Source of the DNA: a virus
Reading direction: 5' to 3' (one strand)
Virus record (IMG/VR): IMGVR_UViG_3300043821_000021
Length of the DNA: 37,733 nucleotides
The notes under the pieces are model-generated. The model saw nothing but the letters and a program-made list of their open reading frames with translations, did not search any database and was not told where the DNA came from. The number at the start of each line of letters is the position of its first letter. The first letter of the stretch is position 1. Below, piece after piece: positions 1 to 37,733 of this stretch. The position numbers and the translations under genes were made by a program.

Positions 1-255
1 GGCACGATAGATTCATCATATTGGGAAATCACCGGCCTCTGCATACGGAGATAAAAGGGCCAATAATCTGGCTGCATATAAAGAAAAAATCAGCATGCTT
101 AATCTATCAGATTACTGGAACATACTGAATTAATGAGTATTACGGCTTGTGGCATCGGGACAAAATCGGGACAAAAACGGCCCAAAACCAGCTGATGACA
201 GTAGAAAAGCACATTGATAATGAATAAGTTAGAAAATGATACTCAGGGTGGGCGA
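1..255. repeat. Terminal direct repeat, copy 1 (identical to 37479..37733); indicates a circular genome or assembly overlap
   Basis: The first 255 nt (ggcacgatagattc...actcagggtgggcga) match the last 255 nt base for base. The repeat carries the 3' end of the lipoprotein ORF (1..54) and the 5' end of the integrase ORF. Confidence 0.95.
154..175 (+). repeat. Tandem 11-bp repeat ATCGGGACAAA x2 upstream of the integrase; candidate arm-type or regulatory site
   Basis: atcgggacaaa occurs at 154..164 and again at 165..175, in a non-coding stretch between the lipoprotein gene and int. Confidence 0.5.
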
Positions 256-1554
256 ATCTCGTCCTCTCCGCAAAATCTCTCTAACTCAGATAATATGAGC
301 GAGTTAGAGAGTTGTTCCGAAAAAAACGGGACAGCATCGGGACAGCATTTTTCTTTGTACAGCACCCTCGTGGAGCTGGCCAAAGAAAAAAAAATGTGTT
401 TTTCTCAACCAAAAGCTTACGTGCAATATATACCACCACGGCTCACCAAGGGCAAAGTCTGGTATATCTCATATTACGTACAGAATCCGGAAACCGGGAA
501 GCTCAAAAGATTACGAGTAAAGTTGGATAGGTATCATTCCGTGAAGGAAAAGCTGGCAGCTGCCAGGAACATTTCCGCTGACCTGGAAGAAAAGCTCGCT
601 CTGGGATGGAATCCGATGATAGAGAGCAAAGCTCCGAAAGCATATTCAAAACTATTCAGAGCGCTCGATTCTTTCCTCACTGTCAAAGACAGAGAGCTGG
701 AAGGCAATTCTCTTCGCAGCTATCATTCTTACGTGAAGATCATAAAGCAATGGCTGCTTGCGAATGGATATAAAGAAGATATGCTCGCAGTCTCATTCAC
801 TGACAGAGTGGCGTTATCATTCCTGGATGAGATCGAGCAAACGAAATCTCCTAGAACATACAATAACTATGTAACATTCTATCGGAGTCTCTTTGCCTGG
901 ATGATGGATAAAGGATATATAGCGGCCAATCCTTTCAGCAATCTGAAGAAGAAGCCAAAGCGCCTGACAAAGAAGATCCGGAGAGTGGTCAGCGATCAGG
1001 AACTCATCCGGATAGTCAATTTTCTAAGCAAGGATAATCCGGAATTCCTGGCAATGGCCATGCTTTGCTATTGCTGTTTTCTGAGGCCGAAAGAACTTGT
1101 TATGCTCAAATGTAGGGATATCAGCTTGCGGCAACAGACGATCCATGTGAATGCGAAAATCGCCAAGAATGACAATGAATCATTCAGAACGATTCCTGAT
1201 GAGATAATGCCGCTGATGCAGAGCCTGGACTATTCGCACCCTGACTGGTTCCTTTTCGGAGAGAATATTCAGAACCATAATTTCCATCCGGCACCGAAGC
1301 AAATGAACAGCCGGAAAATTGCGAGATTCTGGGATCGCAGAGTGAGAGCGGAATGCCAACTGCCTATGGATGTGCAATTTTACAGCCTGAAGGATACAGG
1401 AATAACGAATATGCTGAATAAAGGGGTGCCAATCAATATCGTGCAGAAACAGGCAGATCACTCCAGCGTGGCAATTACCTCTCTGTATATTGGCAGAACC
1501 GCCCAAGCAGACGGAGAAATCAAGTCGGCCGACGTGCTGAATCGGAATCAGTAG
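214..1554 (+). CDS. int: Tyrosine recombinase / phage integrase (Bacteroidota phage/CTn type)
   Basis: 446-aa ORF. The N-terminal segment KGKVWYISYYVQNPETGKLKRLRV resembles an arm-type DNA-binding domain, followed by a SAM-like core-binding region. The C-terminal catalytic region contains CFLRPKEL (Arg), HSSVAITSLYIGR (His and Tyr) and LKDTGITNM. The start is uncertain: TTG at 214, ATG at 220, 295 and 394. Confidence 0.9.
   Translation: MIMNKLENDTQGGRISSSPQNLSNSDNMSELESCSEKNGTASGQHFSLYSTLVELAKEKKMCFSQPKAYVQYIPPRLTKGKVWYISYYVQNPETGKLKRLRVKLDRYHSVKEKLAAARNISADLEEKLALGWNPMIESKAPKAYSKLFRALDSFLTVKDRELEGNSLRSYHSYVKIIKQWLLANGYKEDMLAVSFTDRVALSFLDEIEQTKSPRTYNNYVTFYRSLFAWMMDKGYIAANPFSNLKKKPKRLTKKIRRVVSDQELIRIVNFLSKDNPEFLAMAMLCYCCFLRPKELVMLKCRDISLRQQTIHVNAKIAKNDNESFRTIPDEIMPLMQSLDYSHPDWFLFGENIQNHNFHPAPKQMNSRKIARFWDRRVRAECQLPMDVQFYSLKDTGITNMLNKGVPINIVQKQADHSSVAITSLYIGRTAQADGEIKSADVLNRNQ
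327..348 (+). repeat. Tandem 11-bp repeat CGGGACAGCAT x2 (second CGGGACA pair)
   Basis: cgggacagcat occurs at 327..337 and 338..348. It shares the CGGGACA core with the pair at 154..175. It lies inside the longest int ORF but upstream of the alternative ATG at 394. Confidence 0.5.
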
Positions 1555-1894
1555 CAGCTTCTTGTTCAAAGGAAACTACGCCGTCAAAATATTCATTATA
1601 GAAGCGATACAGACCTTCATCGATGGTGATAACGCCTTGCTCAGTTCGTGGATTTGTGTTGATATTGGCCGACATCTCACAGACGAATGAGAAATTCTCA
1701 GCTTCACCGGCAATAATCTTTGAATGATTCCGAAATACGGCAATCCGGCCATACTTAGGGGCGAATTCCTTCAGGTGGCTGTATTCAACGATATAGGAAC
1801 CTGGAAAGATTTCACCGACATAGAAATCAGCTTTCGCTATTCTGCCTGATTCCAGCCATTCTTGAAACTGCCTTACATCTTCCTCTGCCATCAC
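1520..1894 (-). CDS. PLD/HKD-family nuclease-like protein, C-terminal fragment carrying the HKD motif
   Basis: FRNHSKIIAG...EMSANINTNPRTE fits the HxK...GSxN phospholipase-D/Nuc signature. The first codon (GTG, 1894..1892) directly follows, in frame, the TGA that ends ORF 1895..2173. Confidence 0.6.
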   Translation of the reverse strand: MMAEEDVRQFQEWLESGRIAKADFYVGEIFPGSYIVEYSHLKEFAPKYGRIAVFRNHSKIIAGEAENFSFVCEMSANINTNPRTEQGVITIDEGLYRFYNEYFDGVVSFEQEAATDSDSARRPT

Positions 1895-2173
1895 TCAAGT
1901 GGAAACAAGAAGGTGCCGGATCTTTCCGCAATAACGCATGATGAGCCGAAGATATGACATTGCATCGACATCTCCGGCCGTTATGAAGTGATAGGCATAT
2001 CCTTTCTGGAATCCGCTAATATCATTCAGAGAATCCATCAGCTGAGTTTCAGAGAAAGCCCTTCTATAAAGATATTTCGTTGTGAGCGAGAAGCATTTGA
2101 CCGACCGCCTGCCATTTACGTGAGTCTCTGCCGGTGATGGAGAGAGCTGCTTCATCAGGTCATCAAGCTTCAT
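1895..2173 (-). CDS. PLD/HKD-family nuclease-like protein, N-terminal fragment, ended by an in-frame TGA
   Basis: YHFITAGDVDAMSYLRLIMRYCGKIRHLLVST reads like the first beta-alpha-beta of a PLD fold. The TGA at 1897..1895 is in the same frame as the downstream ORF. Confidence 0.55.
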   Translation of the reverse strand: MKLDDLMKQLSPSPAETHVNGRRSVKCFSLTTKYLYRRAFSETQLMDSLNDISGFQKGYAYHFITAGDVDAMSYLRLIMRYCGKIRHLLVST

Positions 2174-2670
2174 TTCAGGATGAATTTCTTGATTGCAATG
2201 AATGCCGCATAAATAGCCATCAAAACAAGAGCGATGGTTCCCAGCTGCATCCGGAATGACTGCCAGGCAGACAGCTGCTTTTCCTGATAAATCCTTTGGA
2301 CTCTGACTATATCAGATTTCTGTTTGGAGGCTTCGGAATGGATGTATTTCGGAATGACTATCGGTGCTGGCAGCATAACATCCTTATTCTGGAGCGTATG
2401 ATGGAGCTGGCCATTGTCTATCCAGGCATCAGACTCAGCTACCTGAGTTTCCAGGTGGCTTGTGCTGTCTTTTGGTACAAGCTCTGAGGCAATGCCGGTC
2501 GGAACCTGAACATAGATTATGCTGTCACGATATATCACCGAATCTTTCACAACAACAGATACAGAATCAGTGACGCTCTTTTCCGGATAGATCCGATGGG
2601 AGCATCCGGCCGATATCAGCACCATCACGCATAATATGCTAGCTTTTCTTAGTATCTTGGGAATCGTCAT
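2170..2670 (-). CDS. Lipoprotein with a C-terminal transmembrane helix; unimolecular spanin candidate
   Basis: The signal peptide has a lipobox (VMVLISAGC). The C-terminal hydrophobic helix is LGTIALVLMAIYAAFIAI. An ATGA overlap couples it to the upstream holin-like gene. Confidence 0.45.
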   Translation of the reverse strand: MTIPKILRKASILCVMVLISAGCSHRIYPEKSVTDSVSVVVKDSVIYRDSIIYVQVPTGIASELVPKDSTSHLETQVAESDAWIDNGQLHHTLQNKDVMLPAPIVIPKYIHSEASKQKSDIVRVQRIYQEKQLSAWQSFRMQLGTIALVLMAIYAAFIAIKKFILK

Positions 2671-3044
2671 TGTCGATCTTCTTTCTCTTCGTCATTTCCA
2701 TCAAACTTATCATATTCTTCATTTATTCCATACCTCCCATATCCCCCATATCTTTCATCCTCGCCATACTCCCCATCCTCTTTATATCCTTCATCATCCT
2801 TACTGACTGAAAGCGTTGTCCCATTATGAGTAACTTTTGCATTGACACCTTCTCTTACCGCAGCCACGAATGCCCATAGAGCCGAAAATGCAAACACTTC
2901 CCCTACGGCAGTAACTACTGACCTATCAATTGCACCTGCAGGCGGCATGAAGAAACTTGTTATAATAAGCCCCATTGCTATAATAGTTAGGGCAAGTAAC
3001 ACATAGTTCCCCTTAACAGCGCCCTTAATTATCTCTTTCATCAT
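2667..3044 (-). CDS. Holin-like small membrane protein
   Basis: 125 aa with two hydrophobic helices (YVLLALTIIAMGLIITSFFM, VVTAVGEVFAFSALWAFVAAV) and a highly charged low-complexity tail. It is adjacent to the spanin-like gene. Confidence 0.4.
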   Translation of the reverse strand: MMKEIIKGAVKGNYVLLALTIIAMGLIITSFFMPPAGAIDRSVVTAVGEVFAFSALWAFVAAVREGVNAKVTHNGTTLSVSKDDEGYKEDGEYGEDERYGGYGRYGINEEYDKFDGNDEEKEDRQ

Positions 3045-3070
3045 TCAGCTTGATTAATATAATTATACTA

Positions 3071-4456
3071 CTAATGCCACGTATTATCATAAGTTGAAAC
3101 AACTAGCCAGCCGCCTCCGATAGTCGAAGAGCCCACTGTTGGGGTCAGGTAATTCGTGCCGACATATATCAGCTCCCATACTTCACCTCCGGCAATCTCT
3201 TTTCTCGTACCATTGATATACAGATGCGTTGAGTTGCTGTCATTTGTGTTAACGACAGTGACCTTCTTGCCTATCTGAATCCCAGTTGTAGCTAACACAT
3301 AATCGACGCTGCTAAGATTTCCGGCGAAAAGAATAACATCCACTGGAAAATATTTGCTATCATCACTTGCAGTGCTATAGAGAGGGATAACTTTAATCGT
3401 ATCGCTCACGCCTGACAGGTTCTGCATCGTATACTGCACACCAGAATATGTCGTTATTTGACCTCTAGTTTTAAAATAAGCGAGGCGTGCACGCACCTCC
3501 ATGCAGTTACGGCCTCTATGCCCAAATTGTGTAGTACACCAGATGTCGCTGGCATAATATCTCACAGGATACATGATGGGAGTCCCATTCTCCATCTCAA
3601 CGTGGGATGCCAGCATCTTCAAATCACCTGTGATATGGAAACGGCCCTCGGAGTCTGCATATAAGTTGTAAGTATAAGAGGTGCCGTTGATATTGACAGT
3701 TGAGGAAAGAGTTGCTCCTTGAAGTATCGCAGACTTAGCTCGGAGCGTTCCATCCTGGTCAATTGTGGCATTATCCCCTACCTTTATTGTGCCTGTAGAT
3801 CCGTCAAGATCGATGGCAGGAACGAAGTCAGCATTCGTATAGTCATCGCTTTCTTCACCGTTAAGCGTGCCATGCGTCGAATAGAGATGGTAGTGCCCAT
3901 CGCTATCCTCTTTGATAAAGAAACCTCCTATCAGTCCGGATGATGCGGAAATCTGGCCCTTGAACGTGCCATCCTCAGCATATACACGGCCATCCGCATC
4001 CACATGGAATTTGGCATCAGTCGGATTAACTGCGCCTACCCAGATAGGATAGTCGCCGCCTCCCAGCCCCACATTTATCGTCGTGCCATCGCTTTTCATT
4101 ACCAGCAGCTGATTGGTCTGAGCAAACCGCAGCACGGCATTGGCGGCAATGATCATCGATGTATAGATGGGATTCATCATATTGTAAGGAGTCCAGTAAC
4201 TCGATCCCTCCTGTGGCTGATTATCCGCACTCGAAGTGTGAGTGATCACGCATTGCCAGGCCGTGAAGGTATTGAGGCCGGTGGTTACTGTTACCACATC
4301 CAGGAACCGTGGACTGGCGACATCTTTGCTGTCGTTATGATACTCCGTGCCTGCCTGCCATTCGGTGATACGTATGATCTGGCCCTCAATGCTGGAGCCA
4401 TCATGACCGTCCTTTGGCCTGCGCCGAATACAGATATGCCCTGATGCCGTTATCAT
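3071..4456 (-). CDS. Tail fibre / receptor-binding-like structural protein
   Basis: 461 aa, rich in Gly/Ser/Thr/Asn beta-type sequence (DADGRVYAEDGTFKGQISASSGLIGGFFI). It lies at the distal end of the tail module just downstream of the DGR. Confidence 0.4.
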   Translation of the reverse strand: MITASGHICIRRRPKDGHDGSSIEGQIIRITEWQAGTEYHNDSKDVASPRFLDVVTVTTGLNTFTAWQCVITHTSSADNQPQEGSSYWTPYNMMNPIYTSMIIAANAVLRFAQTNQLLVMKSDGTTINVGLGGGDYPIWVGAVNPTDAKFHVDADGRVYAEDGTFKGQISASSGLIGGFFIKEDSDGHYHLYSTHGTLNGEESDDYTNADFVPAIDLDGSTGTIKVGDNATIDQDGTLRAKSAILQGATLSSTVNINGTSYTYNLYADSEGRFHITGDLKMLASHVEMENGTPIMYPVRYYASDIWCTTQFGHRGRNCMEVRARLAYFKTRGQITTYSGVQYTMQNLSGVSDTIKVIPLYSTASDDSKYFPVDVILFAGNLSSVDYVLATTGIQIGKKVTVVNTNDSNSTHLYINGTRKEIAGGEVWELIYVGTNYLTPTVGSSTIGGGWLVVSTYDNTWH

Positions 4457-4842
4457 TTCGTAAGCTTTGAAATCTCCGTTACTGCTTTCTTCGCTATCTC
4501 CTTAGCATGGGCCCTCCATGCCTGGAAGCTCTGATATTCGGAGATATATTCAGTGCGTTTTGCATCAGTGATGTCGCTCTCCGTGTCTTTGGCGCTCTCA
4601 TAGTTGGAGATCAGAGCCTGAACATCATCCTGAGAATATCTGTCGTTCACTATGGCGGCAATAAGCTGGCCATATTCCCTGCCTGTGGCATCGACATTCT
4701 CGCAGTCGTGATATGTCTCCGGATCATTTTCCATGGTCTGTTCCTCTTCGCTGAAATCGAAGAAAAGTCTGGTTATGTTACCCTCTAGGATAACCAGCAC
4801 GCCACTCTCTGGCAGCGTCTTGATTGCGTAATTTGATTTCAT
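4453..4842 (-). CDS. Hypothetical acidic protein
   Basis: 129-aa ORF coupled to the next gene by an ATGA overlap. Strongly acidic composition and no recognisable motif. Confidence 0.5.
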   Translation of the reverse strand: MKSNYAIKTLPESGVLVILEGNITRLFFDFSEEEQTMENDPETYHDCENVDATGREYGQLIAAIVNDRYSQDDVQALISNYESAKDTESDITDAKRTEYISEYQSFQAWRAHAKEIAKKAVTEISKLTK

Positions 4843-4853
4843 ATTCTATGGTT

Positions 4854-5447
4854 CTATTCGTCAAAATAATATGCGCTTTTGCCATCACCCAATGGCCTGC
4901 GCCTGATTACCACTCCATCGACCGGAAATATCTTCGTGCCTTTCTGCTCAGCAGCTCTTGCCTTATCAAGAACGTTCTTCAGGTTGAAGGCATTTGTGAT
5001 GAACTTGCTTTTCTGATGATTAGCATCCTCGAAAAGCACGCAATATCTTCCATCGCCTTCCTTAGTCTTGATTCCAGCCTCGAAGTCCAGAACAGTAATA
5101 GGCACATTGAGAATGTCCGTTATCCTCGTGCTCTTCACATCGAAGAACTTCTTGCCATCCTTCGTGAATTGATCCTGATGTATTCCTTTTGAAGCGAAAC
5201 TCATATCATTATTCGTAATTACTCTCCATAAATTTTTACAGTTACCCCACTTGCACCAACCCCAGTAGCTTGCCAATACCTGCCTCCGTCTCTTAGGATT
5301 CTGAATCCTGTGCGATGTCCTGGCGAATTCCTGCTTTATGCTCTTTCTTAGCCGGACTCCATTCGTGGCGAACACATAGCCAAGATAATCAATGCTTCTT
5401 CCTTTTATGGCTACGCTGCCTTTTCCTATGTTTCCTTTTACTTCCAT
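4854..5447 (-). CDS. DGR reverse transcriptase, segment 3 of 3 (thumb plus a C-terminal extension of about 116 aa)
   Basis: RSIDYLGYVF and LASYWGWCKWGN match the thumb region of DGR/group-II-like RTs. The extension after the internal ATG at 5204 has no canonical RT counterpart. This segment is +1 relative to segment 2. Confidence 0.85.
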   Translation of the reverse strand: MEVKGNIGKGSVAIKGRSIDYLGYVFATNGVRLRKSIKQEFARTSHRIQNPKRRRQVLASYWGWCKWGNCKNLWRVITNNDMSFASKGIHQDQFTKDGKKFFDVKSTRITDILNVPITVLDFEAGIKTKEGDGRYCVLFEDANHQKSKFITNAFNLKNVLDKARAAEQKGTKIFPVDGVVIRRRPLGDGKSAYYFDE

Positions 5448-5709
5448 TCACAAACTCACCTATAGGCGCTACAATCACATTTCCTTTAACCACCAGGCCT
5501 GCCTCATCATTGAGCCTAACATATTCATCCAGCATCTGCCACGCCTCGTGTTTCGTCCTGGCCAATCCCACAACATCATCGCAATATCTCAGATAGCACT
5601 TGCACCGGAATTCCTCCTTCATGCGATGGTCAATGTCGCTCACGGAATAATTAGCCAGTGGCTGGCTTGTGTATGCCCCAATAGGCAGCCCTCTTCTGCA
5701 TTTCATCAT
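5389..5709 (-). CDS. DGR reverse transcriptase, segment 2 of 3 (palm: GxxxSQ and YxDD)
   Basis: GLPIGAYTSQPLANY is the DGR-diagnostic [ILV]GxxxSQ motif and YLRYCDDVV is the catalytic YxDD. This segment is +1 relative to segment 1. Confidence 0.9.
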   Translation of the reverse strand: MMKCRRGLPIGAYTSQPLANYSVSDIDHRMKEEFRCKCYLRYCDDVVGLARTKHEAWQMLDEYVRLNDEAGLVVKGNVIVAPIGEFVNGSKRKHRKRQRSHKRKKH

Positions 5710-6280
5710 CTAAAGCCTCTTGTACCTCATCTTCTGAATCATAATTCAAAATCGCAATCTCGATGAGCCGTATGAACTTCTCATCTTTGAACTTTCTCCT
5801 CAATATCTCCAAAAGCTTTTCATGCTGAATGCTCTGATAATATTTCTTGCAGTCGGCCTTCCAGAACCATTTATATTCCGGATAGCGCCTCAGCATCATC
5901 TTCAACCGCCTCACTCCATAATGCAAGCCTTTCCCCGGCACGCATGCGAAAGAATCGGATATGAGTCTGTGATAAATATCCTGCCCAATCACGTTCATAA
6001 TAGCATGATGCAAGATTCGCCACGGATAATACTTCTGAGTTCTGATCTCCCTCACCTTACCATGACGGTCTGAGATCATAAGGCACTTATAGTCAGGGTC
6101 TGGGAAGTTAAGATTGAGAATCATTTCACGCAAAGCAAGAAGATCTTCTTCAGCATGAAGATTATGCCTTCTTATATGCCTGTTTTTCTCAACTTTCCCA
6201 GCCTGAGCCTTTTTGTCAGCCAGTCTCAAATTATCCATGTCTGCAATCTTTTCAAGCAGATAACCTCTTCGTTTTACCAT
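5651..6280 (-). CDS. DGR reverse transcriptase, segment 1 of 3 (N-terminus, fingers, motif A)
   Basis: MVKRRGYLLEKIADMDNLRLADKKAQAGK is an N-terminus typical of DGR RTs. Also present are YPWRILHHAIMNV, SFACVPGKGLHYG, and KADCKKYYQSI (motif A Asp). Confidence 0.9.
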   Translation of the reverse strand: MVKRRGYLLEKIADMDNLRLADKKAQAGKVEKNRHIRRHNLHAEEDLLALREMILNLNFPDPDYKCLMISDRHGKVREIRTQKYYPWRILHHAIMNVIGQDIYHRLISDSFACVPGKGLHYGVRRLKMMLRRYPEYKWFWKADCKKYYQSIQHEKLLEILRRKFKDEKFIRLIEIAILNYDSEDEVQEALDDEMQKRAAYWGIHKPATG

Positions 6281-6482
6281 ACAATCACTGTCTTTTCAGA
6301 CTATATTAGCACGAACTTGCAAGATCGTGATGCCCAGAGTTTTCGAGAATCAACCTACTAGCACTGCTTGCTCTCTAAGAGAGCCTTTCCGCAATATGTT
6401 TTCTGACATCACGGCCATAATAGCCGTTACGCTGCATTACTTGATGCAGGGTCAAGGTGCAGGGAATCCGTTTCTCATATTC

Positions 6483-6594
6483 TTGTATGGCGAGAGCCGA
6501 TATTCGCATTCGCATTCGACCAGGCGTTATTCGTATTCGCATAACCGAGACCGGCTAACGAGCCGTTATTCGCATTCCCACCCCACAGCGGAAG
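6483..6594 (-). repeat. DGR template repeat (TR)
   Basis: 112 bp matching VR at 95 of 112 positions. In the VR reading frame it encodes LPLWGGNANNGSLAGLGYANTNNAWSNANANIGSR, with AAT/AAC Asn codons at the variable sites. It lies between the target gene and the RT. Confidence 0.95.
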
Positions 6595-6694
6595 ACCAAG
6601 CTCTCATTCCCTTCTACCTACCGGATGCCGAAATGACATCCGGATTTCTTTAACAAATATATCCTTACAAGGCCCGGAATCATAGGACAGAAAA

Positions 6695-7996
6695 TCACAG
6701 GCTTGCGATCAGGTTAGATCCTGACATCCATTGCAGCCTACCATAATAGGCAAGGCGAGAGCCGATAGACGCATGCGCAGCCGACCAGGCGTTAAACGTA
6801 TCCGCATAACCGAGACCGGCCAACGAGCCGCGATTCGCAAACCCACCCCACAGCGGAAGCTGCCCAGTAGCGCTATTATAATTATAATCGCACCAATACG
6901 ATGAAAAATTAGCACCGCCAGTCTTAGCGAATATGTCAAAATATTCTCCCAAAACCAGAGTTTTAGGATACACACTGCTTGTTTGCCTCACTATTTGCCT
7001 ATAAGTGCCATTCGGGTGTGTCGTAAGCTCACTTGAAGTCGGCAATCTGTTACCCTCATAGATAAACACCTCGCTGCCTGTTTGCCCCTCATTAGCTGAC
7101 GATCCGAAATATAAACCTTGCACCATGCACCAATACCAGCACCATGGATCTTCAATGCCGAAGAAGTTTACTCTGCTGGCATCCGTGGTTGAAACATTAT
7201 CAGAATTCGTCAAAGTGATATCTATTTTCCCACAGGAATCGCCTAATGACTTTGTTGCCCCAGTCAGAAGAGCGGAAGCCTGAGTGAAAACGTTTGTTCC
7301 ATAGCCGCTGCCACCTGTTCCATAACCGACATTTGTCTGGCAGTTAGGATTACCAAATTTCGACAAATTCAGCATGATCATCAATCTCTGATGATCGTAG
7401 TTGATAAGGCCGAAATTTTTCCCATTGACCTGCGCCGCATTCCAGAACTGGGTGATAGCCTTGGATGCCGTAACATTAACTCCACTCCTGGAAGTCAGCG
7501 CTGCGCCATTCATATAGCCCATATAAGCGCCGAAACAGCTTTCTTCGATATAATGGCCGCCGATTGGAATCTGGCTCATCCAAAGACAGGTCAGGCCGGA
7601 AATCTCATCGGTCTGAACGAGATAGTAGAGCCGTGGAGCATAGAACATCACATGGCCCTGAGTCTCATCGAGAGCCGTACCGTCTGCGAACACTGAACTA
7701 TCCGTCGCTGAAAGCTTAGCCGCCTTTCCGTCGTTGGTCAGGAAGATCCTGCCTACATGCGACAAATACTCATCCCTCAGAACAGTGTTCCCTACTACGC
7801 CCCATGCCGGAGACGATGATTTCTCCAGAGGCACACCCCATGCCACCTGCTGGAGTAAAGCCTTTTGCCCTTGATTGAGAGCTGCCTGCAGCTCATCCAC
7901 AGTAATCCTGCGTATAGATCCGCCGATCTCCACCAGGATTGAATCGGTGCCCAATATGGTAGTCACCGAATCTACATTACCTAAATTTTTGCTCAT
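6695..7996 (-). CDS. DGR variable (target) protein; tail-fibre/receptor-binding candidate with a C-type-lectin/FGE-like C-terminus
   Basis: 433 aa. VR covers aa 380-416 (LPLWGGFANRGSLAGLGYADTFNAWSAAHASIGSRLA). The WGG...G..G.GY...N.W......G.R pattern is typical of CLec-fold DGR targets. The gene sits in the tail-fibre region. Confidence 0.9.
   Translation of the reverse strand: MSKNLGNVDSVTTILGTDSILVEIGGSIRRITVDELQAALNQGQKALLQQVAWGVPLEKSSSPAWGVVGNTVLRDEYLSHVGRIFLTNDGKAAKLSATDSSVFADGTALDETQGHVMFYAPRLYYLVQTDEISGLTCLWMSQIPIGGHYIEESCFGAYMGYMNGAALTSRSGVNVTASKAITQFWNAAQVNGKNFGLINYDHQRLMIMLNLSKFGNPNCQTNVGYGTGGSGYGTNVFTQASALLTGATKSLGDSCGKIDITLTNSDNVSTTDASRVNFFGIEDPWCWYWCMVQGLYFGSSANEGQTGSEVFIYEGNRLPTSSELTTHPNGTYRQIVRQTSSVYPKTLVLGEYFDIFAKTGGANFSSYWCDYNYNSATGQLPLWGGFANRGSLAGLGYADTFNAWSAAHASIGSRLAYYGRLQWMSGSNLIASL
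6748..6859 (-). repeat. DGR variable repeat (VR)
   Basis: 112 bp at the 3' end of the 6695..7996 gene. All 17 differences from TR are at TR adenines (coding strand). Confidence 0.95.
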
Positions 7997-8008
7997 ATAT
8001 CAATAATA

Positions 8009-9043
8009 TTATGTTAGCGAATCAAAAGAGACCTGTACAAGCACCTCCACATCGTGCTGAGTACCGTCAGCATTGTCAGTATGATCAGTGCTCACGGTGA
8101 TGGTCGGATCTGTGCCGCTGCCCAGCACCTGCCAGGTGTCTCCATCCATTATCTGCCATGAATATGATGGAGAGGAAGGAGTTAGAACAGAGCCATCCGA
8201 TGCCTTGATGATACGTGCAGCGACAGTCACCGGATTGTCGGTGTCAACCAGCTTATTCGTGGAGCTTATGTATGGCACAACATTTATCTCATCAAGCATA
8301 TCTATGATGGAGATTCCTGCCCTGAACACATAATCCGTATCATCTGCATTCAGATAGAACTCTGCGATGAAGAGCTGGCTGGCATTGATGTCATCACGCC
8401 CAACAGTTATGCTCTTCTGACCACGGTTGGCAGTCATCTCCGTACCTCCCTTGTACCACCTTACGGAATAGATGGAAACCTCAGCCGCTGACAGCCAGAG
8501 CTCAGTGTCAAGAGTGACGCTGCTGACATCGCCGTTAAGCATCATCGATGATGCGTTAATGAATCCATAGTAGCTTGATGCGCCTGCGCTCTGGATCTGG
8601 AAGTCTACGCTCTTTGTAAGACTATACTCAATGCCTGCCACAGTAGCCGTGCAGCTGAAAAGAAGAGTGTCATTGGCCGTGTTGGTTTTGGAAGCCAGAT
8701 CGCCGATAATCTTCAGTGCTCCGGTGTCGGCATTCATGGCGAACTTGCCAGTCGAGTCGGCCTTATAGCCTGCAGAATCTTCTGAGCCTGTGAATGACAG
8801 CTCGCTGCCGTTATATGACCAATGGAAGCCTGAGAGCGTCACGGCATTCCCTCTGGAGCTCGCCGCTTGTGGAGTGATGATCGGCTGATTGGCAGCCACC
8901 GAGAATGAAGGCTTCGCCACACCAGTCTGATTGTCTATCGTCTGGAATAAGGGCTTCCCATTAAGTGCGAATACTAGGGAGATTGTGTCTCCGTTGCGCA
9001 TTCTTTTGATAGTAATACTGCCCTGTGCTGAATATCTGCTCAT
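8009..9043 (-). CDS. Tail fibre / Ig-like repeat structural protein
   Basis: 344 aa of beta-rich S/T/N/G sequence, immediately upstream of the DGR target in the tail module. Confidence 0.4.
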   Translation of the reverse strand: MSRYSAQGSITIKRMRNGDTISLVFALNGKPLFQTIDNQTGVAKPSFSVAANQPIITPQAASSRGNAVTLSGFHWSYNGSELSFTGSEDSAGYKADSTGKFAMNADTGALKIIGDLASKTNTANDTLLFSCTATVAGIEYSLTKSVDFQIQSAGASSYYGFINASSMMLNGDVSSVTLDTELWLSAAEVSIYSVRWYKGGTEMTANRGQKSITVGRDDINASQLFIAEFYLNADDTDYVFRAGISIIDMLDEINVVPYISSTNKLVDTDNPVTVAARIIKASDGSVLTPSSPSYSWQIMDGDTWQVLGSGTDPTITVSTDHTDNADGTQHDVEVLVQVSFDSLT

Positions 9044-9261
9044 ATCTTAGAGTTTTTAATGAAATCCTTAGCCTCCCAGTCAGAGAGGATTCTTCCTGGA
9101 AGCTTCTTTACCTTAGTCTCCAGAGATCTCTGTCTGGAGAGCGTATGGCAGGCAAGCACCTCTCGCTCATTGAGCAAGACCTGATCGCCTACGAATATGT
9201 GCCCGATCAGCTTGATTCCACGTCTCAGGGCACTTTTTTTATCGGTTACAACGTATCTCAT
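9040..9261 (-). CDS. Hypothetical small protein
   Basis: 73-aa ORF with an ATGA-type overlap to the downstream gene. It contains the nested palindrome at 9117..9140. Confidence 0.45.
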   Translation of the reverse strand: MRYVVTDKKSALRRGIKLIGHIFVGDQVLLNEREVLACHTLSRQRSLETKVKKLPGRILSDWEAKDFIKNSKI

Positions 9262-9262
9262 A

Positions 9263-10471
9263 TCAATTGATTATAAAATTCTCCCCATTTCTATCGGTGA
9301 ATATCTCACCGTCCTTATCGGCTGCCAGCGCAAACACATCTTTAGGCACCGCCGAGACGTAAACATCCAGCCAGTCATCGGAGTAGTTCTGCCCCACACC
9401 GGCGGCATCGAGATTAATGAGAGCCGCACGGCCCTCGTTGTGCTGCATCTCCTTCACGGTCGCCGAGTCGGTGTACCAGAGGATTTTCAGGATCGATTCC
9501 GGACACTCGACGATTTTTCCGGATGAATCCACCTGCACTACATCATACCTCTCATGCTGAGATGGAAGGATGTCAGTCTCATTGGTAGGCCTGCAAGTGA
9601 AGGCCTGCTTATCCCTCGCAATCGAAAACTGTATGCGCCCGACCTCTGTATCATCGACAAATGCCTTGATCATATAGTTGGCTTTCTCCAGCATACGGAG
9701 ATCAAGCGTATAGGCCCAGCTGTCAGTGCCGCTGGCAGCTGACATATCAAGCTCCGTGAAGGTGCTCTCATTTTCGACCTTATAGATTTTCATGGTAAAT
9801 CCAGAAGCCTGCATCAGAGTACCGCCTTTGTACAGTCTTGCTGATATTGTCCGCAGATAGCTTCCCGAATCGGCCAATGCAGCGTTATAGGCCGCCGTTG
9901 AAGCCTCCTGGAGTCCATGAGCCACCTTATATTCATACAAAAACAGCTTATCGTTGAACGGATTGTAGCGGATTGTTTTCTCGCAGTCCAAGGAGACGCT
10001 GTAAGATGCATCTGCCTTATCAACGACAGAGAGGATAATCGGATCTGTCAGGATAGGGATGGTAACGCCAAGCCGGTTATCAACCAGGTTCGCCTTGAAC
10101 TGGAGCGACAGACGCTCAGCTGGAGCGAGATTGCGCTTGATAAGCAGGCTCCCTCTGGTGACTCCGACAGTCTCAATCTCATACTTATCCGTCCAGTCTG
10201 TAAGAGTGGAGATATCCACGCCATTCACCAGCCATTGCATATCCGCAAGATGGGAGTTGGCAGTGTAGTCCGTCCAGCTGCCGTCGGCGGCATTCGCTGA
10301 GACGGTCGGCCGGAGCAAGGTCGGAGTGATGCTCCGGTCAGGCTCATACGTTCCCTGTGCCGGATCGTAAGCCTGAGTAACAGGGCTGTAGTCAGTAGCG
10401 CAAGCCAGCGACACTGACACGCTCAGTGGAGCGAAATCCCTGCGTATGCGTATTCTTCCAGACTCAGCCAT
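9263..10471 (-). CDS. Tail-associated structural protein
   Basis: 402-aa beta-rich ORF, tightly packed within the tail module. Confidence 0.4.
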   Translation of the reverse strand: MAESGRIRIRRDFAPLSVSVSLACATDYSPVTQAYDPAQGTYEPDRSITPTLLRPTVSANAADGSWTDYTANSHLADMQWLVNGVDISTLTDWTDKYEIETVGVTRGSLLIKRNLAPAERLSLQFKANLVDNRLGVTIPILTDPIILSVVDKADASYSVSLDCEKTIRYNPFNDKLFLYEYKVAHGLQEASTAAYNAALADSGSYLRTISARLYKGGTLMQASGFTMKIYKVENESTFTELDMSAASGTDSWAYTLDLRMLEKANYMIKAFVDDTEVGRIQFSIARDKQAFTCRPTNETDILPSQHERYDVVQVDSSGKIVECPESILKILWYTDSATVKEMQHNEGRAALINLDAAGVGQNYSDDWLDVYVSAVPKDVFALAADKDGEIFTDRNGENFIIN

Positions 10472-10472
10472 C

Positions 10473-10739
10473 TTACCAGATAATCAGATAAAGCCAGATC
10501 AGCACCTGCATTGTGAAGCCACCGAAAACGGCCGCCCAGATACTATCCCTATCAATGTCGCCGAATCTGGCCAGGATTGCGTAAATAACGCTGAACAATA
10601 CTACGAAAGACGCTATCGGCCTTATCAGGGCAAGGAGCCCTGTGTATAGCAGCGTAAGGCAGAAATCCCCCATCCTGTTTTTCAGAATGGCAGCGGCCCA
10701 TTCATAGGCCTTCTTCAGATATGTCAAAATCTTCTTCAT
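10473..10739 (-). CDS. Small integral membrane protein
   Basis: 88 aa with about three hydrophobic helices (FCLTLLYTGLLALI, FVVLFSVIYAILA, FTMQVLIWLYLIIW). Confidence 0.5.
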   Translation of the reverse strand: MKKILTYLKKAYEWAAAILKNRMGDFCLTLLYTGLLALIRPIASFVVLFSVIYAILARFGDIDRDSIWAAVFGGFTMQVLIWLYLIIW

Positions 10740-10743
10740 AGCG

Positions 10744-13194
10744 TTATATGATTATATTCGTTTCTACTGATGAATCCTGGAGATTAGCAGTCACTGTGAA
10801 TAGAGTGCTGACAGTCGATGACCGGTTCCCAAGATCATTCTCATCTGCCGTGAAAGCGATGTCGATTTCTCCGGCGAAATTCTTCACTTTATCCTTAAGC
10901 AGCCATGCGGCATCATCGGTCGCATCGCCTGAGTCTCGCTTGATGCTCCATGATTTTACCTGGCTTGTTACATCCTCATAATAGCCTTTCCATACACTGC
11001 ACTTGAGATGAATAGTCTCTCCGTATGCCAGGAAATTGTCATTGTCATGATCTATCTCCAGTCTCAAATCAGCCTCATCAAATTGCTGGATAGTGCCTGA
11101 CATGTATATATTATGGAGATATGCGCTATAGCCTGTCATGTTAAGGCCATAGGTCGAAAGGTTGGAGAGATCTCCGAACTGAGCTGCGATCATGGAGCGA
11201 GTAAACTCCCAATCGTTCACGCCTTTCAAAAATCTCTCGTAAGTCCTGGTGGAATACCGGCTTACCTGCCTATCAGTATTCGTGAAGTTACCATAGGCTA
11301 CAAAGGTCATCGCCTCGCACGGATGGAAGCTGTGCTTCCAGCTGTCAGACTGAGCCCTCAGCTCATACCGGAATTTAGAACACTTTTCGTCAAGAATTTC
11401 AGTTACTCTGAAATAGGCAGTGAAGAAGCCTGAGAATCTGAAGTTGCCCTTGCTGTCATCGAAGTCATCTGCTGAGTTATTGTCGAGAGTCATCCCATCG
11501 TGGAAAATGCCCTCGCAGATATCATCCTCAGCTACTGTCCCGATCTCTCCATCTTCCAGATGAAGCGTTATAACGCCTGTCAGCAGCCGATCTCCGGCCG
11601 CATCTGTGTCAATGGTAACGCTCTCTATCACGCCGCCTCCTGGAGCGTTCCAACGGTTCCCTATCAGCACTGAAACACGGTTATATCTCAGCTCCGGCAC
11701 CTCCAGGAAATGCCTTAGAGTCAGCTGATCCAGTTCCGCTGCGCCATAGCCGTCGATATAGCCGCCCTTACCGGTCAGGCCGCCGACGTAATCGCCGAAT
11801 CTCACGCCTTTCTTGAAGGTGATGATTCCTTGGGCTACATCGTCAACGTCTTTCCTGAGATAGCTGTTGCTGGCTCCTTCCTTCGTCTGGATCTCCTTGC
11901 CGTCATAAGTCAGATTGCCATTCGAGTCGCCAAGCTTATCCAGCACGGCCTTATTCTCATGCGTGTGAGCGTCAATCCATGTGAGAGTCTCTTTATTCCA
12001 TATACCCAGAGATGCCAGAGATACCTTTCTCCATTCATTGGTATATGGAGACTGTACCAGGAATAGGATATCGTCGGAGAGCTCAGCATCAGAAAAGTCG
12101 CTAAGCTTGGCTTTCAAAAAAAAAATCTCTCCGCTAGGAGACGGAACCTCAAGAGAAACGTTCTGGACTGTACTCCGTGGAATTCTCAGCAAGTCACCGT
12201 CTTTGGCCAGCGAAAACTTAAACGTGCAGGCAGTCAGGTTATCCCTATCTGAAAGATTGACAGATGAGTTGTCGATGGTTATCCGCTCAGCATAGCCGTT
12301 CATGATCACCCATGCCCTGTCAGACGCAAGCAGCTCCCACAGCCAGCGAGAGCAAGTCAGGCCCTGATAGCCGGTATTCTGTTGCCATGAGTTGGACGGA
12401 TCAACTGTCAGGTTGATTTTCTCATCATTCTTCTCTGCGGCTTTGTAGGATATATCCGGTGCCTGCTGCATGTCACCGTGGAAAGTGAACGTGTCGATGC
12501 CACCAAGTGAGTTGGCTGCCAGATAGTAATGCTCATCACCCATCGTCGGCACGCAGACGAGCCTCTGAGTGTATGAGCTTCCAGCCGTAAGGTCAACAAC
12601 TCCGTAAATGGCATCAGCCGACAGTCCGGAAAGGCTCAACAGCCTGCTGAATGAGACATTGAATGTCGTGAGGCCGCTAGCGCTGCCGACAGAAACGCTC
12701 TTTGTCGTACCGTCCTTAAGGTAGAATTTAGCCGTGACGCTGCCGGAATAGCATGTGAGATATTCCGGAGAGTTGAATGTGACCTGTTTCGTCTGAGGCT
12801 GCCACGTGAGCCAGTTAGATGAGAGGAACGACGATGCCGAAGTGAGCTTACGCACGCCGCCTTTTATCACCCTGAACGTGGAAACCAGAGTTCCATCAAC
12901 ATAGGCTGTGAAGTCACCCACGGCATGACTCTGAGAGAATGCATTCGATGTAGGTATCTCAAGATAGAGCTCCTGAGCCGCCACTTCCCTCACGTCTATT
13001 TCTATATACCCATTGGCATCAGGCGAATAGGATTCCTCAATCAACGTTTCCGAGCCCTTCATGAGCTTAAACACTACATCTGCGGTGCTCTCAATGATGA
13101 AGCTCCGCATATTCCTCAGAAAATTGATGGAATCAGGACTCTGTGATACTGTTGCCATATTGTTGGAAGCAAAAATACAAACCGGATATATCAA
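10744..13194 (-). CDS. Large tail/baseplate structural protein
   Basis: 816-aa ORF, second gene downstream of the tape measure. It contains a T10 run on the coding strand (A10 on + at 12116..12125). Confidence 0.5.
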   Translation of the reverse strand: MIYPVCIFASNNMATVSQSPDSINFLRNMRSFIIESTADVVFKLMKGSETLIEESYSPDANGYIEIDVREVAAQELYLEIPTSNAFSQSHAVGDFTAYVDGTLVSTFRVIKGGVRKLTSASSFLSSNWLTWQPQTKQVTFNSPEYLTCYSGSVTAKFYLKDGTTKSVSVGSASGLTTFNVSFSRLLSLSGLSADAIYGVVDLTAGSSYTQRLVCVPTMGDEHYYLAANSLGGIDTFTFHGDMQQAPDISYKAAEKNDEKINLTVDPSNSWQQNTGYQGLTCSRWLWELLASDRAWVIMNGYAERITIDNSSVNLSDRDNLTACTFKFSLAKDGDLLRIPRSTVQNVSLEVPSPSGEIFFLKAKLSDFSDAELSDDILFLVQSPYTNEWRKVSLASLGIWNKETLTWIDAHTHENKAVLDKLGDSNGNLTYDGKEIQTKEGASNSYLRKDVDDVAQGIITFKKGVRFGDYVGGLTGKGGYIDGYGAAELDQLTLRHFLEVPELRYNRVSVLIGNRWNAPGGGVIESVTIDTDAAGDRLLTGVITLHLEDGEIGTVAEDDICEGIFHDGMTLDNNSADDFDDSKGNFRFSGFFTAYFRVTEILDEKCSKFRYELRAQSDSWKHSFHPCEAMTFVAYGNFTNTDRQVSRYSTRTYERFLKGVNDWEFTRSMIAAQFGDLSNLSTYGLNMTGYSAYLHNIYMSGTIQQFDEADLRLEIDHDNDNFLAYGETIHLKCSVWKGYYEDVTSQVKSWSIKRDSGDATDDAAWLLKDKVKNFAGEIDIAFTADENDLGNRSSTVSTLFTVTANLQDSSVETNIII

Positions 13195-13197
13195 TAA

Positions 13198-15363
13198 TTA
13201 GGACACGGAAACGGACTCCAGCCAGATATAGAGAGTGTCTGTCTCAACCACCTTGAATTCCGATGTCTGGTTATGATTGGTCAGGTAGGAGTAGCCGAAA
13301 TCGACAGTCCGCTCTATCAGCGCCGACTTCAGGCCAGCTGCCGACGGAGCTGCAAGGAAGAAGTTCTTCTTTCCGGCTGAATAATCATCGTTGTACTGTG
13401 CGATGATGGTCTTATCTGAATAGTTTGCCTGAATCTCAGCCTTCTTATCCTTAACCTGGCTCTCGTTGACCTGCCACTTATACGGAGATTCCGAATATTC
13501 TACTGCCGGGCTGTCGGATATACCGTCTGCGAAGTCCTTAACCAGATAGAATTTGGCTTCCTGGCAAGCAGTGTGTTTGCCGATCTCGTATTTCATAGAG
13601 ACTGGCAGCAGCTTCTGGCCGTTGTAGATCTTAAGCCGATACATCTTGTAATCAAGCAGATCCTTAACGCCCAGATCCCACTTCCCTGAGAGCTGTGTGA
13701 GATTGTTCAGCAGCATCTTGTTGTACTGCTTGAAGAACATCTCCATCAGCGCATCATTGGTGAGGCCCAGCTTTCCCTCACGCAGATTGCCCAGATTATC
13801 GTATTTCTGCGTTGTACCATAGTAATAATGTCCGCCGATAGTGTTTCCGCTGGAAACACGCCTGATGCCCCCACGTCTGTTGCCTGTCGTTACCACCTCC
13901 GTCGAGCCGGATTGCTCAGAGGATTCGGACTTTGAGGATAATCCGGCATACTCAACGATGATGATATCCTGATCCTCATCCTTAGCGCTGTCATTATACG
14001 TCGTGTTCCGGTGTTTTCTGTCACCGATATACGGCATAAGCACGCCATGGACGAATACCATTGGCGGCATCAGGTCAGCCGGAGAGATTTCCTCTGTCTC
14101 ATCGGAGTTATCCTGATCATAGTCGAAATAGTTAGATCCAAGATATTTCCAGAGGCTTACGGTCTCCGAATCCCCAGATGAGCCCGACCTGGAAGAGCCG
14201 GAAACCCTTCTGAGATGGTCGGAGAATCGGGTCTGAATCTCATAATATGCTCCAGTGGCGGCATAGAATGCCAGCCCCATATTGTCAAGCGTAGGCTTTG
14301 CCGATACAGCGAAATCCTTGCAGTAATGGTATTTCTCTATCAGCGCTTTGAGAGTAGATGCAGCCGGTGCCGCACCGTCAAGCTTCGTATCAGACTTTAG
14401 CACCACTCTCTTTGACTTTGAATATGTCAGAGTCAGCTGATCGCAGAGCTTCTTGCTCAGATCCACGTCGAATGAGCCGGAGAGGATATCTTCCAGCAGC
14501 ACCAGGTCAACTGTCTTTGTGGCCGGATAGAAGATAGCCTCTGCATGGAACTTTTTCTCAATCCATTCAAGAATTTCGCTGACCTTCTTATTCGGCACCA
14601 GGTCTGAATAGTCTATCTTGCCGTTGCAGATTACGTCGCTGCAGTTGTGCAGCAGGATAATATCCTTAAGATAGTCGCTAGTCTTAAAACAGTCCTGCCC
14701 AACAGTGTAGCCGCACAGCTGGAACATCGTTTCAAAGAATGAATAAAGCTTCAGGAACGGAGCAATGCCATAACCGTCCGGAACGTGCACTGTGTCATCT
14801 CCCTCAGTAACCAGCCTGGCATCATGCAGCAATGGCCGTATGTCATCACTTGATGAAGTGTCAGGCTCATTATTGACCTGATAGGAGCCGCCATCCTCAT
14901 CGTAGTTGACAGCTACAGGGATAATCCGGAAATCGCTGTCAGTCACTTCACCTTTATAGACCTGGAAGAGCCAGTCATACCAGTCGGTCGGTGTTGTGTA
15001 AGTGGTCAGCACCTTCTGAGAGAAAAGGTCTTTCAGGTTCTTATCCTTGTAATTGGCATAGAAATCCGACTCTTCGAGAGCTATTGCGCAAGATATTCCG
15101 TCTTTAGAAACCGAGTTAACCACCAGAGTGCCTTTCTTGCGATATACCCCATTAGAGAGTATGGCAGGGAACATGTTCACGAACCTTGCATTCCTTCCAG
15201 GTCTACCTGGCTGCGAAAGCTTCGCCAGATCTTCCGGAGTGGCTGGGATGGTCGCCGCAACACTCGATGTGCCATCATCGCTGAAAAAAGCGTTATTGCT
15301 GTCTATCTCGAATGAGAAATCTTCAGGAAGCGACAATTCGCCTTTATCTACGAGTAATTTCAT
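13198..15363 (-). CDS. Tail/baseplate structural protein (distal-tail position)
   Basis: 721-aa ORF that overlaps the tape measure stop by 4 nt (ATGA). This is the position normally held by the distal tail protein or hub. Confidence 0.5.
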   Translation of the reverse strand: MKLLVDKGELSLPEDFSFEIDSNNAFFSDDGTSSVAATIPATPEDLAKLSQPGRPGRNARFVNMFPAILSNGVYRKKGTLVVNSVSKDGISCAIALEESDFYANYKDKNLKDLFSQKVLTTYTTPTDWYDWLFQVYKGEVTDSDFRIIPVAVNYDEDGGSYQVNNEPDTSSSDDIRPLLHDARLVTEGDDTVHVPDGYGIAPFLKLYSFFETMFQLCGYTVGQDCFKTSDYLKDIILLHNCSDVICNGKIDYSDLVPNKKVSEILEWIEKKFHAEAIFYPATKTVDLVLLEDILSGSFDVDLSKKLCDQLTLTYSKSKRVVLKSDTKLDGAAPAASTLKALIEKYHYCKDFAVSAKPTLDNMGLAFYAATGAYYEIQTRFSDHLRRVSGSSRSGSSGDSETVSLWKYLGSNYFDYDQDNSDETEEISPADLMPPMVFVHGVLMPYIGDRKHRNTTYNDSAKDEDQDIIIVEYAGLSSKSESSEQSGSTEVVTTGNRRGGIRRVSSGNTIGGHYYYGTTQKYDNLGNLREGKLGLTNDALMEMFFKQYNKMLLNNLTQLSGKWDLGVKDLLDYKMYRLKIYNGQKLLPVSMKYEIGKHTACQEAKFYLVKDFADGISDSPAVEYSESPYKWQVNESQVKDKKAEIQANYSDKTIIAQYNDDYSAGKKNFFLAAPSAAGLKSALIERTVDFGYSYLTNHNQTSEFKVVETDTLYIWLESVSVS

Positions 15364-18056
15364 TTCTTGCCTACGATTGATTTTATCTTATTATCCAGCT
15401 CCGTCGCCGCATTGATATCAGAGTAAACGACATAAGCCTTCAATGGCATCTGCTGCAGAATCTGAGTCATCAGCTCGTTGAACCGGCTTATTGCATTCAT
15501 GTCGCCGCCTGAGATGGAGACATCCGGAACAGTGCCGTTAGGTGTTGTTGCGCCTCCATCCGCAAAGCCCTTAATCCCAGAATGTGAGTAGTTGCCTGAT
15601 ACCCTAGCGGATTCAAGCCGTGCGAATGTTACAGGATTGGCCCTTACCATTGCAGCCGGTGCCACCCACTCATTAGCATGCACTACTCCCACCTCCTGAT
15701 AATCATTGGTAGCTGACTTTGTATAGCCGCCATGAGCGTAACCGGTCGCCACCCTATTGCCGACAGACGTATCAGATGAACCGGTTGAAGAAGAGGAAAC
15801 TGAAGCATTCATGATCGCATTGCGCTGTGCAATGATAGTGGCAATCTGAGCGGCTGTGGTTACTGCCATGATAGCAGCTCCGGCAATACCTGCAGGCCAG
15901 CCCAGTTCGGCAAAGGTTTTCACTATTGCCTGTGCGCCATTCGCAACGGTTTTGGCGATGGATATAGCCATATCCGCATTGGCGTATTTCTTTCTTACGC
16001 TCAGCTTCTTCTTCTCGTATTTCTCCTCAATCTTCTCTCTCTCTTCCTCGTTATCGCCTGCCGCCGTGAGCTCTTTCTGCATCTGTGCATCCAGCCTGGC
16101 TGTGGCTGCCTGCTGCAGAGCGCCGGTCATCGTGTCGAGTTCTTTCAGGTAGGATTCACCCTGCTTCAATCCATCTTGCAAAGTGGATAGATTGGTATCA
16201 CGTATCTGTTGAGCATAGCGCTGGATAATCTCCTTCCTCTTTGCCTGATAATCCTCTTCGGAGATCAGCTTCCGCTCATTGAGGTCATCCAGTTCCGCAA
16301 GCTCAGCGTCCCTCTGTTCCTCCAGTGCCGCAACCGGATGAAGTTCGTCAGTGATATCCTTAGCCTTGCCCATCAATTCCGCAAGACGCTCAGCTTCACG
16401 CTCAGTCTCATCGCCGATCTCATCCATGAGCTTCGCAACCTCATCATTCGCCTGCTTGATCGCCTCTGCGTTAATGGAGGCGACATCCTTTTCCATGTCC
16501 TCACGGAATTTCCTCACTTTTTCCGCCTGCTTGACCGTGAGATCCAGAATCTGGTTCTGATAGTCGATAGTGGACTGCTTGTAACGCTCGGAAATCGCTA
16601 TCTTCTGTTGGAGCCCTTCCTGCTGTATGCTTGCGATCTTTGCGTTATACATTTCTTCAGTATATTCGCCGTTGGCATAGGCCTCTTTCGCTTGAGCCTC
16701 CATCTCCTTCGTGTGCTCATCGGCCTGTGCAAGCTCTTCCTTATACGCCTTTTCCGCTGCCGACTGATGCTCTCTGGCCATCTCCTGGCGCAGAGAGCTT
16801 AAGGTCGTATTCATTCGAGTCGTCTGACTATAACGATCAGCATCAATCTTATTCAACTTTACAATGGCATCTACATAATTCTTAACCATCTCATCATTGG
16901 AGAGATTGTATTTATCCACCGTCTCTGCAACATTTTTCACTCCCTGATCAGTGGTTTCCTGCAATTCCTTCAGTTGCTTTTGCGCATTCTCTATTCCTCT
17001 GGCTGCATTGCCCATTGTATATGCATCGTTGCCTGCAAACATCTGAGTCTTTCTCAATGAATTGATAGTAGTAGTGAGATCCTTAACTTTAGAGTTATAC
17101 TCTTGTGCCTGCAGAATCAGATCTCGATTGTTGTTATACTCTTTTATAAAAGCATCTAATTCCTCATTGGTCATGTGAGTACGAGTCTGAAGCTGACTCT
17201 GTGCCGCTCCTAATTCATCTGTAGCGATAGCTTTACGTTTATCAGCAAGCTTATTTTCAATGTCAATCGCTTTTTGTGCTGCGTCGATTCTTTCTTGATC
17301 AGTGAGGCTAACATCACGCATCTGCTGCTTGTATTTCTCAATCTGAATACTTTTTTCTGATTCCTCGATTGAGAGAGAATTGTTTCTTTCGAAGATCTCA
17401 TCAAGAATCTGCCTTACCTTAACTCCATTGGCATAGCTTTCTTTCATGTCAGCTACCAGCTGATTCCATCCTTTGCCGGATGAAAGGTCTGCGACGAATG
17501 CTCCATAAGCATCTTTCATTCCTCCGGTGAATGCCTGCCACTGATCGCCTACTAACTGAGTCTGAGCGATCATATCGGAGCCGAACTTCTTAATCAGCGC
17601 TATTGCGCCGGTGATCATTCCAGCCCATCCGATTTTAGTAAAGAACCCCCCAAGCGTTTTCTGCGCTGTCCGTGACTGGTTATTTAGCTCATTCATCCTG
17701 TCTCGCACCTTCTTCAGCTGGTTCGCCGCCGCCGTGAACTCCTTTGTGTTGGGTGAGAGCTTTCGGAGCTCGCTGTTCAGTTTCCTGGCCGCTGACTGAA
17801 GCTCATTGATACTTGCGCCGTTCAGGTTGTTCATCGTAGCCTGGAAGCGCTTCATCCCTTCGTTGATGTCTTTCTCCGATGCCGTTATCTTTAGCAATTG
17901 CTTTTGCAGGCTGTTAAACTCCTTCGAGTGGAACGGAGTCTTTGACATCTGGGTGCGGATCTCTTCGGCCTTTGCCCTCAGCTCATCAAGATGCTGCATC
18001 GCATCCTGATTATTCAGAGTAATAACGGATTCTGTATAAACTGTATTCTTTGCCAT
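15360..18056 (-). CDS. Tail tape measure protein
   Basis: 898 aa with long Glu/Lys/Gln/Ala-rich coiled-coil stretches. Two Gly/Ala-rich hydrophobic segments are present (GWAGMITGAIALI, WPAGIAGAAIMAVTTAAQIATIIAQ). It lies directly upstream of the large tail proteins. Confidence 0.8.
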   Translation of the reverse strand: MAKNTVYTESVITLNNQDAMQHLDELRAKAEEIRTQMSKTPFHSKEFNSLQKQLLKITASEKDINEGMKRFQATMNNLNGASINELQSAARKLNSELRKLSPNTKEFTAAANQLKKVRDRMNELNNQSRTAQKTLGGFFTKIGWAGMITGAIALIKKFGSDMIAQTQLVGDQWQAFTGGMKDAYGAFVADLSSGKGWNQLVADMKESYANGVKVRQILDEIFERNNSLSIEESEKSIQIEKYKQQMRDVSLTDQERIDAAQKAIDIENKLADKRKAIATDELGAAQSQLQTRTHMTNEELDAFIKEYNNNRDLILQAQEYNSKVKDLTTTINSLRKTQMFAGNDAYTMGNAARGIENAQKQLKELQETTDQGVKNVAETVDKYNLSNDEMVKNYVDAIVKLNKIDADRYSQTTRMNTTLSSLRQEMAREHQSAAEKAYKEELAQADEHTKEMEAQAKEAYANGEYTEEMYNAKIASIQQEGLQQKIAISERYKQSTIDYQNQILDLTVKQAEKVRKFREDMEKDVASINAEAIKQANDEVAKLMDEIGDETEREAERLAELMGKAKDITDELHPVAALEEQRDAELAELDDLNERKLISEEDYQAKRKEIIQRYAQQIRDTNLSTLQDGLKQGESYLKELDTMTGALQQAATARLDAQMQKELTAAGDNEEEREKIEEKYEKKKLSVRKKYANADMAISIAKTVANGAQAIVKTFAELGWPAGIAGAAIMAVTTAAQIATIIAQRNAIMNASVSSSSTGSSDTSVGNRVATGYAHGGYTKSATNDYQEVGVVHANEWVAPAAMVRANPVTFARLESARVSGNYSHSGIKGFADGGATTPNGTVPDVSISGGDMNAISRFNELMTQILQQMPLKAYVVYSDINAATELDNKIKSIVGKK

Positions 18057-18061
18057 AAGTC

Positions 18062-18415
18062 TCAGACAAATATATAAGTATTGAATGCGCTAAGTTGCGC
18101 CGCATCATAACCGTACTTCGCAGCCAGCATGTAGCCCAGCTTCACGACCTCTTTGAGGAATACGCTGCTATACCAGGGCTTTCTCTCACGGAATCCGCCT
18201 GCGCCCATGTCAGCGAAACGGCCATAGTAGAGGAACGTGAAAGTCACCTTCGCCGGATTCCCTTGAGCATCAGCGGTCACGGCGGCATTGAACGAATGGA
18301 GCAATGAGCCTGTGTCAATGAGATCAAATTGCGTTATCTTCTTCTGCCAACGCTCAATGACTATTTCGGCCCATCGCTGTGCAGTAAGGAAAGAACTATG
18401 TCCGTTATCGGCCAT
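18062..18415 (-). CDS. Hypothetical tail-module protein
   Basis: 117-aa ORF with a TAATG overlap to the upstream gene, directly upstream of the tape measure. Confidence 0.45.
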   Translation of the reverse strand: MADNGHSSFLTAQRWAEIVIERWQKKITQFDLIDTGSLLHSFNAAVTADAQGNPAKVTFTFLYYGRFADMGAGGFRERKPWYSSVFLKEVVKLGYMLAAKYGYDAAQLSAFNTYIFV

Positions 18416-18861
18416 TATGCAAGCGAGATATTATCCTCAAACGATATTACAAGCTCATAGCCTCTGGCATTCTGGCCGCCATAGCGCTTCATGTAGGTCA
18501 TACGCCGCCAGTTCCATTCAGCAAGCTCAATATCTCCAGACTTCCTGGCTGAAATGAGCACCTTGAGGATCTTAATCATCAGCGCATACATCTTATTATA
18601 GATGGCTGTCTCATCCTCTCCTCTGCCCAGCTGTTCCATTACCCAGATGCTCTGGGAATATGAGTCAACCGGCCCTTCCACCAGCTGCAATGTACCTGTA
18701 CTCCGGCCCTCCAGAATCACGCACGGAAAATCCACAGTCCGGAGCGACGTGAGCATTGAGATGATAGCGTCGAATCCGTAACCGTCAAGAAACTGATCTT
18801 TGCCTTTGAACTCATCAATTGATGAAGTCAGCAGCTCACACAGATGATCTTTGCTTAGCAT
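18415..18861 (-). CDS. Hypothetical tail-module protein
   Basis: 148-aa ORF between the head-completion and tape measure genes. Confidence 0.45.
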   Translation of the reverse strand: MLSKDHLCELLTSSIDEFKGKDQFLDGYGFDAIISMLTSLRTVDFPCVILEGRSTGTLQLVEGPVDSYSQSIWVMEQLGRGEDETAIYNKMYALMIKILKVLISARKSGDIELAEWNWRRMTYMKRYGGQNARGYELVISFEDNISLA

Positions 18862-19555
18862 TATGATATTTATTTTGCAGAGTCAACAATACTGAATAAG
18901 TGTCTGAATCAAGAATTTCCTTGTTAGCCTGCGGCTTCCCCTCATTCACGGCAAGTAGCAGCTCTTCAAGCATCTCGACCTGGTTGAGATCAGAGACTGA
19001 GCCTCCGCTTACCAAGACATCCGGGAATCTCTCCATCAGATAATCAGTGAGGCCATTCCACCAAATGATGAGGCCCTTGCGCTGCCATGGAGTGAGCTTC
19101 TTTACCCTACCATCAGTCAGCACGGAGGCGGCATGATTCAGAAAGGCATTATCATGCTGAGCATAGTAGCGCCTGATATAGCTGTCAGCCTCATAGTATT
19201 TTCCGAAAGGCATTCCATAGAGTCTTCTGTTCATCTTAGGGAATGGGCATGGCGGCAAGCCTACTGAATCGAAGATGAATGACAGCTTATCGCAAGCCAA
19301 CTTGATGGTGGCAGCATTCAGGAACAGCTCCTTTCCGTCTTTGATAGCAGGCAGCAGGCCGGCAATGGCCTTTGGATTATAGGTCTTTCCGGGCCATTTG
19401 AGCTTCGCAAGCTTGAACAGGCAGAGAATGAGCGTCGTATCTCTGTCATATTCAAGGCAGAGAATCTTGCACACGTCCATATATTCCTGATAGGTCAGAG
19501 TCTCCCAGCCTTCAGGTATGGTCAGATTTATCGCTATTTTGTTCGATTCACCCAT
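18836..19555 (-). CDS. Hypothetical structural-module protein
   Basis: 239-aa ORF that overlaps the next gene by 26 nt. Confidence 0.45.
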   Translation of the reverse strand: MGESNKIAINLTIPEGWETLTYQEYMDVCKILCLEYDRDTTLILCLFKLAKLKWPGKTYNPKAIAGLLPAIKDGKELFLNAATIKLACDKLSFIFDSVGLPPCPFPKMNRRLYGMPFGKYYEADSYIRRYYAQHDNAFLNHAASVLTDGRVKKLTPWQRKGLIIWWNGLTDYLMERFPDVLVSGGSVSDLNQVEMLEELLLAVNEGKPQANKEILDSDTYSVLLTLQNKYHNAKQRSSV

Positions 19556-19604
19556 AATTTCGTGCTAAAAACGCCTTCATGCGTGCCAAAATCCGCTAAT
19601 TCAG

Positions 19605-20456
19605 TTAAAACATCGAGAATATAGGCCCATCCTCCCTCTCTTTCGTCTGGAAGTTAGAATAAGCATCAGAGCTCTTGAAGATAGGGAATGAGTCAATATG
19701 CGCTATCATGTAATTCGCCGCCTTGATAGCCTGATCGTTGCCGGTCATCCTGTCTCCCATAGCGAAAGCGGCAATGGAGATCTTGATAAGCTTCATGGCT
19801 GCCGTCTCTTCTGGCAAGAGAGTCTCTTTATCACGGATTTTCTCAATCAAAGCCTCAGCAAACTCTTTCGAGATATATTTGGCCGCATCGGTCATCAGAG
19901 CGACATTCAGCGCCGCATTAAGCCTCAGAAAATCCCTCCATGACTTAGGATAGAGATCCATGGTCTTTGAGTTATAAACGGCCAGATCACGAAGATCAGA
20001 GTAAGTCAGGAATAGGCCGTCTGACAATCTGCCGAATTGCTCCGTGCCTCTCCAGTCATCGCAAGTGCCGCTATTCATCAAGTACGAAACCAGTCTGTCA
20101 AGCTCTGCGTCAAGCTTCGTCTGTAGTGAGGCCTTGAGATTAGCCACCCTCTCTTTCGATGCCGGTGCGAAATCCTCGCTGTTGATTACTGCAAAACCGG
20201 CATCTGTTAGCACAAGATCCATCTCATGCATCGATGAGACGAATGCGCTGATGGAGATTATCCGCTGGCACATATGCAAGAGCTTCGCATCATCCTCATT
20301 ACGTTGCTCAATCCTCTCTTCCAGGTCAGTGCCAAGAATATTCTCCGACAGATCCTGCTGTGCCGATGAGAGCGCATCATCGAAGATGGACGGTGAGCCC
20401 TTCATATTGATTGTAGGCAGAAATTGCCTCATCTCATCTATATCTGTTACTATCAT
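19605..20456 (-). CDS. Hypothetical protein downstream of the portal (head-completion/adaptor position)
   Basis: 283-aa, mostly helical ORF, 2 nt after the portal stop. Confidence 0.4.
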   Translation of the reverse strand: MIVTDIDEMRQFLPTINMKGSPSIFDDALSSAQQDLSENILGTDLEERIEQRNEDDAKLLHMCQRIISISAFVSSMHEMDLVLTDAGFAVINSEDFAPASKERVANLKASLQTKLDAELDRLVSYLMNSGTCDDWRGTEQFGRLSDGLFLTYSDLRDLAVYNSKTMDLYPKSWRDFLRLNAALNVALMTDAAKYISKEFAEALIEKIRDKETLLPEETAAMKLIKISIAAFAMGDRMTGNDQAIKAANYMIAHIDSFPIFKSSDAYSNFQTKEREDGPIFSMF

Positions 20457-20458
20457 GG

Positions 20459-21805
20459 CTATACGTTGGTGTTAGTTGATTCCTGCTTCCCTGATTTATT
20501 CTGATCAAGCGTTGTGAAGATATATTCAGGGATGGTGATCATTACGTCCTTATCCCATCCGTTGAATTCCTTCACCACTTTGAGAGGCCGCAAGCACCGG
20601 TCAACAATTGGCTTCATCAGCGCCTGCTTCATCAGGAACAGCTCCCTTGCGTTAGAGCCGGAGATTGTACTGGCATTTTTGCCCGGTGTCGCTCCGATCA
20701 ATGCGCTGTGCACTCCCATCGCATAGCAGATGATATTGGCCGTGCTCTCGGTGTCATCGATATACTCATTCCCGGTCAGGTCATTCTTCACCGGCACTAT
20801 CTCAATCCATTTCTGCTCCGTAGATCCGTTGGCGGTCGGAATCATCTGCTTTATGGTCATGATGGTCTTGCTGGCGTTTTTCTCTCCGGAGAGGAAATCG
20901 GCGAATGCCTGTTTTTCTTTCTCGATTCTATCCCTATATGCTTTCAGGTCATTCTTATCAATGCCTTCCTTGCGGCATATATCGTCGAAATATTCCTGAG
21001 CCACATAGATAATATACTTCACGCCCAGCTGATTCTGAAGAATGGATTTCTTCAGTTTCGGAACCATGCAGCTGTGGTCATACCATCCTGAATTGAAGAT
21101 TGAGTACCATTCCGGCCTGGAGTAATAAGGCCTCCCTGGAGATGGCATATAGGATGGGAATATCAGCCTGGCGTCCTTCTTGCCCTTATACATGGTCATG
21201 TAGTTGATAGGATCGAACTCATCAACCACATCCCTAGCGATGATATCTTTAGAAGTCGGACTGTCATTCCAGTCGGCATAATAGTGCTTGTTAATGGAGC
21301 CTTTGGTGTCCATCTCACTCCATCTGGAATAGACTGCCTCACGATGCCTGATGGTGTCTATCACGCCATTGGCCATGTGCATCTCTGAGAATGAATTATA
21401 GAAATAATTCATATCCGTGAGCTGCTGCTGCATGAACATCGCAATATCATTCCGCTCGAACCAGTCATGCTCCTTGCCCTCGGTCACTTCCTCATAGTCC
21501 GTGACCTTGCCGTTCTTCCTGGCTAGCACACGGATGAGTTTCGGGCCCAGTCCGAAGCATGTGGAGATATTGAATTTCAGGTTTGCTCCGACGATATCGT
21601 TGGCCGCCACCCTGCTCAACAGATGGTACGGCAGCAGATTGTCAGGGCCCCACGGCATGATCTTATATTTACCCAGCGATATTGGCTCAAGCTCATAATC
21701 TTCCCTGAACTCAGGCGCAGAGGCGCTGTCGGTCATCAGGATTGTCTGCAAATCCGGAAACAATGTAACTCCGTCTATTACCTGGATGCCTGCGTTAGTG
21801 CTCAT
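20459..21805 (-). CDS. Portal protein (by position and size)
   Basis: 448-aa ORF one small gene downstream of the large terminase, with an acidic C-terminus. Confidence 0.6.
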   Translation of the reverse strand: MSTNAGIQVIDGVTLFPDLQTILMTDSASAPEFREDYELEPISLGKYKIMPWGPDNLLPYHLLSRVAANDIVGANLKFNISTCFGLGPKLIRVLARKNGKVTDYEEVTEGKEHDWFERNDIAMFMQQQLTDMNYFYNSFSEMHMANGVIDTIRHREAVYSRWSEMDTKGSINKHYYADWNDSPTSKDIIARDVVDEFDPINYMTMYKGKKDARLIFPSYMPSPGRPYYSRPEWYSIFNSGWYDHSCMVPKLKKSILQNQLGVKYIIYVAQEYFDDICRKEGIDKNDLKAYRDRIEKEKQAFADFLSGEKNASKTIMTIKQMIPTANGSTEQKWIEIVPVKNDLTGNEYIDDTESTANIICYAMGVHSALIGATPGKNASTISGSNARELFLMKQALMKPIVDRCLRPLKVVKEFNGWDKDVMITIPEYIFTTLDQNKSGKQESTNTNV

Positions 21806-22287
21806 AAGACTACCTCCTCTCCGTTGATTTCTGTAACCGTGAACCTGTTGACTTTCCTCACCTCCCTGGAAGGCAGGATCATAATATTGAAAGTCTCACC
21901 ATTGCCGTGGAATGATGTGGGAATAGCCTTATCAACGGATATAATAGTTCCGTCGGCGGCCACCCACTTGATGGATATCTCACGTTTCATGCGTGCGATG
22001 TCAGCTATTTTGTTACAACTGATCATAATTTTCCGTTTGTGCGAATATACCATTGCGAGGCACTTGCGATTAGGACAAAAGAGCGGTTTTGGATTAAAAA
22101 GCGAAAGCATATTAAATTTTTGGCTTTCAGGCAGATGAACTTTCAAAAACCGGAAAGGGCAAACAGACTTTCCTTCCGCATCCCCAGCCTTGCCCTCTCG
22201 AACCTTTGGCAATTTTCGACTCGTTTCTGCGTAATATGCTTTCCAATTTTCAGAGAATTGGAAAGCTTTAGAACGAAAAATCCCCAT
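21802..22287 (-). CDS. Hypothetical protein; true start probably internal (near 22052)
   Basis: The C-terminal 80 aa or so (MVYSHKRKIMISCNK...EINGEEVVL) look protein-like and overlap the portal start by ATGA. The 5' 230 nt contain strong hairpins and may be untranslated. Confidence 0.4.
   Translation of the reverse strand: MGIFRSKAFQFSENWKAYYAETSRKLPKVREGKAGDAEGKSVCPFRFLKVHLPESQKFNMLSLFNPKPLFCPNRKCLAMVYSHKRKIMISCNKIADIARMKREISIKWVAADGTIISVDKAIPTSFHGNGETFNIMILPSREVRKVNRFTVTEINGEEVVL
22238..22266 (-). promoter_or_regulatory. Perfect 11-bp stem hairpin between the terminase and portal genes
   Basis: gctttccaatt-ttcagag-aattggaaagc, with no mismatches in the stem. Confidence 0.5.
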
Positions 22288-22342
22288 GCCAACTGAGCGG
22301 CACAGGGATCGGAACGAACAGGGAAGTATATAAGTAAGAGAA

Positions 22343-23950
22343 TCAGAGAGCGGAGCCTATCCCAGCACCGTTGACGAAGTATGGATAAAGTACATTCCCA
22401 AGATAAAGAGTATCGAAAGCGTCAGTCCCATCAGTCCTCCACTCCAGAGGATCATCTTCACTTTCGGCAAGCTTTTCGCCGCCTTTCTGCTTATGAAATC
22501 CAGTAGGAGTAACAACTACCTCAGCGAGAGATATGGCAACAAGCAGCGCCTCGTTATTCTCCTTATTGAACATCGGCATCAGATGCTTCGCTCCCTTGAA
22601 TCCGTCGTTGATAATGGAATACTTCAGGTTGTGAGCCATCGGCCTACCGATGAACTTACCTTCTATCTTCCATCCGTGTTTCTCGAATTCTTCAATAACT
22701 ACAGACCGGAAGTCATCAGAGCTTACGGCATAGTTGGAGCCCAGAGCCGTGGAGTCATAATAGAACACAACCTCTTTGGTGATGTGGCTGCGATAATACT
22801 GGCAGAAGTCATCGATGAGCTCCCTCAGTTTTCTGGTGTATTTTACATAGAAGGACTTCAGAATCTTCAGGGTGCCGCCATCTTTCTGGCCTGCCACCAG
22901 CCAGTTGATATTGGCGTTATAGTCAAAGGCGATGCTGATAGGTGCCTTAAGATCCACGTCGGCATCCAGCTGGCAGCCATAGTCTTTATCAGCGGAATAG
23001 TCATCGCTCTCCAATGGAGCGTTGTTGTTGGCTATATAGGTATGCAGCGACTCACGGAAATTAGGATAGAAGCCATCCGACAAACGCTCAATGCGCTTTG
23101 AAAGGATGGAAGTCTGGAATGTCAGAGGCGGCAGGTCTCGCTTCATCTGCTTGATATAATCCAGGCCAACCACATCTATATTCTCGAATGTACTCCATTC
23201 CCTATAGAACACAGCTATACGCCGGAACTGGTTGATCATGTGCTCAATATTCCGTATGTCTATCTTGCGCCGTGTAGAAGGCGGCAGATGTATCAGCTCC
23301 CAGCGTTTCCATAGCAGGCCCTTGATAGTTTCAATAATCTCCGGAGTGGCTTTCTCACGGTAATTAAGCAGCCACCTGGCAGACTTAAGCACCGGCATAT
23401 CGCTCACGAAAAGCATGGAGTGATGCCACGGACAGTCAGAGAAATAGCGCATCGTGCCTCCGTTGGCAGGAAAAGTCTCATTCTTTAGCTTATCGAAATC
23501 AAGGCCTTTGGCTTCATCAGCTACTATCCAGTCAAAGGTGACTGAGTTGGAACTCATCTTCACATCCTGGCTCACAATCAGCATGATTGTGCCGTTATAG
23601 AAGGAAACCACATTATCGTAATCGCTGACCGGAACAAGAGGCTTCTTGAATCCAAGCTTCGCCGGCGGCCTCTTACCGATAACGTAATGAAGCCCCTCAA
23701 TGAATCCGGCTTCCTTAAGGCCGGATAAGGCAGCAGGCAGCGTGCGTGTATGTGCCTGCTTGAAGCTGGAACAGATGAAGCCTCCGGTTGAGCCTGGCAT
23801 GAACTGGACGTTCCGCTTAATTCGCCTGGAAACGATTCCAAAGCTCTTCCCGAAACGTCGACCGCAGATGTCCACCTCAGTGTTGGCTGCAATAGCAAGA
23901 GCCTCCTGTTGTGCCTTGTTAAGATATGTCAGCTGACTGTCATTGCTCAT
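22343..23950 (-). CDS. terL: Terminase large subunit
   Basis: 535 aa with Walker A-like CGRRFGKS, Walker B-like DWIVADEA, and a C-terminal nuclease-sized half. It is followed by the portal gene. Confidence 0.85.
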   Translation of the reverse strand: MSNDSQLTYLNKAQQEALAIAANTEVDICGRRFGKSFGIVSRRIKRNVQFMPGSTGGFICSSFKQAHTRTLPAALSGLKEAGFIEGLHYVIGKRPPAKLGFKKPLVPVSDYDNVVSFYNGTIMLIVSQDVKMSSNSVTFDWIVADEAKGLDFDKLKNETFPANGGTMRYFSDCPWHHSMLFVSDMPVLKSARWLLNYREKATPEIIETIKGLLWKRWELIHLPPSTRRKIDIRNIEHMINQFRRIAVFYREWSTFENIDVVGLDYIKQMKRDLPPLTFQTSILSKRIERLSDGFYPNFRESLHTYIANNNAPLESDDYSADKDYGCQLDADVDLKAPISIAFDYNANINWLVAGQKDGGTLKILKSFYVKYTRKLRELIDDFCQYYRSHITKEVVFYYDSTALGSNYAVSSDDFRSVVIEEFEKHGWKIEGKFIGRPMAHNLKYSIINDGFKGAKHLMPMFNKENNEALLVAISLAEVVVTPTGFHKQKGGEKLAESEDDPLEWRTDGTDAFDTLYLGNVLYPYFVNGAGIGSAL

Positions 23951-24497
23951 CAGGATTGTCGATTTCGTTAGTGTACTGCCTCAATAGCTTTTCTGCCTTT
24001 TCCTTTATATTCGGCACCTTCTTGATGCCGATGACTTCAGGATCTATACTGAAAGACTCATCTTTCGGAATAATCTCATCCCAAGGCATCTGCTCACCTT
24101 CCTCATCTTTCAGATTGTTGGCCTTCACCAGCGAGTCAGCCAGGCCTTTAAGGGCTTTGGACTTGCGATAGTCACCGGCCAAAGCAGCTGCCACGCCAAG
24201 CCGGATGAGATGGTTGGCAGTATATCTCTGGTAGTTTTTCTCAGCTGTTGTGAGATTGCCGAATGTGGCATTCAGCAGACTTATGTCATTATAGGCCTGC
24301 TGAATGGTTATGTCAAACTGTGTCGTAAGAAAATTACGGAGCTGGATTATCGTTATGGCAGGGTGCTCTAGCCTGTAAGCCTGCGCAGCCTTTAATCTTT
24401 TTAGGCGCACAATATCAGTGTCTTTAAGAAAAGCTTTGTCAACCTTTTTCCCTTCCAGTGCGTCGGAAATTCTGTCTGTAAGATCTCTTTTATTCAT
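23940..24497 (-). CDS. Hypothetical protein upstream of terL (possible small terminase or packaging accessory)
   Basis: 185-aa helical ORF that overlaps the terL start by 11 nt. Confidence 0.3.
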   Translation of the reverse strand: MNKRDLTDRISDALEGKKVDKAFLKDTDIVRLKRLKAAQAYRLEHPAITIIQLRNFLTTQFDITIQQAYNDISLLNATFGNLTTAEKNYQRYTANHLIRLGVAAALAGDYRKSKALKGLADSLVKANNLKDEEGEQMPWDEIIPKDESFSIDPEVIGIKKVPNIKEKAEKLLRQYTNEIDNPDEQ

Positions 24498-24801
24498 GGC
24501 ATCCTAATTCATCCTCTGTTTGTTTCATCTTCCATTCTTCCAGCTGTTGAACGGCCCATTGTTCACCGGATTCGGCTTTTTTCAGAACGGCCATGCGGAA
24601 TTTTAGCTCAGACTTGAGCTTCCCGGCTGTATAACGCCTGAAAATCGGATCATTCTTATTCATCATCCGCTGGCGCAGCTCATCAACATCAAGATCCATC
24701 ATCAGCGATATCTCATATAGCGAGTATTTCAGGCTCGCATAAGTCTCCAGAGTATCAAGATCCTCATCGGTCAGGAGCGTATAGTTATTGTCATCACTCA
24801 C
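24490..24801 (-). CDS. Small helical protein with a possible HTH (possible small terminase or DNA-binding protein)
   Basis: 103 aa. SLYEISLMMDLDVDELRQRM is HTH-like. Positioned upstream of terL. Confidence 0.3.
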   Translation of the reverse strand: MSDDNNYTLLTDEDLDTLETYASLKYSLYEISLMMDLDVDELRQRMMNKNDPIFRRYTAGKLKSELKFRMAVLKKAESGEQWAVQQLEEWKMKQTEDELGCHE

Positions 24802-25382
24802 GGCTCAAAGTTTATAGCATCGAGTCTCCGCATCCAGCCACGCAAGAATTTCCTGTTCTGTGGCCTACGTATGCAGATCTGCTCGAAATAGTCTTTCCTG
24901 GCTTTCTTAATCTCATTGAAGAAAGCCTCATTCAGCCTCTTGTTCAGCGCTGATAGAGTCTGAGGGCCGACAATCCCATCAACAGTGATTCCCAGTAATC
25001 TCTGAGGAATGGTTATCCCATATTTGCCGGAACCCCAAACCCAGTCAACCAGGATGAGAGCAAAAGACTCGTTCTGAATGCCATCAGCCTGCCAGCGGTT
25101 CCAGTAATACCGCCTAAGAATATCCTTCCAGTCAGCGTAAGGCATCCTTTTAAGATCATACACAGACGTGTATCTTATACCCTTCACGTTAAGCCTGTAG
25201 CGCCTATAAGTGTCGATTGTCACGCCGCACAGCGTTGCGCCACCGGCATCATCAGGATCATCGGCAAAGGCCCTCGTTCTGGCCGCCTCGAACTGGTGTT
25301 CCGGAGAATAGATCTGATACCGTTCCGGTAGGCCAGACTCCCAATGGATGAAAAATGGGATTATCTTATCAATATTAGCCAT
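24798..25382 (-). CDS. GH108-like muramidase with a PG_binding_3-like C-terminus (endolysin candidate)
   Basis: HWESG...DDPDDAGGATLCGVTIDTY resembles the GH108 E-G-G...D.GG.T..GI signature. LLGITVDGIVGPQTLSALN resembles the peptidoglycan-binding repeat. Confidence 0.7.
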   Translation of the reverse strand: MANIDKIIPFFIHWESGLPERYQIYSPEHQFEAARTRAFADDPDDAGGATLCGVTIDTYRRYRLNVKGIRYTSVYDLKRMPYADWKDILRRYYWNRWQADGIQNESFALILVDWVWGSGKYGITIPQRLLGITVDGIVGPQTLSALNKRLNEAFFNEIKKARKDYFEQICIRRPQNRKFLRGWMRRLDAINFEP

Positions 25383-25398
25383 AACTCACTCTTTTATA

Positions 25399-25425
25399 CA
25401 AAAATAGCCAGCTTCCGCTGGCTAT
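25399..25425 (-). terminator. Intrinsic terminator between the capsid module and the lysin/packaging module
   Basis: The - strand reads ATAGCCAGC-GGAA-GCTGGCTAT: a perfect 9-bp stem with a GGAA loop, followed by TTTTGT. It lies 23 nt after the stop of ORF 25448..26143. Confidence 0.65.
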
Positions 25426-25447
25426 ATAGGACAAAATGCAATTAGCA

Positions 25448-26143
25448 CTAAATGAAACCTTTCTTATTTAGGGCTTTCATGGTGTTGGCACTTATCTCGC
25501 AGCCGTGTTCCTGCAAGGCAGTCAGTCTCGCATGCACCTTGATCTTAAGATCATCGGTCACGTTCTTCGATTTGAGCGCTTTAGAGATGTATGAGCGGCA
25601 AGTCGATTCCTTGAAATCATCAGTAACCTTCTTGCTCTCATTTTCGGCAAGCCCGGCATCTATCCTTGCCCAACCGGACTTAATCCGTTCTTCACTCTCC
25701 AGGATTTTAGCCCTGAATGCCTGTCTGTCAGCATCGGTCTTGGCCATCTTCATTTTCTCATGATAGCCACGACGCACCGAATATTCAGAGGCTACATCAT
25801 CATAGACTTTCTGCATCTCTGGTGAGAGGTCAGATCTCTTCGTGCGGCGGTCATCATACGTTTTGAAGGTAACTTTCGGAGCTTCAGACTTAGCAGCCGT
25901 TTTCTCAATCTTTGCGGTCGGCTTTGGCTGTCTGATGAGCCTAGTCGCTACTGTGTTGATTGGTGCTCCATCTGAAAGAAGATTATTCAGCTTCTTCAAT
26001 TGGTAGAGCAAAGTCGCCTTATCATTCCGGCGGTTGATCCAGTCGATGAGATTCCGGTTGTGAGAGTATTTGCAAAAGAGTTCGAAGCCCTCTTCAAAGG
26101 AAGGATTCGCACTCTTAAGATATAGAGAAATCTCACTAACCAT
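25448..26143 (-). CDS. Hypothetical protein (capsid module)
   Basis: 231-aa ORF, basic and helical, with a TAATG overlap to the upstream gene. Confidence 0.45.
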   Translation of the reverse strand: MVSEISLYLKSANPSFEEGFELFCKYSHNRNLIDWINRRNDKATLLYQLKKLNNLLSDGAPINTVATRLIRQPKPTAKIEKTAAKSEAPKVTFKTYDDRRTKRSDLSPEMQKVYDDVASEYSVRRGYHEKMKMAKTDADRQAFRAKILESEERIKSGWARIDAGLAENESKKVTDDFKESTCRSYISKALKSKNVTDDLKIKVHARLTALQEHGCEISANTMKALNKKGFI

Positions 26144-26733
26144 TATTCACCACTTTTCGCCGTGAACTCTCCGGTCGAAAGGTCAATAGTACCGTCCTTA
26201 AGAACGATCTTGCCTTCATAGAGAGGAAGCGGAGTTACATCCGGGCAATCGACAGTGAACGTGATGCCCTTTGCTGATCCGGCGGTTGTGCCTGAGTCAC
26301 CGGCAGGCTGAGTGACGGAGCGATAGTCCGGAGATCCGATCACATGCCAGCGGCCTGCTGACTTAGCTACATAGACATAATCATCATTGGCAGCGGCCTT
26401 GGAGAAGGCCAGAGCCTCAGCGGTCATGTCAGGGAAAGAGGCGATAAGATGATTCGTGTACATCTTGCAGTCAGTCTCACCGGTCGCCTCAAATGTGAGC
26501 TGCGCCTTGCCCTGAGTAGAATAGATCTTATCCCAGAAAGCGCCTGAAGCAAGGGCAAAATCACCCTTATATTTGCTCAAATCCGTAACTACCGCCGTAC
26601 TGTCGGCCTTATCAGGATCATCGACAATAGTCGGCCACGTTGAAATCAGCCTCTTGCGAATACGGTAGACGGTCTCGCCAACCCCACTGGGGTTGACGGA
26701 GCCGATATTGAAATCTAGATTACCAAGTTCCAT
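26143..26733 (-). CDS. Hypothetical structural protein following the capsid gene (decoration, head-completion or tube candidate)
   Basis: 196-aa beta-rich ORF, 2 nt downstream of the capsid gene. Confidence 0.4.
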   Translation of the reverse strand: MELGNLDFNIGSVNPSGVGETVYRIRKRLISTWPTIVDDPDKADSTAVVTDLSKYKGDFALASGAFWDKIYSTQGKAQLTFEATGETDCKMYTNHLIASFPDMTAEALAFSKAAANDDYVYVAKSAGRWHVIGSPDYRSVTQPAGDSGTTAGSAKGITFTVDCPDVTPLPLYEGKIVLKDGTIDLSTGEFTAKSGE

Positions 26734-26735
26734 AA

Positions 26736-27692
26736 CTAAGCAGTCGTTACTTTGCCGACCATCAGGAACTCAGGCTCGATCATCTGGAACTCGACACCCC
26801 AGAACAGGCACATGAAGAACTGCACCGCTTTAGGGTTATCAGGAACACGGATGGAAACCCTCTCCATGGAGCTAGCCTGATCGCAGCCGACCAGCATGTT
26901 GCTCTTGGTGGTCAGATAGATGTAATTGGAATCCTTCATGCAGCTGGTGCCAACAAGCTCAACAGGATTGTCATCCGTGCCGTGCAGGATGGATTTGTTG
27001 TATGAAGTGTTATATACAGCAGCGCCAAAGTTGGCCAGAGCCCATTTGTCATAGGCGTTCTTCACTGACTTAGGCATGAAGAGCTTCAATCCGGATGCGT
27101 CCTGAAGTTCCTCGGATGCGGCATCATAGAGAGAGAACAGGATATCGCCTGCGTTAGCCTCGGTGATGGCTTCTACTTCCTTGTAGTTGCCGATAGCCGC
27201 CGACATCTTTCTGTCTGTAACCTCTTTGGCGGCGATGGTGTCAAAGCCGTTGAAGAGATCCTTGGTGGTGGTTCCAGCATCGTTGCGTTTTGCAGCGAAG
27301 AGAGCCTTCCCAAGTTTCTTTGAGCAAGTCAGCGACATCTGCAATGACAGATCTCTTACGATCTGTGCGTTGGTGCGCTGAGTCAGCTGGTTCATGAATT
27401 GCTCACCATACACAGTCGTGAAGAGCTTGTAAGGATCGAATTCCTCTACTACATCGCCCAGATAAGTCGTAAGGGTGCGTGCAATGACGCTGCTGGTGTC
27501 AGTAGCGTTCTTGCCTTCCTTGTAAGGGCGGATTTCTGCCTTAGACGCTACAGCTCCGACGGTCTCAGAACCTGCGATTCCAGGTCTCAGAGTCATGTGC
27601 TGCAGAATCTTGTCAAGAGCCACAACCGGCATGTGCAGGATTTCCTTGCGATACCTGGCTCCACTGTTTACCAAAAGTTCTGAAAGATCCAT
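26736..27692 (-). CDS. Major capsid protein
   Basis: 318-aa ORF immediately after the protease-scaffold gene. Its size and position are typical of an HK97-fold or P2 GpN-like capsid protein. Confidence 0.65.
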   Translation of the reverse strand: MDLSELLVNSGARYRKEILHMPVVALDKILQHMTLRPGIAGSETVGAVASKAEIRPYKEGKNATDTSSVIARTLTTYLGDVVEEFDPYKLFTTVYGEQFMNQLTQRTNAQIVRDLSLQMSLTCSKKLGKALFAAKRNDAGTTTKDLFNGFDTIAAKEVTDRKMSAAIGNYKEVEAITEANAGDILFSLYDAASEELQDASGLKLFMPKSVKNAYDKWALANFGAAVYNTSYNKSILHGTDDNPVELVGTSCMKDSNYIYLTTKSNMLVGCDQASSMERVSIRVPDNPKAVQFFMCLFWGVEFQMIEPEFLMVGKVTTA

Positions 27693-27705
27693 ATTCTAAG
27701 AGATA

Positions 27706-29001
27706 TTAGATTCTGTTTTTGAGAAAGTCCCTGCATATTGCGTCTGCCTCTTCGTAAGTTTGAGCGCCTTTGAACTCATCTTCGGTCGCAACGGCATTCT
27801 TCCTTACCTTCAAGTCATCCTCATCTGCATTCGCATTTGCCCTGGCAATGGCAGCGTCAAGAGATTCCTGGAGTTTAGCATTGTCGGCGGTCAGAGTCTC
27901 ATTTGCTTTCTGCAACTCTGCGAGCTGGGCTTTAATGGAAGCAAGTTCCTCTCTGCTTTGCTGAAGCTGATTGAGGTTTTGTACACCGGCTTCCAACGCC
28001 GCCTCAATGTCAGCCAGCTGATTTGGCTGGAGGGTGGTTGAACCATCCTCTGCATAGACCTGATCAGCCATTGATGCGATCAGGGCAAGATTAACGTAAA
28101 TATTCTTCATATCGAATGAATTTTGTTGATTTCCATCATTGCTCTCTTGTCTCTTGCTGGCAAGGCTCACAACCTCATTCACGGCATCCTCGAAAGAGCC
28201 TATTGAATCTATAAGAGAGCCGCATACATCCTTTGCGAAATAGGTGGCACCGTGCAGCTGCTCATCCTTGACTTGCGGCCGGTTCGCCTTCACATCTTCC
28301 TGGAAGCGTTTAGTGATAGGATTCAGCACATTCTCCTTTATGAGCTTCGCATTGCCTTTCAGCGCTTCCTCATAGTCCAGGTTCTTTTCGCCTGACTGAT
28401 CCGCATATATCCTGGCATAAACCAGCCCATCGTCCTGTTTGACAAACTGAGGATAGCCGGAGATCTCCACTAGAGTTCCAATGCAGCCGATTCTATCCAT
28501 GTCGTTGGATGCCATTATACTGGCGCAGTATGAAATAGCATACATACAGGCAGAGGCTGCCATTCCATCGACATAAGCGATGCAAGGCTTGGTGAGCTTC
28601 GAGATGGCATCTGCCAACGGAGCTACTGAGTCAGAGCTGCCGCCACCGGAATCAGCTATGATTATATGGCCTATCACGTCCGGATTAGCGTCTGCATCAA
28701 GCAGGCCTCTTGCTATCTTCTGGGTGCCAGGCGCCTCGCAGTCATCATATTTGAGCATCGTACCAACCAGGTGCGTCACATATATAAGATTCGATGTGCC
28801 CTTTTTTCTGTCAATAGCCGATCCGCTCTGCGAGAGCCGGATGGTCTTAGGCTCTGGAGCTTTGTCAAGCTCAGTGATGTAGCCTTGCAGAATGCCCTTT
28901 AGCACAGGCAGCATAACAGATGCCTGTTCTGGGTGCATCATCCAAGGCCCTCTCAGATTACGAGTGAAATTAGAAATTATCATTTCTTTCGTTTCGAGCA
29001 A
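27706..29001 (-). CDS. S49 (SppA/ClpP-like) prohead protease fused to a coiled-coil scaffold
   Basis: IIIADSGGGSSDSVAPLADAI...YVDGMAASACMYAISYCASIMA is an S49 peptidase core. The C-terminal 120 aa are Ala/Glu/Gln/Leu coiled coil (SREELASIKAQLAELQKANETL). Confidence 0.8.
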   Translation of the reverse strand: MLETKEMIISNFTRNLRGPWMMHPEQASVMLPVLKGILQGYITELDKAPEPKTIRLSQSGSAIDRKKGTSNLIYVTHLVGTMLKYDDCEAPGTQKIARGLLDADANPDVIGHIIIADSGGGSSDSVAPLADAISKLTKPCIAYVDGMAASACMYAISYCASIMASNDMDRIGCIGTLVEISGYPQFVKQDDGLVYARIYADQSGEKNLDYEEALKGNAKLIKENVLNPITKRFQEDVKANRPQVKDEQLHGATYFAKDVCGSLIDSIGSFEDAVNEVVSLASKRQESNDGNQQNSFDMKNIYVNLALIASMADQVYAEDGSTTLQPNQLADIEAALEAGVQNLNQLQQSREELASIKAQLAELQKANETLTADNAKLQESLDAAIARANANADEDDLKVRKNAVATEDEFKGAQTYEEADAICRDFLKNRI

Positions 29002-29034
29002 AGATATATAAGTGCATTTAGCGTCTTTGCGACA

Positions 29035-29469
29035 TTAAGCAGAAGCGAAAAGCACTCCGTGGAGGCTCCTGTTCTCTATTTTTATCGTGAATTCAGATGA
29101 TGACTGGCCGGAGAGAATGTCGGTGAAAGTGAACGTCGGCACGAAATCCCTGGAGCCTATTATATATACTGTGCCCTCGATGGATTCTATCACGAAAACA
29201 GCCTTTTTCCCTGCAAGATTCTCCAGCAGGCTGCGATGCGTCTCTTTATCAGTGCGCACAGATCCGGAAAAACTGAATTCTGAATACTTGCCGTTCTCAT
29301 CGTAGTGCCATTCTTCTGATAAATCCGCCGTTTCCGGTGTGAAAGGCATCTCCACAGGATCTTCTGAGAAATAATTGCTCATTGGGAGTGAGCTTCCAGA
29401 AGGCAAGGCCGAATAGTCGTTGACTTTCGACAGTGGAACATACTTAAGTGACCTGATTCCAAGTTTCAT
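29035..29469 (-). CDS. Hypothetical protein
   Basis: 144-aa ORF with no motif recognised. Confidence 0.45.
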   Translation of the reverse strand: MKLGIRSLKYVPLSKVNDYSALPSGSSLPMSNYFSEDPVEMPFTPETADLSEEWHYDENGKYSEFSFSGSVRTDKETHRSLLENLAGKKAVFVIESIEGTVYIIGSRDFVPTFTFTDILSGQSSSEFTIKIENRSLHGVLFASA

Positions 29470-29512
29470 AATTGATTAATTTTCAGCGTAAAAAACAAGA
29501 CAGTAACATGAC

Positions 29513-30046
29513 TCAAAAAAATATAGGCATGGGATATTTATCCGGAAATTTTACTCGGAATCTGTACCAGAATTTCGAGAGCGTGCTGAGTCTCTTCGCA
29601 GTCACGTCCAGTCCGAAATCCTGAAGGAAATCCGATATGGCAGCCTGAATCTTTATCTTACCGCCACTCTCACTCTGCCTGCCTATCATGTATATTGTGA
29701 ACGAATGCCTGAACTGGTTTTCCAGGTAACGCTTGATAGCATTCTGGCCTGCCGGAGATATGTAGCACCGATAAAGCTCATTCAGATGAAGCATCCTGTC
29801 AGATGGATAGTTGAAGATCGGCTCCCTGTTTCCTCTGGTGGCCAGCAGCACAATGGATATGTACTCGCTCCGGTCTGAGAGGATCTTGTAGTCTTGAGGC
29901 AGCAGCTCCAAGTTCTGCTTTACAATTGCCCAGAGATTCTGCCCTTTCGATAGACGGATAGTGTCAGAGCCATAGGTGTAAATCACCCATTGGCGTATAG
30001 CTGAGCCGACCTTTACATCAACAGTATTGTAATAATCGTTCATCAC
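29513..30046 (-). CDS. Hypothetical protein (possible late-gene regulator, by position only)
   Basis: 177-aa ORF between the iteron region and the structural genes. Confidence 0.3.
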   Translation of the reverse strand: MMNDYYNTVDVKVGSAIRQWVIYTYGSDTIRLSKGQNLWAIVKQNLELLPQDYKILSDRSEYISIVLLATRGNREPIFNYPSDRMLHLNELYRCYISPAGQNAIKRYLENQFRHSFTIYMIGRQSESGGKIKIQAAISDFLQDFGLDVTAKRLSTLSKFWYRFRVKFPDKYPMPIFF

Positions 30047-30071
30047 GGCAAATATAAGTTAGATTGATTCG

Positions 30072-30329
30072 TTAGTTTTTGACATACACAGGCCAGTCAT
30101 GAGCCACATCATAGAGGAATACCCAGTGGTTCTTTGCAGTGACCACGCTGGTGTAATAGCTTCCGGCATCAGGGCCGATGCGCACTTTATAAAGCACCAT
30201 CCGGCCTGGTACCAGATCAGAGACCTCGGCTAGCCTCATCCCTTCCGGAACGGATTGATAGCACCAAACATCGAAGTGCCGTCCGAAGGCATATTGCCCA
30301 ATTTCGAGCTTGATTGGTTTCGTTTCCAT
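30072..30329 (-). CDS. Hypothetical small protein
   Basis: 85-aa ORF, the first gene downstream of the iteron field. Confidence 0.45.
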   Translation of the reverse strand: METKPIKLEIGQYAFGRHFDVWCYQSVPEGMRLAEVSDLVPGRMVLYKVRIGPDAGSYYTSVVTAKNHWVFLYDVAHDWPVYVKN

Positions 30330-30365
30330 GATAAAAAATTTTTATACAAGGTAAAAAGTCTGAAA

Positions 30366-30764
30366 AAGTTGACACCGTGAAGTTGACACCGCTATAATGC
30401 TATGAGTTTCAATAAGTTTCAGAGTGTCAACTTTCAAAAAAACAAGTTGCCACCGGAAATGCTGATTTTTAGGTAAAGTATTCATATTCAATCTATTAAA
30501 TTTTTATGGCCAAGTTGACACCGCTTTTTAGTGTCAACTTTTACTGTTCTTTTTTACTCTTTTTTTCTAAAGCTGACACCGTTAACTATTTGAATATTAC
30601 TTCTTTATAGAGGCAGTGTCAAAGTGTCAATGATTTTGTAGATTATTTCATCGCAAAAAATATCGTTACGAAACCCTTAAAAAAACGCATTCCATTGGGG
30701 TTTGCGTTTATTGCAGAAAAGCCGGAGCCCTAAAAGTCAGTTCAAAATGGCTATTTTTGACACT
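30366..30764. repeat. Iteron field (AAGTTGACACCG / AGTGTCAACTT); candidate replication origin or regulator array
   Basis: Forward copies: 30366..30377, 30380..30391, 30444..30455 (1 mismatch), 30512..30523, 30570..30581 (1 mismatch), and a partial copy at 30757..30764. Inverted copies: 30423..30433, 30530..30540, 30615..30622, 30623..30630. The surrounding 468-bp gap is AT-rich and non-coding. Confidence 0.75.
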
Positions 30765-30797
30765 GAAACAGAGTCAGGATTCGACCTTTTGACCAGT

Positions 30798-33782
30798 TTA
30801 CAAGAACGGAACTGCATCATTATTTTTATCTTGATTATCCGGAGTCTCTATGCCTAAGATCATCGCCACTGGCAGCTCGTCGGAATGAGTCGTGTCGATG
30901 TAGAAATAATAGCGGTCTATGTTGTTTCGCTTAATATGGATGTCGTTTCTCTTTTTTTCAGTTGGTGAAAGCAACAACACAGGCGGATTGAAAACCCAGT
31001 CCTTGTAGATGCAATATGTCTGCACCTTTCTTTTGAACGTCTGGGCCTTCATCAATTCCGAGGCCGCCTTGCTCAGAGTCTTGCGATAATCGTCGAACGC
31101 TTCCTGCTTATCCACAAGTACATTAATGTGCTGATCGTAGAAGTAATCTTCGGCCCACCAGAGGAAGTCATCGCCCATCTCTTTCTGCAATGTGCGCTGT
31201 AAGATTTGAGTCATCGGAGGCTGGATTCTCTCTCCGATCTTCTTCCATTGTTGGAGACAGTTCAGCATGAAGTTGAAAAAGTGGTTGAATTCCTCTTCGG
31301 TGTAGTCCTGGATGAGATTCTTATGGAATTTCTGGTAAGGCGACCTCTCTTTCAGTCCTTTGATTTTCGATTCTGAATGGTAATAGTCACTGAATGCTGC
31401 GAACCAAATACGGCGGTTAAGTGAATCGTCGAAATCTCTGATAGCATGGTTGGAGGTGAATGCGATTTTCGGGCTTTCAGCATAATCCAAAGTGAATGCT
31501 GGTGCATGCTTGACATTGACTACCATCTTTCCGGTGATCAGGTTCATGAAGCGATGAAGATTTATGCGGTTATTCAAGTCATCCATGAACACGGTATCTG
31601 TTACGCCTCTCTCCACTCCCTGGAGCAAGAACTGCATTTTGTCATCCTCCATCATCTGGGCATCGATATAGACCTGCTTTCTCAATTGCTCGATGGCGCT
31701 GAAGAAAAGTGATTTGCCGGTGCCTCCCAGATGCTCACCTTCATCTCCTTGCTCCATTTCCATCGCATAAACGGCGTAAGGTTGACCTGCATTCTTGTAT
31801 TTATCAAGCAGATAGCCTAGAGCCAGGGATTTGGAAATGAAATTCAGATCGGTCTCCGCTTTCTCGGCATTGGTCAGTGTCTTTCCGGCCTCTTCCTTAC
31901 GCCAGTAGTTCCGGCCTGTATCATAAACGAATTGCATGAAAGTGCAGTCAGCTCGCTTGATGTCGACTTTCCAGCGCCTTTCATCACCCATAGTGTCAAC
32001 TTGTTGCTTTTTTGCTAAATAATTAGGGGTTAAGGGGGTGAGAGCGGAAAGCTCAGAGAGCTTCGAAAGAAATTCCGGAGACTTGTCTATATCGAAATAC
32101 TGATCTTCCGGAATAAAGTCGTGCTGGATGATCTTGCTTGAATAGACCATGTATGGGCAATCGCCTGGCCGCACCTTCTCAATACCATCCTTAGAGACAC
32201 GGAATATGCCGTTCTTGAAGAAAAAATAATTGGAATTCCTATCGAAGGCGCTGAAATTAGGCTCTATCAATGTGAGTTTCTCCAGCGACGCCTTGGAGAG
32301 CTGCTTGCTCCTATGTATTGCATTGGCCAGAGCCTGGTTATAATATTGGGCGTGCACACGGAGATATTCCAGCAAATAATCGGAGCATACCGCAGAAATC
32401 GCATCCTCGTCGATGAGCGTCACCACATTGTCAAGAACCCTGCAGAAAGTGTAGCCCTGCTTGTTCGTCGACGTGGCAATCCGATGGTATCCGGATGCCT
32501 GGAGAAACGCATACATCTGTTCATTATTGATGTCATAGCCGGTCACACGGCCAGTCTTATCATACTTCACGCTCCAGAACTTCAATGAGCCTGAGAGCTT
32601 CACCAGCTGATTGAATAGCCTTATGGGATCCTGGCATTCCGGCTTCCGGAAATACACGAAGAAATCCTTTGCGTCCTTGCACTGGCCGCCTCTCTTGGTT
32701 TTCAGCTGACGCAATTCTTTTGGCAAGAATATCAGCTTCACATCCAGGAAAGACAGCCCAATCTTAAGCATATTCGCCAGGCCGGTATCATCAATATCAT
32801 ATAGGAGATAGATATCCTTTGCAAACTCATGCAGTTGTGCGAAATCGTATTCCTTGAGCTGTGCAGTCTCGGAATTCGGCCAGCATACGTGATATCCTGC
32901 GTTATGGACGTTCAGCGCATCAGAAGGGCCGGAACAGATAATGAGCTTATCCCATATCAGCGATTCCTGATTCTCTACTTCCTTGCCTTCATCGTCGACG
33001 GATTTAACAACTTTCGTGGCACTCCACGTGTGGTTCTTAACAGCTTCGAGACGATGCATGAATTCCACTTCACCGGATAGTAAATTGCTAGGCTTGTTGC
33101 CAGTCCAGAGAAAGCGTATATCTCCCAGAGGCTGATATATCTTGCCGTATGTGCCATAATCATAGAAGTAAATTGGATAGTTTTCGCTGCTTGCTATCTT
33201 ATAGCTTTTGCCTTTGGCATTGCGCTTTGTGATATAGTAATCGACTGGTTTAAGGCAGAAATCCTTGCAAAGCTCAGCCGTTATCTGATAGCCTAGCCTG
33301 TCAAGTTCCGCTGCCGTGAATTCGCCGGATGGCCGTATGCACACGGTTATCTCATCCTGTGGCGCAACCCCCGTGATGTCTGGCTGTACCTTTGTCGGAA
33401 CCGTCCAACCCTGCCGGTCTCTTTCTAGCAATTCCGGAGCGAATTTGGCCGCTATCCAGTCAATGGCCTGCGGAAATGAGAGATGCTCATTCTCCATCAC
33501 CAACTGAATGCCAGTGCGTGCCTTAGTGTCGCTGCCTCCTTTATCCTGAATCATCCATATTCCTTCCTTGTTCTTGAAAACGGTGCAGGAAGGATGCTTA
33601 TCGTCGCTCCTTACTCTGAAATTCTTATGCGCACCATCGACGAAGCATGAGCTGCTTTGAGGATAGTAATAGGTTATAATTGCCTTGCCCTGCTCTGTGG
33701 CAAGAAATATATCATCTTTACTTATCATTTTCCCTCCCTTGTTTACGAGTATTCCACAGCAGGAAATCATTGTATGACTCAA
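30798..33782 (-). CDS. Primase-helicase (Toprim-like primase region plus P-loop D5/P4/VirE-type helicase)
   Basis: 994 aa. The Toprim-like region has LIICSGPSDALNVHNAGY and LLYDIDDTG. Walker A is HLGGTGKSLF and Walker B is DTVFMDDLNN. Confidence 0.75.
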   Translation of the reverse strand: MSHTMISCCGILVNKGGKMISKDDIFLATEQGKAIITYYYPQSSSCFVDGAHKNFRVRSDDKHPSCTVFKNKEGIWMIQDKGGSDTKARTGIQLVMENEHLSFPQAIDWIAAKFAPELLERDRQGWTVPTKVQPDITGVAPQDEITVCIRPSGEFTAAELDRLGYQITAELCKDFCLKPVDYYITKRNAKGKSYKIASSENYPIYFYDYGTYGKIYQPLGDIRFLWTGNKPSNLLSGEVEFMHRLEAVKNHTWSATKVVKSVDDEGKEVENQESLIWDKLIICSGPSDALNVHNAGYHVCWPNSETAQLKEYDFAQLHEFAKDIYLLYDIDDTGLANMLKIGLSFLDVKLIFLPKELRQLKTKRGGQCKDAKDFFVYFRKPECQDPIRLFNQLVKLSGSLKFWSVKYDKTGRVTGYDINNEQMYAFLQASGYHRIATSTNKQGYTFCRVLDNVVTLIDEDAISAVCSDYLLEYLRVHAQYYNQALANAIHRSKQLSKASLEKLTLIEPNFSAFDRNSNYFFFKNGIFRVSKDGIEKVRPGDCPYMVYSSKIIQHDFIPEDQYFDIDKSPEFLSKLSELSALTPLTPNYLAKKQQVDTMGDERRWKVDIKRADCTFMQFVYDTGRNYWRKEEAGKTLTNAEKAETDLNFISKSLALGYLLDKYKNAGQPYAVYAMEMEQGDEGEHLGGTGKSLFFSAIEQLRKQVYIDAQMMEDDKMQFLLQGVERGVTDTVFMDDLNNRINLHRFMNLITGKMVVNVKHAPAFTLDYAESPKIAFTSNHAIRDFDDSLNRRIWFAAFSDYYHSESKIKGLKERSPYQKFHKNLIQDYTEEEFNHFFNFMLNCLQQWKKIGERIQPPMTQILQRTLQKEMGDDFLWWAEDYFYDQHINVLVDKQEAFDDYRKTLSKAASELMKAQTFKRKVQTYCIYKDWVFNPPVLLLSPTEKKRNDIHIKRNNIDRYYFYIDTTHSDELPVAMILGIETPDNQDKNNDAVPFL

Positions 33783-33883
33783 AGCAGAGCCAGCCGCCTT
33801 TGACCTTTACTATTTTAACAGACCATGGAAATTGCTTTTCTGCCTGCCTTATGGTTCTGGCAGACGATAACTCAACTCTCATG

Positions 33884-34123
33884 TCAGATTCGTTTTAGAA
33901 GATTCCTGAATCTCATTTGTGCTGCTCTCAGCAGAACGTCAGACTGGCCCTCTGAGAATGATCTGGCCAGCCACCATCCCAATGCAAGTGTTGGCAAATG
34001 CCACCATGCGAATTCAGCATTTCCGAATATTGCGTTAATGGCATTGATCAGCAATGCAATTGCTATGAATGCCGCAAACAGCAGCCATGCGCCGCCTGTA
34101 ATTCTGTTAATTCCTTTTTCCAT
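33884..34123 (-). CDS. Small membrane protein
   Basis: 79 aa with two hydrophobic helices (AWLLFAAFIAIALLINAINAI, LPTLALGWWLA). Confidence 0.45.
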   Translation of the reverse strand: MEKGINRITGGAWLLFAAFIAIALLINAINAIFGNAEFAWWHLPTLALGWWLARSFSEGQSDVLLRAAQMRFRNLLKRI

Positions 34124-34149
34124 TTCTTCCCTGTTTTTAAGAATTTTAG

Positions 34150-34240
34150 CTCCACGGCGTGGAATCGAACCACTATTTCAATTTTGTTTCTATGAATAAG
34201 CTCTTACCTATGATTTTTGGCACCTTGCTAGCACCGTGGA
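34150..34240 (-). ncRNA. tRNA-like element (acceptor stem plus T-arm); not a canonical cloverleaf
   Basis: The - strand reads TCCACGG...AGTGG-TTCGATT-CCACG-CCGTGGA-G. The acceptor helix is a perfect 7 bp, the T-loop GGTTCGATTCC is consensus, U8 is present and the discriminator is G. No D stem or anticodon stem could be folded by hand. Confidence 0.35.
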
Positions 34241-34269
34241 GAATCGCATCACTGCGTTTTTATATCGTC

Positions 34270-34653
34270 TTACTGGATCGCCATTTTAGCAGCTCTCACT
34301 TCATCCATCCTCTGAAGCATCCACTTTCGCTGGAGCGGCGTGTCAACATCCCAGTATTGGAAGATCTGTATGTTGGCTCCCAGTGCGAAATCTAGCTCTG
34401 TATGGCAGCCCAGACTCTCGTTCCAGCCTTTAAGCTGAATCAGTCCGTCACAGTATTGAAGCTGTTCCAAGCCGTTGATTACATATTCAGCCCATGTGTG
34501 ACACTGATTCTGGTAAGGGATTGTATAAGGGTTCACCGGCTCAAAGCCGAAAGCTCTCAGTTTTTCCTCCATATTGTCGAAAGCTTTTCTCGCCTTCTTA
34601 GGATCTAGCCCTGTAATAGGGCCGCTGATGAATATTTTATATTTATTTGTCAT
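34270..34653 (-). CDS. DUF4406 / nucleoside 2-deoxyribosyltransferase-like protein
   Basis: The N-terminus YKIFISGPITGLD...FEPVNP resembles the DUF4406 signature (ISGPMTG...NP). 127 aa. Confidence 0.45.
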   Translation of the reverse strand: MTNKYKIFISGPITGLDPKKARKAFDNMEEKLRAFGFEPVNPYTIPYQNQCHTWAEYVINGLEQLQYCDGLIQLKGWNESLGCHTELDFALGANIQIFQYWDVDTPLQRKWMLQRMDEVRAAKMAIQ

Positions 34654-35135
34654 ATCTCTCCGAATAATGGAATTTCCGACCCTGGCGTTATCTTATATGA
34701 AGCGTAACGCTTACCTGTTTGTTCGTCACGTATCATCGTGGTAGTGATATCCCAGCCCTTGTCTTTCAGATCAGCGATTCTAGCTCCAAGGCGAAACGTG
34801 CCGAACATTTTGAGCGCTTTCATAGGCGTTATTGAATTACCCTCTTTGAGATAATCCAGTATTCGCTTACACTGTGATCCTCTGGATGCCTCGTTTGGAT
34901 TGTCGTTAGCTTTCATATCTCTACAGTGTTTTTGATTGCCTTTCTCTCTCTGAGTGATCTCTTGAATGCCGCTACTTGCCTGAGCCGCACGCTTGTTCTC
35001 TCTAGTCCGTGTATTCTCGCATTCTCTACAGTAACCATAGATGTAGCCCCATTTGTTCCTGTAATAATATTCTTCTGTTCTAGGCAGAATTCTGCCACAT
35101 TTTGGGCATCTTTTTGTATCTCTTCCTTTGTACAT
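34650..35135 (-). CDS. Zn-ribbon plus winged-HTH DNA-binding protein
   Basis: The N-terminus has CPKCG...CRECE (four Cys). The C-terminus ILDYLKEGNSITPMKALKMFGTFRLGARIADLKDKGWDI matches the wHTH pattern LG..RL..RI.-L...G..I. Confidence 0.5.
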   Translation of the reverse strand: MYKGRDTKRCPKCGRILPRTEEYYYRNKWGYIYGYCRECENTRTRENKRAAQASSGIQEITQREKGNQKHCRDMKANDNPNEASRGSQCKRILDYLKEGNSITPMKALKMFGTFRLGARIADLKDKGWDITTTMIRDEQTGKRYASYKITPGSEIPLFGEI

Positions 35136-35227
35136 TTCCTTAATAGTTTAGAGTGTTTGAATATGCTAGTAGTAATAGCCCAGCGATTATCAGCATCACA
35201 GCTGCTGTCTTTATAATCGTGAACCAA

Positions 35228-36199
35228 TCAGCCTTTCCCCTCTCCATCTCCATTTCTGTATTTTATTTTCCACTCTTCGATAGCTCGGATAAGTTCATCA
35301 GCATATTCTATTGCATTGTATTTTTCCGGATCTATTCCCTGAAGGCCTGCCTCAAAGTTCAGATCTGCTAGAATATGCTTACTCATGCGCTCATGAGCCT
35401 CTATTGCAAGTTGCCGTACCTCTGCTAATGTCATCCCCGGTTTGGTCTCCGATGGAATGTATGATGAAGGTGTAAGGTTGGCATCATTTGCCAGCACCCT
35501 TTCAACCGAGACAGTGATTTCTTTGCCGGTCTGATGGTCGCAGAACCGAATATTGTCAATCGGATAAAAATCCTTTTTGAATACAATAAGAGCTGTGGCT
35601 ATAGAAGTATCGGCGAAATAGCCGCCCTCTATCAGCGTTACGCTTTCAATGATTCTTTTCTCCACGATCCATCTTCTTATCTTGCCTTCCCTCTGGCCTC
35701 TGTAGAGGATTCCAGGGAAATTCAAAACGGCAGCTGTGCCTGGATTGGCAAGCACATAGATTATATGCATCAAGAAAGCGAAGTCAGCTTTGGATGGTGG
35801 AGGCAGGCACGGCGCATCCTTAAATCTAGGATCATCCGCTTTGACTTTATCTGGCTCCCATGGTATGGAAAACGGATAATTCGCTACTATCGATTGGAAT
35901 TTACAATTAGGCCAATATGGATCAGTAAGAGTATTGCCGCCTACGATGTAAGCATTTGTTAAACGTTTCTGTGCTATTTCTGCTTGTTTATAATCCAACT
36001 CCTGTCCATATTTCCTTATGGTGTCAGGAAACACAGCCAGAAGGTTACCGCTTCCACATGTCGGATCATATACCTCATTCGCTGGATTTACGATGTCTCT
36101 AAGCATAACTGCAAGCCTGGAGTCAGTATAGAACACTCCCTGTTTTTTGAAATCTTGCCTTATGCTCTTAAGATTATGTCTGTCTTTGAACTCTCCCAT
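35228..36199 (-). CDS. N6-adenine DNA methyltransferase (gamma-type motif order), orphan
   Basis: Motif I is VYDPTCGSGNLL and motif IV is VANYPFS (an NPPY-type variant). No partner restriction gene is present in the genome. Confidence 0.85.
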   Translation of the reverse strand: MGEFKDRHNLKSIRQDFKKQGVFYTDSRLAVMLRDIVNPANEVYDPTCGSGNLLAVFPDTIRKYGQELDYKQAEIAQKRLTNAYIVGGNTLTDPYWPNCKFQSIVANYPFSIPWEPDKVKADDPRFKDAPCLPPPSKADFAFLMHIIYVLANPGTAAVLNFPGILYRGQREGKIRRWIVEKRIIESVTLIEGGYFADTSIATALIVFKKDFYPIDNIRFCDHQTGKEITVSVERVLANDANLTPSSYIPSETKPGMTLAEVRQLAIEAHERMSKHILADLNFEAGLQGIDPEKYNAIEYADELIRAIEEWKIKYRNGDGEGKG

Positions 36200-36317
36200 T
36201 GTTCGCTTTAAAAATTAGAGCCCAGCCACGGATTCCTCCGTTAGAATGCCTATCCAATACAATATTGTTTAACACATATTCCTGGTAAAGTAGTAGGCGA
36301 CTGGGCTGATGTTAACT

Positions 36318-36539
36318 CTATTCGCTTTTCTCTACTTCTTGCTGGTTAATAACGGTCTCCAACACCCAAACACCACCGTTCTGCTCGATATAAGCTCTTA
36401 TCTCGATTGCCTTTTTAGAATTGATTCTGAGATGTACTATCTTCCATAATGCGACGCCACTGATCTTGTACTTCTTCAAAACCTCCTTCCGAAGTTTCGC
36501 TGGAACCCTTAAATACTGCTTTGTAGTTGGTATAATCAT
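36318..36539 (-). CDS. Small DNA-binding protein in the Cro/excisionase position
   Basis: 73-aa basic ORF, divergent from the cI-like gene and first in the early leftward operon. Confidence 0.45.
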   Translation of the reverse strand: MIIPTTKQYLRVPAKLRKEVLKKYKISGVALWKIVHLRINSKKAIEIRAYIEQNGGVWVLETVINQQEVEKSE

Positions 36540-36671
36540 AACTTTTAATAATTTTGTTCTCGGTTAATTCATTAACTATATGCAAAGTTAGTAAATGAAA
36601 GTAAATAAAAAAAACTTTTGCTAACAATTTTTGAGAATTTTTTTTGTTGAGTAACATAACCTTTTGATGGA
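36540..36671. promoter_or_regulatory. Divergent control region (genetic switch)
   Basis: 132-bp AT-rich gap between divergent genes. It holds the palindrome GTTAAT-TC-ATTAAC at 36563..36576. A Bacteroidota-type -7 box TAACTTTG lies on the - strand at 36590..36583, 44 nt upstream of the ATG at 36539. A direct repeat AGTAAAT x2 lies at about 36590..36606. Confidence 0.5.
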
Positions 36672-37052
36672 ATGGAAAATAAATTCAAAGAATTTCGGAA
36701 AGTCAATCAGATCTCTCAAGAAGAATTGGCTCAATTTCTAGGCGTGACTAGAAGCTTCATCTCGCAAGTGGAAACAGGTAGAAGTCCGCTCCCATTTGAG
36801 TTGCGTAAACTCATTCAGGAAAATCACGATTGGAACAGTTCAATGCTCGAACCGGAAAAACCTATCAGCAATCAGCAACTGTTAGATCTCATCGCAAGCC
36901 AGCAAAAGACGATAGAAATGCAAGCTCGCACCATCGAACTACTTGAAAAAAAGAACCGCATCACTGGATGCCCAAGAGGACTATCCTGCCGGATGTGCCG
37001 CTGCAAGTGGGCAATGATAGACTGTCACTTAGCTAAAAAGAGTAAGTATTAA
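36672..37052 (+). CDS. XRE/cI-like HTH repressor
   Basis: ISQEELAQFLGVTRSFISQVETGRSPLP is a classic XRE helix-turn-helix. A coiled-coil segment follows, and the gene is divergent from the early operon. Confidence 0.7.
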   Translation: MENKFKEFRKVNQISQEELAQFLGVTRSFISQVETGRSPLPFELRKLIQENHDWNSSMLEPEKPISNQQLLDLIASQQKTIEMQARTIELLEKKNRITGCPRGLSCRMCRCKWAMIDCHLAKKSKY

Positions 37053-37067
37053 TCAATATATCAGATT

Positions 37068-37532
37068 ATGAAAAGAACAATTTTATTAGCGGCAACCTTG
37101 CTGATTCTTGCTGGTTGCTCCGTGATGAAGCCTACAGAAAGGGAAATCACTACCCTCTTTCTAGATTACAGGCCTTACGCCGAACAAGGTTTCTTCCTCA
37201 GCTCAGATCCATATCCAGAAGAGTTCACGTCTTTAGGCGAAATCCAGATTGAAGTATTGCCGGCAATGATACCGAAAGGGAAAATAGCTATCAGGGAACA
37301 ACAAAAATATTCAGATGGCACTTACAATTCCTCTGGGTTTTCACAACTTGTTCCTGAAGATATTTCGGGCTCTGACTTACTTGATATAGCTGTGAGCAAG
37401 GCAAAAGATCTGGGAGCAAATGGCATTGCGAATCTGAAGATAAGATATGTGAAGCAAGGCTATGTGCCAGTCAAAGGAGGCACGATAGATTCATCATATT
37501 GGGAAATCACCGGCCTCTGCATACGGAGATAA
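37068..37532 (+). CDS. Lipoprotein (lysogeny-expressed moron; superinfection-exclusion candidate)
   Basis: Signal peptide with lipobox LLILAGC. 154 aa, located between the repressor and the integrase. The last 54 nt are duplicated at 1..54. Confidence 0.6.
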   Translation: MKRTILLAATLLILAGCSVMKPTEREITTLFLDYRPYAEQGFFLSSDPYPEEFTSLGEIQIEVLPAMIPKGKIAIREQQKYSDGTYNSSGFSQLVPEDISGSDLLDIAVSKAKDLGANGIANLKIRYVKQGYVPVKGGTIDSSYWEITGLCIRR

Positions 37533-37733
37533 AAGGGCCAATAATCTGGCTGCATATAAAGAAAAAATCAGCATGCTTAATCTATCAGATTACTGGAACA
37601 TACTGAATTAATGAGTATTACGGCTTGTGGCATCGGGACAAAATCGGGACAAAAACGGCCCAAAACCAGCTGATGACAGTAGAAAAGCACATTGATAATG
37701 AATAAGTTAGAAAATGATACTCAGGGTGGGCGA
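37479..37733. repeat. Terminal direct repeat, copy 2 (identical to 1..255)
   Basis: Same 255 nt as the window start. The unique genome length is therefore 37,478 bp. Confidence 0.95.

Follow-up and report, generated by a model that had tools for sequence, protein, structure and literature searches.

A diversity-generating retroelement of the LoVEphage/Quimbyvirus lineage with a reverse transcriptase in three overlapping frames, each opened by a conserved start codon

The window analyzed here, a 37,733-nt stretch of viral DNA (IMG/VR record IMGVR_UViG_3300043821_000021), carries a recently active diversity-generating retroelement (DGR) of the LoVEphage/Quimbyvirus lineage. Three overlapping reading frames encode its reverse transcriptase (RT), an arrangement known from earlier work on this lineage. 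On balance, we lean towards a three-cistron RT in which each chain is made from its own start codon and the chains assemble. The fuller proposal, namely a naturally split three-chain RT with its own starts and with its catalytic Asp residues on two polypeptides, which is free of Avd and uses an OB-like domain and a structured RNA, we regard as an even call from the comparison of related loci. All parts of the DGR described below lie on the minus strand of the window.

The sequence-only reading of this DNA had described a template repeat (TR) and a variable repeat (VR) of 112 bp with 17 mismatches, each of them at a TR adenine. An ungapped alignment of 6483-6594 with 6748-6859 (265-nt offset) reproduces the 17 mismatches, and all 17 are a T in TR on the plus strand, i.e. 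an A on the coding minus strand, where this TR span holds 26 adenines. No mismatch falls at any other TR position, and the TR and VR translations quoted in that reading are correct. The pair is therefore real, but its extent is not as described: positions 6483-6488 and 6748-6753, which hold 4 of the 17 mismatches, lie outside the repeat. Since the VR-side segment 6748-6753 is the same in all four VR alleles of this phage, and since homology stops exactly after the A-free block TCGGCTCTCGCC in every relative, the true repeat is 106 nt long, with TR at 6489..6594 and VR at 6754..6859. The two copies differ at 13 positions, all among the 22 TR adenines (p = 3e-11 for 13 of 13 mismatches landing by chance on 22 A positions among 106). 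Codon positions 1 and 2 hold 21 of these 22 adenines, and nine codons are AAY. The GC-rich block TCGGCTCTCGCC forms an IMH-like boundary at the 3′ end of VR (6754..6765) and also closes TR (6489-6500); in the relatives examined it is exact in most and carries 1-3 substitutions in a few. The end of VR is separated from the stop codon of the target ORF by 56 nt (59 nt when counted to the final base of that ORF). Neither a conserved hairpin downstream of VR, looked for across relatives, nor a second, remote VR, searched for on both strands of the window, was found.

Same-species contigs were gathered by exact-protein look-ups; exact-pattern scans of IMG/VR, using the VR flanks or TR with its adenines masked, gave no matches. 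Among near-identical contigs from other samples (RT ORF1 protein identical, DNA 97.5-99.8% identical) there are four VR alleles, which differ at TR-adenine positions only. The DGR has thus been active recently, and polymorphism confined to TR adenines, the signature that the sequence-only reading had suggested looking for, is present in the population. A 3701-nt comparison of one of these contigs, L023, with the window gives 99.81% identity; six of the seven differences are in VR at TR-adenine positions (p = 4e-9), and the RT region of the pair shows zero changes. In addition, a second TR allele has non-A changes that recur in the corresponding VRs, which argues for transfer from TR to VR. More widely, a TR/VR pair is detectable in 30 lineages with a three-frame RT, most of which have at least three quarters of their mismatches on TR adenines, and 35 LoVEphage-type loci have 32 distinct VRs vs. 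5 TR variants.

The RT is made up of three overlapping ORFs (6280-5651, 5709-5389 and 5447-4854), each in the +1 frame relative to the preceding one. ORF1 (5651..6280, 209 aa) encodes an N-terminal extension, the fingers and palm motifs 1-3, including the motif-3 Asp (KADCKKYY, 5837-5860). It matches RVT_1 positions 20-97 in Pfam and phrog_1423 positions 95-271, and its residues 2-176 match residues 2-171 of the BPP-1 RT, bRT (PDB 8ub7_A, E 4e-9). ORF2 (5389..5709, 106 aa) overlaps ORF1 by 59 nt, starts with ATGATG at 5709-5704, and matches RVT_1 positions 115-185 and bRT residues 178-236. It carries motif 4 (GLPIGAYTSQ, 5662-5691), YCDD (5575-5586) and a basic tail (KRKHRKRQRS, 5410-5439). 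The DGR-specific GxxxSQ motif noted earlier is thus present, as IGAYTSQ and together with YCDD, but it belongs to the second of three RT frames and not to a single RT gene. ORF3 (4854..5447, 197 aa) overlaps ORF2 by 59 nt and opens with an ATG at 5445-5447; it encodes motif 7 (GRSIDYLGY, 5376-5402), the thumb and, between about 5207 and 4857, a C-terminal domain, and matches bRT residues 254-319, phrog_1423 positions 365-516 and phrog_19665. The AF2 model of the C-terminal domain (pLDDT 75-87) has the topology b1-b2-b3-helix-b4-b5, and the Foldseek matches of the ORF3 model are weak (E >= 0.009) and mostly OB folds, so that the domain is best described as OB-like on the basis of topology and these matches. 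For each of the three ORFs the best PDB sequence match is bRT, and together they are collinear with this single-chain Bordetella phage enzyme.

The same +1, +1 pattern is found in 114 of 126 complete related loci, including LoVEphage, whose record has an RT annotation on the first ORF only, and prophages of cultured Bacteroides. Purifying selection acts on all three ORFs (dN/dS 0.05-0.36 in each, where computable), and the RT region is free of indels among contigs from independent samples. Many database proteins of 100-120 aa begin at Met82 of ORF3, and these were considered as a further split; they look like gene-caller choices, the ORF3 DNA being identical.

The start codons were compared across 38 lineages sharing <90% nucleotide identity, and this comparison favours separate initiation over two programmed frameshifts. 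The ORF3 ATG is kept in 38 of 38 lineages. It is built from ORF2-frame AAT, GAT, TAT or CAT, which specify four different amino acids, and never from NAC; with a background NAT fraction of 0.586 this gives p ~1.5e-9 for independent lineages, a value that, like the other start-codon p-values, is overstated because the lineages are phylogenetically related. For ORF2, 36 of the 38 lineages start with ATG, and the remaining 2 have TTG at that position. At both junctions (sites 1 and 2), the start codon of the incoming frame is therefore preserved through synonymous-site conservation in the upstream frame, and similar A-rich Lys/Arg codons follow all three starts. No conserved slippery motif was found at the junctions: no P-site or slippery codon is kept at site 2, and the NGG codon of site 1 is missing in RAVPIG lineages. 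The basic tail of the ORF2 frame, RKRQRG, is kept through AGR<->CGN switches, and ORF2 is therefore read past the ORF3 ATG. The naturally re-fused forms P0053 and P0241 lack the basic tract, and P0053 also lacks a Met at the site 2 junction. This conservation of the DNA points to three chains rather than one product. Against separate initiation, an ATG within a translated ORF is usually an inefficient start, and we know of no RT active site shared between separate polypeptides.

The alternative with the most in its favour, which we judge unlikely though worth serious consideration, is that a single RT polypeptide of ~470 aa is produced by two programmed +1 frameshifts, the unshifted products being truncated by-products and the low efficiency keeping RT levels low. 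This is the published interpretation, proposed with the description of the three-frame layout in Quimbyvirus (Benler et al. 2021, Microbiome 9:78, PMC8008677). Both transitions are indeed +1 in the 114 loci, and the usual 0-frame codon at both junctions is AGG or CGG (rare-type Arg), overlapping a +1-frame Gly codon. Together with the polybasic, A-rich tract that is conserved before site 2 and gone in the re-fused forms, these codons could promote +1 frameshifting, and the GCG-AGG/CGG of site 1 is reminiscent of the Ty3 site GCG-AGU-U. A fused product would also be a workable enzyme, because single-chain relatives exist and are presumably functional. However, two frameshifts leave unexplained why an incoming-frame start codon is found at both junctions in 38 of 38 lineages under synonymous-site constraint, and why ATG is swapped for TTG instead of being lost. 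At site 2 the P-site codon is unconstrained (AAA, AAG, CGC, AGC, GGC, CGT, GGT, ATG or AAT), L012 and L018 have GGG as their 0-frame codon and the RAVPIG lineage has AGC, the shift sites have no 0-frame stop, and the overlaps range from 47 to 206 nt. As no tRNA genes were found in the window, it offers no candidate frameshift-suppressor tRNA. We also know of no gene with two consecutive +1 frameshifts.

That the RT is a decaying pseudogene, with VR differences that are historical or made by another RT in trans, is disfavoured and appears very improbable. Degenerate relatives do exist, namely: L089 and L091, with a truncated ORF2 (YCDA followed by a stop); L144, with a broken ORF3; and P0104, a deletion variant joining ORF2 to ORF3. 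Against this, the frame pattern is the same down to ~50% amino-acid identity with each ORF at the dN/dS values given above, the catalytic motifs are all intact, VR alleles differ between 99.8% identical contigs whose RT region is unchanged, and those window ORFs that were compared with Pfam and PHROGs include no second RT. That an ordinary one-ORF RT was disrupted by sequencing or assembly errors can be dismissed almost entirely: the regions are A-rich and one base in an A-run fuses ORF2 and ORF3 in an old metagenome contig (L053), but independent assemblies from several studies and samples agree without indels, isolate and deposited phage genomes are concordant, and site 1 has no homopolymer run. 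Transcriptional slippage is rejected because of this same lack of a homopolymer run at site 1, and stop-codon reassignment because TAA terminates ORF1 and the ORFs lie in different frames.

The TR is enclosed in a structured RNA. The 5′ strand of a TR-closing duplex, GGUAGGUAGAAGGGAAU (6606..6622), pairs with 6456-6467 and is preceded by a hairpin (6621-6643). The duplex covaries across lineages, appearing as GGGAAU/AUUCCC, GGGAGUG/CACUCCC and GAGGAAGU/ACUUCCUC. On the 3′ side of TR lies a conserved, Sp-like structured RNA (6331..6471), identified by covariation and a covariance model, which consists of the 3′ duplex strand (6456-6467), a three-way junction (P1, P1a and P1b) and helices P2-P4. 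In the alignment used (A3), P1, P1a, P1b, P2, P3 and P4 are 85-98% paired and 23 pairs are changed on both sides, a number reached by 1 of 500 shuffles; the covariation score and the paired fraction are matched by 0 of 500. The covariance model (R1) gives one match per locus in 46 of 46 sources, with 147.8 bits in the window, and Rfam has no match to this RNA either at the gathering score or at E <= 1. Folded alone, the TR-RT spacer is not unusually stable (z = -0.45), the structure being apparent through covariation only. A further helix of the hand-drawn structure, P5, is unsupported in the alignment (26% paired, probably misaligned) and is not claimed.

The target gene (6695..7996, 433 aa) has VR near its C-terminus and matches PHROG phrog_5302 ‘tail protein’ (E 3.5e-33). 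The order target-TR-RT and the location in the tail region, both proposed in the sequence-only reading, are borne out: the DGR lies in the tail module of a temperate phage of roughly 37.7 kb, with an integrase at 214-1554 and a tape-measure protein at 15360-18056. The lectin fold proposed for the target is supported only indirectly. Its AF2 model (pTM 0.81) resembles known DGR variable proteins, the best PDB matches in Foldseek being TaqVP (5vf4; E 1e-5, probability 1.0) and Mtd (1yu4), but the VR segment has pLDDT < 50 and the TM-scores are just 0.35-0.41. The DGR had also been called complete, which in the canonical sense it is not, as the RT is split over three overlapping frames and an Avd gene is undetectable: no Avd family is found by Pfam in the 17 ORFs scanned, which include all RT neighbours, and there are no ORFs between target and RT. 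It should be noted that not all DGRs have an accessory gene (avd or HRDC-type).

The closest known system is the DGR of LoVEphage/‘Quimbyvirus’ (Benler et al. 2021; Van Espen et al. 2021, mSystems), which shares the order of tail proteins, a target of ~435 aa, TR, a three-frame RT and a conserved ORF of ~130 aa, as well as the same structured RNA and a VR variation limited to adenines (PMC8008677). The LoVEphage TR is 80-84% identical to that of the window, TR being the sole window stretch detectable by megablast in the phage collection; the proteins are 54-64% identical, whereas DNA similarity is confined to TR. The window phage, at ~37.7 kb, is smaller than LoVEphage/Quimbyvirus (71 kb); nine tRNA genes are reported for LoVEphage (PMC8525569), and in Quimbyvirus a defence island carries an additional, remote VR, while the window has a single VR.

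With the BPP-1 DGR (mtd-avd-TR-brt; RNP structure PDB 8ub7), the window shares adenine-specific transfer from TR to VR in the C-terminus of a tail protein, an RT collinear with bRT residues 2-319, an A-free GC-rich block terminating the repeats, and an upstream and downstream RNA duplex that encloses TR and is followed by a structured spacer. The duplex and spacer match the cPRT-stop and Sp elements described in bioRxiv 10.1101/2023.10.23.563531. Unlike BPP-1, the window has no avd gene, no Avd-type stem-loop directly after TR and no conserved hairpin after VR; its RT occupies three ORFs instead of one and has the extra OB-like C-terminal domain (~115 aa).

Single-ORF DGR RTs (e.g. P0257, P0269, P0245/L121, P0261/L143 and P0241) have the same domain content, with the thumb and the OB-like C-terminal domain, in one ORF of 430-550 aa without the basic RKRQRG tract, and loci L121 and L143 have the same RNA element as the window. 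The three-frame RTs group as a single clade in a rough NJ tree; P0241 and P0053 branch within it and are probably secondary re-fusions. An origin of the unsplit sister clade from a 59-nt tandem duplication is suggestive only: the site 1 nucleotide profile matches L121 twice in tandem, with the relic copy beating 298 of 300 shuffles, and L143 gives nothing. Naturally split polymerases whose separately translated chains reassemble are exemplified by gp43A/gp43B of T4-like phages and by archaeal split PolB. Those are DNA-dependent enzymes encoded by separated genes, whereas the window encodes an RT with pieces that overlap in different frames.

Taken together, these results suggest the following model. 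The TR transcript would be held in a structured RNA formed by the TR-closing duplex and the conserved multi-helix element 3′ of TR, and would be reverse-transcribed with misincorporation opposite adenines. The cDNA would replace VR at the C-terminal, ligand-binding tip of the tail protein, altering up to ~12 mostly Asn-coded residues. Each of the three RT cistrons would be translated from its own conserved start and the three chains would form one enzyme: chain 1 contributing the N-terminal extension, the fingers and the motif-3 Asp; chain 2, motifs 4-6 with GxxxSQ and YCDD, and the basic tail; and chain 3, motif 7, the thumb and the OB-like domain. The catalytic site would then be common to chains 1 and 2, and chain 3, through its OB-like domain, may hold nucleic acid in place of Avd. 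By analogy with BPP-1, the switching of host range or tropism proposed in the sequence-only reading is a reasonable expectation for such an element.

DGRs are common in gut phages, LoVEphage ranks with the most prevalent of the temperate ones, and IMG/VR contains 391 relatives. A further gut-phage DGR is thus not news, and the main interest lies in how a widespread lineage produces its RT. With the conserved start codons, this five-year-old question becomes experimentally simple. If the three-chain reading is true, it would give the first example of a multi-chain reverse transcriptase in nature, and the published two-frameshift interpretation would be overturned. Annotation pipelines demanding a single RT ORF would miss or mislabel these elements, and the split would be relevant to the engineering of split or inducible DGR mutagenesis tools. 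The architecture without Avd, with an OB-like domain and a structured RNA, gives the DGR ribonucleoprotein a second variant, for comparison with the BPP-1 structure. Finally, three separate chains would mean that an RT palm can be built from separate polypeptides, which bears on the evolution of reverse transcriptases.

The template repeat (TR) and variable repeat (VR) of this diversity-generating retroelement (DGR) had been aligned in the sequence-only reading at 6483-6594 and 6748-6859, gap-free and with 17 mismatches. A recount returns all 17, every one a T in TR on the + strand and hence an adenine on the coding (-) strand (17/17), and the quoted translations of both repeats are correct. 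The pair is real, but its length of 112 nt was over-extended by 6 nt, which hold 4 of the 17 mismatches. These nucleotides lie outside the repeat, since they are constant in 4/4 VR alleles and the homology in relatives stops earlier, exactly after the A-free block TCGGCTCTCGCC in every relative examined. TR thus spans 106 nt (6489-6594, (-)) and contains 22 adenines, while VR (6754-6859, (-); 106 nt) differs from it at 13 positions and lies within the target gene, a 433-aa ORF (6695-7996, (-)). All 13 mismatches are placed on the 22 adenines of the 106-nt TR, for which the chance expectation is 3e-11, and 21 of these adenines occupy the first or second position of a codon, AAY codons accounting for most of them.

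Exact-protein look-ups retrieved contigs of this phage assembled from independent samples, among which there are four VR alleles and two TR alleles. Polymorphism confined to TR adenines had been proposed as a check, and on these contigs every VR difference indeed falls at a TR-adenine position. In addition, the non-A substitutions C7T and T76G in TR recur in the cognate VRs, which is a signature of TR-to-VR transfer. Over 3701 nt, one such contig (L023) matches the window at 99.81% identity, with 6 of the 7 differences inside VR (p = 4e-9). The DGR is genuine and active, and the L023 comparison supports its activity. The second TR allele of this phage species (allele B: C7T, T37A, T76G; contigs L021, L024-L028 and L030-L035) includes in T37A an additional mutable adenine. 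The same VR allele across many ERR1202xxxx samples suggests that one strain was circulating in that cohort.

The reverse transcriptase (RT) had been taken for one adjacent gene, which is not borne out. It is encoded by three overlapping (-) strand ORFs: ORF1 (6280-5651; 209 aa), ORF2 (5709-5389; 106 aa), which carries GLPIGAYTSQ and YCDD, and ORF3 (5447-4854; 197 aa), which carries GRSIDYLGY. ORF2 is +1 relative to ORF1 and ORF3 is +1 relative to ORF2, and both overlaps are 59 nt in the window. The Pfam RVT_1 domain is divided between ORF1 (first half) and ORF2 (second half), and in a PDB search ORF1, ORF2 and ORF3 match consecutive residues (2-171, 178-236 and 254-319) of bRT, the single-chain RT of Bordetella phage BPP-1 (8ub7_A). 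An artefact is ruled out, as independent assemblies agree without any indel and relatives share the layout. The same +1,+1 arrangement occurs in LoVEphage and PV4-TP1 and in 18/18 first-round IMG/VR relatives; overall it is shared by 114 of the 126 complete loci, cultured Bacteroides prophages among them. Where computable, dN/dS per RT ORF is 0.05-0.36, indicating purifying selection on each in its own frame. VR variation is adenine-specific across the lineages with this RT: a TR/VR pair is detectable in 30 three-frame-RT lineages, most of which have at least three quarters of the mismatches on TR adenines. LoVEphage-type loci have 32 VRs versus 5 TRs.

Several variants of the layout were also encountered. 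L089 and L091 hold degenerate RT copies with ORF2 truncated after YCDA, ORF3 is broken in L144 (Lepagella muris NM04_E33), and the RT protein P0104 is a deletion variant joining ORF2 to ORF3. A single-base difference within an A-run, perhaps a sequencing error, fuses ORF2 and ORF3 in L053 (IMG/VR metagenome 2065487001). In the LoVEphage record MW660583.1 (L001), the note ‘RT_G2_intron’ is attached to the first RT ORF only, ORF2 is without annotation, ORF3 is labelled ‘hypothetical, no HHsearch hits’, and two small spurious CDSs are placed over TR. This lineage will be mis-annotated by any pipeline that expects the RT as one ORF.

For the RT of Quimbyvirus, which has the three-frame layout, two programmed frameshifts were proposed by Benler et al. 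2021 (PMC8008677), who also demonstrated VR variation specific to adenines. Their work and the LoVEphage description are cited jointly, for one and the same phage, in a 2025 Nature paper. No experimental follow-up of the three-frame RT was found in the literature. It is thus an already-published observation whose mechanism is still at the proposal stage. Conserved motifs served to anchor both junctions in 38 lineages sharing <90% nucleotide identity. At junction 2, the ORF2/ORF3 frame change, an ORF3-frame ATG is present in 38/38 lineages; its AT completes an ORF2-frame codon and its G comes from the next one. The completed codon is AAT (13), GAT (10), TAT (8) or CAT (7), specifying four amino acids, but it is never NAC, even though 41% of the corresponding codons in the rest of these genes are NAC. 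What selection maintains is thus the ORF3 ATG, not the ORF2 residue. At junction 1, the ORF1/ORF2 frame change, an ORF2-frame ATG is found in 36 of the 38 lineages, and in the other two its place is taken by TTG, with the same Lys codons after it. Similar A-rich Lys/Arg codons follow all three RT starts. Furthermore, the basic tail of ORF2, RKRQRG, is kept at the protein level through switches between AGR and CGN codons, which indicates that ORF2 is read beyond the ORF3 start and that this stretch is dual-coding. Taken together, these comparisons lean towards an RT made as three separately initiated chains, which we consider moderately likely and prefer over two +1 frameshifts. Frameshifting ranks second and appears rather unlikely: the AGG/CGG codons usually found at both junctions, like the polybasic tract, are compatible with it, but no frameshift signal is conserved. 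The would-be P-site codon at junction 2 is freely variable, some lineages have GGG or AGC at the 0-frame NGG position, the shift sites are without a 0-frame stop, and the ORF overlaps span 47 to 206 nt across loci.

A profile search with ORF3 retrieved many single-ORF RTs of 430-550 aa that share its thumb and C-terminal domain. A rough NJ tree unites all three-frame RTs in a single clade. Nested inside this clade are two fused RTs, namely P0241, which is fully fused, and P0053 (52 contigs), which is fused at site 2 only and has no Met at that junction; in the sister clade, with the L121 and L143 types, and in the outgroups, the RT is unsplit. The tree places P0241 and P0053 as secondary re-fusions and gives the three-frame layout a single origin. 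The basic tract GKKKxRKRQRG at the end of ORF2 (window 5410-5439) is present in the three-frame RTs examined and absent from both re-fused forms and from the ancestrally single-ORF relatives examined, a comparison that drew on the window, loci L037-L042 and proteins P0053 and P0241. By this distribution, the tract seems to serve the split state, through subunit association or recoding, rather than catalysis. Ahead of motif 4, RTs of the unsplit sister clade carry an additional conserved segment, [YL]CxWA[SD]..P (L121 3171-3310; P0245, P0256, P0258, P0261), similar to what the motif-4 nucleotides encode when read in the ORF1 frame. The nucleotide profile of junction 1 has two tandem matches in L121 with an offset of 59 nt, i.e. 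3n+2, the shift required for frame fusion, and the relic copy exceeds 298 of 300 shuffles; no junction-1 tandem copy was detected in L143. ORF1 and ORF2 could have fused through tandem duplication in the unsplit clade, a hint given by the signal in L121 alone.

Between TR and ORF1 lies a strongly conserved spacer of 208 nt. It contains a three-way junction (P1, P1a, P1b) and helices P2-P4 that are 85-98% paired, compared to 34-43% pairing in slid controls. There are 23 pairs changed on both sides, a count matched by 1/500 column shuffles, and the observed covariation score and paired fraction are reached by 0/500. TR itself is flanked by a duplex with clear covariation, in which ~17 nt just upstream (6606-6622) pair with 6456-6467, ~20 nt downstream. 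The BPP-1 RNP has an upstream/downstream ‘cPRT Stop’ duplex and a structured Sp RNA (bioRxiv 10.1101/2023.10.23.563531), which are mirrored by the TR-flanking duplex and the conserved RNA, respectively. A covariance model built from 14 sequences gives a single match, always between TR and RT, in 46/46 sources that include LoVEphage, isolate prophages and unsplit relatives; in the window it covers 6331-6471 (-) at 147.8 bits. Rfam has no family corresponding to this RNA.

The target matches the PHROG ‘tail protein’ family, and the lectin fold suggested for it in the sequence-only reading was examined by structure prediction. The AF2 model (pTM 0.81) is most similar to two DGR variable proteins, TaqVP (E 1e-5, probability 1.0) and Mtd of BPP-1. 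As the TM-scores to these are only 0.35-0.41 and the VR segment is modelled at low confidence, the predicted lectin fold is no more than likely.

A Pfam scan of 17 ORFs, all RT neighbours included, detected no Avd, the BPP-1 accessory protein. BPP-1 binds Avd at a stem-loop directly after TR, whereas the window has no such stem-loop. Unlike bRT, ORF3 reaches ~115 aa farther, and its C-terminal domain is confidently predicted (pLDDT 75-87) with the topology b1-b2-b3-helix-b4-b5. Foldseek matches are weak and mostly to OB folds (PrgE, Teb1 OB-A, SSB, AB5 B subunits), from which we infer that this OB-like domain would hold nucleic acid. ORF3 Met82 (window about 5202-5204) is invariant, and many database proteins of 100-120 aa begin there and comprise the OB-like domain only, as does the 105-aa PHROG family phrog_19665. 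Among the gene calls in L023-L025, one and the same ORF3 DNA appears as a 197-aa protein in one contig and as a 116-aa protein in another. Some Met82-start proteins, at least, are thus gene-caller artefacts; a true stand-alone OB protein may exist in other phages. Directly downstream of ORF3 lies a 129-aa acidic ORF (4453-4842, (-)) that has no Pfam or PHROG match and a 131-aa LoVEphage counterpart at the same position; it may be part of the DGR or of the tail module.

The window represents a temperate, siphovirus-like genome of ~37.7 kb with a tyrosine integrase (214-1554, (+)), a tape-measure protein and a head protease. On the (-) strand it also encodes a DUF4406/nucleoside 2-deoxyribosyltransferase-like protein (34270-34653), a winged-helix protein (34650-35135) and a DNA methyltransferase-like protein (35228-36199). 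Outside TR there is no DNA similarity to deposited phages. Relatives known from culture occur as prophages in Bacteroides, Phocaeicola and Muribaculaceae, and include Phocaeicola phage PV4-TP1 (P. vulgatus BM8), Bacteroides phage BI-TP1 and one in B. acidifaciens DSM 15896. The DGR as such is ordinary and the three-frame RT is in the literature; the window adds to the LoVEphage/Quimbyvirus DGR lineage a new member, borne by a distinct phage of smaller size. What is added here is comparative evidence for three-chain translation rather than two frameshifts, a phylogeny pointing to a single origin of the three-frame RT with secondary re-fusions, a conserved DGR RNA, and an Avd-less architecture with a predicted OB-like domain.

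Follow-up and report, generated by a model that had tools for sequence, protein, structure and literature searches.

The reverse transcriptase (RT) of the DGR carried by the phage genome analysed here (the window, a stretch of 37,733 nucleotides) is spread over three overlapping minus-strand ORFs, and this arrangement is biologically real. Of 188 related loci, 150 have both +1 junctions in the corresponding places, a recurrence that by sequence comparison is far beyond chance. We favour the view that the three ORFs give a split RT: the comparative data appear to fit this reading best, and they have moved the balance toward it from double +1 frameshifting. The features of the RT locus are as follows.

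6280..5651, minus strand: RT ORF1 in frame A, 209 aa, with the fingers and motifs 1 to 3/A
5709..5651, minus strand: overlap of ORF1 and ORF2 (junction J1), from the ORF coordinates
5709..5704, minus strand: ATG ATG in frame B, candidate start of ORF2, directly 3' of TAG 5712..5710 and arising from the frame-A codons GAT GAT GAA
5709..5389, minus strand: RT ORF2 in frame B, 106 aa, with an MMKCR leader, RGLPIGAYTSQ (motif 4/B), YCDD (motif 5/C), motif 6 and a basic tail
5447..5389, minus strand: overlap of ORF2 and ORF3 (junction J2), from the ORF coordinates
5447..5445, minus strand: ATG in frame C, candidate start of ORF3, directly 3' of TGA 5450..5448 and arising from the frame-B codons AAT GGA
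5442..5392, minus strand: basic C-terminal tail of ORF2, SKRKHRKRQRSHKRKKH, conserved in amino acids with synonymous codon changes in relatives
5447..4854, minus strand: RT ORF3 in frame C, 197 aa, with a 15-aa unconserved leader, GRSIDYLGYVF (motif 7/E), the thumb and, at the C-terminal end, an alpha/beta domain of about 110 aa
4842..4453, minus strand: 129-aa ORF directly 3' of the RT, syntenic in relatives, matching no family and putatively part of the cassette

ORF1 to ORF3 are consecutive parts of one RT, since the PHROG 1423 (RT) profile matches them collinearly (ORF1 at positions 95-271, ORF2 at 283-364, ORF3 at 365-516). With the Pfam RVT_1 profile, ORF1 covered positions 20-97 and ORF2 positions 115-185; residues 84-195 of ORF3 matched phrog_19665. 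The initial annotation, made from the letters alone, had described an intact RT with its motifs in order on three minus-strand frames, and these profile matches bear it out. The minus-strand codon phases (coordinate modulo 3) run from 1 to 0 to 2, so each junction is indeed a +1 step. The sequence details on which that annotation had drawn were also present, namely the stop-ATG pairs at the head of ORF2 (TAG, then ATG ATG) and of ORF3 (TGA, then ATG), the frame-A string CAG AAG AGG G at J1 and three AAA AGG pairs in frame B (5439..5434, 5424..5419 and 5406..5401). Both junctions had been placed at insertions relative to the Bordetella bRT, and in comparison with PDB 8ub7 about 13 aa are inserted at J1 and about 18 at J2. 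The conserved part of ORF1 ends ...LDDEMQKR, and its last 13 codons (AAYWGIHKPATG and the stop) are an out-of-frame reading of motif 4; the sequence of the window at J1 is CAGAAGAGGG. In LoVEphage the annotated start of ORF1 is about 40 codons further upstream than the ATG at which ORF1 starts in the window.

The other elements of the DGR lie upstream of the RT on the same strand.

6594..6489, minus strand: template repeat (TR), a 106-nt repeat
6859..6754, minus strand: variable repeat (VR), in the 3'-terminal part of the target gene
7996..6695, minus strand: target gene, 433 aa, tail protein family phrog_5302

TR and VR differ by 13 mismatches over 106 nt, all 13 of them at TR adenines, and the VR falls within the last 250 nt of the tail-protein gene. 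The DGR of the window reads as complete and functional, and its RT, which belongs by sequence to the DGR clade, has intact catalytic motifs, YCDD included. No match to Avd was found among the ORFs adjoining the RT of the window; the 129-aa ORF and the C-terminal domain of the RT may be candidate substitutes for it. The phage encodes an integrase, and its genome of 37.5 kb is judged complete from a terminal direct repeat of 255 bp; in the scan for relatives its group consists of 36-40 kb contigs. There were no tRNA genes in the window phage, and the GenBank phages contained no near DNA match to it. Nor were near-identical genomes found in which the turnover of its own VR could be followed, the closest RT (locus L006) being about 80% identical in amino acids.

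Relatives were collected from IMG/VR, from one genome per GTDB species and from metagenomes, and this gave the 188 loci. The initial annotation had asked whether related RTs are single-frame or share the two shifts, and the 150 loci with the +1/+1 layout provide the answer. They form 28 clusters (<=90% aa), with pairwise identities of 49-90% (median 61%). Carriers include B. acidifaciens DSM 15896, B. oleiciplenus YIT 12058, B. intestinalis AF14-32, Paramuribaculum DSM 100749 and one Muribaculaceae isolate. When phage records were searched by tblastn, LoVEphage and induced relatives from cultured Phocaeicola/Bacteroides matched in three pieces at 64%, and three-frame translation of two LoVEphage-type loci placed both +1 junctions at homologous positions. 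The few exceptions to the layout are low-coverage contigs with homopolymer-length changes, or deletion derivatives. Each RT segment has a dN/dS of 0.05-0.16, with dS ranging from 0.5 to saturated even between neighbouring clusters. On this comparison, a large clade of DGRs from Bacteroidales phages has conserved the three-ORF RT.

In carriers of the layout the enzyme is also at work. In 27 LoVEphage-type loci the three-frame RT has exactly the same DNA sequence (100% identity). The TR of these loci is nearly constant, they carry 26 distinct VRs, and variation was seen at 23 of the 24 positions with a TR adenine, in agreement with published observations (PMC8008677). So many different VRs beside identical three-frame RTs show that the three-frame RT is active.

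In a rough NJ tree, single-frame RTs fall outside the three-frame clade. A lineage with J1 only (L107) and the single-frame RT P0001, which is carried by a syntenic 38-kb phage, lie near the base of the clade, and the three-piece forms make up its crown. From these positions J1 appears to be older than J2. The basic tail has been lost from one J1-only lineage that is nested in the clade (L102/L110), and re-fusion of the RT is possible. The J1-only lineages are L102-L105, L107 and L110. An apparent J2-only lineage, P0035, was set aside, as its locus (L106) has an extra frame change upstream of J1, which makes the fusion unreliable.

How the conservation passes from one frame to the next can be followed closely at both junctions. 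At J1, protein-level conservation of frame A ([D/N/E]-E-x-x-R/K-K-x-R) extends to the invariant frame-B R-G-x-P-I-G, and synonymous changes in frame A (CGG, CGT, CGA) alter frame B. At J2, frame B holds the basic tail, G-K-K-K-R-x-K-R-Q-R-G/S...R-K-K-D/H, which keeps its residues while its codons change synonymously and which relatives lacking J2 do not have; frame C is conserved only from G-R-x-I-D-F/Y-L-G-Y onward. The leaders between each downstream ATG and the first conserved motif are unconserved, whereas the upstream frame is conserved right up to the hand-off. For the window this leaves little room: a +1 shift that keeps the invariant frame-B Arg-Gly is confined at J1 to a point at or before 5698..5695 (CAG A), and one that keeps both frame-B RKRQRS and frame-C GRSIDY is confined at J2 to 5409..5403 (CAT AAA A).

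A pointer to the translation mode is the ATG in each downstream frame. At J1, a frame-B ATG was found in all 51 unique +1 contexts and in 28/28 clusters, 5-9 codons before G-x-P-I-G; at J2, a frame-C ATG was found in all 50 unique +1 contexts and again in 28/28 clusters, 12-22 codons before I-D-F-L-G-Y. A downstream-frame ATG also occurs in the J1-only lineages. The ATG is formed by an NAT codon of the upstream frame followed by G, and the residue encoded by this codon varies (D/N/Y at J1; N/H/D/Y at J2), yet its third-position T is invariant. In control NAY columns the mean frequency of T was 0.68 and none of 21 columns was all T; where the NAY codon was followed by G, the frequency was 0.73. 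The chance of T in all 28 clusters at an ATG site is p ~1.5e-4 per site; when the codons were resampled synonymously with the upstream protein kept, an open ATG was retained with p ~0.63 per lineage, which gives products over the 28 clusters of 8e-7 (J1) and 2e-6 (J2), all these values being approximate because the clusters are phylogenetically non-independent, although synonymous sites are saturated between them. In position matrices of the overlaps, the ATGs were the only invariant bases that amino-acid conservation does not explain.

We also compared the sequence around these ATGs with that of gene starts, using a position weight matrix (PWM) built from 67 annotated gene starts of PV4-TP1, a phage of LoVEphage type; the matrix recovered an A-rich signal at -13/-14. 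Mean scores were +1.0 for the frame-B ATG and +0.2 for the frame-C ATG, whereas true starts reached +3.3 and the remaining ATGs of the RT -5.3 (p ~1e-10), and the two ATGs are in those stretches of the mRNA that have the least structure (-3.8 and -5.2 versus -8.5 kcal/mol), although the start-like scores and the low structure partly reflect the purine-rich coding composition. The frame-C ATG of LoVEphage was at the 99th percentile of internal ATGs, and the window's own ATGs scored rather weakly on this LoVEphage matrix (-0.2 and -3.1).

It is the invariant ATGs, otherwise unexplained and standing in start-like contexts, that lead us to favour a split RT. We consider the chance that the RT ORFs are translated as three separately initiated polypeptides to be slightly better than even. 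ORF2 would initiate at the conserved ATG 5709/5706 and ORF3 at the conserved ATG 5447, and one RT would form by non-covalent assembly of the three polypeptides. The first piece would contribute the fingers and motif A; the second, motif B, the YCDD catalytic loop, motif D and the conserved Arg/Lys-rich tail; and the third, the primer grip, the thumb and the C-terminal domain. A three-piece split had been named as the second possibility in the initial annotation; its standing has risen, as it fits the comparative data best and accounts for the invariant ATGs, and the mechanism itself is a proposal drawn from these data.

A structural model agrees with this. The AF2 model of the single-frame relative P0001 (pLDDT 81) superposes on bRT 8ub7 with a TM of 0.87. 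In this model J1 corresponds to a disordered loop after an extra helix and J2 to a beta-hairpin turn, and a separate C-terminal alpha/beta domain follows a disordered linker. Breaks at the J1 and J2 sites, which both fall in surface insertions relative to the bRT, would be compatible with fragment complementation. Going one step further, we see an equal chance for and against a natural heterotrimeric RT in which the palm is shared between chains, with the motif A Asp on the first piece and YCDD on the second, and in which the Arg/Lys-rich tail of the middle piece possibly serves RNA binding or assembly in a DGR that lacks Avd.

Some observations on the overlaps do not sit easily with separate initiation. 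Past the start of ORF2, ORF1 continues for 14-64 codons as an out-of-frame tail, and nothing suggests that an earlier stop has been selected for. Initiation within a translated ORF and out of its frame would be expected to be inefficient. The clean passage of conservation from the upstream to the downstream frame is exactly what a trans-frame fusion would produce too, and recoding could be stimulated by the nascent form of the conserved basic peptide that lies just before J2.

Two programmed +1 frameshifts, the published interpretation (PMC8008677), would yield a single RT of about 475 aa, with shifts in the window at about CAG-A-AGA (5698..5692) for J1 and at AAA-A-GGA (5406..5400) for J2. 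The trans-frame peptides would be ...DDEMQ[K]RGLPIGAYTSQPLANYSVSDIDHR and ...SHKGRSIDYLGYVFATNGVR, and low efficiency at two sites would hold RT levels very low. We regard this as a possible but rather doubtful explanation. The frames overlap, amino-acid conservation is handed off cleanly at both junctions and all 150 of the 150 +1/+1 loci keep a non-empty overlap that permits the shift, as frameshifting would demand; however, the codon that would occupy the P site is AAG, AAA, AAT, CAG, TGT or AGT at J1 and AAA, AAG, GGT, AGC, GGC, AAC, AAT, CGC, ATG or CGA at J2, depending on the lineage, and the skipped base varies widely at both, with no conserved shift motif. In most lineages a purine-rich AAG or AAA followed by AGG or CGG is seen at the hand-off. 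The NGG codon is AGG in 16 clusters, CGG in 7, GGG in 3 and TGG in 2, and it is fully explained by a free base and the first two bases of the downstream-frame Gly codon. Position matrices revealed no invariant base or purine motif upstream of either hand-off. A frame-B stop follows J2 within 4 codons in 20/28 clusters and is preceded by the conserved polybasic peptide, but in the other 8/28 clusters this stop is missing. In P0003 the A-run is one nucleotide shorter, and the resulting fused protein, ...ELRKRGVPIG, is plausible.

The initial annotation had suggested a hungry-codon +1 shift at A-AAA-GG and AAG-AGG, with AGG presumed to be rare. This suggestion was not supported, since AGG is the commonest Arg codon in the window (139/515, 27%, in long ORFs), and both the P-site and the NGG codons change among relatives. 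For the 78 nt that follow each junction RNAalifold gave 0 conserved pairs, and the window has no phage tRNA able to read four bases. Of the features of programmed +1 sites that we looked for (a shift-prone sequence, a slow A-site codon, a stimulatory element), none was recognisable in the sequences compared, and the two invariant ATGs would be left unexplained by frameshifting.

A mixed mechanism, with one junction frameshifted and the other separately initiated, or with fused and separate products both made or used, seems improbable to us. The junctions do have different histories, J1 being the older and occurring alone in some lineages, and the context scores of the ATGs differ between junctions and lineages. 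Against this, J1 and J2 are alike in having an invariant ATG and a leader that is not conserved and in lacking a slippery motif, and we found no positive evidence that their mechanisms differ.

Assembly or sequencing indels, or a recently inactivated pseudogene, are extremely unlikely: extra indels or deletions in L003/L004, L005, L080/L081, L137, L138, P0002, P0004 and P0005 show that the locus can decay or be mis-assembled, but the junction positions are identical in 28 clusters down to 49% aa and in the genomes of cultured isolates, purifying selection on each frame is strong and VR diversification is ongoing in carriers. Sequencing error had been considered unlikely from the start, and the identical layout in isolate genomes and the 150 loci agrees with that; longer homopolymers elsewhere in the window (A9 at 386..394 and A10 at 12116..12125) do lie inside long intact ORFs, as reported. 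Recent pseudogenisation, which had been listed as a third possibility, is excluded by the conservation, by purifying selection in three frames and by VR diversification in relatives.

Several other routes from one frame to the next were considered and rejected. A frameshift-suppressor tRNA encoded by the phage does not apply to the window phage with its lack of tRNA genes, and transcriptional slippage would call for a homopolymer, none of which is conserved at J1 or J2. An RF2-like shift at the J2 stop fails as a general explanation, as 8/28 clusters have no frame-B stop there and CAT or GAT would stand in the P site. At J1, a -2 shift at AGG with re-pairing on AGA fails where the frame-A codon is TGG, AGC or GCG-AGG. 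Bypass of the overlap is not consistent with the conservation of the frame-B basic tract as protein.

Few temperate phages of the human gut are as prevalent as those of LoVEphage type, and we know of no other characterised RT that is constructed like theirs. To our knowledge, DGRs are the only known natural targeted protein-hypermutation systems. If the double frameshift were true, two +1 shifts without a motif in one gene would represent a new mode of recoding in Bacteroidota. If the split were true, this would be the first naturally split RT, of which no description was found in the literature searched, and it would give pointers to split, controllable RTs for DGR-based or retron-like engineering. 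The two readings can be approached through the invariant ATGs, which can be destroyed by changes that are silent for the upstream frame. There is also a practical consequence: automated pipelines call the first ORF an RT and the others hypothetical proteins, so the whole clade is mis-annotated.

The three-frame RT layout has been published before. Benler et al. (2021; Microbiome 9:78, PMC8008677) described it for Quimbyvirus, proposed two programmed frameshifts and showed adenine-specific VR variation among near-identical genomes. The direction, site or mechanism of the frame changes, or a split enzyme, were not given in the literature searched. Quimbyvirus and LoVEphage both match one B. dorei prophage, CP011531.1, at about 95%. 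The window shares with Quimbyvirus, LoVEphage (MW660583) and PV4-TP1 (PQ571302) two +1 junctions at homologous positions. It further shares with LoVEphage the gene order (tail-protein target with the VR, TR, RT, small ORF), the ATG in each downstream frame and the basic tail of ORF2. Its RT is, however, only 64% identical in amino acids to that of LoVEphage, and it is a 37.5-kb integrase-bearing phage without tRNAs, whereas LoVEphage has 71 kb and nine tRNAs. By its sequence, the window is thus a further, divergent temperate-phage member of the published layout.

The best PDB match of the RT was the BPP-1 bRT (8ub7; sequence E-value 8e-16), with which it shares the fold and the order of motifs, and the two systems have adenine-specific TR-to-VR differences in common. 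The bRT and the RTs of Hankyphage (p00), P0001 and P0008 differ from that of the window in being single ORFs without the 13-aa and ~18-aa insertions and without the basic tail. In addition, the bRT lacks a C-terminal domain and acts together with Avd, and no Avd was recognised in the window.

Known programmed +1 sites (prfB CUU-UGA-C, yeast Ty1 CUU-AGG-C, antizyme) resemble the junctions in their +1 geometry and purine-rich surroundings and, in many lineages, in having AGG, CGG or a stop near the hand-off. Unlike those sites, the clade of the window has no conserved heptamer, no re-pairing-competent P-site codon and no conserved stimulator. Naturally split polymerases made from separately translated pieces exist, for example the split gp43 DNA polymerase of some T4-like phages and split archaeal PolB. 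If the split reading is right, the RT of the window would resemble them in being a polymerase assembled from separately encoded fragments and broken at surface loops; it would differ from both in that its pieces overlap out of frame, number three and divide the catalytic palm.

The stretch is a complete phage genome, circular or terminally redundant, with exact direct terminal repeats, 37,478 unique bp, a GC content of 46.9% and no tRNA genes; no near DNA match to it was found among GenBank phages. An intact tyrosine integrase gene, uninterrupted despite an internal A9 run (386..394), marks the phage as temperate. The features discussed here are the following.

1-255 and 37479-37733: exact direct terminal repeat, 255 bp
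220-1554, plus strand: tyrosine integrase (phrog_1 match, E 3e-42)
4453-4842, minus strand: 129-aa ORF directly 3' of the reverse transcriptase (RT)
4854-5198: RT C-terminal domain (ORF3 residues 84-195; phrog_19665 match)
5392-5442, minus strand: basic tail of ORF2 (HRKRQRS...KRKK), with homologous tails in relatives
5584-5595: YCDD catalytic loop

The clade of RTs spread over three frames is systematically mis-annotated in public records. In the GenBank records of LoVEphage (MW660583) and PV4-TP1 (PQ571302), the label "reverse transcriptase" is attached to ORF1 only, ORF2 and ORF3 are called hypothetical proteins and the boundaries of ORF2 are wrong. In LoVEphage, the annotated ORF1 (L001/L002, position 2878) begins with a GTG that precedes the counterpart of the ATG at 6280 by about 40 codons; the resulting N-terminal extension (MNIGRSDIDW...) is missing from the RT described here.

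The ORF2 tails of this phage and its relatives resemble arginine-rich RNA-binding motifs. The tail and junction 2, the ORF2/ORF3 overlap, co-occur strictly, and lineages with an ORF2-ORF3 fusion (P0006, P0010, P0082) lack the tail. In LoVEphage-type loci an A6 run lies just upstream of the candidate ORF3 start codon, and A5, A7 and A8 variants of it were seen in a few contigs (L005, L137, L138); in L005, a 454-era assembly, the altered run length fuses ORF2 to ORF3. Such variants could reflect sequencing error or real, slippage-prone variation in the population. Other relatives (P0002, P0005 and L080/L081) are deletion derivatives, in which the catalytic piece is gone and ORF1 is joined straight to the C-terminal domain, so decayed RT copies circulate beside intact ones.

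The 129-aa ORF has a syntenic counterpart in every relative inspected, with lengths of 119-131 aa (LoVEphage, L102, L189). It had no family match in Pfam, PHROG or PDB, and may encode an accessory protein of the diversity-generating retroelement (DGR).

When compared with known systems, the clade has YCDD throughout at the catalytic loop, where the Bordetella phage BPP-1 RT (PDB 8ub7) has YMDD, and the Hankyphage RT reaches equally far C-terminally. The phrog_19665 members are stand-alone phage proteins of 105 aa, and in an AF2 model of a relative the C-terminal domain forms a separate alpha/beta fold after a disordered linker. We speculate that this domain might substitute in these Avd-less DGRs for Avd, the accessory variability determinant of other DGRs such as that of Bordetella.
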